Shown here: positions 1 through 61,722 of the stretch, piece by piece
How the letters are laid out: the number at the start of each line of letters is the position of its first letter
How positions within the stretch are numbered: position 1 is the stretch's first letter
NCBI GenBank assembly: GCA_016181045.1
Contig: JACPAB010000004.1
Location: 1 to 61,722 of the forward strand
Length of the DNA stretch: 61,722 nucleotides
Direction of reading: 5' to 3'
Source of the DNA: Candidatus Yanofskybacteria bacterium
GTDB lineage: Bacteria > Patescibacteriota > Minisyncoccia > 2-02-FULL-40-12 > GWA2-44-9
The notes under the pieces: generated by a model
What the model saw: only the letters and a program-made list of their open reading frames with translations
Database searches by the model: none
What the model was told of the DNA's origin: nothing
Translations under genes and position numbers: made by a program

Positions 1-101
1 CGAGACGGTTAGAGTGAAGGGGTGAATGAAGGGGTAAACTACTCCCCAAAATCATAAATTTTCGATAAAATGTGTTAGAGCTTCGTTAAAGAAACTCACA
101 A

Positions 102-1247
102 CTATTCTAACGGGTTTCTGGCTAATGGCATCGGCGGTTTATAGTTAGAGTCGAACCGCTCTTCTGTTTCTGTCCCGTCGTTAGAAACTATTTTTCTCAT
201 AAAATACGCCTTCATTGAGCCGTTGGGTTTTTGGTCGTATTGATAAGGACCGTCCATGGTAACGACACGGCCGTCATTGGAACCGTAGATCTCGAATATC
301 AATTTTGTTCCGCTTATTTTTGTTTGGATCAAAAGGTGCGCCGGAGTATCGTTTCTGAATTTCAAGTCCACGACTCCGGGATAGATAGTGGCGTCAAAGC
401 CCTGGGGGTTGTAGTATTTCACCGGAAAAGAGTGGGGACGCCTCTCGAGTATCGGCAAGCCGGCGTTAACAGCGGCCCTGAACATGGTGGTGGACACTTG
501 GCATAGCCCGCCGCCGTATTCCGGTATCAACTCGCCGCTTTTGATGACCAATTCGGCTTGGTATCCGCCGGTCTCGTCGACTTTACCCAGGATGTCGTTA
601 AATGAAAATTCCTCCCCGGGCTTAACGATAAGCCCGTTGTATTTGGAGGCCCCGAGTCGGAGGTTGTGTATTCTGGCCTGGCTTGAGCCGGCAAAATTTG
701 ATTCCCCACTGGCAACAAGGGTCTCGATCCCGAGGTCGTTTATCTTTTCCAGAGTTATTGTCGGCGGGACTTTTATTACCGTCAGTTCGGCTTCGTTCCC
801 GGTATTCTCAAGGGCTGTGATGATAGCCAATGCGGATTTGTCTATGTCGAGGCGTATTCCTTCTACCGCCGGTCTGAAGGTGCTGGCCTTGCCTCCTTCG
901 AAAACAAGGTTGGCATTAACCGGTTCCACGCTTATCGATACGGCCAGGTCTTTTAAATAGTCATAAACCTTTTCTGATGATATTCTGATATCTTCTTCGC
1001 CCGAATAGGACCTCTCATATTTTTCCAGCCACTCTTTCAACTCGCTGCTTTTGATGACCAGGTTTCTATCTTCCATTTTTAAGGACAGGTCCTTTGCTGT
1101 CGCGTTCTCGAGGATGGAGGCAAAGCTGCGCACCTCGGCTTTTTGAGCGAGGTTGCTTACGGCATAAATGTAGAAAAAAGAGCCGAAATTAAACGCCGCT
1201 AAGACAATAAGGCCGGTCAATACCAACCGATAGATAAGCTTGCCCAT
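102..1247 (-). CDS. VanW family protein with N-terminal membrane anchor
   Basis: 381-aa ORF; N-terminal hydrophobic helix; VanW-type motif GGGLCQVSTTMFRAAVNAGLPILERRPHSFPVKYY. Confidence 0.8.
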   Translation of the reverse strand: MGKLIYRLVLTGLIVLAAFNFGSFFYIYAVSNLAQKAEVRSFASILENATAKDLSLKMEDRNLVIKSSELKEWLEKYERSYSGEEDIRISSEKVYDYLKDLAVSISVEPVNANLVFEGGKASTFRPAVEGIRLDIDKSALAIITALENTGNEAELTVIKVPPTITLEKINDLGIETLVASGESNFAGSSQARIHNLRLGASKYNGLIVKPGEEFSFNDILGKVDETGGYQAELVIKSGELIPEYGGGLCQVSTTMFRAAVNAGLPILERRPHSFPVKYYNPQGFDATIYPGVVDLKFRNDTPAHLLIQTKISGTKLIFEIYGSNDGRVVTMDGPYQYDQKPNGSMKAYFMRKIVSNDGTETEERFDSNYKPPMPLARNPLE

Positions 1248-1669
1248 TAGGAGATCCTTATCTTTTTAGTTCTGACCCTGTCCATCTTCGGAAGGCGGAT
1301 GGTTAAAAGCCCGTTTTTCATAGAGGCCTTAGCGGCGTCGGCATCCACGTCAACGGGGAGGATGATGGATCTGGAGAAAGGCCCCCAATATAATTCCTGC
1401 CAGTAGTAGTCGGACGGCTTGATCTTATCTTCCGGCTGACGCTTGCCCTTTATCGTTACCATATCGTTGGTTACCGATATGTCGAGGTCGTTCGTATCAA
1501 CCCCTGCGATGGTAGATTGTATTATGACTTCGTCCTCCGTCTGGAAGACGTCTATCGTCAAGTGACCCTCGGCCACTTGCCTGGATTCCCCGCCCGAACG
1601 ACCATCAGGTCGGGCAGGTTTTTTGCTGGCAGCCAGCGTAACTTCCATATTTTCTTCGTCGAATTTCAT
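1247..1669 (-). CDS. Hsp20/alpha-crystallin small heat-shock protein
   Basis: 140-aa ORF; alpha-crystallin core (LTIDVFQTEDEVIIQ ... GPFSRSIILPVDVD ... ASMKNGLLTIRLPK). Confidence 0.85.
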   Translation of the reverse strand: MKFDEENMEVTLAASKKPARPDGRSGGESRQVAEGHLTIDVFQTEDEVIIQSTIAGVDTNDLDISVTNDMVTIKGKRQPEDKIKPSDYYWQELYWGPFSRSIILPVDVDADAAKASMKNGLLTIRLPKMDRVRTKKIRIS

Positions 1670-1679
1670 TGTTGTGCGA

Positions 1680-2459
1680 TTAGCGGAGTAAGTTTATGGG
1701 CTTGTTCTTGTAAGAGGCCAGAGCCACATGCGCTCCGCGATGCCTTTCTTTTATTTTATCAAATAATACCGAAACAAGAAAAGCCATGAACAGTAAGAGC
1801 GTTGTTGAATAGATGAGCCCGCGGGGATCGCTGGCTCCCGGTTCTCCGGCAAAAGTGGCAATAATGATATTGAAAGTGAAGTGAAACACGGTGGCCATGA
1901 CCAAGCCGATAACAATGAGTTTTTTCTTGTGGTCCTGAAAGAACCATGACATAGCTAAAAAATATCCGACTATGGCGGAAGCCAGGGCATGGAGCAGGGT
2001 TGAGCCGATAAATCTTAAGGCCCAGACACTGACCGCCTCGTATAGTCCGACATCTATGGTTCTGAAAAGAACAAGGATGTTCTCAATGGCGGCAAAACCG
2101 AGACCTGCGGCTATCATATATATCATTGCGTCCACTGGCTCGTCGAAGGCGGGATTTCTTAAGACCAGGAACCATATGGCGGCAAACTTCAGAAATTCTT
2201 CGGCAAAGGCCGCCCATATGTAATAATAACTGCTTATCTGTATCAGTTCCGCCGGTGTTCCCGACAGCGATGCGCCAACGTAAACAAAACCTATCTGAAG
2301 TATCAAGACAACGGGAGAAACTATTATGCCCATCAAAAAGGTCTGGGTCAGGAGATATTTCGGCTCCGGATGCGAATCGTTCTTCAAGAAAAGCGAGAAC
2401 CAAACCAAGCTCGGAATCAAACCGAGGCCTATCAGGGTGCTTATATAGACAGGGGACAT
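1680..2459 (-). CDS. PrsW-family intramembrane protease
   Basis: Polytopic membrane ORF with FAEEFLKFAA and LHALASAIVGY motifs. I start it at ATG 2459 (MSPVYIS), because the TTG at 2474 lies inside a TGTATAAT promoter-like box. Confidence 0.7.
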   Translation of the reverse strand: MSPVYISTLIGLGLIPSLVWFSLFLKNDSHPEPKYLLTQTFLMGIIVSPVVLILQIGFVYVGASLSGTPAELIQISSYYYIWAAFAEEFLKFAAIWFLVLRNPAFDEPVDAMIYMIAAGLGFAAIENILVLFRTIDVGLYEAVSVWALRFIGSTLLHALASAIVGYFLAMSWFFQDHKKKLIVIGLVMATVFHFTFNIIIATFAGEPGASDPRGLIYSTTLLLFMAFLVSVLFDKIKERHRGAHVALASYKNKPINLLR

Positions 2460-2502
2460 ACCCCCATTATACAATTTTCAATTTACAATTTTCAATTTAC
2501 AA

Positions 2503-4746
2503 CTATTGAGGCCAGGATTCAACGAGAAGTAATTTTTTATTCTTAATCGGCAGTTTCGAGTAAATTTCCTCGGTTACGAACGGCATGAAGGGGTGCAGGA
2601 GCTTCAGCGATGTTGTTAGTATCTCCAAAAGCATCCTTTGGGCCGATATTTTTATGGCCGGGTCTTCGCTGGCTAACTTTGCTTTGCTTTCTTCCACCAC
2701 CTTGTCCGCAAATGCGTGCCAGACATAATGGTATATTTCTTCGGCAGCCAGATATAGCCGGTAGTTTTCCATATGTTCGGTAATGCCTTTGACGAAAACT
2801 CCGAGTTCGGCAAGGATTTTTTTGTCTTCGGGGGCAAGGCAGGCCTCCATTGTGTCCGAAGCGTCATCCGGGACGCTCATTAAAACAAAGCGGGCGATGT
2901 TCCAGAGCTTGTTGGCAAAATGCTTGTAGGCCTTAACCTTGTCAAAACCGAAGTTGCCGTCGTTGCCCGGCGCAATGCCGACCAAGACCGACATTCTTAA
3001 TGCATCCGTTCCGTATTGGTTTATCACGTCGGTCGGCTCTATCCCGTTATCCAAGGACTTGGAGAACTTCCGGCCTTTCGCGTCGCGCAAAATCCCATGC
3101 AGATAGACGGTCTTGAATGGTATCTCTCCCAGCAAAAATCCGCTCATCAGTATCATTCTCGCGACCCAGAAGAAAAGGATCTCATATCCGGGGTTCATGA
3201 ACGTGGTCGGGTGATATGTTTTAAGATCGGATGATTTTTCGTCCGGCCAGCCCAAAGTCGAGAACGTCCAGAGAGCGGAAGAGAACCAAGTGTCCAAGGT
3301 ATCGGGGTCCTGGGTGAACTTTGCGTCGCAAAACTCGCATCCCGGTTCGGTATCGGAAACAACGAATTCTTTGCATTTAACAATATCGTCTTCGTGGCCC
3401 AGCCGAGGGGCACATTTCGGTTCGTGGTGCCAAACCGGAATGCGATGGCCGTACCAAAGCTGGCGGCTTATGTTCCAGTCGCGCAGGTTATCTATCCAGT
3501 GGAAGTATGTTTTTTTGAACCGGTCGGGCAATATCTTTATCTGGTCATTCTCCACGCTCTTCTTCATTATCTCTTTCAGTGTCGTTTTAGAACCGCTCTT
3601 GATATCGCTGATGGAGGACTTTTTAATTTTGAATTCTTTGTTGACCGCGACGAACCACTGAAGTTTTGGCAGAGGTTCTATCGTTCCTCCCGAACGGTCG
3701 GCTATGCTGATGTTAACTTCCGTCTCTTCTTCTTTGGAAAGCAGGTTGTTGTCTCTAAGCCACCGAACAACGATTTCTCTGGCTTCTTTTGTTTTCTTTC
3801 CTTCAACAAGAGAACCGGCCGTATCGGTCATTCTTGCGTATTCGTTTATGACCTGAACCATCGGCAGGTTGTGGCGCTGGGCTATTTCGGAGTCAGTGAT
3901 GCTGTGGGCCGGAGTAACCCCAACGGCACCGGTGCCGAACTCCGGGTCTATCGCTTCATCGGCAACAATTTTTATGTGTAATTTAGTTCCGGCAAACTCA
4001 ACGTCATATTCTTTGCCAATATATTTTTGGTAGCGTTTGTCATCGGGATGGGCGGCTACTGCCGTATCACCGACTTTGGTTTCTGGTCTTGTTGACGCTA
4101 TCTCGATGGGGAAGTCCTTTGAATATCGGAATGTATAAAGAAGCCCTTTTTCCGGCCTATGTTCTACCTCGTCATCAGAAACGGACGTTTGGCCTTTCGG
4201 GTCCCAGTTTATTACCCGATAGCCGCGATATATCAGGCCGGCATCATACATTCTTTTGAATGCGGTGCGGACTGCCAAATTCCGCTGGGCATCCATGGTG
4301 AATGCTTCGCGGGTCCAGTCCAAAGACGCGCCCATCTGGCGTATCTGCTTCTGCATGACGCCCCTGCTTGCGGCGACGAAATCCTCTACTTTTTTTACGA
4401 ACGCTTCACGTCCGATGTCGTGGCGGTTCTTGCCCTCTTCTTTGATGAGTATCTTTTCTACCTTGGTATTTGTGGCGATAGCGGCATGGTCGGTGCCGGG
4501 AACCCAGAGCGTTTTTTCGCCCTTCATCCGGTGGTAGCGGACCACGGCATCCTGGATCGAGTATTCCAGCGCATGTCCCAAGTGGAGCGTTCCGGTGGCG
4601 TTGGGAGGGGGGAGGACGGCGCTGAAAATATCTTTGCGTATTCCCGGTAGATTTTCGGGCGCAAAATACCCGCTATCTTCCCAGAGTTTGTATATTTTAT
4701 CCTCAACTTCTTTTGGGTTGTATGCTTTTGGAAGTTCTGTTGACAT
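2503..4746 (-). CDS. valS: valyl-tRNA synthetase (short form, no C-terminal coiled coil)
   Basis: 747 aa; HIGH-type PPPNATGTLHLGHA, KMSKS-type KFSKSLDN, CP1 editing motifs TRPETKVGDTAVAAHP and GTGAVGVTPAH. Confidence 0.92.
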   Translation of the reverse strand: MSTELPKAYNPKEVEDKIYKLWEDSGYFAPENLPGIRKDIFSAVLPPPNATGTLHLGHALEYSIQDAVVRYHRMKGEKTLWVPGTDHAAIATNTKVEKILIKEEGKNRHDIGREAFVKKVEDFVAASRGVMQKQIRQMGASLDWTREAFTMDAQRNLAVRTAFKRMYDAGLIYRGYRVINWDPKGQTSVSDDEVEHRPEKGLLYTFRYSKDFPIEIASTRPETKVGDTAVAAHPDDKRYQKYIGKEYDVEFAGTKLHIKIVADEAIDPEFGTGAVGVTPAHSITDSEIAQRHNLPMVQVINEYARMTDTAGSLVEGKKTKEAREIVVRWLRDNNLLSKEEETEVNISIADRSGGTIEPLPKLQWFVAVNKEFKIKKSSISDIKSGSKTTLKEIMKKSVENDQIKILPDRFKKTYFHWIDNLRDWNISRQLWYGHRIPVWHHEPKCAPRLGHEDDIVKCKEFVVSDTEPGCEFCDAKFTQDPDTLDTWFSSALWTFSTLGWPDEKSSDLKTYHPTTFMNPGYEILFFWVARMILMSGFLLGEIPFKTVYLHGILRDAKGRKFSKSLDNGIEPTDVINQYGTDALRMSVLVGIAPGNDGNFGFDKVKAYKHFANKLWNIARFVLMSVPDDASDTMEACLAPEDKKILAELGVFVKGITEHMENYRLYLAAEEIYHYVWHAFADKVVEESKAKLASEDPAIKISAQRMLLEILTTSLKLLHPFMPFVTEEIYSKLPIKNKKLLLVESWPQ

Positions 4747-4811
4747 CTATCAAGAAGATGGTAATCTTTTAAAAGTTTCTCTAATTGTATCTTAAAAAAG
4801 GGGTTAAAACA

Positions 4812-5402
4812 ATGAGTTCTGGCCAAGCTGTTCGTGATTACGACTACCTCATTACCGACTCTAACGGAACAAGGAAAGTTAAGGATGGCATAGAATATCC
4901 TGCCACTGAAAACGATCTGCCGAAGAAGCATCAGGACAGTGATTGTACAGAATGCACTTTTGTGGGTGACCAAGAAACCATACTCGCATTTAAGGTTGAT
5001 CGTCAGTTAAGGCAGACGGTCTGGTATGAGCCGGTTTTTGTGGGTAAATTCACAATGCCAGGATGGGTTGGTCATTCTGGATTCTATCTTTTTAAGTGCA
5101 GAGAGTGTGACGAGGTTTGTGTGGACTACTCCCACGGTTATACGGATTTTGGTCTAATGTATTTGGCATGCCGTTACTGCGGAGAGGGACTTCCTCTTGA
5201 AGTAACCAAGGAAAGAAGTATTTATGAAAGAGAAGGAGTACATATTCCAAAACCAACAAGAGAGGAAAGGATACAAGACCTAAATGATGTGATAGCGGAC
5301 GCAGAAAGCCGGGGAGTTAGAGTAATTATCGATTTTTCAGAAGATAGCCAGCGTTCTAAAGTTGGTTATTTTCAATTTTTACGTGATTATTTTGATTTTT
5401 AA
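4812..5402 (+). CDS. hypothetical cysteine-rich (zinc-ribbon-like) protein
   Basis: ORF with AAGGGG RBS before ATG 4812; CxxC pairs (CTEC, CREC, CRYC); no family recognised. Confidence 0.5.
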   Translation: MSSGQAVRDYDYLITDSNGTRKVKDGIEYPATENDLPKKHQDSDCTECTFVGDQETILAFKVDRQLRQTVWYEPVFVGKFTMPGWVGHSGFYLFKCRECDEVCVDYSHGYTDFGLMYLACRYCGEGLPLEVTKERSIYEREGVHIPKPTREERIQDLNDVIADAESRGVRVIIDFSEDSQRSKVGYFQFLRDYFDF

Positions 5403-6499
5403 AATCCTAAGTTCGCGTCCATTTCAACCGCGTCGTACGCGGTTCTTATTTTCTTGTTTTTCAAGTAATTGAAGTATCCAGCTACTGCTATCATCGCGGC
5501 GTTGTCGGTGGTGTATTCCATCGGCGGTTGGAAATATTTAACACCTGCTTCTGCGGTAGCTCTATTGAGGTTTAACCTCAATAGAGAATTGGCTGAAACG
5601 CCGCCGGACAAGAAAAGCGATTTAACTTTATATTTTTCCGCCGCTTTCATTGTTTTTTTTACTAAAACATCGGTTGCCGCTTCTTGAAACTCGTGAGCTA
5701 TTTCGTTAACGATGTCGTCAGTTATTGTTCCTCCTTCAGCTTTGAGGTCTCTAAGCAAATATAAAACAGCCGTCTTAAGTCCCGAATAACTAAAGTTAAA
5801 GTCATTGGAGTGTTCCATCGGGCGGGGGAATACAACTTTTAACTTTGAACTTTCAACTTTAAACTTAGCCGCTCTGGCGGCGATTGCCGGTCCACCCGGA
5901 TAACCAAGTCCGAGCAAGCGGGCCGTTTTGTCAAACGCCTCACCGACAGCGTCGTCGAGGGTCTCGCCGATAATTTCGTATTTGCCATAGTTTTTCATCA
6001 GGGCCAATTCTGTATGTCCTCCAGAAACAATAAGATTCAGAATCGGAAATAACTTTTCACTTTTCACTTTAAACTTTGAACTTACTCCAACTGGCTCTAA
6101 CCAGTTGGAGTAAATGTGTCCCTCAAGATGGTTTACGCCTATCAAGGGCTTTTTAAATATCCAAGAAAGTGTCTTGGCGAATGTTATTCCCACAAGCAAA
6201 GAAGGCCCCAAACCCGGGCCACGGGTGACGGCGATGGCGTCTATTTCTTTGTTAAAGTTTTTAACATCCGCTTCTTCTAAAGCCAAATCAAAAACATGGC
6301 CGATATTCTTGGTGTGTTCGCGGGCGGCAAGAGAGGGGACTATGCCTCCGTATTTGGCGTGAAGTTTGACTTGAGAAGAAACTATACTTGATAACACTTT
6401 TATCTTTTCCCCGCTTTTCACTTTTCGCTTTTTACTTTGCACTTCTAGTATCGCCATGGCCGTATCATCGCAGGATGTCTCTATCCCCAGAATTTTCAT
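5399..6499 (-). CDS. tsaD: tRNA N6-adenosine threonylcarbamoyltransferase
   Basis: MKILGIETSCDDTA start, GVNHLEGH, SGGHTEL and LSGGVSAN motifs; carries three K/F-rich loop insertions encoded by tandem repeats. Confidence 0.9.
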   Translation of the reverse strand: MKILGIETSCDDTAMAILEVQSKKRKVKSGEKIKVLSSIVSSQVKLHAKYGGIVPSLAAREHTKNIGHVFDLALEEADVKNFNKEIDAIAVTRGPGLGPSLLVGITFAKTLSWIFKKPLIGVNHLEGHIYSNWLEPVGVSSKFKVKSEKLFPILNLIVSGGHTELALMKNYGKYEIIGETLDDAVGEAFDKTARLLGLGYPGGPAIAARAAKFKVESSKLKVVFPRPMEHSNDFNFSYSGLKTAVLYLLRDLKAEGGTITDDIVNEIAHEFQEAATDVLVKKTMKAAEKYKVKSLFLSGGVSANSLLRLNLNRATAEAGVKYFQPPMEYTTDNAAMIAVAGYFNYLKNKKIRTAYDAVEMDANLGF

Positions 6500-6519
6500 A
6501 ATCTTTGTGTAAATATTCG

Positions 6520-6553
6520 TCGTATTTATTTCACGATCGTGAAATAAATACGA
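6520..6553. repeat. 34-bp perfect palindrome centred on ACGATCGT
   Basis: TCGTATTTATTTCACGATCGTGAAATAAATACGA read directly; lies between the PaaX-like stop and the tsaD start. Confidence 0.95.
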
Positions 6554-6586
6554 TATTGATTTTGGTTATTTGGTCTTAACTGTTAA

Positions 6587-7183
6587 CTATAAGTCAAACA
6601 TTCTTTTTAAGTCCTTGTCGTATTCTATGTCATAAGTAGTTATAAATCTCGTGTACTGCTTTATGTTTTCTTCAAACAGCATATCTTTTATAAACTTTGG
6701 AACAGGGTAGGGAAATATCCAAGTGCTTTTTTGAAACTCTTTAAAACCGACTGTTTTCAATATCATTCTTATGTAGTCGCGGTAAGCCCTCTTTTTTTCT
6801 GGTACATCAAAGAATACAATTCTCCATTTCTTGTCCCATTTTTGTTTCTCTGATTTATATACTCTTGATTCAGTGTTAAGGTAGGCAAAAAATGCCTCTT
6901 TCTCCCCCTGTTTGGTCAAACGATAAATGCCGTCGCTGGTCTTTTCGACAACCCCACGCCTTTTTAGCCCATACAATGAGTTTCGATAGTAGTTTCTGTA
7001 TAAACTCGTGTAGCCGTATTTTTTGGCATATTGAGGCGGAAAGAATGATTGGGCGGTAATTTTGCCGGTTTCCCGCAGTACTGCCAGAATAATCTTTGTT
7101 GCAGACAAGAACTTTTTCTTAGCTCCCTGTTTATTAATATTATTCACAATCTGATTTATACTACGATCGTGAAAAAAATACAA
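6587..7183 (-). CDS. PaaX-family-like transcriptional regulator (wHTH plus PaaX C-terminal domain)
   Basis: 198 aa; wHTH-like LKRRGVVEKTSDGIYRLTKQG; C-terminal WDKKWRIVFFDVPEKKRAYRDYIRMILKTVGFKEFQKSTWIFPYP resembles the PaaX WDGxW...GF...W..P pattern; TTG start. Confidence 0.6.
   Translation of the reverse strand: MYFFHDRSINQIVNNINKQGAKKKFLSATKIILAVLRETGKITAQSFFPPQYAKKYGYTSLYRNYYRNSLYGLKRRGVVEKTSDGIYRLTKQGEKEAFFAYLNTESRVYKSEKQKWDKKWRIVFFDVPEKKRAYRDYIRMILKTVGFKEFQKSTWIFPYPVPKFIKDMLFEENIKQYTRFITTYDIEYDKDLKRMFDL
7151..7182. repeat. ACGATCGT-centred half-palindrome overlapping the PaaX-like start
   Basis: CTGATTTATACTACGATCGTGAAAAAAATACA; left arm matches the 45807-45842 copy, right arm matches the 6520-6553 copy. 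Confidence 0.85.
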
Positions 7184-7237
7184 CTTTGAATTTGTCGATT
7201 TTTATGGTAGAATTTAAGTTGTATAAAAATAATAAAT

Positions 7238-7309
7238 GGCGCCATCGTCTATCGGTTAGGACTCATGATTTTCAATCATGCAAGGAGGGTTCGACTCCCT
7301 CTGGCGCTG
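7238..7309 (+). tRNA. tRNA-Glu (anticodon UUC)
   Basis: Hand-folded cloverleaf: acceptor GGCGCCA/TGGCGCT, anticodon stem CATGA/TCATG with loop TTTTCAA, T arm GAGGG-TTCGACT-CCCTC; 72 nt, CCA not encoded. Confidence 0.9.
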
Positions 7310-7388
7310 CCTTCGCTCGCAGAAGCGAGCTCCGGCAGCCAATGGCTGCTGGAGTCTCGCGGAGGCGAGATTCGTTCAAAATACAATT

Positions 7389-7625
7389 ATGCATTATGTT
7401 TATGTTTTGAAATGTGCTAATGGCACTGTTTATACGGGTTGTACGAATAACATTGAAGACAGATTAAAGCGTCATGGTAATGGGCGAGTTTTTGCGACCA
7501 AAAACAGATTACCAATAAATTTAATTTGCTATACTGTTTTTGAAAATAAATATACCGCTTATAACTTTGAGAAATATTTGAAGTCAGGTTCTGGTAGAGC
7601 GTTTTTATCTAAACACTTAATCTAA
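7389..7625 (+). CDS. GIY-YIG domain protein (UPF0213-like small nuclease)
   Basis: MHYVYVLKCANGTVYTGCTNNIEDRLKRH matches the GIY-YIG pattern; upstream part of track ORF 7278-7625 overlaps tRNA-Glu and was trimmed. Confidence 0.8.
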   Translation: MHYVYVLKCANGTVYTGCTNNIEDRLKRHGNGRVFATKNRLPINLICYTVFENKYTAYNFEKYLKSGSGRAFLSKHLI

Positions 7626-7717
7626 TTTTCCTAGAATGATTTTTTCGGAGGGACTATGGAAAACTTATATTACAAAAAAGAGTACTTTTATTTGTCTATT
7701 TACATTCCAAAACTATA

Positions 7718-7726
7718 TGATATAAT
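7718..7726 (+). promoter_or_regulatory. extended -10 promoter (TGATATAAT)
   Basis: TGnTATAAT about 40 nt upstream of the RBS and ATG at 7768. Confidence 0.5.
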
Positions 7727-7767
7727 GTAGCCAGCTTTTTCTTTAGAAAAGAGATAGGGAGAGAAAA

Positions 7768-8004
7768 ATGGAAGTTGTTCAGGCAAAATGGCACAAAACA
7801 TGTGCCGACGGGCTTGTTAAAGAGATTCTTGACGGCAAAGCATTCTTCAAGTGGTGCTGTGGGCGCCGAATGCGTCGGATTCTTGGCTATCAGAAAATCA
7901 ACGGTGTGATACGACGCACAGGCGGAGGTATTCCGTTTGTCCAAGGGTGGTATTGTGAGGTATGCGAACGTCGAGAGAATTATGAGTCTGGTTTTGTTGG
8001 ATAA
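7768..8004 (+). CDS. hypothetical small cysteine-containing protein
   Basis: 78-aa ORF with GGGAGAG RBS, its own promoter and a downstream hairpin plus T-run near 8024-8076; preferred over antisense ORF 7696-7944. Confidence 0.55.
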   Translation: MEVVQAKWHKTCADGLVKEILDGKAFFKWCCGRRMRRILGYQKINGVIRRTGGGIPFVQGWYCEVCERRENYESGFVG

Positions 8005-8196
8005 TATACACTACCATTACTCTGTCGCTACACAAGAAGTCGTCCAATGGACACACTTCCTGGTGTGGCGACTTTTTATTTTTAATGAATATTATTAAAA
8101 TCTAGTATTAATGTAGGATTTTGTATAAAATACATATAAATCCCAGCCAACAAAGTTTTCCAATGTTCTCTATTGGCCCTGCCAAAATACCAAATC

Positions 8197-8223
8197 AAAA
8201 ACCCCGCAACTGCGGGGTTTTTG
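8197..8223. terminator. bidirectional intrinsic terminator
   Basis: AAAAACCCCGCAACTGCGGGGTTTTTG just downstream of the rplT stop. Confidence 0.8.
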
Positions 8224-8226
8224 ATT

Positions 8227-8562
8227 TTACTGAACGAGCTGTTTGAATATTTCGGGGTTGTTCTCGGCCAGGTCGGCGAGTATCTTTCTGTCGAGTTCGA
8301 TGTTCTGTTTCTTGAAATGATTGATGAGTTTGCTGTATGAGAAGCCGTTCTCCCTGGCGGCGGCGTTTATTTTTATCTGCCACAGCCGGCGGAAATCGCG
8401 CTTTTTCTTTTTCCTGTCCGCAAACTGGAAGGACCAGGCGTGAAGCAAGGCCTCCTTGGCCTGGCGGTACTTGGACTTTCTGGTCCACATAAAACCCTTT
8501 GCGTGTTTCAGCAACCTCTTTCTTCTGGCATTTGCTTGTACTCCTCGTTTAACTCTGGGCAT
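8227..8562 (-). CDS. rplT: 50S ribosomal protein L20
   Basis: MPRVKRGVQANARRKRLLKHAKGF typical L20 N-terminus. Confidence 0.93.
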   Translation of the reverse strand: MPRVKRGVQANARRKRLLKHAKGFMWTRKSKYRQAKEALLHAWSFQFADRKKKKRDFRRLWQIKINAAARENGFSYSKLINHFKKQNIELDRKILADLAENNPEIFKQLVQ

Positions 8563-8564
8563 GT

Positions 8565-8768
8565 TTAAATATTACTTTGGAGAAGCGCTTTGGCGCTTCT
8601 TATCAACTCGTGGGGCGCCAGTTTATGGCCCTTCTTTTGCCTTGAGGCGTCGCCAGAGTCCTTGGCGTTAAAATGGTTCTGGCCGGGAGGACGCTTCATC
8701 AGCTTGCCACTTCCGGTAATTTTCATCCTTTTCAAAAATGACTTATTTGTTTTTCTTGCATGCGGCAT
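8565..8768 (-). CDS. rpmI: 50S ribosomal protein L35
   Basis: MPHARKTNKSFLKRMKITGSGKLMKR; start moved to the internal Met so it abuts the infC stop. Confidence 0.88.
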   Translation of the reverse strand: MPHARKTNKSFLKRMKITGSGKLMKRPPGQNHFNAKDSGDASRQKKGHKLAPHELIRSAKALLQSNI

Positions 8769-8770
8769 GT

Positions 8771-9271
8771 TCATTTTTTTATTATTATTGTCCACCCGAA
8801 TGGGGAGCGTTTAACGCTCTCCTGAACGGAAAATTCTTCCGTGATGGACTTGAGGAAATTGGTTAGCTTCTCTTTGCCCATGTGGGCCAGCGCTTTTTCC
8901 CTGCCTCGAAGTGTGAGTTCTATTTTTACAATATGGCCCTCTTTAAGGAATTCGCTTACCTGCTTGGCCTTGAATTCCAGGTCGTGGGCTCCGGTTTTGA
9001 AGCCGACCCTTACCGTTTTTCTTTCCGGTTCCCTGGCCTTTGGGCCCTTCTTCTCCTGACGCTCCTTGCGGTAAATATATTTACCATAATCCATGATCTT
9101 GGCAATGGGCGGAGAAACATTCGGTCCGACCTCTACCAGGTCCAAACCCTTTTCCTGGGCCAGTTTCATGGCATCCGGGGTCTTTATAACCCCGAGCTGT
9201 TTTCCGTTCTCGTCGATGACTTGGAGTTCCGGCAGGCGTATTTGGTTGTTGACTCGCAGTTGTTTAATCAA
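8771..9271 (-). CDS. infC: translation initiation factor IF-3
   Basis: IKQLRVNNQIRLPELQVIDENGKQLGV and C-terminal domain; non-ATG (TTG/ATT) start region as usual for infC; infC-rpmI-rplT order. Confidence 0.92.
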   Translation of the reverse strand: MIKQLRVNNQIRLPELQVIDENGKQLGVIKTPDAMKLAQEKGLDLVEVGPNVSPPIAKIMDYGKYIYRKERQEKKGPKAREPERKTVRVGFKTGAHDLEFKAKQVSEFLKEGHIVKIELTLRGREKALAHMGKEKLTNFLKSITEEFSVQESVKRSPFGWTIIIKK

Positions 9272-9509
9272 AGTCGCTAACTACTTTAACATGAATTACA
9301 AAATAAGGGAAGTCCGTTCATAGTGGACCAAGTTCCGGCGGACAAGCTTCAGGAGTTGAGAGTTTTCGTTTCGAGGATCCCGGCCGAAAAACCGGAATCT
9401 GGATCGGTCCGCACATTCATTTTCGAAACCGAGTAGTTCTCGGTTTTTAAATACAAAAATGATAAAGCCCGCGGGGAGCGGGCTCCGTCCGCGGGCTGGG
9501 ACTGGTGGC

Positions 9510-9707
9510 CTACGTTTCTTGCATCGGACGCAGGTCGTCGCCGGGGTACCAGGGCGACTTTCCGTCGAGCCATTCCTGCTGGCCCGTTCGCGGGTTGATC
9601 CGGCAAACGTCGTCCAGGCAGTTCGAGCAGGTGCCGATCCAGACGCCGTCGCCTCGCGACACATAGACAGGGGCTTCGCAGCACGGGGATTTCAATTCCT
9701 GTGTCAT
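9510..9707 (-). CDS. hypothetical small Cys-rich protein in a GC-rich patch
   Basis: 65-aa ORF with AAAGGAG RBS, TATAAT-like boxes upstream and GC hairpins downstream (9459-9500); five Cys. Confidence 0.5.
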   Translation of the reverse strand: MTQELKSPCCEAPVYVSRGDGVWIGTCSNCLDDVCRINPRTGQQEWLDGKSPWYPGDDLRPMQET

Positions 9708-9760
9708 AGGAACTCCTTTCGGATAGTATTATACCATAAATTATAATATGGGCAAGTTTG

Positions 9761-9786
9761 CCTGGTAATGTGTACACACTACCAGG
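9761..9786. repeat. 26-bp hairpin CCTGGTAATGTGTACACACTACCAGG
   Basis: Read directly; ends resemble the CCNGGTAGT element family; 42 nt upstream of the tmRNA 5' end. Confidence 0.8.
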
Positions 9787-9827
9787 CCTTTTGACTTTTA
9801 GGGTTTTTGTGCTACAATTGATGTATT

Positions 9828-10104
9828 GGGGATGAAAGGCCTCGACGAAGTTTGACAATCCGATGGATGCTAAGAGTGGACGGCCGGTTAACCACTATAA
9901 TAACCCCGGTCAACCAATTTAGGTGCCAATTATTCACCTAATTACGCTTACGCCTAACATCGTTTAGGTAAAGCCATCCTGCCATGATGCTCACTAATGG
10001 ATTTTGCTCGATTTTATACCTTCAGGTGAAATACCAAATCAGCTATCTTAGTAGATGTTCGTCGGATTCAATTTCGGACCCGGGTCCAATTCCCGGCATC
10101 TCCA
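9828..10104 (+). ncRNA. ssrA: tmRNA (ssrA), short form
   Basis: 5' GGGGATGAAAGGCCTCGACG pairs with 3' CATCTCCA, including the G3-U70 wobble. T arm is CCGGG-TCCAATT-CCCGG. Internal tag ORF 9925-9957 reads GCC AAT TAT TCA CCT AAT TAC GCT TAC GCC TAA (ANYSPNYAYA). smpB lies 420 bp away. Confidence 0.85.
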
Positions 10105-10110
10105 CAACAA

Positions 10111-10140
10111 CAAAACGGCTCACGGTGAGCCGTTTTGTTT
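10111..10140 (+). terminator. intrinsic terminator after tmRNA
   Basis: CAAAACGGCTCACGGTGAGCCGTTTTGTTT. Confidence 0.85.
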
Positions 10141-10210
10141 ACCCTTGATTTTCATGAAGACAGAGAGTATAATATGGGAAATTGCCAGTGAAAGGAGGTC
10201 TGCTGTGGAT

Positions 10211-10432
10211 ATGTCCCAAACGCATGTTTTCGAAACGCATGTCTGCCCGGTGCATGGCCAGTCCAGCATCGAACAGGCCCAACAGGTTCTTTCGAAACTG
10301 AGCGACGAGGATTTGCGGATTTTGACAGATACCGAACCGCATCTTCTTGCCGCCGCTCTCTCGACCGTCGCCGGCACCCGCTGCCTGGTGATGCTCCGGG
10401 ATCTCAAAGCGAACTCTCTGTTCGTGGTCTGA
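10211..10432 (+). CDS. hypothetical small protein (GC-rich)
   Basis: 73-aa ORF with AAAGGAGG RBS, followed by terminator AGGCCACCGCAAGGTGGCCTTTTT; the longer track ORF from 10055 overlaps tmRNA. Confidence 0.5.
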   Translation: MSQTHVFETHVCPVHGQSSIEQAQQVLSKLSDEDLRILTDTEPHLLAAALSTVAGTRCLVMLRDLKANSLFVV

Positions 10433-10525
10433 CAAGGCCGAGGCAGAGTTGTTTTCGCAGGCCACCGCAAGGTGGCCTTTTTATACTTCGAGTCGCTCAG
10501 TATAACCCTGAGCTTGTCGAATGGG

Positions 10526-10969
10526 TTATTGCTCAATTCCTCTTTTTCTGGCGCGTTCGATATCCTTTTTCTTTATTGTTTCTCTCTTGTCGTATTTTTT
10601 CTTTCCGCGGGCGATGCCGACAAGGACTTTGACCATCCCCCTTTTGTTGTAGAGTTTAAGCGGGATAAGGGTCAGGCCATGGGTTTGGGAAGTTCCGAGC
10701 AAAGCGGATATTTGTTTTTTGGATAATAAAAGTTTTCTTGTGCGCTGGGGGTCATAGTCGGCGGGAGTATTGGCCGGCTGATAGGGAGAGATAACGGCGC
10801 CGATAAGGTAGGGCTCGTTGTTCAATATTTTAATATGAGTTCCTTTAATGCTGGCCTTTCCGGTCTTTATTGATTTAACCTCGAATCCTTCCAACACAAT
10901 GCCCGCCTCGATAGTTTCCAGGATCTCATAATCAAAGTTAGCTCTCGGGTTTGTGGCATAATCGGACAT
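10526..10969 (-). CDS. smpB: SsrA-binding protein SmpB
   Basis: NPRANFDYEILETIEAGIVLEGFEVKSIK and C-terminal basic tail. Confidence 0.92.
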   Translation of the reverse strand: MSDYATNPRANFDYEILETIEAGIVLEGFEVKSIKTGKASIKGTHIKILNNEPYLIGAVISPYQPANTPADYDPQRTRKLLLSKKQISALLGTSQTHGLTLIPLKLYNKRGMVKVLVGIARGKKKYDKRETIKKKDIERARKRGIEQ

Positions 10970-10988
10970 AGTTATTAGTAGTTAGCCA

Positions 10989-11348
10989 TTAGGACTTAGA
11001 TTTTAATTTACTGAATAGGGAGTTTAGCATCTTTCTAACTTCCAACAGTAACTCTTCTGCTTTATAGAAATTTGACTCGTGAGCAAAAGATAAATCTTTT
11101 GCCAGTAAAAGCTGTGTCTCTAATTCACTTGTAGAACCAAAAGCGATAGAAATGAATTGCGTGTTTTCTTTTAGCGATTTCCCACTAAAACCTTCGGCGA
11201 TATTCGATATAACAGAGACAGATGCCCGTCTTAGTTGATTAGAGATTCCATAAATTTCTGTTTTTGGAAAGGATTCAGTTAATTTATAAACCTCTTGGGC
11301 GAGTTGCATTGATTTTTGCCAGACAATCAAATCCTTATACGAGTTCAT
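10989..11348 (-). CDS. four-helix-bundle protein (23S rRNA intervening-sequence protein family)
   Basis: YKDLIVWQKSMQLAQEVYKLTESFPK...QLRRASVSVISNIAEG pattern. Confidence 0.85.
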   Translation of the reverse strand: MNSYKDLIVWQKSMQLAQEVYKLTESFPKTEIYGISNQLRRASVSVISNIAEGFSGKSLKENTQFISIAFGSTSELETQLLLAKDLSFAHESNFYKAEELLLEVRKMLNSLFSKLKSKS

Positions 11349-11388
11349 TTTAGAAAGTGTTCCCTCTGCACTAAGTTCTAATGGCTAA

Positions 11389-12435
11389 TTACTTCCGTTC
11401 TTCTAATGTGGCCTTCAGTTTGAGGTTCTTGTCTTTGCGGAGCACCGTGAGTTCTATCTCGCTCCCGACAAGGTATTTCTGGAGCAGGTCCCTCAAATCC
11501 ATATCTTCAAGGACCTTTTCCCCGTTGAGTTCAACAATGATGTCATTCTCCTTAACGCCCGCCTTATCGGCGGGGGAGCCGGGGACAATAGCTTCCGCGC
11601 CCGGGCGGTGGTCTCTGACCACCAGAGCGCCGGCACCGACGGGAAGGGTGTATTGTTTCTGGAGCTTCTTATCCAGCATGACGTAGTTAAGTCCGACGAA
11701 CGGCTTAATGATGCGCCCGTGCTTGATGATGTCCTCAAGGTCCTGCTTGGCCCAGTTGATGGGGATTGAAAATCCGATGTTCTGCGCGCCGAAGATGATA
11801 GCGGTATTGATGCCGACCGCCTCGCCGTCCAGGTTTATTAAAGGACCGCCGGAATTTCCCTGGTTGATGGCGACGTCGGTCTGGAGGACTCCGCGCAAAT
11901 GTTCCATCTCGCCGCCAGTGCCAAGCGCCGCGGAAATGCTTCGGGACAGACCCGAGATTATCCCCTTGGAAACGGTGTTCGAGAACATGCCAAGTGCATT
12001 GCCGATGGCGATGACCGTCTGGCCAAGCTCGAGCTTTCCGGAATTGCCGAGGCGCACGGTGGGCAAACCTTTGGCGTTAATTTTGATGACCGCGATATCG
12101 TTAATAGGGTCGCGGGAAAGAACTTTGGCGGGATATTCCTCGCCGTCTATCATCAGTACCGTGTATTCGGCGTCCGTGTCGAAGACGACATGTTTGTTGG
12201 TGAGTATCAGTCCGTCGGGATGGACGATAAAGCCGGAACCGCCGCCGACTTTGACCTTTTCTTTTTCTCCGCCTTCGACGTCGCCGAACATGAAAGGGTT
12301 TCCGAAAGGCAATGCGGGCATGCCGTAAACACCCTTAATTTTCGGCAAGTATTTTGATATAACAATACTGACCACCGAAGGAGCCACTTTCTTTACCGAG
12401 TCAATTGCCAGCTTATCGTATTCGTTTGGTGTCAT
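11389..12435 (-). CDS. HtrA/DegP-family serine protease with PDZ domain
   Basis: GSGFIVHPDGLILTNKHVV, DIAVIKI and GNSGGPLINLDGEAVGINTAI catalytic-triad motifs; C-terminal PDZ. Start set at ATG 12435 because the longer ORF overlaps the divergent mpg gene. Confidence 0.85.
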   Translation of the reverse strand: MTPNEYDKLAIDSVKKVAPSVVSIVISKYLPKIKGVYGMPALPFGNPFMFGDVEGGEKEKVKVGGGSGFIVHPDGLILTNKHVVFDTDAEYTVLMIDGEEYPAKVLSRDPINDIAVIKINAKGLPTVRLGNSGKLELGQTVIAIGNALGMFSNTVSKGIISGLSRSISAALGTGGEMEHLRGVLQTDVAINQGNSGGPLINLDGEAVGINTAIIFGAQNIGFSIPINWAKQDLEDIIKHGRIIKPFVGLNYVMLDKKLQKQYTLPVGAGALVVRDHRPGAEAIVPGSPADKAGVKENDIIVELNGEKVLEDMDLRDLLQKYLVGSEIELTVLRKDKNLKLKATLEERK

Positions 12436-12459
12436 ATAACTGACAATATAGCATAAATT

Positions 12460-12978
12460 ATGAAAATCGAAAGAAGTTTTTTTAACAGGAACACTGTTGT
12501 TGTGGCAAGAGAGCTTCTGGGCAAGTATTTGGTCAGGAAGATTGGAAGCAAGATCGTGAGAGCGAAAATAACCGAAACCGAAGCGTATTGCGGACCGCAC
12601 GACCTGGCCTGCCACGCATCAAAGGGCATGACACCAAGAACCAAAGTAATGTTCGGCCCGCCTGGCCATGCTTACATATATCTTATATACGGCATGTATC
12701 ATTGCTTGAATATCGTGACCGAAAAAGAAGGCAACCCGTCAGCGGTTTTGATCCGTGGCTTGGAATTGGACGGAATGGACGGACCGGGCAAGTTGTGTCG
12801 GGGATTAAAGATAGATAAAACTCTGAATGGAATAGATATTTGCGGCAGTAGATATCTGTGGATAGAGAACGGAGCAAAAGTCCCCAAAAATAAAATAAAA
12901 AAGTCCAAAAGGATAGGCGTGGACTACGCGGGAAAATGGAAAGACAAGCTCTGGCGGTTCTACCTTGACCAATCTTGA
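12460..12978 (+). CDS. mpg: DNA-3-methyladenine glycosylase (Mpg/AAG family)
   Basis: VARELLGKYLV...ITETEAYCGPHDLACHASKGMTPRTKVMFGPPGHAYIYLIYGMYHCLNIV. Confidence 0.88.
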   Translation: MKIERSFFNRNTVVVARELLGKYLVRKIGSKIVRAKITETEAYCGPHDLACHASKGMTPRTKVMFGPPGHAYIYLIYGMYHCLNIVTEKEGNPSAVLIRGLELDGMDGPGKLCRGLKIDKTLNGIDICGSRYLWIENGAKVPKNKIKKSKRIGVDYAGKWKDKLWRFYLDQS

Positions 12979-13627
12979 TAAGTTCTATACTTTGAGATTA
13001 AGTTTTTTGAAATGGAGACCTTTTGTGATAAAGGAAGAATCTATTTTGGCGGCTGGTTATAAGGAAAGGTTCATCTGGCTGGATGGTGAGATAAATCCAA
13101 CGGTTGCATATCAGTTTAAGCGGATGCTTGCCAAGTTAAACAAATTGAAAATTGCCCCTATGGTTTTTTATATTAGTGGGCCTGGAGGTGATACTCATGC
13201 CGGATTTTCTATGATGAACGAAATTATAGCTTCAGATAGCCCGGTAATTATAGTGGCTCATGGTATTGTAACTTCGGGCTGTTTTACAATCACCCAAACC
13301 GGAGCCTATCAGCTGGCATTACCGGGAACTAAATTTACTTTTCATCCCGCTGAGCTTCAATTTAAAAAAAATTTGGGATATCAATTTCAGCTGACCCAAA
13401 GCCAACTGATCGAAAATCTTGAAAGACTTAGGCTCGTTGACTCTGTTCAATTATCCTGGCTTATTAAGAGGGGTCGACCAACAAAAGAAATTTTTGATCT
13501 GTTCAGGGTCGGGGCTACTATAAGTCTTCCTAAGGCCAGAAAATTACACTTGATAGATGGTTATTATAAGACAGAGGACTTTTTGAGAGATAAACGAATT
13601 GTAAGAAAGATAAAAAAGGCCAAATAG
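12965..13627 (+). CDS. ClpP-family-like serine protease (divergent)
   Basis: IWLDGEINPTVA...YISGPGGDTHAGFSMMNEI...GIVTSGCF...FHPAE...ARKLHLIDGY aligns by eye with ClpP Ser/His motif positions. Confidence 0.55.
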   Translation: MTNLDKFYTLRLSFLKWRPFVIKEESILAAGYKERFIWLDGEINPTVAYQFKRMLAKLNKLKIAPMVFYISGPGGDTHAGFSMMNEIIASDSPVIIVAHGIVTSGCFTITQTGAYQLALPGTKFTFHPAELQFKKNLGYQFQLTQSQLIENLERLRLVDSVQLSWLIKRGRPTKEIFDLFRVGATISLPKARKLHLIDGYYKTEDFLRDKRIVRKIKKAK

Positions 13628-13671
13628 CAGGCCTTTTTAATTGTCTCATTTTTAAGTAAGATTATCGGGTA

Positions 13672-15387
13672 ATGATAAAGCGTTGGCTCAAAGATAAAAT
13701 CCAAGAATATTATCCGGATTCGGAGTTCGATGTTCTGACTCCGCCGGACGATAAGATGGGGGATTATTCGGTCAACCTTGCTTTTGTGTTGGCAAAGAAG
13801 AACGGAACCAGCCCTGCCGAAGAAGGAGAGGAATTGGCGGCCGGATTAAGCAAAGATAAAGACCTTGCCGATGTTTTTGAAAAAATAGAAGCGGTAAAGC
13901 CGGGGTTTGTTAATTTTTTCTTGAAAAAAGAGTTTCTCCAGAAGCAACTGGTGAAAATTTATAAAAAACGCGATTCGTTCGGCAAGTCAAAAATTGGAAA
14001 TGGAAAAACTGTGATAGTAGAATATTCTTCACCCAATATCGCCAAACCGATGCATATTGGACATCTTCGCTCCACTATTATCGGTGACGCCCTTGCGAAT
14101 GTTTACGAAGCGCTTGGCTACAAAGTTATCCGCTGGAATTACATCGGGGACTGGGGGACGCAGTTTGGGAACCTTATCGCGGCTTATAAATTGTGGGGCA
14201 ATAAAGATGACTTAAAAAATAGTCCATTCACAACCTTGTTTAATCTGTATGTAAGATTTCACAACGAATTAAAAAATAACCCCGACCTTGAATCACGCGG
14301 TAGAGAAGAATTTAAAAAATTAGAAAATGATGACAAAGAAAACCTAAAATTGTGGGAAAGAATAAAAGACCTGTCTCTTAAGGAGCTAGGTATTTTAGTT
14401 TATCCGAGTATTGGGGTTGATGTAAAACGATTGCATTTTAAGGGAGAGAGCGATTATCAAAATAAGTTGAAGCTACTTATTGATAATTTAGCAAAAAATA
14501 ATATTGCAAAAGAGAGTGAGGGAGCTCTTATAATTGACTTAGAGAAATATGGTCTACCACCAGCTCTGCTCCGCAAATCTGATGGTACGACCCTGTATTT
14601 CACTCGCGATTTAGCGAGTTTAGAAGATCGTATTCAGAACTATCACGCTAATAAAATTCTTTATGTTGTTGCCAACCAACAAACACTTCATTTCGAGCAG
14701 TTATTTGCTGTTGCTAAGGATTTAAAAATTGACGGCGCTGAATTGGTGCATGTTAAATTCGGTATGGTTTTAGGCGAGGATGGCAAAAAACTCGCAACAC
14801 GTGAAGGAAAAGTAGTTCCACTTCAGGATGTTGTTAATAAAATTCAAGAGAAAGCCTATGGCATAGTTAAGCACGTGAAATTTGCCAACAAAGATATTAG
14901 CGAAGACGAAGCACAAAATATTGCTCGCGCAGTCGGCATCGGTGCGTTGAAATATAACGATCTCAAACAGCATCCCTATTCGGATATCGTATTTGATTGG
15001 GATGCGATGCTTGATTTTTCGGGCAACAGCGGGCCATATCTCCAATATACCTATGCCCGGCTGGCAAATATTCTTGAGAAAGTGGAAAACCAGAAAGAGG
15101 GTAATGCCGCGCTTCTTGTGGAGCCGGAGGAGGAAAAAGTAATGAAGCGGCTTCTGGAGTTTCCGGAGGCGATTGAAAAATGCGTGGAGCTGAACACTCT
15201 CAATGGTCTCGCTTTATATCTCTATGAACTTTCCAATGACGCCAACCGATTCTATGAATCAGTTCGTGTTCTTGATGACGATAATATTGAACGTCGCGAT
15301 ACCCGATTAACTTTAATTCAGGCAGTTGCGACAGTGCTAAAAAGGGGACTTAATCTACTTGGAATAGAAGCTTTAGAAAGGATTTAG
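13672..15387 (+). CDS. argS: arginyl-tRNA synthetase
   Basis: 571 aa; SSPNIAKPMHIGHLRSTIIGD (HIGH region), DALK-type anticodon-binding C-terminus. Confidence 0.92.
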   Translation: MIKRWLKDKIQEYYPDSEFDVLTPPDDKMGDYSVNLAFVLAKKNGTSPAEEGEELAAGLSKDKDLADVFEKIEAVKPGFVNFFLKKEFLQKQLVKIYKKRDSFGKSKIGNGKTVIVEYSSPNIAKPMHIGHLRSTIIGDALANVYEALGYKVIRWNYIGDWGTQFGNLIAAYKLWGNKDDLKNSPFTTLFNLYVRFHNELKNNPDLESRGREEFKKLENDDKENLKLWERIKDLSLKELGILVYPSIGVDVKRLHFKGESDYQNKLKLLIDNLAKNNIAKESEGALIIDLEKYGLPPALLRKSDGTTLYFTRDLASLEDRIQNYHANKILYVVANQQTLHFEQLFAVAKDLKIDGAELVHVKFGMVLGEDGKKLATREGKVVPLQDVVNKIQEKAYGIVKHVKFANKDISEDEAQNIARAVGIGALKYNDLKQHPYSDIVFDWDAMLDFSGNSGPYLQYTYARLANILEKVENQKEGNAALLVEPEEEKVMKRLLEFPEAIEKCVELNTLNGLALYLYELSNDANRFYESVRVLDDDNIERRDTRLTLIQAVATVLKRGLNLLGIEALERI

Positions 15388-15818
15388 TTTTTTATAGCGG
15401 TTTTTCCGCGCCGGAGAAGATGCAGCCAGGCGAATGATGCGGCGCCAAGCATGTCCAGTGTGAGGTCATTGACCGTATCGGCCAAGTCGCCCATAAAGTA
15501 GGATTTAACCCCGAAATATTTATAGAACGGTTCGATCAAAGTTTGGTTGGCTATGTATTCCGCGAATTCCCAAGTTACCCCCACAAACGAAACTACGCCC
15601 AAAATAATCAAGGTATTTTTTAGTTTTGAGTTATCGAGAAGATGGTCCTTCAAGTATATTGAAAGAAATATGGCCATAAAAAATCCGCCCAAAAAATGGA
15701 GGGTCATGTCGAACCAAAAGTAGTCAAGGTACCAGCCGAAGTAAAGTCCAAAAATATTAAAAACGAATATTGCCACTAATGACAGGAAAGCTGTCTTCAT
15801 ATTGAGGAAATATAGCAT
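15384..15818 (-). CDS. hypothetical integral membrane protein
   Basis: 144-aa ORF with four predicted hydrophobic helices; no family recognised. Confidence 0.5.
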   Translation of the reverse strand: MLYFLNMKTAFLSLVAIFVFNIFGLYFGWYLDYFWFDMTLHFLGGFFMAIFLSIYLKDHLLDNSKLKNTLIILGVVSFVGVTWEFAEYIANQTLIEPFYKYFGVKSYFMGDLADTVNDLTLDMLGAASFAWLHLLRRGKTAIKN

Positions 15819-15887
15819 GGATTTGATTTTTTTTGAAGTTCGGGTTTTAATTGATAAATTGATTTTTTAAATTTTATCAGGAGGAAT

Positions 15888-16349
15888 ATGACCGCACCGG
15901 CTCATTATGCTATTGGTGCCGCGAGCGCATTGCTCATTCAAAATTATCTTCCGGTCGAATCCAGTCAAGGAACAAGGATAGCATGGGCTTTGGGGATTGC
16001 CATTGCGTCGCATGTCGCCGTGGATACTATTCCTCACGCCGAACACTTTCTTAAGGGGCGCTATCTTGCAGTGGAACTTATTGTGGAGACGGTCGTTATG
16101 CTCGGTATTCTTGTCGGCGCTTCCCGGTCTCCATTGGTGGCAAAGATAATTTTGGCGGGAATGGCGGGGGCGGCCATACCGGACGGGCTTAGCATGCTAA
16201 GCCGCTGTGTTGGTTGGCCGGTTCTTTCATGGGTTGACGGGAAAATGCATTTGTCCCACGGCAAGCTGAATCTGTTTTACGCCAATTATTTTTTGCAGTC
16301 CGTGTTCACGGTTCTGTGCACTATCTATGTCCGCATCAAATCCGCTTGA
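15888..16349 (+). CDS. hypothetical integral membrane protein (possibly DUF457-like membrane hydrolase)
   Basis: 153 aa, AGGAGG RBS, hydrophobic helices with His residues; followed by hairpin plus T-run at 16338-16366. Confidence 0.5.
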   Translation: MTAPAHYAIGAASALLIQNYLPVESSQGTRIAWALGIAIASHVAVDTIPHAEHFLKGRYLAVELIVETVVMLGILVGASRSPLVAKIILAGMAGAAIPDGLSMLSRCVGWPVLSWVDGKMHLSHGKLNLFYANYFLQSVFTVLCTIYVRIKSA

Positions 16350-16380
16350 AAAGCGGACTTTTTTTATCTAAAATAGTTAA

Positions 16381-19296
16381 ATGGCTGAATTCAACTTTAA
16401 CGAGAAAGAAAAGAAAGTACTGGATTTCTGGGAGAATAGGAAGATATTCGATAAATCACAGGAAATTCGCAAAAAGGCGAAGCGTTTTGTTTTTTTTGAA
16501 GGCCCTCCGACCGCGAACGGCTTGCCCGGCATCCACCATTTTCTGGGCCGGGCCTACAAAGATCTCTTTTGCCGCTACAAGACAATGCGCGGATATTTTG
16601 TTTTGCGCAAAGCGGGCTGGGACACTCACGGATTGCCGGTTGAGATAGAAGTCGAAAAAGAACTTGGGTTCAAGAACAAGAAAGACATCGAGCGATACGG
16701 CATAGACAAGTTCAACAAGAAGGCCAAGGAGAGCGTCTGGAAATATAAGAACGAATGGGAGCAGATGACGAAAAGAATGGGCTTCTGGCTCGATATGAGC
16801 GACCCCTATATCACATACAAGAACCAATACATTGAATCGCTCTGGGCGATAATCAAGAAGATTTGGGACAAAAAACTGCTTTTTCTCGCTCATCGGGTTG
16901 TGCATTTCTGCACGAGGTGCGGTACGCCGTTATCGTCGCACGAAGTAGCGCAAGGATACCGCACAATAACTGACAGGTCAGTTATTGTGAAATTCCAAAT
17001 TACAAATGACAAATTACAAAAAAATTTCAAAATCCAAAATCCAAATGCCAAAACTTATATTCTTGCGTGGACAACCACGCCGTGGACGTTGCCCGGGAAT
17101 GTTGCTTTGGCGGTTGGGAAAGATATTGATTATGCGGTTGTCGAATTGAATGGAGAAAACCTTATTTTAGCCAAAGATTTAGTAGAAAAAGTTTTTGGAT
17201 CTATAACCTATAACCTAAAACCTATAACCTACAAAGGTTCTGACCTCATTGGCCTGGAATATGAGCCGTTATTTGATATTGAAAAGTTAAAGTCGGAAAA
17301 CTCATACAGAATTTACGACGCCGACTTTGTTTCCACTCAAGAAGGCACTGGCGTCGTCCACACCGCGGTGATGTATGGAGAAGACGATTATGACTTGGGA
17401 ACTAAAATCGGTTTGCCTAAATTCCATACCGTAGATGAGCAAGGGAGATTTATTGGTGTTAGCAAAGAATTGGACGGCAGATATGTTAAAGATCCCGAAA
17501 CCGAAGAATTGATAATTGCAAAATTGAAAATTGAAAATTTAGTGTTCAAAATCGAAGATTTTGAACACGAGTATCCTTTCTGCTGGAGATGCGATACGCC
17601 GCTTTTATATTACGCCAAGGAATCCTGGTTTATAAAAATGTCGGCGATAAACAAGGAACTGCTCAAGAACAACCGGAAAATAAACTGGGTGCCGGAGCAT
17701 ATCAAAGACGGAAGATTCGGCCAGTGGCTGAAAGAGGGGAAGGACTGGGCCTTCTCACGGGAAAGATATTGGGGCACTCCTTTACCGATATGGAAGTGCG
17801 GTGATTGCGGAGATTTTACATTGGCGGGGTCGTTGGAAGACCTGGAAAAGAACAGATACAAGCCGAAGAACGAGTTTTATATTTTGCGGCACGGCCACAG
17901 CGAGAAGAACGGCAACGGTAAATGGGCTGAAATAATAAGTTCCCAGTTGAAAAACGATAAATATCATCTGACCGAAGACGGCAAGAAACAGGCAAAAGGG
18001 GTAACAAAGAAATTAAAAAAACTGGGCAAGCCGGACCTGATAATCTCGTCGCCGTTCAAAAGAACCAAAGAAACCGCGCACCTGGTCGCGGAGGCGTTCG
18101 GTCTGAAGGTCAGTATCGACGAGAGGATAGGTGAGTTTAACCACGGCTCGATATGCGAAGGCAGGACCAGCCATGTTTGCGGTTTGGAAAAAGAGCCGCG
18201 AAAATGGGACACCAAATACGGCGATGAAGAAAGCTGGGCGGACCTGCGCCGAAGGATGTCGCAGGCATTGAGAGACATCGATTCCAAGCACGAAGGCAAG
18301 AGGATACTTTTGGTAAGCCACGGCGACCCGATCTGGATATTGGAGACGTTCACTCTCGGACTGACCAAAGAAGAGGCCGTTCCGACAAGAGAAGAGTTAT
18401 ATCCGGCACAAGGAGAACTCAAGAAATTCGAGCTGAAAAACTGGCCGTATGATGACGACGGCGAATTAGATATGCACCGGCCGTACATAGATCAGATAGC
18501 GCTGAAGTGTCAGAAGTGCGGAGGCAAGATGGCAAAGATACCGGACCTGATAGATGTCTGGTTCGACTCCGGGGCGATGCCCTATGCTCAATGGCACTGG
18601 CCGTTCGAGAACCAAAAGACATTCAAGGAACAATTCCCGGCAGATTTCATTGCGGAGGGAATAGACATGACAAGAGGGTGGTTTTATACTTTGCTATCCG
18701 TAGCCACTCTTTTGGGAAAAGGCGCACCGTATAAGAATGTAATTTCCTACAGCCATGTATTGGACGATAAGGGCCAGAAAATGTCCAAGTCGAAAGGAAA
18801 TACCGTTTCTCCTTTTGCGGTGATGGAAAAGTTCGGCGCCGACGCGCCCCGGTGGTATTTCTATGCGGTTAACGAACCGGGGGACTATAAATTATTCAAC
18901 GAGAAGGATGTCGAGACCAAACTGAAAGGATTTTTCGGCACGCTTGATAACTGTGTCAGATTTTATGAATTATACTCGTCCGAAGAAGGATTTAAGATTT
19001 ACGATTTAAGATCTACGAATCTGTTAGACAAATGGATTTTGTCAAAATTTTACGGCCTTGTTTCAAATGTTTCCGTAAATCTTGATAAGTATGAACCCAC
19101 GTCGGCGGCAAGGGCGGTTGAGAAATTTGTTGTCGAGGACCTGTCTAACTGGTGGTTGAGGCGGTCTCGCAAGAGGAAAGACGCCCTGGGACTTTTGAGG
19201 TTTGTTCTGCTTGAACTTGCTAAAGTTATTGCTCCTTTCACGCCCCAAAGCCGGGACCGAAAGCGTTCACTTGCACGACTGGCCGAAGGTAAATAA
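16381..19296 (+). CDS. ileS: isoleucyl-tRNA synthetase, main body; reading frame breaks near 19245
   Basis: PPTANGLPGIHHFLGRAYKD (HIGH), WTTTPWTLPGN (editing), KMSKSKGN, zinc knuckles; the last 16 residues (QSRDRKRSLARLAEGK) look out of frame. Confidence 0.9.
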   Translation: MAEFNFNEKEKKVLDFWENRKIFDKSQEIRKKAKRFVFFEGPPTANGLPGIHHFLGRAYKDLFCRYKTMRGYFVLRKAGWDTHGLPVEIEVEKELGFKNKKDIERYGIDKFNKKAKESVWKYKNEWEQMTKRMGFWLDMSDPYITYKNQYIESLWAIIKKIWDKKLLFLAHRVVHFCTRCGTPLSSHEVAQGYRTITDRSVIVKFQITNDKLQKNFKIQNPNAKTYILAWTTTPWTLPGNVALAVGKDIDYAVVELNGENLILAKDLVEKVFGSITYNLKPITYKGSDLIGLEYEPLFDIEKLKSENSYRIYDADFVSTQEGTGVVHTAVMYGEDDYDLGTKIGLPKFHTVDEQGRFIGVSKELDGRYVKDPETEELIIAKLKIENLVFKIEDFEHEYPFCWRCDTPLLYYAKESWFIKMSAINKELLKNNRKINWVPEHIKDGRFGQWLKEGKDWAFSRERYWGTPLPIWKCGDCGDFTLAGSLEDLEKNRYKPKNEFYILRHGHSEKNGNGKWAEIISSQLKNDKYHLTEDGKKQAKGVTKKLKKLGKPDLIISSPFKRTKETAHLVAEAFGLKVSIDERIGEFNHGSICEGRTSHVCGLEKEPRKWDTKYGDEESWADLRRRMSQALRDIDSKHEGKRILLVSHGDPIWILETFTLGLTKEEAVPTREELYPAQGELKKFELKNWPYDDDGELDMHRPYIDQIALKCQKCGGKMAKIPDLIDVWFDSGAMPYAQWHWPFENQKTFKEQFPADFIAEGIDMTRGWFYTLLSVATLLGKGAPYKNVISYSHVLDDKGQKMSKSKGNTVSPFAVMEKFGADAPRWYFYAVNEPGDYKLFNEKDVETKLKGFFGTLDNCVRFYELYSSEEGFKIYDLRSTNLLDKWILSKFYGLVSNVSVNLDKYEPTSAARAVEKFVVEDLSNWWLRRSRKRKDALGLLRFVLLELAKVIAPFTPQSRDRKRSLARLAEGK
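17872..18462 (+). other. histidine-phosphatase (PGAM-like) domain inserted inside IleRS
   Basis: EFYILRHGHSEKN (RHG motif), SSPFKRTKETA, LLVSHGDPIWIL (second His); lies between WKCGDCGD...LEDLEK and LDMHRPYIDQ...DVWFDSG of IleRS. Confidence 0.75.
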
Positions 19297-19822
19297 GAAG
19301 CTGATAGATAAAGAGCTGGAGAAACAAATGGAGGAAGTTCAGAATATTGTCACCCTGGGCCTGGCTCAAAGAAAAGAAAAGCAGATAAAAGTCCGTCAGC
19401 CGTTAAGGTCGGTATATTTGGGACTTTCAAATGAATTTCCGAAAGATTTGGAGGTTTTGATGAAGGGTGAGCTTAATGTAAAAGAAATTGTTTATGATAA
19501 GGGTCAGAAAGAATTGGTTGTCCTGAACACAGAACTTGATGAGGCGTTAATTCATGAGGGCTATGCCAGGGAACTGATGCGCCAGATACAGGATATGAGA
19601 AAAGAAGCCAAATATCGCTTAGATGAAAAAGTATTTGGGCAATGGCATAGCGAAAACGAGGAAGTGAACCTTGTTTTGAAAAGTTGGGAGGGGCAGATAA
19701 AAGACGAAACACTGCTGAAAAACTTGGAGAATTATCCCAAGGACAACAAGAATTATGATGTCGAAAAAGAATTCGAACTTTCTCCCGGAAAAAAGATTTG
19801 GCTAGGCCTTTGGCAAAAATAA
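19202..19822 (+). CDS. ileS: isoleucyl-tRNA synthetase C-terminal segment in the +1 frame
   Basis: From about 19250 the +1 frame reads PKAGTESVHLHDWP...VRQPL, the conserved IleRS C-terminal region; the N-terminal part of this track ORF is overlap only. Confidence 0.75.
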   Translation: MFCLNLLKLLLLSRPKAGTESVHLHDWPKVNKKLIDKELEKQMEEVQNIVTLGLAQRKEKQIKVRQPLRSVYLGLSNEFPKDLEVLMKGELNVKEIVYDKGQKELVVLNTELDEALIHEGYARELMRQIQDMRKEAKYRLDEKVFGQWHSENEEVNLVLKSWEGQIKDETLLKNLENYPKDNKNYDVEKEFELSPGKKIWLGLWQK

Positions 19823-19823
19823 T

Positions 19824-20300
19824 ATGGCTAAAATAGTTTTGATTGGTGGTTCTCCAACAGCAGGAAAAAGTTATACAGCGAGAAGACTTGCTGAAGAATT
19901 AAAATTGCCGTGGATTTCCACCGACACTATCAGAGAACAAATGAGATGGATTGTCCGAAAGGAAGATTATCCTGATGCATTTCACCATTTTATAGAAACT
20001 GGTCCAGATAAGGCAGTTGAATATTTAACACATCACACGGCACAAGAAATAGTTGACCACCAAAATCAAGAAAGTGCGGAAATCTGGAAAGGGGTAAGGG
20101 GTATTATTGAAGGAGATTATGCATGGGGCGACTTTATTGTGGAAGGTGTGGCTATTTTACCTAAGTTAGTGGCAAACCAAGAATGGAAAATTAAAAAAGA
20201 AATAAAAGCGATTTTTCTCATCGATGAAGACAAAGATAGGGTAAGGAATACCATCTTTACTCGCGGCTTATGGGATGAGGCCAATGCTTATCCCAGATAA
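19824..20300 (+). CDS. P-loop NTPase/kinase (2-phosphoglycerate-kinase-like), apparently truncated
   Basis: IVLIGGSPTAGKSYTARRLAEELKLPWISTDTIRE Walker A; the ORF ends where a +1-frame ORF continues. Confidence 0.6.
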   Translation: MAKIVLIGGSPTAGKSYTARRLAEELKLPWISTDTIREQMRWIVRKEDYPDAFHHFIETGPDKAVEYLTHHTAQEIVDHQNQESAEIWKGVRGIIEGDYAWGDFIVEGVAILPKLVANQEWKIKKEIKAIFLIDEDKDRVRNTIFTRGLWDEANAYPR

Positions 20301-20439
20301 TGTAAAAGAAAAAGAAGTTGAGTGGGTCTTTGCTTTCAATAGCTATATTAAAAAAGAAGCAAAGAAGTACAATTTACCAGTTGTATCTGTCGAAGATAGG
20401 GAAAATTATATTAACGAAGTAAAACAACTTGTAAAGTAA
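20275..20439 (+). CDS. probable C-terminal remainder of the P-loop kinase in another frame
   Basis: 54-aa ORF MRPMLIPDNVKEKEVEWVFAFNSYIKKEAKKYNLPVVSVEDRENYINEVKQLVK overlaps the end of 19824-20300 and fills the otherwise empty 140-nt gap. Confidence 0.4.
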   Translation: MRPMLIPDNVKEKEVEWVFAFNSYIKKEAKKYNLPVVSVEDRENYINEVKQLVK

Positions 20440-20441
20440 CA

Positions 20442-20837
20442 ATGGCCGAAACTACAACAACCGAATTTTCGTTTATTCTTAAGCCATCCGAACATGGTAT
20501 TGGTGTTTTTGCGGTCCATGATATTAAAGCGGGGACTTATCTTCGGTTGTTTGCTGGTGAAACTGAATTAACCGACAGGTCGGTAAAACGGAATAAGAAG
20601 GATGTGCCAGAATTTTTCAGACAATATTGTGTGGATAGGGGTGAAATCCTAATGTGTCCGCAAGACTTTGGCCACATGGAGCTTGGTTGGCATCTTAATC
20701 ATTCCAAAATGCCGAATGCTTATCATAAAAATTATGATTATTACGCTCTAAGAGATATTAAAGAAGGAGAAGAAATAACCGTAGACTACAACTTCCTTGA
20801 AGAACCCGAAGAGGCAAAAGAAGATTATTATAAATGA
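20442..20837 (+). CDS. SET-domain protein (putative lysine methyltransferase)
   Basis: 131 aa; GVFAVHDIKAGTYL, LNHSKMPNAY, LRDIKEGEEITVDYNF fit the SET core. Confidence 0.7.
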   Translation: MAETTTTEFSFILKPSEHGIGVFAVHDIKAGTYLRLFAGETELTDRSVKRNKKDVPEFFRQYCVDRGEILMCPQDFGHMELGWHLNHSKMPNAYHKNYDYYALRDIKEGEEITVDYNFLEEPEEAKEDYYK

Positions 20838-21388
20838 GAACTAAAGCGATAATAATCAAGAAACAGCCGACGAACGAATATGACGAGCTCATAACTTGCT
20901 ACACGCAGGAGTTCGGCAAGCTCACGGCGGTGGCTAAAAGCGTTTTGAAGGGCAGTTCAATGCAGGGCATGCACCTGGATAATTTGAATTTGGTTGATTT
21001 TGAATTGATAAACGGCCGCTCGCTTCCGATAATCGCTGCCGCCCAAGCCGAAAGATCATTCGTAAATCTTAAATCTAATATCCGTCTGCTGGCCGTGGCC
21101 CAATTTTTCATGGATGTGGCGGATAAAATGGTTTTCGACTTACAGAAAGACGAATCGCTTTGGAATTTCATGTCCGGCGTGCTCGAAAAGCTGGACAACC
21201 GCGTCCGTCCGGAGAACGCTTTGACATTTTTGCGGCAGCAGCAATTTTACCTACTAAAGGTCTTGGGCTATGGGTCTCCAAGGTTCGACCTTGGAAAAGA
21301 AAGGTCGAACCTTGATACTGAATTTGAGTATGCTTTGGGCGCTCGTTTAAGGTCGCTCGATTTTATATATTCTGTGTTAAAATATTAA
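20834..21388 (+). CDS. recO: DNA repair protein RecO (short)
   Basis: MRTKAIIIKKQPTNEYDELITCYTQEFGKLTAVAKSVLKGSS OB-fold N-terminus typical of RecO. Confidence 0.75.
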   Translation: MRTKAIIIKKQPTNEYDELITCYTQEFGKLTAVAKSVLKGSSMQGMHLDNLNLVDFELINGRSLPIIAAAQAERSFVNLKSNIRLLAVAQFFMDVADKMVFDLQKDESLWNFMSGVLEKLDNRVRPENALTFLRQQQFYLLKVLGYGSPRFDLGKERSNLDTEFEYALGARLRSLDFIYSVLKY

Positions 21389-21389
21389 A

Positions 21390-23120
21390 GTGAGCATTTT
21401 ATACAATAAAGGCCTGTTAAAATGGCTGGTCTTGCTGGCCCTTTTACTTTTAATAGTGAGTTTCGTGTCGTTCTGGTTCGGCCGGCCGTCTTTCAGCGAA
21501 GCGGGCGTTGTGCTTAAACTCGACGGTCCCAGCCAGGTTTCGGTAGGAGACGAGGTGACGTACAAGCTGACCATAGGTAACGATTCAAGGGTCGACCTGA
21601 ACGAGATAAGAATCAAGTTCAGCTATCCCGACGATTCTGTGGTTATTAAGGACGGTTCCGTCGTTTCCGACTTGAGCCAGAAGTTCGAGATAGACAAACT
21701 CTCGCCGGGCCAGAAGAACGAAATGGAATTCAAAGCATTCCTGGTCGGCGACAGGGGTAACATCAAAACGACCAAGGCGGAACTTAACTTCAAGGCCGGA
21801 GATTTGAGGACCCAATTCGAGAAAGAGACGTCCATTTCGACAACCATAACTTCTTTGCCGGTCTCACTTACTTTGGTCGCTCCGCCGAACGCCGCTCCCG
21901 GCCAGGCGGTTAACTATATTCTCGATTACAGGAACGAGTCGGGGTCCGACATCGCCGATCTGCTTTTTGAATTCGATTATCCGGACGGATTCGCGTTCCA
22001 AAAAGGAATACCTTCGCCTTCGCGGGGAAACAGCAGCTGGACGGTGCCGGTTTTGAAAAAAAATGCCGGAGGCAGGATAAACATCCAGGGCGCGCTGACG
22101 GGCAGGGAAGGCGAGGCCAAGAAAATTTCCGTTGTTCTAAAAAGGAAGATAGCCGACCGGTACGTTAATTACGAAAAAGCCGAGGTGGCCACCGATGTCG
22201 CCAACCCATTGCTGGGCGTGGACATGCTGGTCAATGATTCCACGGCCTATTCCGCTTTTCCGGGAGACGACTTGAATTACACCGTCAAATATTCGAATGC
22301 TTCCAATTTCAACCTCATCGGGCTTAACCTTGTCGTTAAACTGGACGGGCAGATGTATGACCTCTCGTCTCTCGACACCAAAGGCGGCTATTATGACAGT
22401 TCAAACGGCACAATTCTTTGGAATGCAAGCACTGTGCCTGATTTCGCCAACCTTCCTACCAATAAAAAAGGCGAGGTCTTGTTCAGAATAAAACTCAAGA
22501 ACGAGGTTTTTTCGGGGATTTCCGGTTCGAACAACTTATTTGTGCAGACCACCGCGACCTTGAGCACGCCGAACGTGCCATCCGGAGTGGGGGGAGATGA
22601 GATCTCGGCCCAAAACAGTTTGACCACCAAGATAACCACCCAGCCGACATTCAGACAGTTGATATATCACAACGACCCCGCTTTCAGCTCATCGGGCCCC
22701 TTGCCTCCCGAGGTCGGCAAAGATACTTCTTTCACCATTCATTGGCAGCTCACCAATCCCGGCAACGACATGAACAGCGTCCGTTTGACGGGAGTCCTTC
22801 CACCCGGAGTGACTTGGGAGAACGCAACCGGTGTGACCGTCGGCCAACCCGAAGTAACATTCAACCCCGATACTTCCGAAGTGGTATGGAATTTAGGCGT
22901 TCTGCCCCGGGGCATTGGTGTGGTAGGAGACAAATACGAAGCAAGTTTCAGGGTCAGGATAAAGCCGTCCAGCAATCAGAAAGGCACTGTCATCACGCTG
23001 ATAAAAAATTCCAAACTTACCGCAACCGACAGCTTTACCAAACAAAACATAATTTTGCCGCTGGGCGATATGACCACGGATGACCTGACCGACCGGCCGA
23101 GTGAAGGGACGGTTAAATAA
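21390..23120 (+). CDS. membrane-anchored extracellular protein with repeated beta-sandwich (DUF11/CARDB-like) modules
   Basis: 576 aa; N-terminal TM helix; repeated modules of about 110 aa (VGDEVTYKLTIGN, PGQAVNYILDYRN, PGDDLNYTVKYSN); GTG start. Confidence 0.6.
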   Translation: MSILYNKGLLKWLVLLALLLLIVSFVSFWFGRPSFSEAGVVLKLDGPSQVSVGDEVTYKLTIGNDSRVDLNEIRIKFSYPDDSVVIKDGSVVSDLSQKFEIDKLSPGQKNEMEFKAFLVGDRGNIKTTKAELNFKAGDLRTQFEKETSISTTITSLPVSLTLVAPPNAAPGQAVNYILDYRNESGSDIADLLFEFDYPDGFAFQKGIPSPSRGNSSWTVPVLKKNAGGRINIQGALTGREGEAKKISVVLKRKIADRYVNYEKAEVATDVANPLLGVDMLVNDSTAYSAFPGDDLNYTVKYSNASNFNLIGLNLVVKLDGQMYDLSSLDTKGGYYDSSNGTILWNASTVPDFANLPTNKKGEVLFRIKLKNEVFSGISGSNNLFVQTTATLSTPNVPSGVGGDEISAQNSLTTKITTQPTFRQLIYHNDPAFSSSGPLPPEVGKDTSFTIHWQLTNPGNDMNSVRLTGVLPPGVTWENATGVTVGQPEVTFNPDTSEVVWNLGVLPRGIGVVGDKYEASFRVRIKPSSNQKGTVITLIKNSKLTATDSFTKQNIILPLGDMTTDDLTDRPSEGTVK

Positions 23121-23154
23121 TATGTCAGGAAGAGAAACCGAATTTTAAAAATTT

Positions 23155-23601
23155 ATGAAAGAAGGCGTATTTATAAAAATTTACTGCGTGTTGAAAGATG
23201 GCGACACCGTTATCTTGACCCAGGATCAGGAAGGTCGGCCCGGATGGAAATTTCCGGGCGGACACGTTGAACTGGGAGAGCTGCTATTCACCGCTGTCAC
23301 GCGAGAGATTAAAGAGGAGATTGGTTTAGATATACATTTAGAGAATGTCCTTCTCATCGAAGATTTCTTTAACCGAAAACGGCCAGACGAACACAATATG
23401 CGATTTTTTGTAATTGCCACTGTTGCAGGCGGAACCGAGAGGACAAAACCCGATGAGGTTAAGGCGCTTAAACGATTCACTCGGTCCGAGTTGCGGACTC
23501 TTAAGCAAGAAGAGGTGTACCCACAACACTGGGACGCCCTACAAGCATATCTAAAAGGCCAAGCATACCCCCTCTCTCTTCTTAAAGAAGTTGATGCTTA
23601 G
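23155..23601 (+). CDS. NUDIX hydrolase
   Basis: Nudix box GGHVELGELLFTAVTREIKEEIGL. Confidence 0.85.
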   Translation: MKEGVFIKIYCVLKDGDTVILTQDQEGRPGWKFPGGHVELGELLFTAVTREIKEEIGLDIHLENVLLIEDFFNRKRPDEHNMRFFVIATVAGGTERTKPDEVKALKRFTRSELRTLKQEEVYPQHWDALQAYLKGQAYPLSLLKEVDA

Positions 23602-23709
23602 TCCCTCTTTTTTATAAAAACAAAAGCCGCACATATAGTGCGGCCTGGTGGGCGACTTTATACCTTTTGGTTCGACTTTCGGCTATTTCTGTTGTATATT
23701 TTTATAGTA

Positions 23710-25005
23710 ATGCCAAACAACAAGCTGGAAAAAATTGTCTCGCTGTGCAAACGCCGGGGCTTTATATTTCCCGGCTCGGAGATATACGGAGGTATTGGGG
23801 GGTTTTATGATTTCGGGCCATTGGGCGCGGAGCTTAAGTTCAACATCAAACAGGCCTGGTGGAGGGACGTCGTCCAAATGCGGGATGATGTTGTCGGTCT
23901 GAACGCGGCGATAATAATGAATCCCAAAGCGTGGGAAGCGTCCGGGCATGTGAGCGGTTTTGCCGACATGCTGGTGGAATGTTCAAAATGCCACATACGC
24001 TACAAAGCCGACGATATGCCGGATAAATGCCCAGAATGCGGCAATAAACTGGATAATGCCAAAGCCAGGTCTTTCAATATAATGTTCAAAACATTCGTAG
24101 GGCCGGCGGAAGATACGGCATCGGTTGCTTACTTAAGACCCGAGACGGCCGGAGGTATTTTTGTGAATTTCAAAAATGTTATCGACACGATGCGGGTGAA
24201 AGTTCCGTTTGGCATTGCCCAGATAGGCAAAACATTCCGAAACGAAATTAATCCCAAAGATTTTATTTTCAGAACGAGGGAATTCGAACAGATGGAGTTG
24301 GAGTATTTTGTTGAGCCGGACGATAGCGGCAGAGCTTTTGATGAGTGGGTCGGGCTCCGAGAGAAGTGGTATGAACAACTCGGCCTTAAGAACATCCGCA
24401 AGCACGAACAGTCCAAAGAAGAGCGGGCCCACTATTCCAAAGCGACCATAGACATAGAATACGAATTTCCTTTTGGCTGGAAAGAAATAGAAGGCATCGC
24501 GAACAGGGGGGATTTCGATCTCAAGTCCCACTCGGAATATTCCGGCCAAGACCTTTCATATACGGATAAAGAAAGTGGGGAAAAATATCTTCCCCATGTT
24601 ATCGAGCCATCGGCTGGGGTGGACAGGATCATGTTGGCTTTTTTGTGCGACGCATATACCGAAGAGGAGGACAGGGTAGTGCTTAAACTTCATCCTCGGT
24701 TGGCGCCGTATAAGGCGGCCGTATTTCCGCTGTTGAAAAACAAACCCGAATTGGTTTCCAAAGCCCACGAGGTCTATTCGCTATTGGCTAAAAACTATTC
24801 GCTGGGCCCCATCGCCTGGGACGACCGGGGAAACATCGGTAAGCGGTATTACTCGCAAGACGAGATAGGCACGATGCACTGCATCACCATTGATTACCAA
24901 ACTCTTGAGGACGGCACGGTGACAGTCAGAGACAGAGATACGATGAAACAAGAAAGGGTTTTAGCCAAAGAACTGACTAATATCCTTAAAGAAAAAGTCG
25001 GCTAA
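23710..25005 (+). CDS. glyQS: glycyl-tRNA synthetase (alpha2 type)
   Basis: IVSLCKRRGFIFPGSEIYGGIGGFYDFGPLG, LRPETAGGIFVNF, IEPSAGVDR; start set at ATG 23710. Confidence 0.92.
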   Translation: MPNNKLEKIVSLCKRRGFIFPGSEIYGGIGGFYDFGPLGAELKFNIKQAWWRDVVQMRDDVVGLNAAIIMNPKAWEASGHVSGFADMLVECSKCHIRYKADDMPDKCPECGNKLDNAKARSFNIMFKTFVGPAEDTASVAYLRPETAGGIFVNFKNVIDTMRVKVPFGIAQIGKTFRNEINPKDFIFRTREFEQMELEYFVEPDDSGRAFDEWVGLREKWYEQLGLKNIRKHEQSKEERAHYSKATIDIEYEFPFGWKEIEGIANRGDFDLKSHSEYSGQDLSYTDKESGEKYLPHVIEPSAGVDRIMLAFLCDAYTEEEDRVVLKLHPRLAPYKAAVFPLLKNKPELVSKAHEVYSLLAKNYSLGPIAWDDRGNIGKRYYSQDEIGTMHCITIDYQTLEDGTVTVRDRDTMKQERVLAKELTNILKEKVG

Positions 25006-25062
25006 TTTAATTGACTTTTTCCCGTCAAATTATATCATTCTCGCAACTTGGTCTTTTAGAAT

Positions 25063-26283
25063 TTGGAGAGCAACGTGAAGACGATCAGAGTCCTTTTCTC
25101 GCTCATTTTTGTTGTTTTAGCCGGTTGCAACGACAGTATCAACAGATTAAATCCCGCCAGTCCCACTTCAATCTATCCGATCGGCGAAGGAAGCGTGGTC
25201 GGAAATTTGTCAGAAGCCGTTCGGGACTTATCTGCTCAAAGCGGTATTCCCGATAGAATTAACGGCGTAGAGTTTCTGGGCTTGCGTGGCTGGTTTGCCA
25301 ATATGTATCCCTGGGAATATCTACCGGAGCAGTCAACCGTTCATCCGGTACCTCGTTTGTGGACTCCCGGCCGGACACCTTCTCCGTTTCAGATGATGGA
25401 ACAATGCCGGCAGATAAAAGAGTTTGGCGGCGGAGCGGCTGTTCTCTTATATAACGGTAACTCCGGCCTGGACTCTTCGGATCATAACTATTGGTTGAGC
25501 AACGGTTTTGCCAACGGATGCGGACCATTTTTCCTTCTTTATGAACATATTAACGGTACGCGATTTATTCCCGCCGACGGCGGCCCCAAAGACATGAATA
25601 ACCCGTATAATCGTCAAGTATTTAAAGACGATATTGATTTCATGTTTAAAAATGTGATTGTTCCAAACCAGTCGCGATACGTTACCGTGAGCGGCCGGGC
25701 GGTTATTTATATGTGGTCATCAGTACAGATGACGGGTGATTTTGCCAGTTTGCTCGAAGAAGTTAAAAAGGACTATCCGGTATTTTTTATCGGTTCCGGA
25801 GAAGCGTGGTCCCGACCCAATGGCGCCGATAACATCGCCAGGGTTAAAGCCCTCGATGGGTTTATGGAATACACCCTTGGGGGCCATAATAATTACTTAA
25901 ACGCCGTGAGCGGTTATCGCCGGGCATCTTTTGGCTGGCGCGACTTTTTAAGAGAACTTGAGTCCGAAACCGGAAAAAGATATTTATTCATTTCCACTTT
26001 CCAGGCGGCGTATGACGATACAAAGGTAATTCCAAAGAGAAGTAATCCTCCGATGTACGCTCGCAATATCAACGAGGTTAAATATCACGCCGAATTGATC
26101 GCGGAAGGTATGAGAAACGATATATATAACTCGGCGGGGCCATTTGTAGTTTATAGCGAACTGCCCGAAGGCGCGGCGGTGATTGAATCTCAATGCCGCC
26201 CCGACACGCTCGATAAGTCGGGTTGGTTTGTCGGTTGCGGCGCGGCCCGTCTGAAGATACTCAAAGATTATTTTGGAAGATAA
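25063..26283 (+). CDS. hypothetical lipoprotein
   Basis: Signal peptide with lipobox (VVLAGC); 406 aa; no family recognised. Confidence 0.55.
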   Translation: MESNVKTIRVLFSLIFVVLAGCNDSINRLNPASPTSIYPIGEGSVVGNLSEAVRDLSAQSGIPDRINGVEFLGLRGWFANMYPWEYLPEQSTVHPVPRLWTPGRTPSPFQMMEQCRQIKEFGGGAAVLLYNGNSGLDSSDHNYWLSNGFANGCGPFFLLYEHINGTRFIPADGGPKDMNNPYNRQVFKDDIDFMFKNVIVPNQSRYVTVSGRAVIYMWSSVQMTGDFASLLEEVKKDYPVFFIGSGEAWSRPNGADNIARVKALDGFMEYTLGGHNNYLNAVSGYRRASFGWRDFLRELESETGKRYLFISTFQAAYDDTKVIPKRSNPPMYARNINEVKYHAELIAEGMRNDIYNSAGPFVVYSELPEGAAVIESQCRPDTLDKSGWFVGCGAARLKILKDYFGR

Positions 26284-26296
26284 GGAGACGAAGAAC

Positions 26297-27286
26297 ATGA
26301 ACATCGCGACGCGGATATCGCTAATTCTCATATCGTCTACGCTTTTATGTTATGGATATGGCGAAGCGGCAGAGCGCGGTTCCGCGCTCCACGAAGCGCG
26401 GGATGGTCAAAAAGAACAATCAGCAAAAAATCAGAGAGAACAGATTAAAAAGGTCCCGGGTTCAAGGAAATTATTCGCCGTTGATATGCCGCTTTTTCCT
26501 CTTTGGGAAACGGTATCCATAGATAGAATTATGAATGGCGCGATTTCAGCTGGACCGGCAGTTCATCCGTGGAGCGAGGTTTCTTCTTTTGGCGGTTGGC
26601 CGGTTCCGCGCTTAAATTTTTCCACGGACAACACTTTCTTTAGGACTGAAGGCGGAGTTATGAAGAACGCGGGAGGCGGGCATGAAAGAAATGCCGGTCA
26701 GATAAATATGGCTTTTGACGGAAGTGTCTGGTACGCGCTTTTGGGCGTTGACGCTCTGTTTTCTCAAGAAAAAGTATCCTCGGCGATCAGCGGCATTAAT
26801 TTCAACGCCGACTTCAGACGGCGCTCATACGGCGGTAAAGGATGGGTAGGAATTAAGATCGGAAGTTTTGCCGATGATTATATTGCCGTCCGGTATGCTC
26901 AAGGATGGATCGGGACGGAAGGGGATTCTCAATTTGTCGTTCCGGACGTGGACGGTATTGAATGGCAGCCGCTTTATCTGGAAGAATTTCAGACAAGAGC
27001 CGTTATCTTGGACGGCCAGGTAAGATTAAGCAGATTAAGCCAAAATGTTAGGGCAGAGAAGGTGGTTTATAAAAGGGTGAAAAGGTCAACCGACCCCCTT
27101 GTCTTTGGTGAAAATTATTTAGGCGATTTTACCGTCAGAAGTGAAACGGAACTTATCCCGCTCAAGAAACATGACTTGATAAGGATGGTTCTTGCTGGTA
27201 CGAAGGACTTCGGCGGAAATAATAAACTGTTATTCCAGAATGATTATTCGGCGGTTAGGATACTGTTGCGGATAGCGTTTAAATAG
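26297..27286 (+). CDS. hypothetical secreted protein
   Basis: TAAGGAG RBS 9 nt before ATG 26297; signal peptide MNIATRISLILISSTLLCYGYGEA. Confidence 0.55.
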   Translation: MNIATRISLILISSTLLCYGYGEAAERGSALHEARDGQKEQSAKNQREQIKKVPGSRKLFAVDMPLFPLWETVSIDRIMNGAISAGPAVHPWSEVSSFGGWPVPRLNFSTDNTFFRTEGGVMKNAGGGHERNAGQINMAFDGSVWYALLGVDALFSQEKVSSAISGINFNADFRRRSYGGKGWVGIKIGSFADDYIAVRYAQGWIGTEGDSQFVVPDVDGIEWQPLYLEEFQTRAVILDGQVRLSRLSQNVRAEKVVYKRVKRSTDPLVFGENYLGDFTVRSETELIPLKKHDLIRMVLAGTKDFGGNNKLLFQNDYSAVRILLRIAFK

Positions 27287-27318
27287 GCCTAAATTGGCCT
27301 ATTTTTTGTTTTGAGCCA

Positions 27319-27347
27319 TTGACTTAATTCTAAAAAGGGAGTATAAT
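27319..27347 (+). promoter_or_regulatory. sigma70-type promoter TTGACT-17-TATAAT
   Basis: TTGACT at 27319-27324 and TATAAT at 27342-27347 with 17-nt spacer, upstream of the 27426 gene. Confidence 0.65.
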
Positions 27348-27425
27348 ATAAATATAGTCAGGGTTTTGGCAGAGCATTCCGCTTTTGCCTAAACTCCCAA
27401 ACAACTAAAAACAAAGGAGTGAGCC

Positions 27426-27935
27426 ATGCGTACGATAGTCGTACTATTCTCGTTGGTGCTTTGGAGTGGAATCGCAGCTGCCCAGGATAATCCGAGCAAG
27501 ACCGAAGACGCGTTGTACCGCGCTTCGCAGGCAGCTCTCGTCGGCGGTCTGGTGCTGGATCTCTGGACGACGGTAAAGGCGATCAACGGCCCCCCCATCC
27601 ATGTCAGCTACCTTTACTGCCAGGATGGCAGCCAGACCTGCCAATTTCCAATGTTCGTTGAGACCACTTTCTCGTTCCGGGAGGTCGGTCCGGCGAGTTG
27701 GTTCGGCATTCAGAAGCCCGGTTCAATCGTTGCCGCGGGTGCGGCATTTGATGCCGGCATTCTTACGGCCAGCCACTTCCTGTACAAGAAGGGCGGTATC
27801 TGGCGCAAGGTTGCCATCGGTATTAACTTCGTCCTTGGCGGTTCTCATCTTGGTGCCGGTTTCGGCAACATCGACAAGATGAAGTCGTCAAAACTCGGAC
27901 TCGTGCCGGCGGGCGCGTTCAGCATCCGCTGGTGA
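27426..27935 (+). CDS. hypothetical secreted/membrane protein (GC-rich island)
   Basis: AAAGGAG RBS; signal peptide MRTIVVLFSLVLWSGIAAAQ; visibly higher GC than the flanks. Confidence 0.55.
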   Translation: MRTIVVLFSLVLWSGIAAAQDNPSKTEDALYRASQAALVGGLVLDLWTTVKAINGPPIHVSYLYCQDGSQTCQFPMFVETTFSFREVGPASWFGIQKPGSIVAAGAAFDAGILTASHFLYKKGGIWRKVAIGINFVLGGSHLGAGFGNIDKMKSSKLGLVPAGAFSIRW

Positions 27936-27962
27936 GGAGATTCACCATGAGGGGTATCATTC

Positions 27963-27990
27963 AGGACCGGTGCCGCGCCGGTCCTTTTTT
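27963..27990 (+). terminator. intrinsic terminator
   Basis: AGGACCGGTGCCGCGCCGGTCCTTTTTT. Confidence 0.85.
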
Positions 27991-28041
27991 GTTGTGGATA
28001 AGTTAAAATGATGCCGTAAAAGTTTAGGGTATAATATAACC

Positions 28042-28554
28042 ATGACAGGAGGAGAATTCTTAAAAGTTATCAGATTCGGCAGGGGGCTTGCGTATGCGGT
28101 GATAATTTTTGTGATCGCAGCCGGGTTTATTTGGGGTATTTGGCGATATGCTAATCGCGCGCAGAGTCATCAGTTCCAGGGACAAGTTGTAAAATTCAGT
28201 AATGATGAGCTGGAATTGTTTGGCGTTTATCTGATTGACGGTAAACCAAATATGTCAGATTTCGCAAACCCTAAAAATGTCAGAGTAAAAATTAATCCCA
28301 ACACCAAATTCGTGAAAACAGTTTTGTATATGCCGACCCGGGAAGAACTTAATACTTCAAAAGGAATCTGGGATCCGGCAAAGCTTAAACAGGAACGGCA
28401 AACCGGATCTTTAACTGATTTTAAGAATACCGAAGGTTTAGGGGTTGTGGTTAAAACCCCTAAAAACAGTATGGGGAACAGTATGCTTGTAGCATCGGAG
28501 ATTTCTTATACAGTTCAAATATATCCGGCGGAACCTCTTCAAAAAGCTCCTTAA
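28042..28554 (+). CDS. hypothetical membrane-anchored protein
   Basis: 170 aa with N-terminal TM helix; TATAAT at 28030-28035 only 6 nt before the ATG. Confidence 0.5.
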   Translation: MTGGEFLKVIRFGRGLAYAVIIFVIAAGFIWGIWRYANRAQSHQFQGQVVKFSNDELELFGVYLIDGKPNMSDFANPKNVRVKINPNTKFVKTVLYMPTREELNTSKGIWDPAKLKQERQTGSLTDFKNTEGLGVVVKTPKNSMGNSMLVASEISYTVQIYPAEPLQKAP

Positions 28555-28593
28555 AAACCGCGTTTTTATCCTTAAAACCGCCAAAGTGAGGTC

Positions 28594-28622
28594 TTTACAT
28601 TATTATGACAATATGATATAAT
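28594..28622 (+). promoter_or_regulatory. promoter TTTACA-17-(TGa)TATAAT
   Basis: TTTACA 28594-28599 and TGATATAAT 28614-28622; the leader carries two hairpins before the GAGGAGG RBS. Confidence 0.6.
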
Positions 28623-28683
28623 TAAGGCACTTAGTGCTTTTTGACATTTTCGCTCCCGCAAGGCGGGAGAGGAGGACAGGACA

Positions 28684-29214
28684 ATGAAGATGAACTTTTC
28701 GGTCGTCGTCTTTCTGGCGGTTCTTGCGGTGGCGTGCGGGAGAAATCCCATCGGTCCCACCGATTCCGGTACTTGGAAAAATCCAAACGGCGTCCCGGGC
28801 GGCTGGCCGGAAGGGACAAATCCCGCGCCAGATCCTAACGCCGAGCATTACATCTCGGCTGATGGTCTTATCGAAATGTATGTCAAAGGAATCTTTCCCA
28901 GCCGAGGTGGGACGGTCGTTCCTGGCCAGAGAGCGGAGATCTACTTCCAGGTGATCTACAAGGGAACTGATCAGTCGTTTGTGCTCATGCCGTCAGTTGT
29001 CGATAGCCCTTCGGACAAACCTGGTCAGCCCGGTCGAAATTCAGCAATTTTCAACGGTGGTACGGTTCTTCAGCCGGGCGCGAATAGGATGATTGTTTTC
29101 GGCACATTCTCCGCGCCGGTTGCCGAGAACATCCCCTTCGTTCGATTCTGCGCATACCGCGAAAGTCGCTTCTTGTCTTGGTGCGACATCAACGTTGAGG
29201 TAAACTGGCAGTAA
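28684..29214 (+). CDS. hypothetical lipoprotein (GC-rich island)
   Basis: Signal peptide with lipobox (LAVACG); 176 aa; hairpin plus T-run downstream. Confidence 0.55.
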   Translation: MKMNFSVVVFLAVLAVACGRNPIGPTDSGTWKNPNGVPGGWPEGTNPAPDPNAEHYISADGLIEMYVKGIFPSRGGTVVPGQRAEIYFQVIYKGTDQSFVLMPSVVDSPSDKPGQPGRNSAIFNGGTVLQPGANRMIVFGTFSAPVAENIPFVRFCAYRESRFLSWCDINVEVNWQ

Positions 29215-29298
29215 GGTCGCTCCTCGGGCCCCCATTTGGGGCCCCTTTTTGTTTATAACTTATTTGTTGTCCGGATGATTAAAAATTATAATAATACT

Positions 29299-31632
29299 AT
29301 GAGGAAGTTTGTCTTTTTAACTTTCGGATTACTATTATTTACCTCTTTTGTTTTTCATGTAAACGACCTATCTGCCACGACGGCCGGGCCTTCTTTTGGA
29401 AGCTTCCGATGCGACAACCAAAATGATGTTAAGGATTGTTATTTCAGCGTGCCCAGTCCGGATAGTAATTATCAGGCATATCAAGCGACGGTTTCATCGT
29501 TGGTGGACGAAATATTTACCAGTGATAATTCGAGCATTTTGGTTGAGGTTTGTATTGCCCAGAGTAATTCATGGCCCGGAAGCAATCCTCTTGGGTGCTG
29601 GACCCCGATACTTGAAAGTTTTGCTCAACCCCCACCGCCTCGATCTTTTTTTGGTACTGCCGGCCCAGCAGGCAATGGTAATCCAAGCAATCCCGGAAAC
29701 TGGGCGAACATACATATTAGAATTAAAGATGCGTACAGCAATACCAATGTTGCTGTTTTGGGTCGGAGGGTTTCCGTGGATGATTTTAGCGCTACGCCGT
29801 CAACTATTGACGCCGGTCAATCTACAACTCTTTCTTGGACCACTGACTGGGCGGAGAGTGTTTCCATTGACAATGGGGTGGGTTCTTTTCCTGGAGGGTT
29901 TGGAACCACCACCGGAAGCTCTGTAGTAACTCCCGGAATCACAACCACTTATACTGTTTCCGCCACGGGCCCCGGGGGATTTAATGGAGCATTCACTGAT
30001 ACCCGCGATACAACCGTAACGGTAAATAATCCGACCCATCTGGCGTGCGTAAGTAATACCTGCGCGGTTGTGGATGGCGCCGGGGCTGACCTGGACGGGT
30101 GCACTACCGCGGGTGCTTCCTGCGGCGGCGGAGGCGGACGCTACAAATGCACCGGTTCAGGCGATGGCTGCGCCTGGGATCCTAATGATTCAGGGCCAAA
30201 TCAATGCAGTCCGCCCAATGATTCGGTATGCATCCCACCGCCATCTTGCGGCAACGGCCAGATTGACAATGGTGAACAATGCGACGGCGGTAATCTTAAC
30301 AGCCAAACTTGTTCTTCTCTGGGTTTTTCCGGCGGTGGCGCATTAAGTTGCAATGCTAATTGCACGTTTAATACCTCGGCCTGCGTCACTGTCGGCCCGG
30401 GTCCTGGCACCGGCACTGTTCGCATAATAGCCAATGCGAATGACGGCTATTTTGTTGACGGTCCTGGTGGGGATGATTGGGGTTGGAATGGTTCAGCGGA
30501 TTTCCCCGGCCACCCGACCGGAACTTATTCGGTAAGTGCTCCGGGCGGAAGTTCAAGTCCGGCAAGCCAAACCTTAAATGCCGGCGCGACCATCACTTTT
30601 ACCGTAACCTTTGGCGGCGCTCCGCCGCCTCCTCCACCACCGCCACCACCACTGGCCGGCATTTGCGGAGACACAATATGCGACGGCGGGGAAACCTGCA
30701 GTACCTGCGGTTATGACTGCGGAGTTTGCCCGGCGCCCGGGGTAACCGTTGATCTCCTCGTCTCCCTTAATCAGCTTCCTTTCAACTACACCAACGGGCC
30801 GCTTACCATTAATCTCGGACAATCAGTCCATCTGTATTTCAGTTCCAACAACGCCGATAGTTGCGTGGCTGACTGGGTAGGGGCGGTGCCCACAATCTGG
30901 GAAAATACCCAGCAGCCCTCATCAACTACTACCTATGGAGTTCGATGCACCGGACCGGGCGGTTCGGCCACCGACTCGGTAACGGTTATAGTCAGCCAGC
31001 CGCCTAACAATCCCTCAAATGTAACCGTAACCGAACCAAACTACTGCGTCTCCGGACCGGCGGCGACAATCGGTTGGACATATTCTGATCCGCAGGGCAG
31101 CCCCCAGTCGGCATATCAGGTTCAGATAGACGACCAGGGCTCGTTCAACAGCCCGGAAGTTGACAGTGGTAAAATAAACTCCGGCTCTGGCTCATATTTT
31201 ACTGGCCAGGGATTACTCGCATTCAATACGACATACAGAGCAAGGGTAAGAGTATGGAACGGATATGACTCGGTTTCCGGGTGGACGACATCCAGCAGCT
31301 TCAAAACGCCCAACTTTGCCTACCCCCAGGTCAATTTCACCTGGACCTCCAACGGCATAAGCGAAAATCCGTCTCCGCCGATCGGCAAGGATGTGCAGTT
31401 CACGGACCAAACAGCATTCAGCGGACCTGTTCCGAATCGTGAGTGGAGTTGGACATTCGGTGACGGCGGTTCCTCAACCCAACAGAATCCGCTCAAGGTT
31501 TACAACGCCGAAGGCACATACTATGTAACCCTGACGGCTACCGACAATGCCGATCAGTCCTGCGCCCGAACCCGCGGCCCGCTCATCATCCAGAAACCGA
31601 TACCCCGCTGGAGGGAAGTCGCCCCACAGTAG
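29299..31632 (+). CDS. large secreted multidomain protein (Cys-rich repeats, poly-Pro linker, FN3-like and PKD domains)
   Basis: Signal peptide MRKFVFLTFGLLLFTSFVFHV. Cys-rich repeat CGNGQIDNGEQCDGGN...C. Run of 11 Pro. CGDTICDGGETCSTCGYDCGVC. FN3-like PSNVTVTEP...WTTSSSFKTP. PKD-like WSWTFGDGGSS...YYVTLTATDN. Confidence 0.7.
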   Translation: MRKFVFLTFGLLLFTSFVFHVNDLSATTAGPSFGSFRCDNQNDVKDCYFSVPSPDSNYQAYQATVSSLVDEIFTSDNSSILVEVCIAQSNSWPGSNPLGCWTPILESFAQPPPPRSFFGTAGPAGNGNPSNPGNWANIHIRIKDAYSNTNVAVLGRRVSVDDFSATPSTIDAGQSTTLSWTTDWAESVSIDNGVGSFPGGFGTTTGSSVVTPGITTTYTVSATGPGGFNGAFTDTRDTTVTVNNPTHLACVSNTCAVVDGAGADLDGCTTAGASCGGGGGRYKCTGSGDGCAWDPNDSGPNQCSPPNDSVCIPPPSCGNGQIDNGEQCDGGNLNSQTCSSLGFSGGGALSCNANCTFNTSACVTVGPGPGTGTVRIIANANDGYFVDGPGGDDWGWNGSADFPGHPTGTYSVSAPGGSSSPASQTLNAGATITFTVTFGGAPPPPPPPPPPLAGICGDTICDGGETCSTCGYDCGVCPAPGVTVDLLVSLNQLPFNYTNGPLTINLGQSVHLYFSSNNADSCVADWVGAVPTIWENTQQPSSTTTYGVRCTGPGGSATDSVTVIVSQPPNNPSNVTVTEPNYCVSGPAATIGWTYSDPQGSPQSAYQVQIDDQGSFNSPEVDSGKINSGSGSYFTGQGLLAFNTTYRARVRVWNGYDSVSGWTTSSSFKTPNFAYPQVNFTWTSNGISENPSPPIGKDVQFTDQTAFSGPVPNREWSWTFGDGGSSTQQNPLKVYNAEGTYYVTLTATDNADQSCARTRGPLIIQKPIPRWREVAPQ

Positions 31633-31634
31633 AA

Positions 31635-31666
31635 TAAAAAATCCTCCGACGTCTCGGAGGATTTTT
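31635..31666 (+). terminator. intrinsic terminator
   Basis: AAAAAATCCTCCGACGTCTCGGAGGATTTTT. Confidence 0.9.
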
Positions 31667-31704
31667 GGTTGACCGAAGCTATAAGTTTTAGTATTTTGAG
31701 CGGG

Positions 31705-32211
31705 ATGGAACTATTGTTTAAAAAGAATTATTTAACCCAGATAGAAAATTCCGTAAAAGGCGAGAACCACTTGTTTCGCAACTTTTTTGTGGAGAAAAAC
31801 GGGAAGGTGGAGGATTCGCTGGAAGATGGCAAAAACTCCTGCGCGGTTATGGTGTCCCACATACTCTATTCATTTAATTCTCTGTTAGAATTTCTGGGTA
31901 AAGAACATTGGATAAAGTTCATCCACCTCACCGTTGATTCAACCCAAAAAGACATGATTGAGCATGGGTGGCATAAGGTTGATGACCTGAAGCCGGGGGC
32001 AATCTTGGTCTGGGAGAAAAAATATGGCCGCAACGGAGAGCCCCATAATCATATCGGATTTTATATCGGCAATAACGAGGCGATAAGCAACTCTTCGAAA
32101 GGAACCGGCTTTCCGTGGAGACATCATATTACTTACGGTACCAATCCGGACGGCACGCCGGTGCGCAAAATAGAAAAGATCTATTGGCACCCGGAGCTTG
32201 ATAAGGGATAA
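31705..32211 (+). CDS. NlpC/P60-like cysteine peptidase family protein (tentative)
   Basis: NSCAVMVSHIL (Cys) and PGAILVWE...HNHIGFYIGNNEAISNSS (His) resemble the NlpC/P60 arrangement; ATG 31705 chosen because TTG 31669 abuts the terminator. Confidence 0.4.
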   Translation: MELLFKKNYLTQIENSVKGENHLFRNFFVEKNGKVEDSLEDGKNSCAVMVSHILYSFNSLLEFLGKEHWIKFIHLTVDSTQKDMIEHGWHKVDDLKPGAILVWEKKYGRNGEPHNHIGFYIGNNEAISNSSKGTGFPWRHHITYGTNPDGTPVRKIEKIYWHPELDKG

Positions 32212-32222
32212 ACAAAAATTTC

Positions 32223-33689
32223 ATGCCTAAAAGTAAAAAAATCGAGCAAATCTTCGAAGGAGCTACCTACGGCGATTTTTTGTTCAGGCCCCAGTTCAGC
32301 GTGGTAAAAAGCCGGAGAGATGTTGATCTCACGATGCCTCTGACCCGGAATATCCGGCTCAATGTCCCTATTGTCGGAGCCAATATGGATACGGTGACGA
32401 GGGAAAAAATGATGAAGACGCTTTCTTTGGAAGGATGTTTCGGTTTTTTGGACCGGAACTGTTCCATTGTCGAGCAGGCCGCCCGGGTAAAACACGTTAA
32501 GCGCCAGCACTCTTTTGTTATTGAAAATCCCATCATGATCCCAAGAAAGAATACCGTTGCCGATGCGGGAAAAATTTTAGAATCCCAGAACATAAGCACG
32601 TTGCTTGTGGAAGAGGGTCCCGGAAGCGGAACTTTGGCGGGCATTCTTACCCATCGGGACCTTCTTGCCGCACAGGGCAAAGAGTCGGAGCCCTTGGAAA
32701 GATTTATGACCCCTTTCAGAAAATTGGTCACGGCCTCGCCGAATATTTCCATGAATAATGCGGAAAACATGATGCTTGAGGAAAGGATAGAAAAACTGCC
32801 TCTGATAAATAAAAACAGAAAGATCACGGGCTTGATCACCATGCGCGACTTGCGTCTGGCAAAACAAAAACCCTATTCCACCAAAGATAAAAAGGGCCGG
32901 TTGATGGTTGGGGCGGCGATAGGAGCCGCCGGGGACTATATGGAGAGGGCCGATGCTTTGGTATCTGCCGGAGTCGACTGCGTCCTGATGGATGTGGCTC
33001 ATTCTCATTCGGATATTGTAAAAGTTGCGGTAAAGAAATTTAAGTCCAAATTCAAAAGCATGGACTTGATTTGCGGCAATGTCGCCACAAAAGAAGGTGC
33101 TAAGTTCCTGATGGATCTGGGAGCCGACGGCATTAAGGTTGGCATCGGTCCCGGCAGGGGTTGCCGGACACGGCTGGAGGTCGGCGCGGGCGTGCCCCAG
33201 CTTCAGGCGGTCAGAGAGGCCTATCTCGCCGTTCAGGGACGTGTTCCGATAATCGCCGACGGAGGGGTGGGCAACGACAAAGACATCGCTTTAGCCATAT
33301 TGTCGGGCGCATCGACAGTGATGTTGGGCAGTATGCTTTCCGGAACCGACGAAAGTCCCGGAATAGTTATAGAAGACCCCTCGACCAGAAGGAAAGTCAA
33401 AATGTACCGGGGGATGACCTCGGCTGAAGCGGTAATAGACAATTTTCTGAAAAGAGACCCCGAGGACGTTTTGACGAATTCCCAGGCCCAGGAAGGACAG
33501 TCGGTCACAGTTCCTTATGTCGGAAGCGTGACCGACGTTATAAAAAGAATTAAAGACCATCTTCGTTCGGCGGTAAGCTATGCCGGGGAAAAGGATCTGT
33601 ACGGCGCACATAAAAAAGTGTCTTCTAATCCTGCCGATTATTTTATCAGATTAAGCGACGCCTCAAGAAAAGAGTCGTTTGAAAGATAA
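32223..33689 (+). CDS. guaB: IMP dehydrogenase
   Basis: 488 aa; CBS pair in the N-terminal third; [24 protein letters not shown] catalytic loop; [37 protein letters not shown]. Confidence 0.85.
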
Positions 33690-33720
33690 AGAAAAATATG
33701 GTAGAATTTCTGGGTAATTT

Positions 33721-33796
33721 GGGGCCGTAGCGTAACCTGGATTATCGCGTCTCCCTGTCACGGAGAAGATTGCGGGTTCAAATCCCGTCGGCCCCG
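33721..33796 (+). tRNA. tRNA-Asp (anticodon GUC)
   Basis: Acceptor GGGGCCG/CGGCCCC, anticodon stem TCTCC/GGAGA with loop CTGTCAC, T arm GCGGG-TTCAAAT-CCCGT; 76 nt. Confidence 0.88.
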
Positions 33797-33817
33797 CAAA
33801 AATGCTATACTTCTCGC

Positions 33818-34174
33818 ATGAAGTGGTATGTTTGGATCATAATATCAGCCGTCATCCTATCTCTTTCAGGTCTGGCCATAATTTCCATAAAGCAGGACCC
33901 TTTTCAGTCGGGCCAACTCATAAAGTTTCTATTTTTCTGCTCTCTTTTCGTTTCAAGCTGGGGCTTCGGCGCACTTGTTCTTATGGGCCTGAAAAATGAC
34001 TTTCCGGCCGCCTTCAGAAGGGGATTGTTTCTGGCGCTCGTGGTATCTGGAACAATCATATTGAACCGGCTGCACCTATTGAACATATTCAATTTCTCAA
34101 TATTATTAGGAGTCATAGTGGCTATTGAGTGGTTTCTGACCAGAACATTTAACCCAAAAATTTCTAATTTCTAA
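33818..34174 (+). CDS. hypothetical membrane protein
   Basis: 118 aa, four hydrophobic helices; start moved to ATG 33818 to clear tRNA-Asp. Confidence 0.5.
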   Translation: MKWYVWIIISAVILSLSGLAIISIKQDPFQSGQLIKFLFFCSLFVSSWGFGALVLMGLKNDFPAAFRRGLFLALVVSGTIILNRLHLLNIFNFSILLGVIVAIEWFLTRTFNPKISNF

Positions 34175-34198
34175 TTACTAATTTCTAAATAATTTTCA

Positions 34199-35329
34199 AT
34201 GTCTCAAATAACAATCAAATCAGAAGAAGAGAAAAAGATTATAAAATCTTTAAGCAATAGGAGCGACACCGAAGCTCAAAGAATTAAGCGGTTTTTGGCT
34301 ATGCCCGATTTGTCGCGCACAGAAGGAAGTCCGCTTAAAGAAATAGTTGATCGTGCAATGCAAACAAAAAGCTTGGAAGGCTTTGATGTGGTTGAAGTTC
34401 CCGAGATCGTTCCAACACATATTTTGTTTGATCTTTTCAATATGCCGGAAGGTCATCCAGCCCGAAGTCCGTCGGATACATATTATGTCGACAATAAAAA
34501 TGTCCTTCGCACTCATGACACGGTTTTTTGGTACTACTACTTGAACGACTCGGTAGTCAAAGAGCGAATTAAAAATAAAGAAACCTTAGGCGTGGTTTGT
34601 TACGGCAAAGTATATCGAAAAGATGAGATCGATCGATCGCATATGAATGTTTTTCATCAGTTTGGCGGACTTTTGATTGCGCCCGATGATGTAAAAACAA
34701 TTACCCCCGATGATTTAAAAAAGGCACTGACGGAAATTGCAAAAAGTATTTTTGGCAATATTAATTTTCGTTTTTATGACCACAACTTTCCGTATACGGA
34801 CCCGAGTTTTGAGATGGAGGCGGAAATTAATGGACGCTGGATTGAGATGTTGGGATCGGGAATGGCCCGCAAAAGTGTGTTGGCAAACTTTGGATTGACG
34901 GGCTATCATGGCTGGGCTTTTGGATTCGGTTTAGAGCGTTTGGCGATGGCTTCTATGGAGTTGCCCGATATCCGGCTACTCTGGTCACAGGATGAAAGAG
35001 TGAAAAAGCAGTTAAAACTCGGCAATAAATTCAAAGAGGTTTCCAAATACCCAGCCATTACCAGAGACATATCGTTTGTGGTGAAAAATGACTTTGTTCC
35101 CAATAATTATTTTGACCTGATAAGGGACTTGGGCGGAGATTTAGTGGAGCAGGTAGAACTATTAGATAAATACGAAAACGCTGAAAAATTCGGAAAGGAC
35201 AAGGTAAGTTACACTTATCGCATTGTTTACCGCTCTAACGAAAGAACTCTTACCACCGAAGAAATAGACCCGATTCAGAACAAAATATACAAACAAACCG
35301 CTATTCAGTTTGGGGCCGAATTGAGATGA
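34199..35329 (+). CDS. pheS: phenylalanyl-tRNA synthetase, single-chain form (PheS catalytic core fused to FDX-ACB domain)
   Basis: Class II motifs HPARSPSDTYY, FPYTDPSFEMEA and GFGLERLAM. C-terminal KYPAITRDISFVV...DLIRDLGGDLVEQVELLDKY...YTYRIVYRSNERTLTTEEI is an FDX-ACB (PheT B8-type) domain. Confidence 0.85.
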   Translation: MSQITIKSEEEKKIIKSLSNRSDTEAQRIKRFLAMPDLSRTEGSPLKEIVDRAMQTKSLEGFDVVEVPEIVPTHILFDLFNMPEGHPARSPSDTYYVDNKNVLRTHDTVFWYYYLNDSVVKERIKNKETLGVVCYGKVYRKDEIDRSHMNVFHQFGGLLIAPDDVKTITPDDLKKALTEIAKSIFGNINFRFYDHNFPYTDPSFEMEAEINGRWIEMLGSGMARKSVLANFGLTGYHGWAFGFGLERLAMASMELPDIRLLWSQDERVKKQLKLGNKFKEVSKYPAITRDISFVVKNDFVPNNYFDLIRDLGGDLVEQVELLDKYENAEKFGKDKVSYTYRIVYRSNERTLTTEEIDPIQNKIYKQTAIQFGAELR

Positions 35330-35358
35330 TTTTGAGGGTTGATTTGCGAGGCGTAAAA

Positions 35359-35367
35359 TGCTATAAT
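35359..35367 (+). promoter_or_regulatory. extended -10 promoter (TGCTATAAT) upstream of gyrB
   Basis: TGnTATAAT read directly, 48 nt before ATG 35415. Confidence 0.55.
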
Positions 35368-35411
35368 TTAAGAGCAATTAACTAACCCGCCAAGGCGGGA
35401 TACTCGTTTGA

Positions 35412-38891
<3,480 letters not shown>

Positions 38892-38920
38892 TATATATTA
38901 AGGTTAAATATCTGACCAAC

Positions 38921-39595
38921 ATGGAAAACGCATTTGAAGTTCCGCCGAGTCCTCAAGTGGATTTTCGGGGGACTCTGGAAAAGGGAGATATTATCGAGAC
39001 CACGCCGCTGAATGGCGGTGCCGTTACTGCTTTAGTTGTTTTCAAGGATGGTATGCGAGCTTTTTTCTCACCGATGGTAAACTCTCTGGAACTGGCCGCT
39101 TTTTGGATAGACGATCTTTTGGGTTTCGGGCTGGTTCCGCCAGTTGCAGAGAGAAGCGTCAATGACCAGCCCGGACTTCTCAGGCAGCTGGTAGGCGGAG
39201 CAAAACCGGCCTTGTATTATAAAACCTGGGAAGAGATGGTCCAACCCCAGGAACTCTTGAAGGCCGCGGTTCTGGATTATATTCTGGACAGCCGTGACCG
39301 TAGAAGAGAGAATTTCCTGATCGACGAGAGCTCTCATAAACTTTGGCTTATCAATAACGACTATTACATGCTTCTGGCGTCCTTCAACAGCAGGGATATC
39401 TTCAATACCGCCGTAAACAGAGGACTGACCGACTTGTCTCTGGACATGCTTGCCGCCATAGATAAGTTCTATTCCGGCTCGCCGTCGCTCCTTAACCGGA
39501 CCGAAGAAAAAGAGACACTGGATGTTTTAAACCGCGCCCGAGAGCGGGCCAGCATAATTTTAGATAAGAAGACCGTGGCAAACTTATGGCACTGA
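38921..39595 (+). CDS. hypothetical protein, PI3K/PI4K-like kinase fold suspected
   Basis: LDYILDSRDRRRENFLIDESSHKLWLINNDY resembles the DRHxxN ... IDxG catalytic and activation segments of PI3/4-kinase-like bacterial proteins. Confidence 0.4.
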   Translation: MENAFEVPPSPQVDFRGTLEKGDIIETTPLNGGAVTALVVFKDGMRAFFSPMVNSLELAAFWIDDLLGFGLVPPVAERSVNDQPGLLRQLVGGAKPALYYKTWEEMVQPQELLKAAVLDYILDSRDRRRENFLIDESSHKLWLINNDYYMLLASFNSRDIFNTAVNRGLTDLSLDMLAAIDKFYSGSPSLLNRTEEKETLDVLNRARERASIILDKKTVANLWH

Positions 39596-39876
39596 TGTAT
39601 TTTGTGGATTTATTCGAGTTTGATTCCCGGGCGAAACAGAAAAAGATCGCCACTTTTAAGATGGAAGAAGGCGGTTCCAACGGGGTTGAGGTAGAAGGCG
39701 ACTCATATCACCCGGCCGTAGAGAATCTTAGAGGCGAAGGGATTTTCGACTACAAGAATGCCGCTCCGAGCAAGCTCTATCCCGACGACGGGTTAAGTTT
39801 TTTGGAGAACCTTAAATACAACTTCAGGTCCGGTTATTTGTCCGCCTCCGAGGTTCAAAAGAAGACGGTTGACTAA
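39586..39876 (+). CDS. hypothetical protein
   Basis: 96-aa ORF, start uncertain (possibly ATG near 39661); followed by hairpin AACGCCGCGGGGCGTTTT. Confidence 0.35.
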   Translation: MALMYFVDLFEFDSRAKQKKIATFKMEEGGSNGVEVEGDSYHPAVENLRGEGIFDYKNAAPSKLYPDDGLSFLENLKYNFRSGYLSASEVQKKTVD

Positions 39877-39935
39877 AATGCGCCGCTCTGATAAAGTATA
39901 AATGTAACGCCGCGGGGCGTTTTAACATAGCTTAA

Positions 39936-40121
39936 ATGAACAGGATTCTCACTTTTCTTAAAGAAGTCAGGATAGAGCTTGCCAAAGTAAGCTGGCCGAC
40001 CAGGAAGCAAATAATAGTATATACGGCCGTTGTTATCGGCTTAAGTTTGTTTTTTGCCGTGATCCTGGGGGTCTTGGACATTTTTTACGAATTCCTGGTT
40101 AATACATTCTTGGTAAACTAA
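39936..40121 (+). CDS. secE: preprotein translocase subunit SecE
   Basis: FLKEVRIELAKVSWPTRKQ plus a single TM helix; secE-nusG-rplK order. Confidence 0.9.
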   Translation: MNRILTFLKEVRIELAKVSWPTRKQIIVYTAVVIGLSLFFAVILGVLDIFYEFLVNTFLVN

Positions 40122-40124
40122 AAT

Positions 40125-40670
40125 ATGCCTAAGCAAGTTACAACCGGGGAACGTCATTGGTATGCTATCCACACCTATTCCGGCTATGAGGATAACGTAG
40201 CCAGGAACCTTAAACAAAGGGTTGAGTCCCTCGGCTTTGAGGGCAGGATATTTAATGTTCTGGTCCCGAAAGAAAAAAAAATACGCATTAAGGGCGGCAA
40301 AAGAGAGACCATCGAGGAGAAAATTTATCCGGGATACGTTCTTGTTGAGATGGTTGTGGACGACGCCTCCTGGTATGTTGTCCGAAACACCCCAAACGTT
40401 ACCGGATTTATCGGCGCCGGGACGGTTCCTACGCCTTTGGCAAGCACCGAAGTGGAAGTTCTTATGAAGAGAATGGGCGTAGAGGAGCCAAAATATAAAA
40501 TTGATGTCGCCGTAGGAGATAGGGTAAAAATAACCGACGGGCCATTCAAGGATTTTGACGGCAAGGTGTCCGAGGTTGATGCCGAAAAGGGCCGGGTAAA
40601 GGTGTTAGTCACCATATTCGGACGGGAAACGCCGGTCGAATTAGATTTTTTGCAGATTAAAAAAATTTAG
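40125..40670 (+). CDS. nusG: transcription termination/antitermination factor NusG
   Basis: WYAIHTYSGYEDNVARNLKQR NGN domain and C-terminal KOW (GDRVKITDGPFKDFDGKV). Confidence 0.93.
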   Translation: MPKQVTTGERHWYAIHTYSGYEDNVARNLKQRVESLGFEGRIFNVLVPKEKKIRIKGGKRETIEEKIYPGYVLVEMVVDDASWYVVRNTPNVTGFIGAGTVPTPLASTEVEVLMKRMGVEEPKYKIDVAVGDRVKITDGPFKDFDGKVSEVDAEKGRVKVLVTIFGRETPVELDFLQIKKI

Positions 40671-40752
40671 CAATTACCAATTACCATTTGCCAATGATTT
40701 ACCATTTTACCATTGAATCATTTTCTGAAAATGATAAATGTAAATTGAACAC

Positions 40753-41172
40753 ATGGCTAAGAAACTAAAAACACAAGTAAAGATCCAGGTCACCGCAGGA
40801 CAGCTTGAGCCCTCTAAGATAGGGCAGGCCCTTGGTCCGCACGGTATCAACCTGCAGCAGTTCATGCAGCAGGTGAACGAGGCTACCAAAGACAAGCAAG
40901 GCCAGGTTGTTCCTGTTGAGATAAATATCTATGAGGACAGGAGTTTTGAGTTTAAATTAAAGACCCCCCCTGCGGCCTATCTGCTTCGTGTCGCCGCTGG
41001 ACTTGAAAAGGGTTCCGGTGTTCCCAATAAAAACAAAGTAGGCAAAGTAACCAAAGCCCAGGTCAAACAGATAGCGGAACAAAAAATGGCCGATCTGAAC
41101 GCCAATGACATCGATGCGGCCATGCGCATAGTGGAAGGAACGGCGTGTTCAATGGGGATAGAAGTGAAGTGA
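40753..41172 (+). CDS. rplK: 50S ribosomal protein L11
   Basis: [38 protein letters not shown]. Confidence 0.93.
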
Positions 41173-41348
41173 GCACTTCAATTCTTCAGTATAAACTCCT
41201 GCGAACGGAATACTGATGTAGCAACGGAAGTGTGAAATAAAGAACTCTAAAAAATCTCCTTTCCGGAGATTTTTTGTTATCAACATAGACAAATTTCATT
41301 TTTTTGATTAAAGTATCAAAACTCTTGTTTTTTGAAAAAGGAATAACT

Positions 41349-42023
41349 GTGAGTAGGAAAAAAGAACCCAAGCTATCTGACGTTATAAAAAGGGTCAAGG
41401 CCTGTCTTGCTAACGAGGACAGGAAAGATGCTCTGTTCAGGCAGGCATTGGTTACAAACGAAGTGGGCGACTGGGCCAAATTCTTGACCCATGACCCCGA
41501 GTTGAATCCCGGGGCCAGACCGGCTGGCGGAAGACCCGAGGAAGTTATGGCCGCGGGCCAGGCCTTTTGTATGCTTTTCAGCTTGGCGTTGGCCAGGAAC
41601 ATTGACCCGGCCGAAGCTATCGAGGCCGGCCTGAAAAATTGGGAAGATGCCGACTGGCGGAAAAGAGAAGCGGAAAAAGACCAGAGCGAGAATGAGGTTA
41701 GGGGGATAGCCGCATCCGGCGGAATAAGAATGGGCGAGGCCTATGTTGTTTCTCCGGATAACCCCATAGACAACTTGCCTGCCGGGATGATCTTAGTCAC
41801 ATCTTTTGCAAGTCCCGAACTGGTCATCTACTTTGAGCGAGCGATTGCTGTGGTTACCGATCACGGCGGAAAAACCTCCCATGCGGCCAACATGGCCAGG
41901 CAAAAAAACCTGCCTTGCATAGTGGGCACCGGCAATGCTACCGAAAAGATCAAGCATGGCGATATTATTACTATTGACGCCAACATCGTGACCGAAATAG
42001 GCGTCGTTACGATAGACAAATAG
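41349..42023 (+). CDS. fusion protein: MazG-like all-alpha NTP pyrophosphatase domain plus PEP-utilising-enzyme mobile (swivelling phosphohistidine) domain
   Basis: N-terminal NEVGDWAKF ... EEVMAAGQAFCMLFSLALARNIDPAEAIEAGLKNW (MazG-like helices). C-terminal GIAASGG...ILVTSFASPELVIYFERAIAVVTDHGGKTSHAANMARQKNLPCIVG (PEP_mobile with GGxTSHAA). GTG 41349 has an AAAGGA RBS. Confidence 0.6.
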   Translation: MSRKKEPKLSDVIKRVKACLANEDRKDALFRQALVTNEVGDWAKFLTHDPELNPGARPAGGRPEEVMAAGQAFCMLFSLALARNIDPAEAIEAGLKNWEDADWRKREAEKDQSENEVRGIAASGGIRMGEAYVVSPDNPIDNLPAGMILVTSFASPELVIYFERAIAVVTDHGGKTSHAANMARQKNLPCIVGTGNATEKIKHGDIITIDANIVTEIGVVTIDK

Positions 42024-42107
42024 AATCAAGCCCCAAGAGGGGCTTTTAAAATTAAAATTTTCGTGTTAATATCTCTAAACTGTTAGAACATTAACAAGGA
42101 AAAACAA

Positions 42108-43559
42108 ATGGCAGAAGTAATTGCTCTAGCCGGCTGGCCACCCGAGGTCTTGGCTTATGCTTATGCAATGTATTCTCGTTCCGCCCTTTCTATTAGGGAA
42201 AGCATGTTAAAGATAACCAATGAAAAAGCTTCCGGATTCTTGGATACTTTCTATTTTAAATATAACCACAGATCTATTGCTGATAATGCCCATGTTCCTT
42301 TGGCTATTGAGAATGCTTCCGAGATTGTTGCTTTTGAACTTGAAGACGAACAACTTTGGGATGGTCAGGAAAGGTCGACTCGTTATCAGAATTTTAATAA
42401 GCCCAATGCTTATTTTATTCCGGAAACAGTTAGAAATACTCCGCACGAGAGAGAATATTGTGTTATCGCGGATTTTCTTCTTGGCAAATATGGCGATTAT
42501 AGCTCTCTTTGTTTTGAGTATTTAGCAAAGAAATATTCTAAACCCCCGGAAATGAAAGGTGACGATTATGAGAGAACGCTCAAGGCCAGGGCTTTTGATG
42601 TGGCTCGCTATTGGCTTTTTAACGGGATTCTTACGTCAGTCGGCCAGATTACGAGTGCCAGAACGCTTGAAGACCAGATTTGCCGTCTTATGGCAGCGGA
42701 GTATCTTGAAACTGTTTATGTGGCTAATCAAATGAAGGAAGCGTGTCTGGCAAAGCCATTTTGCCCCGAAGGTAAAAATGAACCGCCAGTTGCGCCGACA
42801 CTGGTCAAGCATGTCAGTCCGAATGGATACGCTGTTCGCATTAGGGAGCTGATGAAAAGGGTGATGAGCGTTTATCTGAGTAATTTCATGTATCCCGGCG
42901 CTTATAATAACTATACAAGGCACGTCAGATTGACCCGTCCTTTTAGAAGTATTCAGCATGAAATAGTAGCCGGATTGGTCTATGAAGCTACTAATCTAAC
43001 CATGAGAGATATCCAAAGCTTTCTTAATAAGATGGAAATTGGAAACGTGAATTGGATTATCGGCCAAGTTCTTGATTTGAGAGAAAAACATGACGCATTG
43101 CCCCGAGCTTTTGCGGCAGGATATGGAATCCAGTTTGACATTTGTATGGATATTGGCGGCAGACGAGATCTGCACCGACATCGAAATTGTATCCAGATAC
43201 ATCAAAAGTTTACTGTTGACCGTGGCTTTGATGTGCCGGAGCTTGTTAGAGAAATGGGCAAGGGAGACGATTTTTCTGACAACATGAAGCATGTTGCCTT
43301 GAGGGTTAGCCAATTAAAACATGCGATAGGAAATAATGCTAACTACCTTATCCCGTTTGCTTTTAGGGCGGGAACTCTTTATAAAATGGATTATCGCCAG
43401 GTTGAGTATATGACGGTTCTTAGGTCAACGCCCCAAGGCCATTTTTCATATCGGGAAGTAGCAGTGGCAATGGATAGACAATTAAGAGAATTAGTCCCCG
43501 GCTTAGAAAAACATTCACGAGTCACGCCTTTTGAGAATGAGGATATATTCAAAAGATAG
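42108..43559 (+). CDS. thyX: FAD-dependent thymidylate synthase ThyX, tandem-domain (pseudo-dimeric) form
   Basis: Two ThyX-like halves. First: HRSIADNAHV...ERSTRY, with the RHR position degenerate. Second: RRDLHRHRNC. ARAFDVARYWLF and YLIPFAF correspond to the ThyX R..LP motif. Confidence 0.7.
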   Translation: MAEVIALAGWPPEVLAYAYAMYSRSALSIRESMLKITNEKASGFLDTFYFKYNHRSIADNAHVPLAIENASEIVAFELEDEQLWDGQERSTRYQNFNKPNAYFIPETVRNTPHEREYCVIADFLLGKYGDYSSLCFEYLAKKYSKPPEMKGDDYERTLKARAFDVARYWLFNGILTSVGQITSARTLEDQICRLMAAEYLETVYVANQMKEACLAKPFCPEGKNEPPVAPTLVKHVSPNGYAVRIRELMKRVMSVYLSNFMYPGAYNNYTRHVRLTRPFRSIQHEIVAGLVYEATNLTMRDIQSFLNKMEIGNVNWIIGQVLDLREKHDALPRAFAAGYGIQFDICMDIGGRRDLHRHRNCIQIHQKFTVDRGFDVPELVREMGKGDDFSDNMKHVALRVSQLKHAIGNNANYLIPFAFRAGTLYKMDYRQVEYMTVLRSTPQGHFSYREVAVAMDRQLRELVPGLEKHSRVTPFENEDIFKR

Positions 43560-43580
43560 CCCGTTTTACGGGCTTTTTTT
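43558..43580 (+). terminator. intrinsic terminator
   Basis: AGCCCGTTTTACGGGCTTTTTTT. Confidence 0.85.
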
Positions 43581-43612
43581 AATACAAAAATCGTGGTAAA
43601 TTACAGGAGACT

Positions 43613-45121
43613 ATGGAATATAAGCCCGTCATTGGTCTGGAAATACACGCAGAACTTAATACAAAGACAAAAATGTTTTGCGATTCTTTAAATGATCCCG
43701 ACGAGAAACATCCCAATGTTAACGTCTGCCCGGTTTGTATGGGCCATCCGGGAACGCTTCCGGTTACAAACTTTGAAGCTGTTAAAAAAGTCATAATAGC
43801 CGGTCTTGCTTTGAATTGCCAAATAAATAAAGGAACATTTTTTGAAAGAAAGAACTATTTCTATCCCGACCTGCCCAAGGGCTACCAGATATCCCAATAC
43901 CAAAAGCCACTTTGCCAAAACGGAGTTTTGGAAATCCCAAATCCCAAATCCCAAATCCCAAAGAAGATAAGAATTACTCGAATCCACTTAGAAGAAGATG
44001 CGGGGCGTTTATACCATCTTCCCGGCAAGGACTACTCCCTCGTGGATTTTAACCGTGCCGGAGTGCCTTTAATGGAATTGGTGACCGAACCGGACTTTGA
44101 AAGCGGCCAAGAAGTCCGTAAATTTGCCGAAGAACTGCAGTTGATCTGGAAATACCTCGGGGTCTCCGATGCCGACATGGAAAAGGGACAGCTCCGGATC
44201 GAAGTGAATATATCACTTCGACCCGAAATTCCAAATTCCAAATTCCAAATTCCAAAATTGGGAACCAAAGTGGAGATAAAAAACTTGAACTCGATAAAAT
44301 TCGCGGCGGACGCGGTGGACTACGAGATCAAGAGACAAACCGAACTTCTGGATAAGGGAGAAAAAATAGTTCAGGAGACCCGCGGTTGGGACGAGAACAA
44401 AAAAGCGACATTCAGCCAGAGGTCTAAAGAAGAGGCCCATGATTACAGATATTTTCCGGAGCCGGACCTGCCGCCTCTCAAATTTACCGATGCCGAGATA
44501 GCCGTCATCAAAGAGGGGATGCTTGAACTGCCAGTCCAACGCCGGGCCAGATTCAAAGAGCAATATGGATTACCTGACACCGACATAAACTTATTCGTAG
44601 CATCTAAATCGTTGGGTGATTATTTTGAGCATGTCGCCAGCGAACTCCTGTCTTTTGATAAATTAGCCCATCTTAAAAAACCGCCGGTTGATGAACAAGG
44701 CAAGTTATTCAAACTGGCCGCAAACTACATTATTACCGAGTTAAAGCGCATGGCCGAGGCGGTATCTGCTGATCCGGCAGACACAAAAATTACGCCGGAA
44801 ATGTTTGCCGATTTGGTTGTTAGGGTATTCCATGGCCAAATTTCATCCAGTGGAGCCCAAACCGTCTTGAAAGAGATGTTTGAAACGGGTGTGTCGCCGG
44901 AGAAAATAATCAAAGATAAAGACCTGGAACAGGTTTCGAGTGTTGGAGAATTGGAAATGGCTGTAGATAAAGCTATTGCGGAAAACCGGCAAGCGGTAGA
45001 GGATTATAAAAAAGGAAAAGAGGCCTCGCTTAAATTTTTGATAGGCATGGTAATGAGGGAGTCCAAGGGTAAGGCCAACCCGCAGGTCGTTGCCGAAATA
45101 TTAAACCAGAAATTAAAATGA
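43613..45121 (+). CDS. gatB: Asp/Glu-tRNA amidotransferase subunit B
   Basis: YKPVIGLEIHAELNTKTKMFC...NVCPVCMGHPGTLPV, RIHLEEDAG, KNLNS, C-terminal YqeY-like domain. Confidence 0.92.
   Translation: MEYKPVIGLEIHAELNTKTKMFCDSLNDPDEKHPNVNVCPVCMGHPGTLPVTNFEAVKKVIIAGLALNCQINKGTFFERKNYFYPDLPKGYQISQYQKPLCQNGVLEIPNPKSQIPKKIRITRIHLEEDAGRLYHLPGKDYSLVDFNRAGVPLMELVTEPDFESGQEVRKFAEELQLIWKYLGVSDADMEKGQLRIEVNISLRPEIPNSKFQIPKLGTKVEIKNLNSIKFAADAVDYEIKRQTELLDKGEKIVQETRGWDENKKATFSQRSKEEAHDYRYFPEPDLPPLKFTDAEIAVIKEGMLELPVQRRARFKEQYGLPDTDINLFVASKSLGDYFEHVASELLSFDKLAHLKKPPVDEQGKLFKLAANYIITELKRMAEAVSADPADTKITPEMFADLVVRVFHGQISSSGAQTVLKEMFETGVSPEKIIKDKDLEQVSSVGELEMAVDKAIAENRQAVEDYKKGKEASLKFLIGMVMRESKGKANPQVVAEILNQKLK
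43932..43959 (+). repeat. four perfect tandem copies of AAATCCC inside gatB
   Basis: Counted directly; encodes part of EIPNPKSQIPKK. Confidence 0.95.
44226..44253 (+). repeat. four perfect tandem copies of AAATTCC inside gatB
   Basis: Counted directly; encodes part of EIPNSKFQIPKL. Confidence 0.95.
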
Positions 45122-45357
45122 TTAAAAAATTATTAGCAAAATTAGTCGGTTTTCGGGAGCAAAGAGCGAATTTTCCCGCTACGCGCTTCGAGGCAGAACA
45201 AAAAGACGAAGCCAAGTTAGCCAGAGAACGCCTCGAAGATATCATGAGAAGCCGGGATAAAAAGTATGTTTCCGAGCGGACAATTCCGGCCGAAGAAGAC
45301 ATTTTAGGTCCCAGTGATTCGGCCCTCAAGGGCGAGAAGCAAGAAACTTCCGAATAA
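45118..45357 (+). CDS. hypothetical small charged protein
   Basis: 79-aa ORF overlapping the gatB stop (ATGA) and converging on the miaA 3' end. Confidence 0.4.
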   Translation: MIKKLLAKLVGFREQRANFPATRFEAEQKDEAKLARERLEDIMRSRDKKYVSERTIPAEEDILGPSDSALKGEKQETSE

Positions 45358-46543
45358 TTTCCCCGGCTTCTTTTTGGTTCTTGATCCCCTCGACTTCGCT
45401 CGGGGCAAGCCAATGTATCTCTTTATTCCTTTTGAACCAGGTCATCTGACGTTTTGAATACTTGATGATATCTCTCAATAAATTCTGGTATTCTTGAGAA
45501 TTTGAGAATGATTTTGGAGTTCTTTGTTTTCTATATTTTCTTAGCCATCCGGAAATCCACCGGTATTCAAGGCCTAACTCATCAAGTCGTTTCCAACTGA
45601 CTCCTTGTTTGCCAGGTAGTGAATGTTCCGGAGTTTCTCGGGCGACAAAGTCGCAGCCGGAACATCTACTACCTGGTTTGTGTAGGTTTTTAACTTCTTT
45701 TATCATCCCTTGTTTAAGACGTTCGTCTAGACGCTTTTTAATTTTGACGGCCAATTTTTCTTTACCCGGATTTAGTCCAAGCCACAAGACATCATAATTT
45801 CCAACCATCTGATTTATACCACGATCGTAGTATAAATCAGATTTATTTTTGAGAGCTTTTTTGATAGATTTTCTGGCCATTGCGATTTCTACGGCTCTTA
45901 TTAACCGGCGCTTGTTTTTGGGGTCAATCGTTTTTGCTCGTTCCGGGTCCAGTTTCTTTAATTTCTCAAATAATTTCTCAATTTCTAAATTTCCTAATCC
46001 CTTTCTTAATTTTTTGTTTGGCGGAACTTCGGCAACCGACATTCGGCCAAGCAAAACATCAATATAAAATCCCGTACCGCCGACAATAATGGGGATTTTG
46101 TTTTTGGTCAAGATTTCTTTTATGGCTTTTTGCCCCAACCTTTTAAAGTCGTCAGCGGTAAACTGTTTTTTAGGACTTGCAACATCAATAAGGTAATGCC
46201 TTACTCCCTCTGAATAGTAATCTTGGTTTTGAATTTTGAATTTTGAATTTTGGGTTTGTTTAGGATTTATCCCTAGGCCTTCGGCCGGGATCCCGGTCGT
46301 CTTTGGCGACCTAGGGAGGATTTTGGATTTAGGATTTCTATCCCTTGGGACCTTTCCCGTTCCGACATCCATTCCGCGGTAAACCTGCCGCGAGTCGGCG
46401 GAAATTATTTCACCCTCACACCTATGCATAGGTGTGAGGGCAAGCCACTTCATTTTTCTCGCGATTTTTATAGCCAAATCCGACTTTCCCGAAGCCGTCG
46501 GACCGACAATGACAACTATTTTCGGCGCTTTGCCACCAATCAT
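45326..46543 (-). CDS. miaA: tRNA dimethylallyltransferase with multiple in-frame repeat insertions
   Basis: IVGPTASGKS P-loop, EIISADSRQVYRGMDVGTGK, HYLIDV, IPIIVGGTGFY; 405 aa versus about 300 typical. Confidence 0.88.
   Translation of the reverse strand: MIGGKAPKIVVIVGPTASGKSDLAIKIARKMKWLALTPMHRCEGEIISADSRQVYRGMDVGTGKVPRDRNPKSKILPRSPKTTGIPAEGLGINPKQTQNSKFKIQNQDYYSEGVRHYLIDVASPKKQFTADDFKRLGQKAIKEILTKNKIPIIVGGTGFYIDVLLGRMSVAEVPPNKKLRKGLGNLEIEKLFEKLKKLDPERAKTIDPKNKRRLIRAVEIAMARKSIKKALKNKSDLYYDRGINQMVGNYDVLWLGLNPGKEKLAVKIKKRLDERLKQGMIKEVKNLHKPGSRCSGCDFVARETPEHSLPGKQGVSWKRLDELGLEYRWISGWLRKYRKQRTPKSFSNSQEYQNLLRDIIKYSKRQMTWFKRNKEIHWLAPSEVEGIKNQKEAGEIIRKFLASRP
45612..45676 (-). repeat. 65-bp CCNGGTAGT-family hairpin element, copy 2 (in frame within miaA)
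   Basis: Plus strand CCAGGTAGTGAATGTTCCGGAGTTTCTCGGGCGACAAAGTCGCAGCCGGAACATCTACTACCTGG, flanked by TTTG on both sides; the AGA-first orientation is on the minus (miaA sense) strand. Confidence 0.9.
45807..45842. repeat. 36-bp ACGATCGT-centred palindrome inside miaA
   Basis: ATCTGATTTATACCACGATCGTAGTATAAATCAGAT (one central mismatch pair); encodes KSDLYYDRGINQM. Confidence 0.9.
46413..46440. repeat. 28-bp perfect palindrome inside miaA
   Basis: CCCTCACACCTATGCATAGGTGTGAGGG flanked by CA on both sides; encodes LTPMHRCEG. Confidence 0.95.
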
Positions 46544-46593
46544 AATTATGATATCTTACATCCAGTTCAGATCTTTGAAAAGGATAAGCCGGT

Positions 46594-47211
46594 GTGACAA
46601 AGTGGCTCAAATTTTGGCCGTTCTTGGTGACGCCGATAGTCGTCTACTTTAATGTCGAACTTGTGTTTATTCCGAAACTTATGCTGTTAGGCATAAAGGG
46701 TTGGGAGCTGTTTGGCTACGCTGAAATTGCGGCTTCTCTGGAATTGGCTTACTATGGATGGTTTTTTTGGTGGCTCGGTTCTCTGATCAAAAACAACCCA
46801 AAACTTAAAGAGTTTTATGATGATGCCAAAGCTAAGGGCGTAGATAAAGTTTTAAGAAAGTTAGTAAAAATTTCGGTTGAACTTCTGCTGAAAGAAAGTA
46901 AGAACAAACGATTAGATAACGCTAAAAACGGCAACCCTAAAAGAGAAAGTTTTTTTACTATGTTTTTGCTTGGCGGTGGCATAGGAACCTGGATTTTAGG
47001 CTTGCTTATATTTCACGCGACAAAGTCGTATGTTGGCCTGGCAGGGCTTTTTTTAGGAAATGCGGTCAAGATAGCCTGTTTTGTTCTTTTGGCCAATCTT
47101 GTTGGATTTTGGGGTTATCTTTTGGTAACGCTAGTCGCGTTGTTCAAGGCCTATAGATTTGTATTCGATCGAATTAAGGATAAATTGAGTAATATTGCGA
47201 TGAGTTTGTAA
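46594..47211 (+). CDS. hypothetical integral membrane protein
   Basis: 205 aa, GTG start, several hydrophobic helices. Confidence 0.45.
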   Translation: MTKWLKFWPFLVTPIVVYFNVELVFIPKLMLLGIKGWELFGYAEIAASLELAYYGWFFWWLGSLIKNNPKLKEFYDDAKAKGVDKVLRKLVKISVELLLKESKNKRLDNAKNGNPKRESFFTMFLLGGGIGTWILGLLIFHATKSYVGLAGLFLGNAVKIACFVLLANLVGFWGYLLVTLVALFKAYRFVFDRIKDKLSNIAMSL

Positions 47212-47222
47212 CTTTCGACTTT

Positions 47223-47246
47223 AACCCCGCATTTTGACGGGGTTTT
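47223..47246. terminator. bidirectional intrinsic terminator
   Basis: AACCCCGCATTTTGACGGGGTTTT between convergent genes. Confidence 0.8.
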
Positions 47247-47247
47247 G

Positions 47248-48462
47248 TTATTTTTTATCCCCTATTTCTTTCTTGAGTTTTTCTAATAACCTCTCCACTT
47301 TTATCTGGCCAACATCGCCCTTGCCTCTCTGTCGTACGGCAACGGCTTTGGCTTTAACTTCTTTTTCTCCAACGATAAGAAGGTAAGGGATTTTTTGCAT
47401 TTCGGAGGCGCGGATTTTTTTGCCGAGAGTTTCATTGTCTAAGTTTAATTCGGCTCGCAATCCGTTCTTTTTTAATTCCTCGTAGACATTTTGAGCCCAC
47501 TTGTTTTGTTTATCTGATATCGGCAGAACGGCAACTTGAACAGGGGACAACCACACAGGAAGGGCTCCGCCGGTATGTTCAAGCAAGACCCCGATAAATC
47601 TTTCAAACGAGCCGAAAATTGCCCGATGGATAACCCAGGGCATTTTCTGCTGGCCGTTTTCGTCGGTGTAAAAAACATCGAACTGTTTAGGGAGCATTAC
47701 CAGGTCCAACTGGGCCGTGCCCATCTGCCAGTCACGATCCTGGGAATCCCGCAGATGCGCTTCTATCTTGGGTCCGTAAAAAGATCCCTCGCCTTCAGCA
47801 GTTGCATATTTAACCCCGGCTTTCTTTAAGGCGTTTCCCAATGCTTTTTCTGCTATATCCCATTCTTCCTTACCCCCTAATGCATCTTTGGGGCGGGTAG
47901 CTAAAACATATGTCGTTTTGAAACCGAACATATCGTAAAAATTCCTGATAGTATCAACTATTTTAATAACTTCTTCTTCAACTTGCTCGGGCCGAAGATA
48001 GATGTGGGCGTCGTCCATGGTGATCTGTCTGACCCTGAACAAACCGCCCAATGTGCCGGAAAGTTCATTCCGGTTCAATCGGCCGATCTCGGCTAACCGC
48101 AACGGCAAGTCGCGGTAGCTCCTAACCCGGGAATTATAAACATATGTCGATTCCGGACAGTTCATTGGCTTTACAACAAGCATTTCATTTTCGTCGCGTG
48201 GGTTGACAAAATAGAACATATTATCGCGGTAATGTTCCCAGTGGCCCGATTTTACGAAGACATCTTTTTTAACCAGGATCGGTGTTGAGATCTCTTGGTA
48301 CTTCTCGGCCTCGTTTATTTCTCGAGCGGCTTTTTCCAGCTCTTTAAAAATAACCATGCCTTTAGCGTGCCAAAACGGCGCTCCGGGGGCGATTTCGTGG
48401 AAACTAAAAAGATCCAATGCCTGGCCGATGTCCCGGTGGTCTTGTTGAGCTTGCTTCTCCAT
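47248..48462 (-). CDS. thrS: threonyl-tRNA synthetase, catalytic plus anticodon-binding domains only
   Basis: Starts at the DHRDIGQALDLF segment that normally follows the editing domain; HRAIFGSFERFIGVLLEH; the upstream 28 nt then run into the dnaE stop. Confidence 0.85.
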   Translation of the reverse strand: MEKQAQQDHRDIGQALDLFSFHEIAPGAPFWHAKGMVIFKELEKAAREINEAEKYQEISTPILVKKDVFVKSGHWEHYRDNMFYFVNPRDENEMLVVKPMNCPESTYVYNSRVRSYRDLPLRLAEIGRLNRNELSGTLGGLFRVRQITMDDAHIYLRPEQVEEEVIKIVDTIRNFYDMFGFKTTYVLATRPKDALGGKEEWDIAEKALGNALKKAGVKYATAEGEGSFYGPKIEAHLRDSQDRDWQMGTAQLDLVMLPKQFDVFYTDENGQQKMPWVIHRAIFGSFERFIGVLLEHTGGALPVWLSPVQVAVLPISDKQNKWAQNVYEELKKNGLRAELNLDNETLGKKIRASEMQKIPYLLIVGEKEVKAKAVAVRQRGKGDVGQIKVERLLEKLKKEIGDKK

Positions 48463-48490
48463 TTATCCAGGATAGCAAAATGAAGCGAGT

Positions 48491-51400
48491 TTAGGCAACC
48501 AAGGCGAGGGGCTTTACGTCGTCACACATGAATTTGATGCTGCCGTCTCGGTCGTTGATCTTTCCGCGGGCCACGACAACACTGTTCTCTTTCCAGGCGT
48601 CGGGGTTCTTCTCCAGGACATTGGGGAATACTACGACCTCGATCTTTGATGTCAGGTCTTCTATCCATGAAAAAACCATGGGTCGGCCGGTCTTGGTGAC
48701 TATTTTTTGCGTTTTGGTTATCACACCTCCGATCTTAATCGAGCCCGAAGTGCTTACCGAGATGCTGTTAATGGGTATTACATTCTCAAGCTTAAGCTGG
48801 GTTTGATAACTGCTTAGGGGGTGGGCCGAAACGAACAGTCCCAGCAGTTCCTTTTCCCAGATCAGTTTTTCCCACGGTTTGGCCGGTTCAGCCGGAGCAA
48901 GGCGGAGAGGCGGAAGGTCTGCCTTGTCGGAGTCGCCGAACAAACTGCTCTGTCCCATTGAGGAGTGCTTTTGTTTTTCCTTAGCATAAGAAAGCAGGTT
49001 TTCCGTATTTACCAGCAGCATGTTCCTGTCGCCGAATTCATCGAGGGCTCCGCAGCGGACAAGCGACTCGACTGCTTTTTTATTCAGATCTTTATTATGG
49101 ACCCTGGTCACAAATTCCTCGACATTCTTGTAGTGTCCGTTGTCCTCCCGTTCGGCGATAACGGCATCGGCAACGCCTTCGCCCAGATTTTTAATGGTCA
49201 GGAGTCCAAAACGAATACGGTCTTTTTGTTGTTGGTCGTTAGTTGTTGGTTGTCGGTCTTTTACAACCGTGAAGTCCTTGTAAGAGCTGTTGATCTCCGG
49301 CGGCAGAACCGGAATGCGCATTCTTTGGCATTCGGAGATGACCTCGGATATTTTTTCCGTATCACCGGCTTCCGCCGTGAGCACGGCGCACATGTATTCC
49401 GCCGGGAAGTTCGCCTTCATGTACGCGGTCTGGTAGGCGACACGGCCATAACAGGCGGCGTGGGCTTTATTGAAACCATATCCTTGGAACGGCTCGAACA
49501 GGTTCCATATCTGCTCTGCCTGCCCCTTTGTCATTCCGCTGTGGGTTTGGCAGCCCTGAACGAAGATCTCATGTTGTTTCGCCATTTCAACCGGAATTTT
49601 TTTACCGACCGCTTTTCGGAATTTATCCACCGATTCCCAGTTATAGCCGGCCAGTTCCATGGCTGTGAACAAAAGGTCGTCCTGATAGACCAGAATGCCG
49701 TACGATTTGGCAAGGAATTTTTCCGCTTTCGGGTGGAAATACTTGATGGGGCTGCGGCCCTGTTTGCGGGCGATATACTCCGGTATGTTATTTATCGGTC
49801 CGGGGCGGTACAACGCGACCATGGCATTAATATCGTGGATGGTGGTTGGCTTGAGGTCCATAAGGTGCTTGGTCATACCCGAGCCGTTTAATTGGAAAAG
49901 GCCCTCGGTTTCGCCTTTGGCCAGCATGGCAAATGTTTTTTTGTCGTCCAAAGGAATTTTTTCAATATCAATATTTATATTTCTATGCTCCTCAACCAAA
50001 CGGACGGCATTTTCCAAAATGGCCAGGTTGCGGATGCCCAAAAAGTCGAGCTTGGTAAGTCCCACGCCGTCTTCACCGACGGTGTACATGTCGTATTGGG
50101 TTATTAAATTGTCCTCGCCTTTCGGATCGAATTGGATCGGCACATATTCAATCAATGGTTTAGGGGCGATGACCACGCCGGCGGCGTGGACCGAAACATG
50201 GCGAACTGTTCCCTCAAGTTTTTTGGCAATGTCGAGTATCTGGCGGGCCTCTCCATCCCTGTCATAAAGGTCCTTCAGGTTCGATTCTATCTCCATGGCG
50301 CGCTTGATGGTCATGGGGAAGCCCTGGGAACCCATTGGGATGAGGTTGGCGATCCGGTCGCCGACGTCATATGACTTTCCGGTGGCCCGTGCCACGTCGC
50401 GAACCGCTCCGCGGGCCAGCATTGTGCCGAATGTGCCTATCTGGGCCACTTTATCGGCGCCATATTTCTTTTTTGCGTATTCGATCACTTCCTGCCTTCT
50501 GTTGTCGGCAAAATCCATGTCTATGTCTGGAGCAGAAGGGCGGAAGGGGTTGAGGAATCGTTCAAATGGAAGCTGGAAGTCAATCGGATTAACATTGGTA
50601 ATGCCTGAAAGATATGCCACAAGCGAACCGGCGACCGAGCCGCGGACGGTGGTATATATATTTGACTCATGGGCGAACCGGAGAAGGTCGGCGACAACAA
50701 GGAAATAAGGCGCGTAGTTCTTGTTTTTAATGATCTCAAGTTCATAACGCCGCCGCTCTTCTAATTTCTGGTTCATGTCCAAGCCACGTTTTTTTGCTCC
50801 TATTAGGGTCAGTTCATCAAGCATCTGGTCAGCTGTTTTGCCGGGTTCAAGAACAAAGTCCGGGAAAATAAATTTGCCGAGAGTCAGTTCGACATTGCAT
50901 CTCTCGGCTATTTTGTTCGTGTTCTCGACGGCTTCCGGAATATCCTTGAACCACTCCAAGGCCTCCTCGTTCGAGATGAAGTGATATTGTCCCTTGCCGG
51001 AAAAAATTGCCGTATCTTCGACATCGGTGTGGGTGGAAATGGCGACCAGGGTCTTGTGGGCGAAAGCGTCGTCAGGGTGAAGATAGTGTGAATCCTGCGT
51101 TGCAACCAAAGGGATATTCAGCTTGCGGGAAAATTCAAGGATAGAATTTTTCCATTCCTGGAAAAATTCCACATCCGGATGGTGCATTATTTCCAAATAA
51201 TAATTTTTCGGGCCGAAGATGGCCTGATATTCCAAGATTATCTTCTCGGCCTTTTCTTTGTTTCCCGATTGGATGGCCCGGCCAAGTTCGCTGCCCGGGC
51301 AGCCGGAGAGGCAGATCAGTCCCTCGGCGTGCTCGCGGAGCAGTTCCTTATCCACGCGGGGTTTGTAGTAATAACCCTCCAAGTGGGCGGCGGTCGTGAG

Positions 51401-51709
51401 TTTGATGAGGTTCTGGTAGCCGGTATTATTTTTAGCCAAAAGAGTAAGATGATAGCGTTTGTTGTCGATATTGGGTTCTTTTTGGAACCGGCTGCGATTG
51501 GCGACATACGCTTCGACTCCGATTATCGGCTTGATGCCGTTCTTCACGCACGCGGTATAAAAATCTATTGCCCCGTACATTACCCCATGATCAGTCAGCC
51601 CGATCGCGGTCATGCCATGCTCTTTTGCCAGCTTGACCATGTCCTTAACTTTGGACATGCCGTCCAGCAAGGAATAATGGCTGTGCGTGTGAAGGTGAGT
51701 GAACTTCAT
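48491..51709 (-). CDS. dnaE: DNA polymerase III alpha subunit
   Basis: MKFTHLHTHSHYSLLDG PHP domain, polymerase core, OB fold; about 1072 aa. Confidence 0.95.
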   Translation of the reverse strand: MKFTHLHTHSHYSLLDGMSKVKDMVKLAKEHGMTAIGLTDHGVMYGAIDFYTACVKNGIKPIIGVEAYVANRSRFQKEPNIDNKRYHLTLLAKNNTGYQNLIKLTTAAHLEGYYYKPRVDKELLREHAEGLICLSGCPGSELGRAIQSGNKEKAEKIILEYQAIFGPKNYYLEIMHHPDVEFFQEWKNSILEFSRKLNIPLVATQDSHYLHPDDAFAHKTLVAISTHTDVEDTAIFSGKGQYHFISNEEALEWFKDIPEAVENTNKIAERCNVELTLGKFIFPDFVLEPGKTADQMLDELTLIGAKKRGLDMNQKLEERRRYELEIIKNKNYAPYFLVVADLLRFAHESNIYTTVRGSVAGSLVAYLSGITNVNPIDFQLPFERFLNPFRPSAPDIDMDFADNRRQEVIEYAKKKYGADKVAQIGTFGTMLARGAVRDVARATGKSYDVGDRIANLIPMGSQGFPMTIKRAMEIESNLKDLYDRDGEARQILDIAKKLEGTVRHVSVHAAGVVIAPKPLIEYVPIQFDPKGEDNLITQYDMYTVGEDGVGLTKLDFLGIRNLAILENAVRLVEEHRNINIDIEKIPLDDKKTFAMLAKGETEGLFQLNGSGMTKHLMDLKPTTIHDINAMVALYRPGPINNIPEYIARKQGRSPIKYFHPKAEKFLAKSYGILVYQDDLLFTAMELAGYNWESVDKFRKAVGKKIPVEMAKQHEIFVQGCQTHSGMTKGQAEQIWNLFEPFQGYGFNKAHAACYGRVAYQTAYMKANFPAEYMCAVLTAEAGDTEKISEVISECQRMRIPVLPPEINSSYKDFTVVKDRQPTTNDQQQKDRIRFGLLTIKNLGEGVADAVIAEREDNGHYKNVEEFVTRVHNKDLNKKAVESLVRCGALDEFGDRNMLLVNTENLLSYAKEKQKHSSMGQSSLFGDSDKADLPPLRLAPAEPAKPWEKLIWEKELLGLFVSAHPLSSYQTQLKLENVIPINSISVSTSGSIKIGGVITKTQKIVTKTGRPMVFSWIEDLTSKIEVVVFPNVLEKNPDAWKENSVVVARGKINDRDGSIKFMCDDVKPLALVA

Positions 51710-51802
51710 TACTTCCATTCTAAGCGTATAAATTTTTTATGGGAATGTTGATAAGCCATTTCTGTTGCCAATAAACTCATTTTGTGTTAGCATTTTTAAA
51801 CT

Positions 51803-52027
51803 ATGGCTGTTCCGCGTCATCATATGGCTAAAGGTAAACAACTCCGAAGGAGGAGTCATTTAGCTTTAAAGCCCAAAAAACTCGCCAAATGCTCCCACTG
51901 CGGCCGCGAAACCGCGCCTCATGCTGTCTGTAAGTTTTGCGGCTATTACAAAGGCAGGGAAGTCGTTAATGCCCTTGCTAAAAAGCTGAAAAAGAAAGAA
52001 AAAAGACAACATTCAGCGGCAAAGTAA
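51803..52027 (+). CDS. rpmF: 50S ribosomal protein L32
   Basis: MAVPRHHMAKGKQLRRRSH and CxxC...CxxC. Confidence 0.88.
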   Translation: MAVPRHHMAKGKQLRRRSHLALKPKKLAKCSHCGRETAPHAVCKFCGYYKGREVVNALAKKLKKKEKRQHSAAK

Positions 52028-52042
52028 TTTCGTTTAAAAATA

Positions 52043-52522
52043 ATGGCCAGTCGACACCTTTCACGTTCCGTAGCAATGCAGTCGCTCTATGAGTGGGATT
52101 TTAGGGGCAAGAATACGGCCGAACTTTCCGAGATAGTCGAGCGCAATGTAAAGGAATTCGCCTCCGGTTTGGAAGATACCGGATTTATCCATCAACTGGT
52201 GGAAGGCGCGGTTAAGCATTTGCCCGAACTCGATAAGATAATCGAAAAGGCCGCGCCGCAGTGGCCTTTGGACCAGATAGCCATCGTGGACAGGAATGTC
52301 CTGCGGCTGGGACTATTTGAACTTTTATTCGGCAACCGCGAGGAGGTTCCGCCCAAAGTTGCCATCAATGAAGCGATCGAACTGGCCAAGTCATTCGGTG
52401 GGGACTCGTCCGGTAAATTTGTGAACGGCGTTTTGGGCACTATATATAGAGAGATAGGCGAACCGGGAAAGGATGACGCTCCTCCGGTCCGGGAGAAGAA
52501 GGAGCAAGAAGAAGAACAATAA
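52043..52522 (+). CDS. nusB: transcription antitermination factor NusB
   Basis: [39 protein letters not shown]. Confidence 0.88.
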
Positions 52523-52523
52523 T

Positions 52524-52630
52524 AATTTTCAATTTTCAGTTTTCAATTTTCATTGAATGTATCAATTTTTCAATTTTCAAACATTGAATCATTGAAAATT
52601 TATTGTAAATTGTAAATTGTAAATTGTGAA
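52524..52630 (+). repeat. intergenic array of 7-nt tandem repeats (AATTTTC x4, TGTAAAT x3) with a CATTGAATCATT core
   Basis: Read directly between nusB and rnc. Confidence 0.9.
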
Positions 52631-52639
52631 TTTGACTCA

Positions 52640-53329
52640 ATGCGTGACAAATTATCTGAGCTTGAATCAAAAATAAACTTTAAATTTAAAAACAAAGACC
52701 ATCTCCTGATGGCGCTTACCCATCGCTCATATCTCAATGAGAATCCGGGTTGGCATCTGGACCATAACGAGCGTCTGGAGTTTTTGGGCGATGCTGTTTT
52801 AGAACTTGTTGTAACCGAACATCTCTACTCCAACTACCCGAATCCTGAAGGAGAAATGACCAATTGGAGGGCGGCGCTGGTCAATGCCATAATGCTTTCG
52901 AAGATCACAGGAGAATTTGACCTGAATAAATATGTTCTGTTGTCCCGGGGCGAAGCCAAAGATACGGGCAGGGCCCGCCAATACATATTGGCCAATGCGA
53001 TGGAATCGCTGATCGGGGCCATATATTTGGACCAGGGTTATGATGCTTCCGAAAAGTTTATTAAAAAATTTATCTTGAAAGAATTGCCTGGGATTATAGA
53101 AAATCAGCTATACAGGGACGCCAAGAGTTTATTCCAAGAAACGGCCCAGGACAAAGTCGGAATTACCCCGACTTACGAAGTGTTAAAAGAATGGGGGCCA
53201 GACCATGCCCGGAACTTCGAGGTCGGAGTATTCCTTGAGAAGGAGTTGGTTGCTTCCGGGCAGGGCCCGTCCAAACAGGAAGCCCAGCAAGAGGCCGCCT
53301 CGGAGGCCTTGAAAAAGAAGGGCTGGTAA
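52640..53329 (+). CDS. rnc: ribonuclease III
   Basis: NERLEFLGDAVLELVV signature and C-terminal dsRBD. Confidence 0.93.
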   Translation: MRDKLSELESKINFKFKNKDHLLMALTHRSYLNENPGWHLDHNERLEFLGDAVLELVVTEHLYSNYPNPEGEMTNWRAALVNAIMLSKITGEFDLNKYVLLSRGEAKDTGRARQYILANAMESLIGAIYLDQGYDASEKFIKKFILKELPGIIENQLYRDAKSLFQETAQDKVGITPTYEVLKEWGPDHARNFEVGVFLEKELVASGQGPSKQEAQQEAASEALKKKGW

Positions 53330-53350
53330 GGAGATTAACATTCAGCTTAA

Positions 53351-54364
53351 ATGACTGATTTAGCAATTCTTTTAGTTATTGGATATCTCGCGGGTTCTCT
53401 TTCCCCGGGGTATTTCTGGGGGCGAGTCATAAAAGGCCTTGATATAAGAAATTTCGGCAATGGAAATACTGGCGCGAGCAATACGTATCGTGTTGTAGGC
53501 CCTGTCTACGGAATAATTACAGCAGTATTTGATCTTTTAAAATCTCCTCTGGCATACTATTTTAGTTTATCAAGGGTTGATCCTGATTTGGCCATTTTGG
53601 TCGGCTTGGCGGCGGTGCTGGGCCATATTTTCCCGTTCTATTTGAGATTTAGAGGGGGCAAAGGAGTAGCATCTTTGGACGGGCTTTTTCTAATTTCCCT
53701 TTTCTTTGCCAGCCATATTTATTCATTCTTGTTGTTTGTCGGGATGATCATCTACTATGCAACCGTTGTAAAGCCAATCAGGTTGTCATTAAGGCATTGG
53801 TTAAAATTGGGAGCGCTTATCTTTCCGCTGAGCTTGATATGGATGCCTTTCAAATTGGCGGGCGGAGTTTTGGTGATATTGTTTGCTGTTGCTGTTGCCT
53901 TTGATCTTATCCGAAAGTTTAATCCGGAATTAAATAAGAAGTATCTTGAAAAACAAAGATTTGCCAAAGAAAAAGAACGAAGTCGTTTTTCCGGCTATAC
54001 TATTTTTTTGTTCAGCGCATTGCTTGTTAGCTTGTTTTTCTCCAGAGAGATTGCGGCGGTTAGTTTAGTATTCTTTATTTTGGGTGACATTTTTGCGCCT
54101 CTAAGCAGAGAAGTGGCATATTTACCGCAAATAAAAGTAATTGGCGATAAAACCCTGGCTGGAGCAATAGTTGTATTCACAACTTCTTTTTTTGCGGGGC
54201 TATTTTTGCACTTACTTACACCGTTATCGCTGTCTTTGGAGGTTGTGGCGGCGGGCGCTCTTTTTACTGCGATTTTCGATCAGTTAGCTTTTTTTGTTGA
54301 CGACAACTTGTTGGTTCCGATTGGTGTTGCCACAACTCTTAGTCTAATCGGAGTATTTTTATAA
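53351..54364 (+). CDS. plsY: PlsY glycerol-3-phosphate acyltransferase fused to a polyprenol-kinase/CdsA-family-like membrane domain
   Basis: N-terminal GSLSPGYFWG...DIRNFGNGNTGASNTYRVVG and FRGGKGVAS (PlsY). C-terminal 140 aa with ILGDIFAPL ... GDKTLAGAIVVF resembles CTP-dependent polyprenol kinase/cytidylyltransferase motifs. Confidence 0.7.
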   Translation: MTDLAILLVIGYLAGSLSPGYFWGRVIKGLDIRNFGNGNTGASNTYRVVGPVYGIITAVFDLLKSPLAYYFSLSRVDPDLAILVGLAAVLGHIFPFYLRFRGGKGVASLDGLFLISLFFASHIYSFLLFVGMIIYYATVVKPIRLSLRHWLKLGALIFPLSLIWMPFKLAGGVLVILFAVAVAFDLIRKFNPELNKKYLEKQRFAKEKERSRFSGYTIFLFSALLVSLFFSREIAAVSLVFFILGDIFAPLSREVAYLPQIKVIGDKTLAGAIVVFTTSFFAGLFLHLLTPLSLSLEVVAAGALFTAIFDQLAFFVDDNLLVPIGVATTLSLIGVFL

Positions 54365-54424
54365 TGAACGGCACAAGCCGTTTTTTTCTTGATTTAATTA
54401 CCGGATTTTGATATCATATTACCC

Positions 54425-54751
54425 ATGTTGAATATACGACTACAAAGGACGGGCAAACGAGGGCAGGCATATTTTCGAATAATTATTGCCGAACACACCA
54501 AAAAGCCGAAAGGCAGCGTTTTGGAAATTTTGGGTTCTTATGATCCACACAAAAAAGAGCTTAAAGTCGAGAAGGACAGAATAGAATATTGGATGTCCAA
54601 AGGCGCCCAGATCTCTCCCACCGTTAATAATCTTCTGGTAAACCAAAAAATTTGGGACAAGCCCAAGATGGAGAGCTGGAAACCGAAAGTAAAACCCAAG
54701 GGTGAGGCGCCTAAAACCGAGGTCGCTCTGCAGGAAACTCCCGTTCCCTAA
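54425..54751 (+). CDS. rpsP: 30S ribosomal protein S16
   Basis: MLNIRLQRTGKRGQAYFRIIIAEHTKKPKG...GSYDP. Confidence 0.92.
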   Translation: MLNIRLQRTGKRGQAYFRIIIAEHTKKPKGSVLEILGSYDPHKKELKVEKDRIEYWMSKGAQISPTVNNLLVNQKIWDKPKMESWKPKVKPKGEAPKTEVALQETPVP

Positions 54752-54846
54752 AAATCCCTTTCAAGGGATTTTTAGTTTACACTTTTAAAACTTCTCGAAC
54801 TTTCCGATTACTGATAGAATATTTATGTCAGTTATACAATCAATAG

Positions 54847-55386
54847 ATGGATTTGATCTTAGAGAAGTTTAATTTAATAGGTTTCAGGGCCATCAATGAT
54901 CTGGCTGGACACAACGTCTGGCTTGACCGGTTGATGATATTCGCCGCCGATAAGATGGGCTATCTTTTGATATTATCGGTGTTGGTTTTGTTCTGGAAAA
55001 AGAATAGTTTGAAAAGAGTTCTTCTTGTGTCTTGGGGCTCGGCTTTGATAGCCCGATTCGTATTTGTGGCCGTTCTCAGATATTTTTTCTACTCCCCCAG
55101 ACCCTTTTTGATTCTAGAGAATGTGAAAATCCTGATGAATCATCAAATCGAATCGTCTTTTCCTTCGGGACATACCACTTTTTACTTTGCCTTAGCTACC
55201 GGTGTCTACTTATACAACAAAAAAGCCGGCCTCATCTTTCTTGCTTTGGCGGGACTGGTGGGGTTTGCCCGCATATTCGTAAGTGTTCACTGGCCTTTGG
55301 ATATTTTGGCCGGCGCCATTCTTGGCTGGGCTACTGCGCTGATGATAAATAAAGTGTTAGCGCGTTTTCTAAAAAAGAAGCAATAA
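54847..55386 (+). CDS. PAP2-family phosphatase (undecaprenyl-diphosphatase-like)
   Basis: SFPSGHTTF and SVHWPLDILAG motifs in a membrane protein. Confidence 0.8.
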   Translation: MDLILEKFNLIGFRAINDLAGHNVWLDRLMIFAADKMGYLLILSVLVLFWKKNSLKRVLLVSWGSALIARFVFVAVLRYFFYSPRPFLILENVKILMNHQIESSFPSGHTTFYFALATGVYLYNKKAGLIFLALAGLVGFARIFVSVHWPLDILAGAILGWATALMINKVLARFLKKKQ

Positions 55387-56119
55387 CTATCGGTCCCATG
55401 CCTCCGGGCACAGGCGTGATAAGTGACGACTTCGGAGCGACAGAATTGAAGTCGACGTCGCCGGCAACCTTATCTCCCAATTTTTCAAATCCGAAGTCCA
55501 CCACAACGGCGCCGTCTTTTATCATGTTTCCAGTGATGAGGTTCGGCTTTCCGACACCCGAAACGATTATGTCTGCTTTAAGGCACAACTCTCTGGTGTT
55601 TTCCGTATTCTCGTCTATTCTGAAAACTTTGGCGCCCATGTTTTCTAACCAGTTAGATATTGGTCCTCCTACCAAGATACTCTGGCCGAAAACAGCCGCG
55701 GTCTTGCCCTTGGGTTCTATTTTATATTCTTCAAATAAAGTTTTCAGGGCTGATACTGCTGGAGGAAGCAGGGGGGATCCGTTGAGGACATCTATGTCTT
55801 TATCTTGCGATATTAGCTTCAAGATGTTGTCGCGGTTGTAGCCGGGAGGCAGGGGAAGCTCTACAATAATTCCCGTTACGCTTTTGTCGTCTGCCAATTC
55901 TTTGAGTTTGCTTGCTATTGCGTCCTCGGAGGCGAGGTGGTAAATATCCATGTTTATACCCACCGAATTGGCGGCTTTCTTTTTCATCTCAACAAATCGG
56001 CCGATGGCCAAATTATCCCCGGCCCAGACGGCGGCAATAGAAACAGAACGGCCATCAAGGCCGGTTTTTATCTTGGATAATATTTTCTGGGCGAGCGCCT
56101 TTCCGTCGACGATTATCAT
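55331..56119 (-). CDS. folD: methylenetetrahydrofolate dehydrogenase/cyclohydrolase
   Basis: MIIVDGKALAQKI start, GIIVELPLP, VGGPISNWL, TPVPGGMGP; the track ORF extension to 56200 overlaps tRNA-Leu. Confidence 0.88.
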   Translation of the reverse strand: MIIVDGKALAQKILSKIKTGLDGRSVSIAAVWAGDNLAIGRFVEMKKKAANSVGINMDIYHLASEDAIASKLKELADDKSVTGIIVELPLPPGYNRDNILKLISQDKDIDVLNGSPLLPPAVSALKTLFEEYKIEPKGKTAAVFGQSILVGGPISNWLENMGAKVFRIDENTENTRELCLKADIIVSGVGKPNLITGNMIKDGAVVVDFGFEKLGDKVAGDVDFNSVAPKSSLITPVPGGMGPIVIASFLENALTLYLSSAQ

Positions 56120-56122
56120 TTG

Positions 56123-56206
56123 TGCCGCGGGGGAGAGTCGAACTCCCATGAGCTTGCGCTCGCAGGTTTTTGAAACCTGTATGTCTGCCAATTCCATCAC
56201 CGCGGC
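56123..56206 (-). tRNA. tRNA-Leu (anticodon CAA)
   Basis: Minus strand GCCGCGGTGATGGAATTGGCAGACATACAGGTTTCAAAAACCTGCGAGCGCAAGCTCATGGGAGTTCGACTCTCCCCCGCGGCA; perfect 7-bp acceptor, long variable arm GAGC-GCAA-GCTC, anticodon loop TTCAAAA. Confidence 0.9.
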
Positions 56207-56268
56207 AATTCACTATATTTTAGCATTTTTAGCATTGATTTTCAACCAAGGAATGATAGAATTTTTAT

Positions 56269-57033
56269 ATGGCCAGAGTAATAGCAGTTTGTAACGCCAA
56301 GGGGGGCGTTGGAAAAACTACAACAAGTTGCAATATCGGGGCTTATCTTGCCGCAATGGGGAAGTATGTGCTTTTGGTTGATATGGATCCCCAGGGCAAT
56401 GCCACTACTGGTTTGGGTATTCACGTTCCTGAAAATGGGTCAAATGTATATCACGCCATAGTAAGCGATTTAAATCCTCAACTTGCGATAAAAAAGACCT
56501 CACTTTTTGGGTTGGATATTTTACCGGCGGCGCAGAGTTTGGCTGGCGCAAATGTAGAACTTGTTTCTATGGAGCAAAGAGAGTTTCGCTTAAAACAGGT
56601 CCTCAACCCCATCAGAAATAACTATGACTATATTATTATTGATTGTCCGCCGTCTTTGGGTCTTTTGACCGTTAACGCTTTGGCGGCATCGGAGAGGGTG
56701 ATAATTCCTGTTCAGTGCGAGTACTATGCCCTGGAAGGGTTGAGTCAGCTGATAAAGACAGTCGAGTTGGTTCGAGGCGGCCTCAACCCGGATTTGCAAG
56801 TGCTCGGCGTGTTGCTTACAATGTATGACAGGAGGAATCAGTTATCGAATCAGGTCTTGAACGAGGTCAGCAAGAATTTTCCGGGAAGAGTTTTTAATGC
56901 GGTGATACCGCGGACGGTATCGCTGGCCGAATCCCCGAGCTTCGGGAAAACAATATTACAATTCGACCCCGATTCAAAAGCCGCCCGAGCTTATCGGCAG
57001 TTGGCGGAAGAAATAATTAGGTTAACATCTTGA
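56269..57033 (+). CDS. parA: ParA/Soj chromosome partitioning ATPase
   Basis: VIAVCNAKGGVGKTTT deviant Walker A; DCPPSLG. Confidence 0.92.
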   Translation: MARVIAVCNAKGGVGKTTTSCNIGAYLAAMGKYVLLVDMDPQGNATTGLGIHVPENGSNVYHAIVSDLNPQLAIKKTSLFGLDILPAAQSLAGANVELVSMEQREFRLKQVLNPIRNNYDYIIIDCPPSLGLLTVNALAASERVIIPVQCEYYALEGLSQLIKTVELVRGGLNPDLQVLGVLLTMYDRRNQLSNQVLNEVSKNFPGRVFNAVIPRTVSLAESPSFGKTILQFDPDSKAARAYRQLAEEIIRLTS

Positions 57034-57127
57034 AACACAGACAAACACGGACATTGAACAGACAGTTGCGGACAATTAATTTAGTCCGCGTAAGTCAGTT
57101 TGGTGTCGGTATAAGTCCGCGTGTCAA

Positions 57128-58000
57128 ATGAAGAAATTATTTGGACTTGGAAAAGGATTGGGCTCATTGATCCCGACCGCAGCGGAAACAGGCAAGCAGG
57201 CCTCTCAAAAAGAGAACGTGTTTTATGTTGAAATAAACAGGATAAAACCGAATCCCAACCAGCCCAGGCGCGATTTTGAAGAAGAGGGACTGAAAGAACT
57301 GGCCAAGTCCATAAGGAAACACGGAGTTCTTCAGCCATTGCTGGTGTCTAAAGTCGAGAATGAAAGCCCGAAAGGACTGGAGGTTTACTACCACCTGATA
57401 GCCGGAGAAAGGCGCTGGCGGGCATCCCAAATTGCGGGCCTTCCTCAAGTTCCGGTAATTATCCGCGACGACATGGATGAGGAGAAAGACCGCCTCGAGA
57501 TCGCTTTAGTCGAGAACCTCCAGAGAAAGGACTTGAACTCCGTTGAAGAAGCGGAGGCCTATGAGCATCTTTCCAAAGAATTCGGACTTACCCAGAAAGA
57601 GATAGCCGAAAAGGTGGCGAAGTCCAGGGAATATGTCGCAAACGCGGTCAGAGTGTTAAATCTACCGCAAGATATTAGGGAGGCCCTACGAAGCGAGAAG
57701 ATATCTCGCTCCCACGCCAAGGCATTGTTGGCCATCAGTGATATGACCCAGCAAAGAGACATTTTTAACCAAATATTATCGGGCAACTTATCTTCCAAAG
57801 AAACCGAAAACATTGCCTCATCGGCCAAATCGAAACCAAAGGCCAAGAAAGACAACAAATTCACAACGCTTGAAAAGAACTTGAGCGAAACGCTTAAAGC
57901 GCCGGTATTGATCCACGCCGCGGAGAAAGGCGGCAAGATAATAGTGCGGTTCGCTACTCTCGAAGAATTAAACAAGATAGCGAAATCGATAATCGACTAA
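57128..58000 (+). CDS. parB: ParB/Spo0J partition protein
   Basis: IKPNPNQPRRDF, LIAGERRWRAS, HTH LTQKEIAEKVAKSREYVANAVR. Confidence 0.92.
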   Translation: MKKLFGLGKGLGSLIPTAAETGKQASQKENVFYVEINRIKPNPNQPRRDFEEEGLKELAKSIRKHGVLQPLLVSKVENESPKGLEVYYHLIAGERRWRASQIAGLPQVPVIIRDDMDEEKDRLEIALVENLQRKDLNSVEEAEAYEHLSKEFGLTQKEIAEKVAKSREYVANAVRVLNLPQDIREALRSEKISRSHAKALLAISDMTQQRDIFNQILSGNLSSKETENIASSAKSKPKAKKDNKFTTLEKNLSETLKAPVLIHAAEKGGKIIVRFATLEELNKIAKSIID

Positions 58001-58173
58001 CAAAAACTTCTGTGCGCGCCTGGCCCACTTCGTTACGGGCCTACAGCACGCCCTTCGGGTTTCCCGATCTCTTCGTTAAAATCTCCGCTTCTCCTTCACC
58101 ATACTTCAGTATGGCTTAGTCGAATGCTCGATTTTGCCTCGACCTCGGAAAACACAGAGAGTTTTTAATCCAG

Positions 58174-58344
58174 CGCAGGAACCCAGCCAATTGAAGACAC
58201 TTGAGACCCGGCTTTTGGCATGGTTGAGGCGGTATAATATACAAGAAACCGCCGAACAAAAGCCGAGACGGAGCCGTGGCGAACGTAGCCGAGGTTCCTC
58301 GCAGGGGAACCGGAGGCGTGTCTGAAATGGCTGGGTCCGGAGCG
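58174..58344. ncRNA. candidate structured RNA of unknown class (three-way junction)
   Basis: All-Watson-Crick long-range pairs 58181-58189/58328-58336 (9 bp) and 58195-58200/58318-58323 (6 bp). They enclose hairpins 58209-58217/58257-58265 plus 58228-58233/58248-58253, and 58293-58298/58306-58311. No convincing ORF; GC above local average. Confidence 0.4.
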
Positions 58345-58397
58345 AAAACAGCCAAGTGAAATACTAATCCTTATTCCAGCTTGCGGTAAGAATTCTG

Positions 58398-58415
58398 GCG
58401 CCTCGGGCGCTTTTT
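58398..58415 (+). terminator. intrinsic terminator on the plus strand
   Basis: GCGCCTCGGGCGCTTTTT. Confidence 0.7.
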
Positions 58416-58422
58416 ATGTTCG

Positions 58423-58490
58423 CCCGGTAGTAGATTTTTTAAATGCGCAAAGCGCAAAAGCCGAAGGCAATTCAAAAATTCACTACCGGG
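58423..58490 (+). repeat. 68-bp CCNGGTAGT-family hairpin element, copy 3 (overlaps the relA/spoT stop codon)
   Basis: CCCGGTAGTAGATTTTTTAAATGCGCAAAGCGCAAAAGCCGAAGGCAATTCAAAAATTCACTACCGGG, flanked by TTCG and TTTG. Confidence 0.88.
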
Positions 58491-60240
58491 TTTGAGCAAT
58501 CGATTTTTTCCAAGAAGCAGTTAAAACTCTATTTTGATTTGTGTTTTTAACGTTAGGACAGTTTGCTACATGTATGGAGACGCCTCGGTTCAAGGTCATA
58601 TAGCCCCTTATCTTGTGATTGACGGTGGGATTGCAGCACCGCGCGAATTTATACAACAGCCCGCGTTGGCCCTGAATGATGGGTTCGCCCCGGGGGTCGG
58701 CTATTATAATATTCTTTTTTTTCTGTGTTTCGGCTTTTTGTTTTCCCTCGGCAAGCTCGGGACCTGCGGCGGGTTCTTGTTCTTTGAACCACGATCTTAT
58801 TCTTTTTTTTGCTTCGGCCGTTTTTACGAACTTAAGCCAATCAAATGACGGCTTTTTTTCTTTACCTTTCATTATTTCAACGACATCGCCGTTCTTAAGC
58901 TCGTAGTCGAAAGGAACTATTTTGTTGTTGACCTTGGCTCCTTTGGTGGCGTGGCCAAGGTCGGTATGTATGGCGTAAGCAAAATCGATCGGCGTTGCGC
59001 CTTCGGGCAGGTCTTTAACATCTCCTTTGGGGGTGAAGGCGAATATCCTGTTCTTGAAAAAATGGATTTTGATATTGGAAAGTCCTTCGCCGGGCCGGAG
59101 CTCCTTGAGCATTTTCTTTAATTGTGTGACCCATTGGATCTCTTTAACATTGGCTTGGGCTGTCCTTGTCTTGCTGCCTTCGCTATATGCCCAGTGGGCG
59201 GCAATTCCGTTCTCGGCGAACTCGTGCATATCGGCGGTTCGTATTTGGAGCTCGACTATTTTTCCTTTCTCGCAGAAGATAGTGGTGTGGAGAGATTGGT
59301 ATCCGTTCGGTTTGGGCAGGGCGATATAATCCTTTATCAGTCCGGGCAGAGGCCTGTAGTGCTTATGTATCACACCCAGAGCTTCATAACATGATTTTAT
59401 ATCCGGAACGATAATCCTCATTGCCACAAGATCGTATATCTTATCTAACCCCTTTTCTTTTCGGCTCATTTTTTGATACAAACTATAGAAATGTTTGGCC
59501 CTGGAATGCATATCGACAATTTTTATTCCGGCATCGGTCAGACACCTTTTTATTAGAGGACTCGTTCTGTCTATGTAGTTTCCGACATTTCTATATTTAT
59601 TTTTAACTTTTTGAACAAACTCGGAATATTCTTTCGGATAAACATAGGGGAATGCCATGTCTTCCAATTGACCCTTAAGCCGGCCCATTCCAAGCCGGGC
59701 GGCAATGGGGGCGTATATTTCCATTGTCTCGAGAGCGATTCTATTCTGGTCGGTTTTGTTCAGAAATTTCAATGTTTCCATGTTGTGATACCGGTCGGCC
59801 AATTTTATCAGAATAACCCGGATATCTTCGGCCATGGCGAATATCATCTTCTTTAGAGAATTCAAATGGTCCGTGTGGTTATTTTTGTTGGCTCGCCCTG
59901 AGCTTGCCGAAGGGTCGGAGTATTCTATCTTGCTAAGTTTGGTTACGCCGTCTACCAAAAAGGCGATTTCTTTTCCGAACTCTTTTTCCAGGTCGGCATG
60001 TGTCAGAGATGTGTCCTCGATGGTGTCATGAAGCAGGCAGGCGGCGATAGTGGTTGAATCCAGTCCGAGTTCGGAAAGAAAGCAGGCAACCTGCAACGGG
60101 TGAGTTATATAGGGTTCTCCGGAGAATCTTTTTTGTCCTTGGTGCGCTTTCTCTGAATATAAGCAAGCCCTTTTTATAAGAGCGCGATCTTTATCGTTAA
60201 ATGCAGGTTTGTCTAGTATTTTCTCAAGTATGTCGGACAT
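58483..60240 (-). CDS. bifunctional (p)ppGpp synthetase/hydrolase, RelA/SpoT family
   Basis: HD domain (HDTIEDT), synthetase motif DYIALPKPNGYQSLHTTI, TGS domain, Cys-rich C-terminal region; 585 aa. Confidence 0.9.
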   Translation of the reverse strand: MSDILEKILDKPAFNDKDRALIKRACLYSEKAHQGQKRFSGEPYITHPLQVACFLSELGLDSTTIAACLLHDTIEDTSLTHADLEKEFGKEIAFLVDGVTKLSKIEYSDPSASSGRANKNNHTDHLNSLKKMIFAMAEDIRVILIKLADRYHNMETLKFLNKTDQNRIALETMEIYAPIAARLGMGRLKGQLEDMAFPYVYPKEYSEFVQKVKNKYRNVGNYIDRTSPLIKRCLTDAGIKIVDMHSRAKHFYSLYQKMSRKEKGLDKIYDLVAMRIIVPDIKSCYEALGVIHKHYRPLPGLIKDYIALPKPNGYQSLHTTIFCEKGKIVELQIRTADMHEFAENGIAAHWAYSEGSKTRTAQANVKEIQWVTQLKKMLKELRPGEGLSNIKIHFFKNRIFAFTPKGDVKDLPEGATPIDFAYAIHTDLGHATKGAKVNNKIVPFDYELKNGDVVEIMKGKEKKPSFDWLKFVKTAEAKKRIRSWFKEQEPAAGPELAEGKQKAETQKKKNIIIADPRGEPIIQGQRGLLYKFARCCNPTVNHKIRGYMTLNRGVSIHVANCPNVKNTNQNRVLTASWKKSIAQTR

Positions 60241-60295
60241 CTAAATGAAAACTACTCCCTTGGGGAGTAATTTTCAACAGAACAGCACTGGAGAA

Positions 60296-60547
60296 CTATT
60301 TCCCTATCTTTTTGGTATTCTTACACTTCGGATAACTTGAGCAGGCGAGGAATTCGCCGAACTTTCCCGAGCGGATGACCATCTTGCCTCCGCATTTATC
60401 GCAGACCTCCTTCGTTTCAACGGGAGGTTTTTTCTCTTCTTTGAGGATGTTCTTGCAATCCGGGTAACTGGAGCAGGCGGTAAAAGGTCCGTATCTGCCG
60501 CTTTTCTCGACCATATCGCTTCCACATTTGTCGCATTTTAGGTTCAT
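60296..60547 (-). CDS. stand-alone topoisomerase-type C4 zinc-finger protein (two fingers)
   Basis: [28 protein letters not shown] and [28 protein letters not shown]; begins 3 nt after the topA stop. Confidence 0.75.
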
Positions 60548-60550
60548 ATT

Positions 60551-61722
60551 TTATGGATTAGTTGTTGCTTTTTTATTTCTTCCTCGGAATCCTTTCTTTT
60601 TCTTTTCTTCTTTAAGTATCTCAAGCGCGCGGGAAAGTTCAATATCGTAAACATTGTCTCCTTTCCCGCCCGAACGACCGGTATCGTCCGGTCGGGCGGG
60701 TTTGAGGGAACGGAAGTCGCCGTCGTGCATGATATATGGTCCGAAGCGTCCGATATTGGCGATGATTTCTTTTCCAGTGTCCGGGTGTGTGCCGAGTATG
60801 CGGGGCAAACTTAAATATTTAAGCGCGTCTTCAACGGTAACCGTTCGGAGGTCTTTGTCTTTGGGGATGCTGGCTCTTCGCGGCTTTGGATTATCTTTGG
60901 TCTTTTCACCCAGTTGAACGTAAGGTCCGAAACGGCCCTCAAGAACGAATATGGGCAAGCCCGTTTGTGTGTCGGTGCCGATGGGCTTATTTGGCTCAAC
61001 CACCGAACCGTCGATACGGCGCGCGCCTTTGCATTCGGGGTAGCGCTCGCAGCTCATGAATTTTCCGCCCCGGCCGAGCTTGATGGTCATCGGGCTGCCG
61101 CATTCGGGACACTTCCACTCTTTGGGGGCGGGTCCGAGGTTGGTCAGTTTTTCTATCTTCTCTTTTGCTTTGACGTCTTGATGGAACGGAACATAGAAAT
61201 CGCTAAGGGTCTTAACATATTCTCTCTTTCCCGCGGCAATATCATCAAGCTCGTCTTCCATTTCGGCGGTGAAGGTATCGTTAATGTAGTTCATAAAATT
61301 TTCTTCAAGAAAAGTACTGACAACCTCGCCGGTATCAGTCGGTTTGAGCGCCCGTCCGTCCTTTTCTACATATTTGCGGTCGTGGAGCGTCTTGATAATG
61401 GAAGCATAGGTAGATGGTCTGCCAATACCGCGTTTCTCGAGTTCCTTCACGAGGCCGGCCTCGGTGTAGTGCGCCGGTGGTTCTGTGTGTTTCTCTTCGC
61501 TCAAGATGTCTTTAAGTGTCAGGGTTTCGTTTTTTTCAACTTTTGGAAGTTCTACGTCTTCTCCGCGCGCGCGCGCGTCACAGGCAAGCCAGCCGTCAAA
61601 GACAACACGCGAGCCGGTTGCGACGAAGTCGGGGAGTCCGCCCTCGCTAATAGTTGTACTGATCTTTGTGCGCAGGAGCTTGGCCTCGGTCATCTGCGAA
61701 GCGATCGTCCGCTCGCGGATGA
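60551..61722 (-). CDS. topA: DNA topoisomerase I, C-terminal part (gene runs off the window end)
   Basis: IRERTIASQM..., GIGRPSTYASII, C4 zinc finger CPECGSPMTIKLGRGGKFMSCERYPEC; the frame stays open to position 61722. Confidence 0.9.
   Translation of the reverse strand, partial: IRERTIASQMTEAKLLRTKISTTISEGGLPDFVATGSRVVFDGWLACDARARGEDVELPKVEKNETLTLKDILSEEKHTEPPAHYTEAGLVKELEKRGIGRPSTYASIIKTLHDRKYVEKDGRALKPTDTGEVVSTFLEENFMNYINDTFTAEMEDELDDIAAGKREYVKTLSDFYVPFHQDVKAKEKIEKLTNLGPAPKEWKCPECGSPMTIKLGRGGKFMSCERYPECKGARRIDGSVVEPNKPIGTDTQTGLPIFVLEGRFGPYVQLGEKTKDNPKPRRASIPKDKDLRTVTVEDALKYLSLPRILGTHPDTGKEIIANIGRFGPYIMHDGDFRSLKPARPDDTGRSGGKGDNVYDIELSRALEILKEEKKKKGFRGRNKKATTNP

Follow-up and report, generated by a model that had tools for sequence, protein, structure and literature searches.

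Aminoacyl-tRNA synthetases (aaRS) are among the most conserved enzymes, and in bacteria we know of an unrelated second catalytic domain nested in a connective peptide of their Rossmann fold essentially only in the form of the editing domain. The stretch of DNA analysed here (61,722 nucleotides of an uncultivated ultra-small bacterium, below called the window) contains the gene of isoleucyl-tRNA synthetase (IleRS), an enzyme essential for protein synthesis, in which an earlier note had recognized a complete histidine-phosphatase (HP) domain inserted into the catalytic core. This raises the question of whether such a domain is indeed present, whether it is likely to be an active enzyme, and why it is kept together with IleRS. 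The features needed to answer it are the following:

13672-15387, forward strand: argS (ArgRS), syntenic upstream neighbour (Pfam)
16381-19296, forward strand: ileS reading frame of 971 aa, ending at a premature stop and comprising the Rossmann fold, the CP1 editing domain, CP2, CP3, KMSKS and the start of the anticodon-binding domain (TIGR00392, Pfam, solved relatives 8C8W and 1ILE)
16528-16539, forward strand: GIHH (aa 50-53), a variant form of the class-I signature HIGH (translation)
17797-17808, forward strand: first CxxC of the CP3 zinc knuckle, C473/C476
17830-17850, forward strand: helix SLEDLEK following the first CxxC of the knuckle
17872-18462, forward strand: nested HP domain (His_Phos_1), aa 498-694 (Pfam, AF2, Foldseek, alignment with locus L081)
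17887-17895, forward strand: RHG motif with R503, H504 (predicted phospho-accepting nucleophile) and G505
18049-18066, forward strand: SPFKRT with S557 and R561 (second phosphate-binding Arg)
18133-18135, forward strand: E585, predicted general acid/base of HP
18142-18180, forward strand: cap segment HGSICEGRTSHVC with the clade-specific H588, C592 and C600
18253-18255, forward strand: R625, invariant Arg of the GES...R motif
18316-18330, forward strand: SHGDP with H647, the second catalytic His
18475-18519, forward strand: re-entry into IleRS with HRPYID and the knuckle's second CxxC (C710/C713 at 18508-18519)
18553-18573, forward strand: DVWFDSG, active-site strand in the second half of the Rossmann fold
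18778-18792, forward strand: KMSKS signature, aa 800-804 (translation)
19240-19250, forward strand: break point of ileS, about 13 codons missing and frame shifted (sequence, alignment with homologues)
19247-19822, forward strand: C-terminal remainder of ileS, 192 residues in the +1 frame (DUF5915 and Anticodon_1 by Pfam on ORF 19202-19822; translation)
20834-21388, forward strand: recO, syntenic downstream neighbour (Pfam)

The 971-aa product scored 811 bits with the IleRS equivalog TIGR00392 (cut-off 621), matched Pfam tRNA-synt_1 (E 7e-116) as well as Anticodon_1, and possesses both a HIGH-type and the KMSKS signature. Within the clade of HP-bearing IleRS, approximately one half carries HIGH and the other half GIHH. 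The enzyme is of type 2: IleRS2 8C8W and 1ILE were matched with 764 bits as opposed to 315 bits for IleRS1 (8C9F), the IleRS core superposed on 8C8W and 1ILE in fold comparison, and DUF5915, found by Pfam in the shifted frame downstream of the ileS break, points to the type-2 C-terminus and not to the zinc-binding C-terminal domain of IleRS1. Models of MupA and MupB (NF000257/8) gave 743 and 733 bits, below their cut-off of 1900.

Within this enzyme, a complete branch-1 HP domain is present. Pfam His_Phos_1 (PF00300) covered aa 500-664 of the full protein with E 1.3e-30 (106.9 bits, cut-off 21.7), and the isolated segment (17872-18462) was matched with E 4.8e-32 (111.6 bits, same cut-off). The HP segment lies between both CxxC halves of one zinc knuckle (C473/C476 and C710/C713), at the tip of the CP3 zinc hairpin between the SLEDLEK helix and the HRPYID segment, and CP3 adjoins the DVWFDSG strand of the synthetic site. 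Of 117 homologues, 113-116 retain the cysteines of the knuckle, and the catalytic elements of IleRS all stay in place around the nested domain. Boundaries of the net insertion were set at about aa 491-696 by alignment with the insert-free IleRS of L081 (55% identity outside the insert), which has approximately 10 residues in place of about 205; the earlier figure of roughly 15 residues in other IleRS was therefore of the right order. In the solved IleRS2 (8C8W), chain residues 477 and 483 correspond to residues 491 and 693 of our protein.

Structure prediction presented the insert as an independent, confident alpha/beta domain, as had been asked in the earlier note: AF2 modelled it alone with pLDDT 92.2, and in the full-length model (pLDDT 86.8, pTM 0.82) the insert and both junctions reached 91-98 (mostly 90-98 for the domain across both models), the junctions with IleRS being predicted as rigid (pLDDT 93-97). 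Foldseek matched many HP structures, and hence the superfamily fold, with probability 1.00, the top matches (TM 0.69-0.77) being PspA (4IJ5), Rv2419c GpgP, HFP (9MMH), EhPSP, CobC and PhoE.

The RHG, SPFKRT and SHGDP motifs quoted earlier are all found, and the impression that the catalytic residues are intact was borne out. R503, H504, S557, R561, E585, R625 and H647 are invariant in the 117 homologues compared (the domain is present in at least 117 protein clusters), so that the residues typical of branch 1 (RHG His, second Arg, Glu proton donor, second His) are all present. In every architectural context, R503/H504 are conserved to 93-100% and S557, R561, R625 and H647 to about 100%, while the position of E585 is occupied by E or D in free-standing HP forms. 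The cap residues H588, C592 and C600 are conserved in 104, 105 and 106 of the 117 sequences (Yanofskybacteria-type clade), but not in other Paceibacteria. With a mean pairwise identity of 45%, compared to 70% for the IleRS core, the insert evolves faster than its host. The HP domain is apparently an active enzyme. If it works like other members of the superfamily, H504 would attack a terminal phosphoryl group, with the phosphate held by R503, R561, H647 and R625; E585 would protonate the leaving group, and the phospho-histidine would then be hydrolysed.

As for the type of HP, the earlier designation as PGAM-like was not upheld. Each mutase model stayed under its cut-off: TIGR01258 for dPGM (18.8 vs 81.7 bits), NF038349 for archaeal dPGM (93.1 vs 225) and PRK14118 and PRK14120 (about 18 vs 366-409). 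Moreover, dPGM has an E-R-H-Y-G substrate-binding motif after the catalytic Glu, whereas this stretch reads E-F-N-H-G in the insert and E-[ILFV]-x-H-G in the consensus of its clade, as in PspA. Sequence as well as fold searches ranked phosphatases higher than mutases, and the nearest neighbours are PspA, GpgP, HFP, CobC and PhoE, from which we infer a phosphatase rather than a mutase. Still, no curated equivalog cut-off was reached among PspA, CobC, GpmB, dPGM and SixA: PspA (NF045917) gave 69.8 bits vs 350 even though 4IJ5 is the closest solved structure, CobC (TIGR03162) 59.8 vs 162.9, and SixA (TIGR00249) 33.7 vs 74.5. The earlier suggestion of Ap4A hydrolysis is unsupported, and the HP superfamily acts on terminal phosphoryl groups. 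A recent donor was sought and rejected, the nearest free proteins outside the aaRS-linked clade (Halomonas and others) being only 28-36% identical. The neighbourhood of these free proteins contains phosphonate and amino-acid ABC transporters and offered no lead.

The ileS gene of the window is itself broken. Near 19246, some 13 codons (FxAEDIHxRLHxG in homologues) are lost, frame 0 runs into a stop at 19294-19296, and an uninterrupted frame of full length (homologues have 1150-1200 aa) is lacking in the window. This frameshifting deletion, located about 780 nt 3' of the HP insert, indicates that either the window assembly or the gene copy is not flawless, and it is what might speak for an assembly chimera, or for a recent insertion private to this genome. 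Both can be dismissed, as at least 117 protein clusters and all 80 species genomes examined, which stem from many projects, have the join at identical residues, and divergence is correlated between the insert and its host IleRS (r = 0.52). The His_Phos_1 match greatly exceeds chance and does not depend on the window assembly, because hundreds of other assemblies carry the domain.

The distribution of this architecture is wide. All 120 homologue clusters among the matches listed combine PF00133 with PF00300, 402 GTDB species were hit, and HP was embedded in IleRS in each of the 80 loci examined. Carriers of HP nested in CP3 include Yanofskybacteria and many other Paceibacteria. The earlier note knew of no such architecture. 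In the literature, we likewise found no description of HP nested in IleRS, including for Parcubacteria, Patescibacteria and CPR; the arrangement is nevertheless not rare, as it occurs in at least 400 species-level genomes, and public databases contain it as a machine annotation. HP-IleRS is a case of aaRS domain accretion, a known phenomenon, and recurs across hundreds of related species in several arrangements. The close relatives P0400, P0402 and P0404 possess no HP at all, so the domain is dispensable for IleRS itself.

Exhaustive profile search recovered the aaRS-linked HPs, while a word-indexed search with the insert alone missed embedded homologues. The clade also includes free-standing HPs, which matched the insert profile with E 1e-35 to 1e-50. 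In six of seven look-ups, these were located directly upstream of an insert-less ileS, in the order argS-HP-ileS-recO; HP and ileS overlap by up to 10 nt or are separated by at most 10 nt. The argS-HP-ileS order was seen in L081, L084, L087, L091 and L093, recO followed in L081, L084, L085, L091 and L092, and the adjacency spans three IleRS sequence subtypes. Embedded and adjacent forms were never found together, and neither the 80 loci nor the 61.7-kb window contained a second HP of the clade. One protein has HP fused to the end of ArgRS. In Gracilibacteria and Peregrinibacteria, HP occupies two further IleRS sites and is also found in ValRS, often in several copies (sometimes two to four; one ValRS has four). 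The IleRS of these groups harbour nested GNAT, HAD, kinase and hydrolase domains as well. The best 150 representatives of the HP clade are linked only with class-Ia aaRS (IleRS, ValRS, ArgRS), and the clade occurs almost only inside or beside such genes. A neighbour-joining tree of HP domains, computed without support values, placed aaRS-linked HPs apart from the outgroup and showed one large free-standing cluster. An AAA_33-like ORF directly follows ileS in the window (19824-20300; E 1.8e-5, under the Pfam cut-off); a PNKP-like kinase and phosphatase pair was considered and rejected, as BLAST detected no counterpart of this ORF, either in 87 related loci or among IleRS-embedded kinase domains.

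Taken together, HP is probably a functional phosphomonoesterase that Patescibacteria (CPR) retain as an obligate partner of IleRS. The nested domain would then be one arrangement of a long-standing partnership, which would also take the form of a gene abutting or overlapping the start of insert-less ileS, of fusion to the ArgRS end, and of insertion into ValRS or elsewhere in IleRS (two further sites). The presence of the clade as neighbour gene, nested domain and multiple nested copies is a classic Rosetta-stone signal, suggesting its functional coupling with IleRS. Since the position of HP varies while its catalytic residues never do, selection appears to act on a co-delivered activity and not on geometry; most likely, the selected property is enzymatic activity supplied with IleRS in the same amount and at the same place, and a role of HP as a geometry-dependent step of aminoacylation is unlikely. 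A single common substrate may not exist, because the cap, which normally shapes specificity, is not conserved between lineages.

Several other explanations have to be weighed against the obligate partnership. It is conceivable, though rather improbable, that the tethered HP removes a phosphate which blocks a component of the IleRS active site or a molecule entering it, for example i) a tRNA 3' end with a 2'/3'-phosphate, cyclic phosphate or pyrophosphate, ii) a phosphorylated adenylate-mimic inhibitor, or iii) an inhibitory phospho-Ser on the synthetase, such as in the KMSKS loop. RelA-SpoT-type toxins pyrophosphorylate tRNA CCA ends, and HipA/HipT kinases phosphorylate aaRS. Such protection would accord with the exclusive class-Ia linkage among the 150 representatives, the proximity of CP3 to DVWFDSG, the rigidity predicted for the junctions, and the hydrolysis of free phosphoserine by the nearest solved HP relatives. 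Against it, histidine phosphatases are not known to us to act on the ends of RNA, HP varies in its place of insertion (three sites and a separate-gene form), and an RNA-binding signature was not found, as neither the pI (median 6-9 by class) nor the net charge points to HP domains that are basic throughout. PADLOC gave no defence match for the insert or the small neighbouring ORFs. GNAT, HAD, P-loop kinase, DUF559 and serine hydrolase domains are also nested in related CPR IleRS, and the GNAT, kinase, HAD and hydrolase among them belong to classes that modify small molecules. This could be extended, with equal reserve, to the proposal that CPR IleRS, sometimes ValRS and ArgRS, is a platform whose guard enzymes act in cis from the rim of the synthetic site, counting HP here and GNAT, HAD phosphatase, P-loop kinase and serine hydrolase in sister classes. 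On the other hand, such very different domains are also consistent with IleRS being a permissive carrier, and a specific link with HP becomes less convincing for that reason.

The same diversity of unrelated nested enzymes would also fit with HP being the dPGM or another housekeeping phosphatase of the cell (e.g. phosphoserine phosphatase), lodged without mechanistic link in a gene that is essential and constitutively expressed in a reduced genome; a hitch-hiking metabolic enzyme had also been suggested in the earlier note. The archaeal short dPGM model is the best NCBIfam sub-hit (93 bits), the window and the 80 loci have no other HP of the clade, and Jaffe et al. is cited in support. This explanation survives as a rival, but an unlikely one: it is weakened by the near-exclusive class-Ia linkage, the sub-threshold mutase scores, the PspA-like motif and the higher rank of phosphatases, and two to four copies per synthetase are difficult to reconcile with a glycolytic enzyme. 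Finally, HP-fold domains without clear enzymatic role occur elsewhere (e.g. TFIIIC tau55), and the rigid packing on CP3 predicted here would suit a phosphate- or nucleotide-sensing regulatory domain, or an additional tRNA- or protein-binding surface. A mere binding module, however, would not need the full catalytic set, including the general acid at E585, that is kept across contexts, and the charge is not consistently basic, which makes this possibility very remote.

Throughout a very large bacterial radiation that is uncultivated, an apparently active HP has stayed together with IleRS. If HP acts on tRNA, the synthetase or inhibitors, it would represent a new type of quality control or self-protection in translation; the platform proposal, if true, would imply tRNA 3' end repair, dephosphorylation of the synthetase or destruction of adenylate-mimicking inhibitors, i.e. 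a new aaRS-integrated layer of repair or immunity that is separate from the editing of amino acids. Were HP a housekeeping enzyme, it could close the reported phosphoglycerate mutase gap in Parcubacteria metabolism and would illustrate how essential genes come to harbour enzymes in reduced genomes. In addition, the insertion marks CP3 as a permissive site for IleRS engineering.

Among known systems, the host enzyme most resembles IleRS2 of Priestia megaterium (8C8U/8C8W) and IleRS of Thermus thermophilus (1ILE), with E 2e-228 in sequence and 4e-76 in fold. With these it has in common the CP3 zinc knuckle, KMSKS, a C-terminus of DUF5915 type and GxHH as its form of HIGH, but the solved enzymes have about six residues at the site of the approximately 196-residue domain. 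A second enzyme domain nested in IleRS has been recognized by curators in ileS_w_GNAT (NF040702). There the nested domain is GNAT and not HP, and our protein is not a member (300 bits vs a cut-off of 1999), though GNAT-bearing IleRS of Gracilibacteria and Peregrinibacteria often contain HP domains too.

In its catalytic residues and its compact fold (about 200 aa), the insert itself agrees with small branch-1 phosphatases, namely PspA/iPSP1 of H. thermophilus (4IJ5), GpgP Rv2419c of M. tuberculosis (4PZ9), HFP (9MMH), E. histolytica PSP, CobC and PhoE (1H2E), at TM 0.69-0.77 and 20-30% identity and with E-x-x-H-G matching PspA. These enzymes are free-standing, whereas the insert is nested and has its clade-specific H/C/C pattern in the cap. 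A CobC-like HP joined to a nucleic-acid enzyme is known from the RNase H / acid phosphatase of Rv2228c / RnhC type (PRK07238), the second-best NCBIfam hit of the insert (78 bits vs a cut-off of 326), but that fusion is end-to-end and the partner is RNase H. The precedent for a catalytic domain placed into the Rossmann fold of IleRS, ValRS and LeuRS via a zinc-hairpin base is the CP1 editing domain. The domain layout of class-Ia aaRS with CP1 is given in PMC7191050. The CP1 domain is universal, acts on aminoacyl-tRNA and has an unrelated fold, while HP is restricted to particular lineages and resides in CP3.

The 971-residue ORF that carries the insert was identified as an isoleucyl-tRNA synthetase (IleRS, gene ileS), with 811 bits against NCBIfam TIGR00392 (cut-off 621) and an E-value of 7e-116 against Pfam tRNA-synt_1. 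The features of this gene are as follows (residues are numbered along the ORF; HP, branch-1 histidine-phosphatase domain):

16381..19296, + strand: N-terminal ORF of ileS, 971 residues (TIGR00392, Pfam tRNA-synt_1)
16528-16539: GIHH in place of the canonical HIGH signature of IleRS, read in translation
17872-18462, + strand: nested HP, residues 498-694 (Pfam His_Phos_1)
18142-18180: cap pattern H588/C592/C600 (HGxxCEGKxHxxC), adjoining catalytic E585
19240-19300: frameshifting deletion in ileS
19247-19822: remainder of ileS, 192 residues, +1 frame

By sequence, the host belongs to the type-2 IleRS. A sequence search found Priestia megaterium IleRS2 (8C8W) and Thermus thermophilus IleRS (1ILE) as its closest solved relatives, each at about E 1e-228, and the modelled IleRS body superposes on the same two structures (E 1e-76). 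The swapped variant GIHH is known from the IleRS2 group with mupirocin hyper-resistance; of 117 full-length homologues, about half carry HIGH and about half GIHH.

Alignment with the solved enzymes sets query residues 491 to 693 against chain residues 477 to 483. In the insert-free IleRS of L081, a locus from a related metagenomic lineage, about 10 residues (KAKISSEIN) occupy the site at which the window IleRS has ~205, the two proteins being 55% identical outside the insert. One zinc knuckle is interrupted, with C473-x2-C476 and the helix SLEDLEK before the insert and HRPYID and C710-x2-C713 after it; the active-site strand DVWFDSG comes next. In published IleRS structures, this segment is the CP3 subdomain, the link between CP2 and the latter half of the Rossmann fold. 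Since the four knuckle cysteines are retained in 113-116 of the 117 homologues, the knuckle survived the insertion.

The earlier note had claimed a phosphatase domain inside IleRS, and both the content and the coordinates of this claim were right: His_Phos_1 matched residues 500-664 of the full ORF (E 1.3e-30) as well as the segment 17872-18462 searched alone (E 4.8e-32), and all quoted motifs were located (RHG at 503-505, SPFKRT at 557-562, SHGDP at 646-650). Modelled alone, the insert is predicted to fold on its own (pLDDT 92.2), a point which the note had raised. In an AlphaFold2 model of all 971 residues, built from the 117-sequence alignment (mean pLDDT 86.8, pTM 0.82), the pLDDT of the insert was mostly 90-98, with 71-80 in parts of the cap, while the junction blocks reached 97 (residues 491-500) and 93 (residues 691-700). 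These high values for the insert and both junctions predict a rigidly mounted HP, not a floppy tether.

Mean pairwise identity among the 117 homologues was 45% in the insert versus 70% in the synthetase core, and the divergence of the two was correlated (r = 0.52). R503, H504, S557, R561, E585, R625 and H647 were invariant; in branch-1 histidine phosphatases, these are the residues that bind phosphate and carry out catalysis. The catalytic ones (R503, H504, R561, E585 and H647) are intact, as had been supposed, and HP catalytic residues were ~100% conserved in all architectural contexts compared. Such a pattern points to an enzyme with its chemistry under purifying selection. In the cap, H588, C592 and C600 are kept in 104-106 of 117 Yanofskybacteria-type sequences and the pattern is missing from other Paceibacteria; these residues might form a small site for a metal or a disulfide.

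The best structural matches of the insert-alone model were compact small-substrate phosphatases (TM about 0.7-0.77), namely the phosphoserine phosphatase PspA of H. thermophilus, mycobacterial glucosyl-3-phosphoglycerate phosphatase, the riboflavin-pathway HFP, E. histolytica PSP, CobC, Rv3214 and PhoE. The dPGM and BPGM structures ranked below the phosphatases, and a PDB sequence search with the insert agreed with this ranking. All dPGM models were far under their cut-offs, and the motif following the catalytic Glu, E-[ILFV]-x-H-G, is shared with PspA. For these reasons, the insert appears nearer to the phosphomonoesterases PspA/PhoE/GpgP/CobC than to mutases. Of the earlier wording, a PGAM-like phosphatase or mutase, the phosphatase part is supported and the mutase part is not; hydrolysis of Ap4A, also suggested there, found no support. 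By every available criterion of sequence and predicted fold, the insert would be a catalytically competent, bona fide histidine phosphatase.

PF00133 and PF00300 occurred together in 120 of 120 homologue clusters among the matches listed (identity 58-77%). If named, these clusters belonged to Candidatus Yanofskybacteria, Paceibacterota or Taylorbacteria, and they were annotated as 'class I tRNA ligase family protein', 'hypothetical protein' or 'isoleucine-tRNA ligase'. A GTDB scan of one genome per species, queried with a single HP peptide pattern, detected an HP relative in 402 genomes; in all of the best 80 fetched (80/80), HP was embedded in the IleRS reading frame. These 80 were labelled Yanofsky-, Kaiser-, Specht-, Azam-, Uhr-, Nealson-, Colwell-, Harrison- and Niyogibacteria or generic Parcubacteria/Paceibacterota. 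The recurrence of the architecture in these clusters and genomes rules out a chimeric join, which had been named as a possible refutation, and the lineage-wide distribution excludes an assembly artefact. Some Paceibacteria-type HP-IleRS MAGs carried Saccharibacteria, Gammaproteobacteria, Binatia or Pacearchaeota labels (loci L001, L003-L005, L054, L059, L061, L070 and L071); wrong taxonomic labels or contamination of the bins are the probable cause.

Among 1.84 billion representatives, 230 proteins matched the insert profile at E <= 1e-30. The best 150 of these can be sorted into three groups: a) IleRS whose CP3 knuckle contains HP, b) free-standing ~190-residue proteins with an end-to-end profile match (E 1e-35 to 1e-50), and c) larger synthetases in which HP domains occupy other sites. 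As for b), the free-standing HP lay directly upstream of an insert-less ileS in six of seven look-ups, with a 10-nt overlap in L081 and 1-10-nt gaps in L084, L085, L087, L091 and L092; the seventh lay directly after argS. Most HP-adjacent loci read argS-HP-ileS-(small ORF)-recO, and the window itself shares the synteny argS...ileS...recO. Because the downstream IleRS comprise three sequence subtypes (EGPP[TF]ANG/..WFDSG, GPPFATG/CWFESGS and GPITANN/NPWLDAG), the linkage is not confined to one IleRS lineage. No second HP copy was found near the embedded HP in the 80 loci checked or in the window; embedded and adjacent HP exclude one another in this sample. At L089, the free-standing HP (P0153, Patescibacteria) is more distant and is situated ~3.5 kb from an IleRS gene on the opposite strand; this arrangement may be left over from the linkage or due to chance.

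As for c), some HP domains follow the WF[DE]SG strand, others lie within the variable loop of the anticodon-binding domain, and others stand in tandem at the knuckle; IleRS has up to three copies, and a ValRS-like protein has four tandem or nested ones (ValRS-like entries: P0184, P0297). ArgRS P0209 has HP fused at its C-terminus, consistent with the gene order argS-HP-ileS. Homology search with one member of this group led to hosts in Gracilibacteria, Peregrinibacteria and Peribacteria, whose IleRS (P0338-P0423, 1200-1860 residues) contain, besides HP, nested GNAT, HAD-phosphatase, P-loop kinase (AAA_18/AAA_33), DUF559, serine-hydrolase or Zeta-toxin-like domains. The region from CP3 to beyond WFESG is an insertion hot spot in these enzymes.

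Since HP occurs within IleRS, next to its gene, as a fusion with the neighbouring ArgRS and in multiple copies, and since its embedded and adjacent forms exclude each other, the comparative evidence argues strongly for a functional partnership with IleRS. As the attachment point varies, the selected property would be co-delivery of phosphatase activity together with the synthetase rather than a relay of fixed geometry linking the active sites. One could imagine a cis-acting guard in which HP strips a blocking phosphate from tRNA 3' ends, the synthetase or an inhibitor; the restriction of the HP clade to class-Ia aminoacyl-tRNA synthetases (aaRS) among the best 150 of 230 profile matches makes this attractive, but no HP enzyme is known to act on RNA ends and the domains are not consistently basic, and we regard it as unlikely. 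Rather unlikely, too, is a missing phosphoglycerate mutase (PGM) or other housekeeping phosphatase hitch-hiking in an essential gene: PGM was reported undetected in several Parcubacteria clades (PMC7304191) and diverse domains are nested in CPR IleRS, yet the insert failed the membership tests for mutases and HP occurs in multi-copy forms. A non-catalytic sensor or binding module is highly improbable given the invariant general acid. In our opinion, an active phosphatase kept as a partner of IleRS is the likely explanation.

The ileS frame breaks near 19246, ~780 nt downstream of the insert. Where homologues read APFTPF.AEDIH.RLH.G...SVHLHDWPK, the window has APFTP and then KAGTESVHLHDWPK in the +1 frame; ~13 codons (FxAEDIHxRLHxG in homologues) are missing and the frame is shifted. 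An assembly error, a population variant or a genuine lesion could each account for the break. The finding of the insert is unaffected by it; the window copy is unsuited to expression as it stands. Further features of the window are:

2503-4746, - strand: ValRS-like class-Ia synthetase of only 747 residues, without HP insert, its Anticodon_1 match ending at the C-terminus
19824-20300: small P-loop ORF (AAA_33-like, under the Pfam cut-off), abutting the ileS end
20442-20837: SET-domain protein of 131 residues in a bacterial genome, between ileS and recO
34199-35329: single-chain PheRS-like protein of 376 residues, with class II core F and FDX-ACB anticodon-binding domain
35415-38891: GyrB gene with intein (Intein_splicing, residues 482-906) between the DNA_gyraseB and Toprim domains
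42108-43559: ThyX-like ORF of 483 residues, roughly double the normal length, containing two Thy1 stretches

No homologue of the P-loop ORF turned up in 87 related loci or in the kinase domains that other IleRS contain, and the ThyX-like ORF may be a duplicated or fused form. The single-chain layout of the PheRS-like protein is typical of the mitochondrial monomeric PheRS, in contrast to the bacterial alpha2beta2 enzyme.

Domain accretion by aaRS is already known in kind, as is IleRS with nested GNAT, which is recognised in the NCBI curated model NF040702 ('IleRS, N-acetyltransferase domain-containing'). HP-IleRS sequences are public and machine-annotated, one under the JGI name 'isoleucyl-tRNA synthetase/phosphohistidine phosphatase SixA/...GNAT'; full-text literature searches yielded no paper on the HP-IleRS architecture or the HP-ileS linkage. 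Against this background, HP-IleRS stands out for its breadth and for a clear, testable coupling.

Follow-up and report, generated by a model that had tools for sequence, protein, structure and literature searches.

A hairpin repeat of Patescibacteria lies in frame within miaA of a Candidatus Yanofskybacteria genome

Results

The window, a 61,722-nt stretch of Candidatus Yanofskybacteria contig JACPAB010000004.1 (assembly GCA_016181045.1), carries a miaA gene whose product exceeds the usual MiaA length of ~310-340 aa (Table 1). Within this gene lies a 65-nt imperfect palindrome with 20-nt arms that are 90% complementary, the plus strand at 45608-45680 reading TTTG-CCAGGTAGTGAATGTTCCGG AGTTTCTCGGGCGACAAAGTCGCAG CCGGAACATCTACTACCTGG-TTTG. 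The RNA fold of the element reaches -36 to -39 kcal/mol (z ~ -7), a stability matched by none of 200 shuffles, and 0 matches to the arm sequence are expected by chance in the window. An identical TGCGACTTTGTCGC inner hairpin is present in the family copy L038. The initial annotation described this hairpin as a member of a repeat family inserted in frame, adding 23 codons and flanked by a perfect TTTG duplication. All of this is borne out: the inserted codons are found at the expected place in the open reading frame, both TTTG copies are present, and a covariance model detects three element copies in the window, all with different centres. The intact arms and the perfect duplication suggest a young insertion that has spent little time under the test of selection.

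Table 1. Features of the miaA locus and positions of the further element copies in the window
Feature	Position	Strand	Basis
miaA host gene, tRNA dimethylallyltransferase	45326..46543	minus	405-aa ORF; Pfam IPPT E=2.3e-50
69 inserted nt = codons 290-312, PGSRCSGCDFVARETPEHSLPGK	45608..45676	minus	ORF translation; absent from 119 homologues
65-nt hairpin element, AGA-first strand = gene strand	45612..45676	minus	covariance model R1 65.4 bits, E=9e-14; family alignment A5
Target-site duplication, copy 1, TTTG (plus) / CAAA (gene strand)	45608..45611		single CAAA in L129; fits Y-W-W-R consensus
Target-site duplication, copy 2, TTTG	45677..45680		sequence
Long-stem arm: outer 9 bp, conserved A.C / G.U mismatch pair, inner 10-bp stem	45612..45631		
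Long-stem complementary arm	45657..45676		
Small inner hairpin GCGAC-AAA-GTCGC, variable centre	45642..45654		RNA fold
Second element copy, at gyrB start codon	35418..35482	plus	67.3 bits; TATG duplicates 35414-35417 and 35483-35486
Third element copy, variant CCCGG/CCGGG ends	58423..58490	plus	covariance model 43.5 bits

The miaA frame contains neither frameshifts nor stops, and the window protein keeps all 19 invariant columns of an alignment of 120 homologues in which it is itself counted; its top homologues are Yanofskybacteria MiaA proteins, none closer than 65% identity. In silico deletion of the 69 nt yields VKNLHK/QGVSWKRL, which fits the homologue consensus xLxKQGVSWKRLD and confirms the earlier statement that removal restores a normal MiaA loop; the element-free site, as the expected pre-insertion sequence, reads ..CACAAACAAGG... 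The insert is found in none of 119 close homologues, and in the syntenic orthologue L129, where thrS, a membrane protein gene, miaA and gatB follow one another in the same order as in the window, the site is unoccupied (CGC AAA CAG), with CAAA occurring once and the element absent. The insertion loop is of variable length, P0006 and P0061 having four additional residues there. An ancestral MiaA segment lost in the relatives was ruled out by the 0/119 count together with the empty site of L129. Judged from these aligned orthologues, the insert is lineage-specific, as the initial annotation had expected. Besides the 65-nt element, the window miaA contains three more in-frame palindromes.

The AF2 model of the window MiaA matches the solved MiaA structures 3exa, 3d3q, 3foz and 2zm5. 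Residues 296-311, located between helices 280-288 and 317-323, show pLDDT values below 50 and no secondary structure, and the segments flanking the insert have pLDDT values of 79-95. A loop position had been anticipated, and the insert is indeed predicted as coil between helices: it probably extends a loop between two helices of the C-terminal region as a disordered segment and leaves the MiaA fold intact, although AF2 is no judge of how well a protein accommodates an insert without precedent. The insert-bearing loop would be exposed, and we infer that MiaA activity is retained despite the insert. The low-confidence AlphaFold segments of MiaA fall within or adjoin the three further palindromes.

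Pattern scans, started from a pattern with fixed termini and combined with crude gene calls (ORFs of at least 80 aa), returned 24 genome and 104 metagenome loci, which yielded 102 non-redundant copies from hosts that, by record title, are nearly all Patescibacteria. CPR genomes rich in copies include MGJA01, CAYSDF01 and CAYTBY01. Copies are 60-86 nt long (~61-80 nt in the genome scan), with an additional ~134-nt class, and contain no transposase ORF. The surroundings of the copies are unrelated and both orientations are represented; at least 10 copies donate a TAG stop to an upstream ORF. Their ends, CCNNGTAGT...ACTACNNGG, form terminal inverted repeats with arms of 19-20 nt and a stem of ~19 bp, and the variable centre holds a small hairpin of its own. 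Across 92 distinct copies, 99.5% of stem cells are paired, and two-sided changes affect 154 cells, a number equalled in 0 of 500 shuffles. A GTAGT core near either end, within the stem, is invariant, whereas the outermost 4 nt and the remaining stem positions covary; one A.C mismatch and one G.U pair are retained. Direct repeats of 3-5 bp flank 83 of the 102 copies (4 bp in 58, 3 bp in 19 and 5 bp in 6), and the 4-bp duplications comprise 32 different 4-mers with the consensus Y-W-W-R (Y in 54/58, R in 49/58).

At gathering thresholds, no Rfam family matches the element, and permissive searches return solely generic long-hairpin matches (miRNA precursors, VrrA) far under threshold. A 5S-rRNA-like origin of the centre TGCCTGGCGGC was dropped because Rfam gave no 5S match. 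IMG/VR viral contigs contain no element copy and thus offer no evidence of a phage vector. A profile built from element-peptide dimers retrieved six short ORFs and nothing else from 5.8 billion proteins. Our literature search brought up no relevant account of MITEs or in-frame palindromes in CPR/Patescibacteria; the family is apparently undescribed for this lineage, in agreement with what the initial annotation had supposed.

The second window copy lies directly upstream of the native gyrB start (35484). The initial annotation placed it inside gyrB, in the same AGA-first orientation as the miaA copy and with its frame likewise kept open; the orientation is indeed shared, but the copy is outside the gene, adjoining the start codon between duplicated TATG. 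Since it lies at the start codon, and at other genes copies of this sub-family often have an upstream ATG that is in the wrong frame or runs into a stop (L022, L036, L070, L018 and L091), it provides no second kept-open example. It is identical to the copy in L098 over 65/65 positions, whereas the neighbouring gyrB coding DNA is only 79% identical. The gyrB of the window genome contains a true intein. In the third copy, the terminal ..CC CGG TAG supplies the final two codons and the stop of a relA/spoT-like ORF (58483..60240, minus strand).

Short copies with a GCCTGGCGGC centre, together with the ~134-nt copies, make up a sub-family located exactly at the start codons of many unrelated essential genes, including gyrB, infB, trpS, argS, ftsW and rplS. 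A TATG duplication surrounds each of these copies, and their orientation is nearly always the same.

Seven copies lie in frame inside genes, namely those for MiaA, CysRS (L040), CcdA/DsbD_TM (L072), DprA (L090), YqeY (L047), RNase HI (L124) and ParB (L017), and in all seven hosts Pfam domains span the insert or stand on both sides of it. All seven lack stops, are divisible by three in length and share the frame CCA GGT AGT (PGS); three are AGA-first and four GAA-first. The claim that one orientation and frame is kept open therefore proves only partly right: the PGS frame is common to all in-frame copies, but both orientations occur. On the AGA-first strand, frame 0 has no stop in 64 of 92 copies, shuffled centres giving 50.4 +/- 4.6 (P ~0.006, uncorrected and from non-independent copies), and the remaining three frames are open at expectation; the evidence that the PGS frame is kept open across the family at large is weak. 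The central peptides of the in-frame copies are more hydrophilic than frame 0 of other copies (KD -0.78 versus 0.01; one-sided P=0.013, n=7 versus 123). The parallel drawn earlier with Rickettsia palindromic elements (RPEs) is apt insofar as six further in-frame copies occur in conserved genes, but the in-frame persistence known from RPEs is not seen, each in-frame copy that was checked (MiaA, CysRS) being restricted to one lineage. Among 120 CysRS homologues, the insert is found solely in the L040 protein (0/119 others), and hence there is no evidence for deep retention.

Discussion

The miaA segment is very probably a copy of a small non-autonomous, MITE-like hairpin element that has spread through the Patescibacteria (CPR) and would be translated here as an in-frame insert. 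The element would insert by duplicating 4 bp (3-5 bp) of a Y-W-W-R target, and the target duplications point to a cut-and-paste transposase of the DDE type, presumably acting in trans; the combination of a YWWR target and a 4-bp duplication is one that we take to be IS5-like. A search of ~0.9 Mb of loci for matching ends 0.3-3 kb apart revealed no autonomous element or transposase sharing these ends, and the proposed transposition chemistry is therefore read from the duplications alone. Between the ends of the one candidate pair (L103, 7695-9050) lie ordinary genes. In L087, a locus rich in copies, the genes code for L19, a pseudouridine synthase, FtsK, a reverse transcriptase and two HTH proteins of distant relationship to each other; the GEG motif of these two in the alignment we presume to be LAGLIDADG-like. 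No transposase is among them.

Insertion into miaA would have occurred at ..CAC AAA/CAA.. in an ancestor of the window genome. The element and its duplication, 69 nt in all, entered in the frame CCA GGT AGT ... CTA CCT GGC, and as this length is divisible by three and the frame is free of stops, miaA remains open. The ribosome would then translate the element into 23 extra residues, PGSR...SLPGK, with Pro-Gly-Ser and Leu-Pro-Gly ends around a mostly polar middle, although it would have to pass an mRNA hairpin of -36 kcal/mol to do so. Depending on the frame, the termini encode Pro-Gly-Ser ... Leu-Pro-Gly or TAG, and an insertion accordingly either terminates an ORF at once or adds a self-contained loop. 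Surviving copies are those in intergenic DNA, at gene starts, at extreme 3' ends, where the third-frame TAG terminates the ORF, or in tolerant in-frame loops, and we regard the miaA insertion as one that has survived selection rather than as an adaptation.

Against the MITE-like reading, a fixed GTAG core combined with a covarying stem fits better with REP/REPIN elements, whose movement as a single-stranded hairpin leaves no duplication; among the few ORFs examined at family loci, no RAYT gene was found. GTAG- and CGTC-tagged REPs, including head-to-head dimers and REPIN-like doublets, do have intragenic copies (Di Nocera et al. 2013, PMC3733652): some lie wholly within ORFs and encode 20-30 residues, many are found at ORF N-termini, and the GTAG termini often give a TAG stop to a flanking ORF (PMC3733652). 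The present family is alike in carrying GTAG close to both outer ends of its long hairpin, in donating TAG and in its intra-ORF and gene-start copies. However, REP units are 20-40 nt long and each folds on itself, with no target duplications reported, whereas the 20-nt arms of the Patescibacteria family are not self-complementary, 4 nt lie outside GTAG and 3-5 bp duplications flank most copies. Despite the common GTAG tag, membership among REP head-to-head dimers was rejected because of these target duplications.

Bacterial MITEs such as Correia/NEMIS, ERIC, RUP, Coxiella QMITE1/2 and the Anabaena MITEs (PMC10969869, PMC5896051) resemble the family in being short, dispersed in many copies and devoid of a transposase ORF, with terminal inverted repeats and target-site duplications, and in their occasional in-frame fusions and 3'-end replacements in host ORFs. 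The Patescibacteria family differs in being among the smallest reported, in its covarying inner stem, which is superfluous for a transposase-binding terminal inverted repeat, and in its YWWR target with 4-bp duplication, its new host lineage and the lack of a known cognate IS. RPE-1 and its relatives are Rickettsia palindromes of ~100-150 bp inserted in frame in conserved genes (Ogata et al. 2000, 2002, as cited in PMC10969869). Shared with them are the palindromic form, a reduced-genome host lineage, in-frame insertion in unrelated conserved genes and an open frame in every copy; the peptides that RPEs add are regarded as tolerated by the protein fold, as the miaA insert may be. In contrast, 7/103 copies are intragenic here versus nearly half of RPE-1 type copies (PMC10969869), and by description the family is set apart by its length of 60-86 bp, its clear 4-bp duplications, its GTAGT core and its Patescibacteria hosts. 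This apparently undescribed family belongs with the RPE-like and intragenic REP/MITE insertions.

It is unlikely, though conceivable, that the element inactivated MiaA and that miaA is a young pseudogene, left open by a chance in-frame insertion. As miaA is non-essential in model bacteria and many bacteria can do without MiaA, purging of an insertion that abolished its function would not be fast; the perfect duplication and near-perfect arms indicate a recent event, and no relative above 65% identity exists that could show retention after insertion. Yet the invariant columns are intact with no frameshifts or stops, the site is a variable-length loop predicted as coil between helices, in-frame copies also occur in genes impossible to lose, such as cysS, and the peptides of in-frame copies are biased towards hydrophilicity.

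We likewise give little credence to the idea that the hairpin is kept for a nucleic-acid role, as a translational pause, an RNase III or stability determinant, an antisense terminator against the convergent gatB or a protein-binding cruciform, with the peptide as a by-product. Strong stem covariation, the gyrB-start copy conserved at 65/65 positions in two genomes beside coding DNA at 79% identity, the tie of one sub-family to start codons and a T-rich stretch after the miaA hairpin on the plus strand all speak for such a role. A hairpin needed for mobility, however, predicts equal covariation; moreover, family copies lie in unrelated contexts and both orientations, the miaA copy has no orthologous counterpart, and Rfam offers no family, with generic hairpin matches far under threshold.

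Very improbable is the removal of the element by RNA splicing, by protein splicing or by ribosomes that skip from one duplicated AAA codon to the other, which would leave MiaA normal. The insert does have an identical AAA codon on either side and a strong hairpin in between, and the gyrB gene of this genome carries a true intein, but 65 nt is far below the size of group I/II introns, no Rfam intron match is present and the 23 residues lack intein motifs. In the bypass of phage T4 gene 60, a stop follows the take-off codon; no stop follows AAA here. Nor would removal demand an open frame and a length divisible by three in 7/7 intragenic copies, the expected chance of seven such copies being ~(1/3 x 0.6)^7, roughly 1e-5.

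A repeat-induced assembly chimera that placed the element into miaA is scarcely credible: the contig is of metagenome type and the element is a multi-copy repeat, but the miaA halves are colinear across it, the 4-bp duplication is exact and the frame is kept, the three window copies have distinct centres and would therefore not collapse in assembly, the locus is syntenic with the orthologue (thrS, membrane protein, miaA, gatB) and comparable in-frame copies occur in independent assemblies.

With the miaA insert read as a translated copy of a mobile element, we also consider, tentatively and as one doubtful joint reading, that the family is more than selfish DNA, its start-codon copies being a mobile translation- or transcription-control cassette under purifying selection and its in-frame hairpins, along with the other palindromes of miaA, a general source of lineage-specific loops in CPR proteins. 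Such a cassette could act as a hairpin that hides or restores the spacing before the start codon, as a standby site or as an outward promoter.

Insertions of this kind provide a testable natural series in essential enzymes (MiaA, CysRS, RNase HI and DprA), and the element offers a marker of strain-level variation in metagenomes. They also call for caution in annotation, as pipelines may lengthen N-termini or call spurious ORFs through elements. The findings introduce no new principle; they extend the phenomenon of Rickettsia RPEs and intragenic REPs to a new superphylum. The genomes of CPR/Patescibacteria are tiny, few mobile elements are recognised in them, and lineage-specific insertions that lack an explanation are frequent in their proteins; the miaA locus suggests a possible source for some of them.

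An in-frame hairpin insertion in miaA

On the plus strand, window positions 45608-45680 read TTTG, CCAGGTAGTGAATGTTCCGG, a 25-nt centre, CCGGAACATCTACTACCTGG and TTTG again, the 20-nt arms being 90% complementary. As RNA, either strand folds up as a single long stem-loop (-36 to -39 kcal/mol, z ~ -7) that encloses a smaller hairpin, and none of 200 shuffled sequences folds equally well. The host, a minus-strand ORF of 405 aa (45326..46543), encodes tRNA dimethylallyltransferase (Pfam IPPT, E=2e-50), and its strand reads ..AAC CTA CAC AAA/CCA GGT AGT AGA ... CTA CCT GGC AAA/CAA GGA GTC... The 65-nt element and one copy of the CAAA duplication make up 69 nt, i.e., miaA codons 290-312, which encode PGSRCSGCDFVARETPEHSLPGK. 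Re-reading of the sequence, duplication and frame shows that the initial annotation had described this insertion accurately to the base.

The 120 best MiaA relatives come nearly all, where a source is named, from Patescibacteria, the closest being a Yanofskybacteria protein of 65% identity. In two alignments, one of 25 and one of 120 sequences, all other proteins read xLxKQGVSWKRLD straight through the insertion site; by column count, extra residues at the site number 0 in 118 proteins, four in one and 23 in the window protein only. Four extra residues are also present there in homologue P0006, and such four-residue extras argue that the MiaA loop tolerates length change. In the DNA of the closest homologue (locus L129, GCA_016185505.1), the gene order thrS, hypothetical, miaA, small ORF, gatB is that of the window, and the matching site reads CTG CGC AAA CAG GGG, where CAAA occurs once and the element is missing. 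This is an orthologous empty site, and the insertion, as had been proposed, is lineage-specific.

An AlphaFold2 (AF2) model built from the 120-sequence alignment (mean pLDDT 77, pTM 0.75) has a confident core matching the solved MiaA structures 3exa, 3d3q, 3foz and 2zm5 (TM-score normalised to target 0.67-0.78). Consistent with the loop position anticipated for the insert, residues 296-311 (pLDDT <50) are predicted as coil without secondary structure between helices 280-288 and 317-323 (confidence 79-95). The model, in which AF2 had no evolutionary information on the insert, fits a loop excursion. The window MiaA retains every column invariant across the aligned homologues, and the insert-bearing enzyme is presumably active.

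Other repeats in miaA and its neighbourhood

Several further repeats are observed in the window and its relatives (see table). The perfect 28-nt palindrome CCCTCACACCTATG/CATAGGTGTGAGGG is an in-frame part of miaA (~residues 35-44, LTPMHRCEG), is unique in the window and falls where homologues are variable or gapped. The 48-nt segment, also in frame, encodes PRSPKTTGIPAEGLGI, has ends TCCCTAGG/CCTAGGGA and inner CCGGGATCCCGG, is missing from homologue P0003 and lies between, partly overlapping, the low-confidence AF2 segments 73-79 and 90-106. A second family of palindromic repeats (core ATTTATNNCACGATCGTGNNATAAAT) has two copies near gene ends and a 36-nt copy in frame in miaA (SDLYYDRGINQ; AF2 low-confidence segment 233-247); this segment is common to the L129 orthologue, with an identical palindrome in genes 71% identical in nucleotide sequence. 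The low-complexity AAATTC/AAATCC-type repeat in miaA translates as NSKFKIQNQ; peptides resembling it, NPKSQIPKK and PNSKFQIPK, occur in the gatB product and apparently come from that gene's own repeats of this type, and similar KSKILN and KFKIQN stretches are found in other CPR MiaA proteins.

The L129 miaA (3001-4236) has insertions of its own at other positions: PSFAKVSAGKQ.. close to the N-terminus and, eight codons upstream of the point where the window's element is inserted, SPSFATSFVKTSKVKKATKG. Peptides of the related PTFAKASAGRQ type are also found in homologues P0006 and P0011, which suggests yet another repeat-derived insert family. In homologue P0015, the annotated N-terminal extension (..NRVVKVADLEKRQSRNSNFYYP..) resembles a translation of a related element in its other open frame (QVVKV...NFYYL), the element lying just upstream of that miaA; this N-terminus is probably an over-extended gene call. 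At the gathering threshold, Rfam matches only a tmRNA and two tRNA genes in the window.

Element copies and other features in the window and in other DNA loci (L-numbers)
Feature	Location	Remark
Family copy	35418-35482	gyrB start
Family copy	45612-45676	in frame in miaA
Family copy	58423-58490	CCCGG/CCGGG ends
Internal copy, MiaA	window
Internal copy, CysRS		insert splits catalytic domain, just before RPGWHIE
Internal copy, CcdA/DsbD_TM membrane protein
Internal copy, DprA		insert between Rossmann-like domain and winged helix
Internal copy, YqeY
Internal copy, RNase HI	L124
Internal copy, ParB		insert after dimerisation domain
Start-codon copies, short	window 35414-35486; L098 252-316; L022 430-493; L036, L070, L091, L018, L056, L076, L099
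Start-codon copies, long	L114 6385-6519; L064 509-646; L108 10778-10894; L087 3399-3532, 7401-7535; L047 7059-7192; L046 9480-9612
28-nt palindrome	46413-46440	miaA
48-nt palindromic segment	46270-46317	miaA
Second palindromic family	45807-45842; 6519-6559; 7144-7184
AAATTC/AAATCC-type repeats	46230-46262	miaA
AAATTC/AAATCC-type repeats	43931-43963; 44225-44257	gatB
AAATTC/AAATCC-type repeats	16989-17053; 2472-2504; 52525-52633
tmRNA and two tRNA genes	9828-10107; 7238-7309; 33721-33796	Rfam
Intein-like insertion	36831-38132	GyrB

The element belongs to a dispersed family with a covarying stem

The family was surveyed with a pattern in which only the outer portion of the two arms (24 terminal bases) is fixed, so that divergent copies are under-sampled; the third window copy, with its CCCGG ends, was missed. 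Among 185,579 species-representative genomes the scan gave 24 loci, all except one labelled, by record title, as Yanofskybacteria, Saccharibacteria, Parcubacteria or Patescibacteria, and 104 stretches in metagenome contigs, while IMG/VR scanned with the same pattern gave no copy. Once identical contexts were removed, 102 copies of 60-86 nt remained, a count in which copies related by descent are only partly collapsed. Direct repeats of 3-5 bp flank 83 of them; 58 of these repeats are 4 bp long, comprising 32 different 4-mers with the consensus Y (54/58), W, W, R (49/58).

Among copies, the five inner base pairs of the stem are highly variable in sequence yet remain paired (UUCGAG/CUCGAA, UUCCGA/UCGGAA, UUGCAG/CUGCAA, UUUGAC/GUCAAA and others). 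Overall, pairing holds in 99.5% of stem cells, and in 154 cells both sides have changed; neither value is reached in any of 500 shuffles, and slid controls collapse. In copies found with a covariance model, the outermost four bases covary too (CCAG/CTGG, CCGG/CCGG, CCCG/CGGG, CCGA/TCGG) while the GTAGT core stays constant. A conserved A.C mismatch and a G.U pair distinguish the two strands, AGA-first and GAA-first. The element is small, has inverted ends and variable target duplications, and occurs in many dispersed copies with an orthologous site that is empty; together these traits define a MITE. No transposase partner was found in the 0.9 Mb of loci examined, so the enzyme is one that we infer.

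Copies within genes share a single reading frame

Positions were classified for 103 copies by a crude ORF-based gene call (non-overlapping ORFs >=80 aa): 57 are intergenic, 28 touch or sit just within an ORF 5' end, 12 overlap a stop and six are internal, to which the RNase HI copy, also internal and crudely classed as 5', is added. Ten of the stop-overlapping copies do so by exactly 8 nt, the ORF ending in ..CC AGG TAG, and TAG is present in the third frame of every copy in both orientations. In the same manner, the third window copy overlaps the 3' end of a relA/spoT-like ORF (58483..60240, minus strand), giving it its final two codons and TAG stop (..ACC CGG TAG).

Translation and Pfam analysis of the seven internal copies show that all lack a stop, that element plus duplication is a multiple of three in each, and that each is entered in the frame CCA GGT AGT, i.e., Pro-Gly-Ser. 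Three are AGA-first (PGSR...(E)LSLPG) and four GAA-first (PGSE...(E)LLLPG or ...TSTTW); of the orientation and frame that the initial annotation took to be kept, the frame is common to all seven and the orientation is free. None of the seven uses the alternative open frame (QVV[E/K]V...), though it accounts for ~45% of open element frames (P ~0.015), and the central peptides are more hydrophilic than frame-0 (PGS-reading) translations of other copies (mean Kyte-Doolittle -0.78 vs 0.01, P=0.013). If the inserts were spliced out or bypassed, nothing would call for an open, in-register frame in every one of the seven, from which we infer that they are translated. The further idea that the frame is kept open family-wide is weakly supported: when non-intragenic copies are compared with copies with shuffled centres, only AGA-first frame 0 is in excess (64/92 vs 50.4 +/- 4.6; P ~0.006, uncorrected for four tests and copy relatedness).

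A sub-family sits at start codons

Short copies whose centre (..GCCTGGCGGC..) precedes an A/T-rich run, together with most ~134-nt copies, form a sub-family placed exactly at gene start codons. The genes are numerous and unrelated, among them gyrB, infB (L022), trpS (L070), argS (L091) and an ftsW/rodA-like gene (L018). These copies are flanked by duplicated TATG (or ATG) and, with respect to the gene, are nearly always AGA-first. The gyrB copy, previously regarded as intragenic, is of this kind: it lies between the repeats in ..gaaaTATG/element/TATG GCC GAA AAA.., and GyrB homology starts only at the second ATG. The upstream ATG is in frame at some copies and, at others, out of frame (63-65 nt elements) or stopped inside the element, which argues that reading-frame conservation is not what start-codon copies maintain. 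In the fold, a stem of -39 kcal/mol is closed at its base by pairing of the two AUGs. The gyrB-start copies of the window and L098 are identical (65/65), whereas the first 251 nt of the two gyrB genes are 79% identical (third codon positions, 61%) and the upstream regions are unalignable beyond ~15 nt; selection on the hairpin, gene conversion or re-insertion may account for this identity.

The gyrB ORF (35415..38891) also contains a 434-residue intein-like insertion (..SAGG/...GVFVHN/SSKSG..). L087, a 10.4 kb metagenome contig, has six or more copies of the element, of which one is placed precisely at the start of rplS (L19). It also encodes a reverse transcriptase (RVT_1) and two distantly related HTH proteins (27% mutual identity), whose GEG motif, in our reading of the alignment, may be LAGLIDADG-like.

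Relation to known palindromic elements

In-frame insertions of MITEs and Rickettsia palindromic elements (RPEs) are already well documented (PMC10969869, PMC5896051): in R. conorii, almost half of all copies of the RPE-1 type lie within genes, and ORFs or fusions are likewise documented for ERIC, BOX, Coxiella QMITE and Anabaena MITEs. The GTAG tag and structural covariation of the present element recall REP/REPIN elements rather than MITEs. Some of the GTAG-tagged REPs described by Di Nocera et al. 2013 (PMC3733652) lie wholly within ORFs, encoding 20-30 residues, and many are at ORF N-termini, both of which are also seen for the present element; unlike in REPs, its arms do not fold alone and it has target duplications. 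From RPEs, it differs in size, host and duplications. In the limited literature searched, no description of MITE-like or in-frame palindromic elements in CPR/Patescibacteria was found, which agrees with, and does not prove, the earlier remark that no description of this behaviour was known for this lineage.

The parallel with RPEs drawn in the initial annotation is sound, and stronger than could then be known because six further genes carry in-frame copies. RPE-like persistence is conjectural for this family: the CysRS insert occurs in one cluster among 120 homologues, the next homologue (76% identity) being without it, and the perfect duplication around the miaA insert suggests a young insertion. 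The observed copies are what purifying selection has left of the insertions made by a fairly indiscriminate element.

Follow-up and report, generated by a model that had tools for sequence, protein, structure and literature searches.

The relA/spoT gene in the stretch of Candidatus Yanofskybacteria DNA analysed here (61,722 nucleotides, hereafter the window) ends inside a 68-bp element, copy C, which is very probably a non-autonomous DNA transposon (MITE) belonging to a family spread through the Patescibacteria. The element is short and non-coding, has terminal inverted repeats and a target duplication with an uninterrupted site in relatives, and is one of a set of dispersed copies that bear marks of recent movement. 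The earlier note had read it as a repeated element that inserted and duplicated 4 bp of its target, and the analysis supports this. The features referred to below are the following:

58483 to 60240, minus strand: relA/spoT, bifunctional (p)ppGpp synthetase/hydrolase, 585 aa, assigned from homologues
58483 to 58485, minus strand: current relA stop TAG, inside the terminal repeat of copy C (xCC CGG TAG)
58423 to 58490, plus strand: copy C (68-bp element), from its termini, its fold and a full-length match to model R1
58419 to 58422: left copy of the target duplication, TTCG (CGAA on the relA strand), one base off the right copy
58491 to 58494: right copy of the target duplication, TTTG (CAAA on the relA strand)
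58414 to 58416, minus strand: predicted pre-insertion relA stop TAA (...SIAQT-TAA), from in-silico excision of 58419-58490
58364 to 58418, minus strand: relic of a relA 3' end, downstream portion, reading ...NIKSARGARILTASWNKD-TAG (TAG at 58366 to 58364) and shifted by one base from the relA frame
58491 to 58501, minus strand: the same relic, upstream portion, reading GAT TGC TCA AA (D C S N...), contiguous with 58418 after removal of the element
58397 to 58416, plus strand: the sole terminator-like hairpin with T-run near copy C (GGCGCCTCGGGCGCT TTTTAT), opposite the relA strand and consisting of relic codons
35418 to 35482, plus strand: copy A (65 bp), at the gyrB start codon, 57.1 bits with R1
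45612 to 45676, minus strand: copy B (65 bp), in frame within miaA, 59.8 bits with R1

Copy C was found as the earlier note had described it, 68 bp long and flanked by TTCG and TTTG, which match at three of four bases. Its termini read CCCGGTAGTAGA ... TTCACTACCGGG, the outer stem is complementary at 9 of 9 positions, and the two arms of 24 nt each show 83% complementarity; on the plus strand the element lies with its "AGA end" first, relA entering through the opposite ("GAA") end. The RNA fold is beyond chance (z = -5.4 to -5.9). Model R1, a covariance model built from 109 copies that all come from other genomes and include no window sequence, matched copy C over its full length (55.5 bits, E 2.3e-14), so that the family search suggested earlier gave a positive answer. 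Scanning the window with R1 returned exactly three copies (35418-35482, 45612-45676 and 58423-58490); a fourth candidate at 13240-13326, inside a ClpP-like ORF, was put down to chance (12 bits, E 0.28). No match to copy C or its surroundings was found in Rfam, either at the gathering threshold or at E up to 5-10. The sequence of copy C is present only in DNA runs, from groundwater metagenomes (four runs), and its similarity to the metagenome copies ends precisely at 58422/58423 and 58490/58491. An assembly chimera was ruled out, as a single unitig (run X3) covers 58314-58717 with zero mismatches and the flanks rejoin as one relA-like reading frame.

The gene itself has homologues of up to 86% identity, in which the domains HD_4, HD, RelA_SpoT, TGS and RelA_RIS are present. 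Its predicted end, ...SIAQTR-TAG, was confirmed, the TAG being the reverse complement of 58483-58485 within the right terminus of copy C; since the TAG frame of the element coincides with that of relA, translation ends 8 nt into it. Deleting 58419-58490 in silico, that is the element plus one flank copy, gave ...TCG ATT GCT CAA ACA TAA (SIAQT-TAA), with the TAA at 58416 to 58414, as had been predicted. The alteration of the C-terminus by one residue (...SIAQT-stop to ...SIAQTR-stop) is thus supported. Two further claims did not survive. The insertion was not on the original stop, since 2 nt lie between the duplicated CAAA and the TAA then in use downstream of it, and SIAQT-TAA is not the original relA end either: the orthologues end in ...ASWKK-stop or ...ASWNKK-stop, the five-residue SIAQT tail is not conserved, and it is secondary. 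The effect of copy C on relA, a single arginine added to a non-conserved tail, is trivial.

Judged from the alignments, the SIAQT tail comes from the remnant of a further relA 3' end, DCSNIKSARGARILTASWNKD followed by a stop, read one base out of frame. Excision joins both flanks into GATTGCTCAAACATAAAAAGCGCC..., which codes for this peptide, and 15-17 of the 21 relic residues match the C-termini of P0001 and P0003-P0006. At the DNA level, the relic can be aligned with L121, L122 and L124-L126, whose uninterrupted relA ends match the joined flanks; in L124 and L125, CTGCTCAAACATAAAAGG is read without interruption. The upstream part of the relic becomes contiguous with 58418 after excision and so serves as empty-site proof. 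The uninterrupted site of the relatives reads GCTCAAA/CATAAAA, the orthologues have one CAAA or CGAA at the target site and not two, and the closest relA relatives are without copy C. An empty-site allele of the exact locus (...GCTCAAA joined directly to CATAAAAAGC) was not found in the unitigs of the four groundwater runs, in which rare variants are dropped, and a 20-mer taken from the relA/relic junction had 0 exact matches in the JGI metagenomes.

The element went into the last relA codons through a staggered cut of 4 bp (CAAA, read on the strand of relA), 2 nt before the stop then in use. Its target was the non-conserved five-residue tail, which arose by a rearrangement in which the native relA 3' end was left as a relic beyond the functional end; this rearrangement probably preceded the insertion. 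The mobilising enzyme was probably a transposase of the DDE type acting in trans, and the insertion was presumably near-neutral and persists for that reason.

The case for mobility is strengthened by the family as a whole, which comprises at least 120 copies in Patescibacteria MAGs, of 56-78 bp (long forms of ~134 bp) and with no coding capacity of their own. Exact 4-bp target duplications flank 66 of 120 copies, against a chance expectation of ~0.4%, and ~30 further copies have 3- or 5-bp flank repeats. In the groundwater runs, 95-97% identical copies of the copy C variant are present between unrelated flanks (one between two CACG), and in L103 one element is inserted inside another. Going by record titles, the 12-bp termini are conserved in several Patescibacteria classes, being common to MAGs titled Yanofsky-, Nomura-, Lipton-, Portnoy-, Nealson- and Gottesmanbacteria, Saccharibacteria and others. 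Density is patchy: the window has three elements in its 62 kb, whereas other CPR contigs have ~1 per 79 kb. Searches for a source of mobility were negative: Pfam revealed no transposase, Y1_Tnp included, among the ~39 window ORFs, no pair of ends 0.7-4 kb apart with a matching target duplication was present as a candidate autonomous partner in 1.74 Mb of fetched CPR DNA, and 2.9 million viral contigs gave 0 matches that would point to a phage vector.

We did not find the family described in the searchable literature. It resembles the bacterial MITEs (Correia of Neisseria, ERIC, and RUP, BOX and SPRITE of pneumococcus) in being small and non-coding, with terminal inverted repeats, target duplications, stable transcript hairpins and many dispersed copies, clustered and nested. 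MITE insertion at gene ends can alter transcript fate or protein termini (PMC10969869). However, the present family is much smaller (56-78 bp, long forms ~134 bp), its target duplication is 4 bp of varied sequence and not TA, and its interior varies between copies although their arms remain complementary; its termini, CCNGGTAGT(AGA/GAA), are unrelated to those of Correia, ERIC, RUP, BOX and SPRITE, and it occurs in Patescibacteria with no partner IS known. The Rickettsia palindromic elements are likewise palindromic and form in-frame peptide inserts in genes of reduced, spacer-poor genomes (PMC10969869). Going by their description (PMC10969869, and general background) they can be set apart by an unrelated sequence and by their length of ~100-150 bp and their restriction to Rickettsia, as compared with 56-78 bp and Patescibacteria here, and also by the position of the present copies, mostly on gene boundaries, with a built-in TAG that caps ORFs and a class on start codons.

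The claim that surviving insertions sit at gene boundaries or in frame, which had been based on the three window copies, holds over about 120 copies. Every family member carries a TAG in one frame of the terminal repeat (xCC NGG TAG), in both orientations, and of the 28 ORFs with 100 codons or more that read into an element, 19 end at this built-in TAG, 15 of them with a native stop 2-20 nt past the junction. The supply of a stop to relA is one ordinary outcome within the family. Some 19-20 copies lie exactly on TATG start codons, with a strong orientation bias (19 versus 2-5); copy A represents this class, lying between duplicated TATG at 35414-35417 and 35483-35486. An outward promoter behind this bias was rejected, the best sigma-70-like scores being equal (7.1 versus 7.1). 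Intragenic copies are a minority, and the five clear ones are all in frame, with length plus target duplication divisible by three and the frame CCN GGT AGT. In the window, copy B (target duplication TTTG at 45608-45611 and 45677-45680) codes for PGSRCSGCDFVARETPEHSLPG inside miaA, and the alignment of MiaA to solved structures is interrupted at this insert. Recoding, bypass or splicing of out-of-frame insertions was considered for eight candidates, all of which proved to be random open frames beside real starts (e.g. rpsL, groES). These positions suggest a family-wide filter, by which copies would persist on start codons, where the target duplication would regenerate the ATG, within a few nt of stops where the TAG frame is the one read, in short spacers, or inside genes whose frame is kept.

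Because GTAG occurs within CCNGGTAGT, a palindrome of the REP/REPIN type, mobilised in single-stranded form by a RAYT transposase (of the IS200-like tyrosine kind), was considered as an origin. The whole element is a hairpin, as in REPINs, and both kinds of repeat have arms that evolve in concert. Against this, flank duplications are the rule in the present family, while Y1 transposases make none, and zero Y1_Tnp matches were found among the window ORFs. Most REPs lie downstream of genes, and intragenic ones occur (PMC3733652), which speaks for such an origin, but the GTAG tag of a REP stays unpaired, at one end (PMC3733652), whereas here it is paired inside the stem (columns 5-8); REPs moreover are linked to a RAYT gene, of which the window has none, and the reports of them concern Proteobacteria, Cyanobacteria, Chloroflexi and PVC rather than CPR. 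We regard a RAYT origin as highly improbable, and REP/RAYT, attC-like and Correia membership were rejected on target duplications, paired GTAG and size. Compatible with an insertion origin is a later co-option of copy C as transcription terminator of relA, as the earlier note had suggested, or as a 3' hairpin protecting its mRNA from exonucleases. The hairpin is very stable (-27 to -28 kcal/mol) and placed, like that of a Rho-independent terminator, straight after the stop codon. The convergent parB of relatives either overlaps relA or lies right next to it (0-55 nt between them), whereas 482 nt follow relA in the window, so that some 3' end signal is needed here, and MITEs and REPs at 3' ends influence transcript fate (PMC10969869, PMC3733652). 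However, a consensus scan of 57900-58700 found nothing terminator-like on the minus strand, from which relA is read, the sole such site being on the opposite strand at 58397-58411. Beyond the main stem comes CGAACAUAAAAAG, with no U-tract. The two inner hairpins noted previously (TGCGC-AAA-GCGCA and GCC-GAA-GGC) are both in copy C and T-runs do follow them, but with UUUU after a stem of just 3 bp and UUU after one of 5 bp. As family members likewise lack a conserved U-run beyond the hairpin, whichever way they are oriented, the terminator claim was not borne out, and co-option of either sort is rather improbable.

A role for the host deserves slightly more weight, though we still think it unlikely. 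According to this explanation, the hairpin, as RNA or DNA, would be a cis module that hosts keep at gene boundaries (an RNase III site, an insulator of starts and stops, or a supercoiling or cruciform site), and copy C would have been retained for such a role. The 19 paired stem positions are 98.1% complementary over 109 copies, nine pairs showing double changes, and the covariation is strong and almost purely Watson-Crick (G-U pairs in ~1.5% of variable cells). In three syntenic pairs, which keep the same site though their flanks are only 71-75% identical, the stems differ by 10 double changes and 0 single ones. The covariation is far above the expectation for a decaying selfish insert, and the syntenic differences may reflect selection on resident copies or their concerted evolution. 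The conservation of the 12-bp termini over several classes, the ~19 copies precisely on start codons with their orientation bias and the presence of an RNase III gene at 52640-53329 are in line with a host role. On the other hand, target duplications, nesting, near-identical dispersed copies and patchy density point to mobile DNA, and copy C is absent in the closest relA relatives. The scarcity of G-U pairs argues for a constraint on symmetry at the level of DNA rather than RNA, repeated insertion at a preferred site could explain the syntenic differences, and the outward promoter signal is alike in both orientations. It is doubtful that the family represents a superphylum-wide gene-boundary hairpin, tolerated or used by its hosts, that is kept folded by compensatory evolution or whose arms are homogenised by an undescribed form of hairpin-templated copying during transposition. 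If it did, the hairpin would have a role at its locus, for example in RNase III processing, the choice of ATG or 3' end protection. The TAG in one frame of both ends, the two open frames and the duplication that regenerates ATG would permit life on the starts and stops of essential genes, in hosts whose genomes have almost no spacer DNA.

Insertion of a mobile element is the preferred reading, and its value lies in the very small transposon family it reveals rather than in relA. The family shows a way for mobile DNA to survive in tiny, gene-dense genomes, namely insertion at sites where the element itself restores the start or the stop. Callers of CPR genes will be misled by its copies into false N-terminal extensions, altered C-termini and inserts of 20-26 residues. 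Finally, the covarying stems at syntenic sites offer a tractable case for the study of in-place selection on hairpins.

The insertion at the 3′ end of relA/spoT, hereafter copy C, is a real MITE insertion with clear boundaries that supplies the relA stop codon and changes the protein by one residue. A search for the element ends identified two further copies in the window (A and B), and the features concerned are the following:

58423-58490: copy C, sequence CCCGGTAGTAGATTTTTTAAATGCGCAAAGCGCAAAAGCCGAAGGCAATTCAAAAATTCACTACCGGG, left flank TTCG, right flank TTTG
58483..60240, minus strand: relA/spoT ORF
35418-35482: copy A, flanked on both sides by TATG; the second TATG is the start codon of gyrB
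45612-45676: copy B, between two TTTG, in frame inside miaA, to which it adds PGSRCSGCDFVARETPEHSLPG

The outer nine bases of copy C are complementary (9/9), its arms pair over 24 nt at 83%, and its RNA fold reaches -27 to -28 kcal/mol on either strand (z = -5.4 to -5.9 against shuffles). The last codons of relA are TCG ATT GCT CAA ACC CGG TAG, so that the terminal A-CC CGG TAG consists of one flank base and the terminus of copy C, while in-silico deletion of 58419-58490 yields ...CAA ACA TAA (SIAQT-TAA). Every measurable detail of copy C described in the earlier note (ends, flanks, relA stop and excision product) was correct, and the insertion is probably near-neutral.

Copies A, B and C share a common plan: a 9-bp terminal stem in which position 3 covaries (A:T or C:G), a second stem of 7-10 bp with a different sequence in each copy, and one or two small apical hairpins. 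Polarity, with an AGA end and a GAA end, comes from an A·C mismatch and a G·T pair that do not vary. The alignment to solved MiaA structures breaks at the copy B insert. MiaA (45326-46543) carries two more insertions relative to these structures, at about residues 27-37 and 68-110. Counted from the gene-adjacent ATG at 35484, GyrB (35484-38891) has 1135 aa; starting at the upstream ATG (35415) it would have 1158 aa. Its Toprim region contains a large insert of intein-like appearance (...VHN-SSKSG...). An isoleucyl/valyl-type tRNA synthetase (16381-19822) has a His_Phos_1 (histidine-phosphatase) domain inserted at residues 500-664, and the last part of its anticodon-binding domain is encoded by an overlapping second ORF (19202-19822). 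Finally, a 26-bp mini-hairpin at 9761-9786 (CCTGGTAAT...ACTACCAGG), just 5′ of the tmRNA gene (9828-10107), matches the covariance model of the family weakly (15.7 bits, E 0.02); it could be a family remnant.

The element was absent from all six loci (L121-L126) of the closest RelA homologues, which are 78-86% identical. Joined in silico, the flanks of copy C read GAT TGC TCA AAC ATA AAA AGC GCC CGA GGC GCC AGA ATT CTT ACC GCA AGC TGG AAT AAG GAT TAG and encode DCSNIKSARGARILTASWNKD*, of which 15-17 of 21 residues match the C-termini of the homologues P0001 and P0003-P0006; in DNA they align with the uninterrupted ...CTGCTCAAACATAAAAGGCGCC... of the loci of these homologues (L121, L122 and L124-L126). 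The insertion target was therefore CAAA (relA strand), now present in two copies, one altered to CGAA. This relA-like stretch, here called the relic, differs in frame from the functional relA. It follows directly after the functional relA end, shifted by one base, which, before the insertion, extended relA by five codons (SIAQT) up to an out-of-frame TAA.

The earlier note had placed the insertion on the original stop of relA. The element lies 2 nt upstream of the TAA, in a non-conserved tail, and that TAA is itself secondary, since orthologues end in ...ASWKK*, ...ASWNKK* or similar and the relic is out of frame; SIAQT-TAA is the product of an earlier rearrangement. By sliding identity, the functional end ...NCPNVKNTNQNRVLTASWKK is nearest to L123/P0002 and the remainder of relA to L124/P0001. 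The relA 3′ end is thus found twice at 58364-58503 (minus strand), with a functional end like the L123 class and a relic DCSNIKSARGARILTASWNKD* like that of the closest relatives (L124, L122). This doubled end looks like patch recombination with an illegitimate 3′ junction; most simply, the patch would have come from a divergent allele. We infer that the rearrangement came first and the insertion second. The reverse order, in which the insertion truncated the native relA end and an upstream patch later repaired it, is less likely, as its intermediate would be harmful.

In relatives, parB and relA range from overlapping by 11 nt to lying about 55 nt apart; in the window the spacer measures 482 nt and consists of three clustered repeats and the relic. 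Besides copy C, it contains a structured element, conserved and about 170 nt long (58003-58176; core TTCGTTAAAANCTCCGC...TTTTGCC on the plus strand), which had no Rfam match at E up to 10 and was absent between relA and parB in relatives. At least 120 metagenome loci carry it, some contigs in two copies, and its k-mer depth is 10-20x that of its flanks; read in the direction of the window's minus strand, it is frequently positioned 0-100 nt upstream of genes with high expression (L32, S21, HU, DnaK, GroEL, RpoC). The third repeat, a palindrome of about 156 bp (58181-58336; arms ACCCAGCCAATTGAAGACAC / GTGTCTGAAATGGCTGGGT), probably represents a second MITE family, as its arm depth is 8-20x that of the flanks.

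The copy C family spans Patescibacteria. The pattern GGTAGTAGA-N25-55-TTCACTACCNGG matched at least 120 loci in representative genomes and none in 2.9 million viral contigs. Among the matches listed, nearly all of 80 titles were Patescibacteria MAGs, including Yanofsky-, Nomura-, Lipton-, Portnoy-, Nealson-, Harrison-, Giovannoni-, Niyogi- and Gottesmanbacteria, Paceibacteria and records titled Saccharibacteria. A few matches without the leading CC (L003, L094) were rejected as chance. By construction of the search, the twelve terminal bases do not vary in this set; a less biased family-model search of 709 kb of other CPR contigs added nine copies with mostly the same ends and rare, compensated changes (e.g. 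GTAGC/GCTAC). Exact 4-bp flank repeats were present in 66 of 120 copies among the matches listed, and 3- or 5-bp repeats in about 30 more, against a chance expectation below 1%. Four groundwater metagenome runs hold the window, and other contigs there carry 95-97% identical copies of the copy C variant, whose similarity ends exactly at 58422/58423 and 58490/58491 before unrelated sequence; one is flanked CACG|...|CACG. At L103 (5-136) an element, bounded by a CTGG duplication of its own, is nested in another. Long forms, measuring about 134 bp (L046, L115, L129, L163), have the same ends and 4-bp duplications around an A+T-rich, non-palindromic interior.

No transposase domain was found among the approximately 39 ORFs of the window, nor any long element with family ends in the 1.74 Mb of DNA retrieved. 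A candidate lead for the mover would be IS families such as IS1380, which have CC ends and 4-5-bp duplications. In behaviour, the closest known system is that of the Rickettsia RPEs. REP/RAYT was rejected, given the duplications, the paired GTAG and the lack of a Y1 gene among the window ORFs (definitions: PMC3733652). No description of the family was found in the searchable literature; the kind (MITE) is already known, and what appears to be new is this member, together with its host range and its habit of occupying start and stop codons.

The proposal that surviving insertions sit at gene boundaries or in frame is well supported by three classes of copies. Among the family copies listed, 28 ORFs with 100 or more open codons enter an element, and 19 of them end at the built-in TAG (xCC NGG TAG), from either element end, with the reconstructed native stop 2-20 nt beyond in 15 of the 19. 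In all five clear intragenic copies (L002, L057, L060, L092 and window miaA), length plus duplication is divisible by three and the frame is CCN GGT AGT, giving PGS(R/E)...(S/L)LPG. Candidates for out-of-frame interruption were rejected as artefacts. About 19 copies, together with window gyrB and trpS in L103, lie exactly on TATG start codons of unrelated, essential genes, including dnaA, dnaB, uvrB, leuS and rpmE, where the duplication keeps an intact ATG adjoining the ORF. Examples are L013, L016, L025, L040, L067, L076, L115 and window 35414-35486. In most of them, the insertion gives rise to a short ORF (MPGSENS...) upstream of the gene and in another frame. Orientation in this class is strongly biased (19 vs 2-5); promoter-like scores are equal between the two orientations and give no account of the bias.

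A further suggestion, that copy C may now act as the relA terminator, found no support: a consensus scan of 57900-58700 found no terminator-like site on the relA strand, CGAACAUAAAAAG follows the main stem, and the inner stems have 3 and 5 bp. Relic codons make up the sole such site, at 58397-58411 with a T-run, on the strand opposite to relA. Copy C is not demonstrably a terminator; it may serve as a 3′ protective hairpin or RNase III target. An RNase III gene is present in the window (52640-53329), and Correia elements are cut by RNase III (PMC10969869).

Across 109 non-window copies, the 19 modelled pairs were 98.1% canonical, and both-side changes in nine pairs amounted to 339 cells, compared to 94 ± 8 in shuffles and at most 87 with slid partners. 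Since G-U pairs are nearly absent (about 1.5% of variable cells), the pattern favours constraint at the DNA level rather than the RNA level. Three pairs of same-site copies in genomes with flanks 71-75% identical (L043/L045, L007/L044, L001/L014) show 10 double changes in the stem and no single one. These differences may result from selection acting on hairpins that are already resident, from homogenised arms, or from different variants having inserted repeatedly at a preferred site. A purely selfish MITE in decay would not be expected to show compensated stem changes. This is the main observation of that sort, and on it is based the reading, which we consider rather unlikely, that the family would be a host-tolerated or host-used gene-boundary hairpin.
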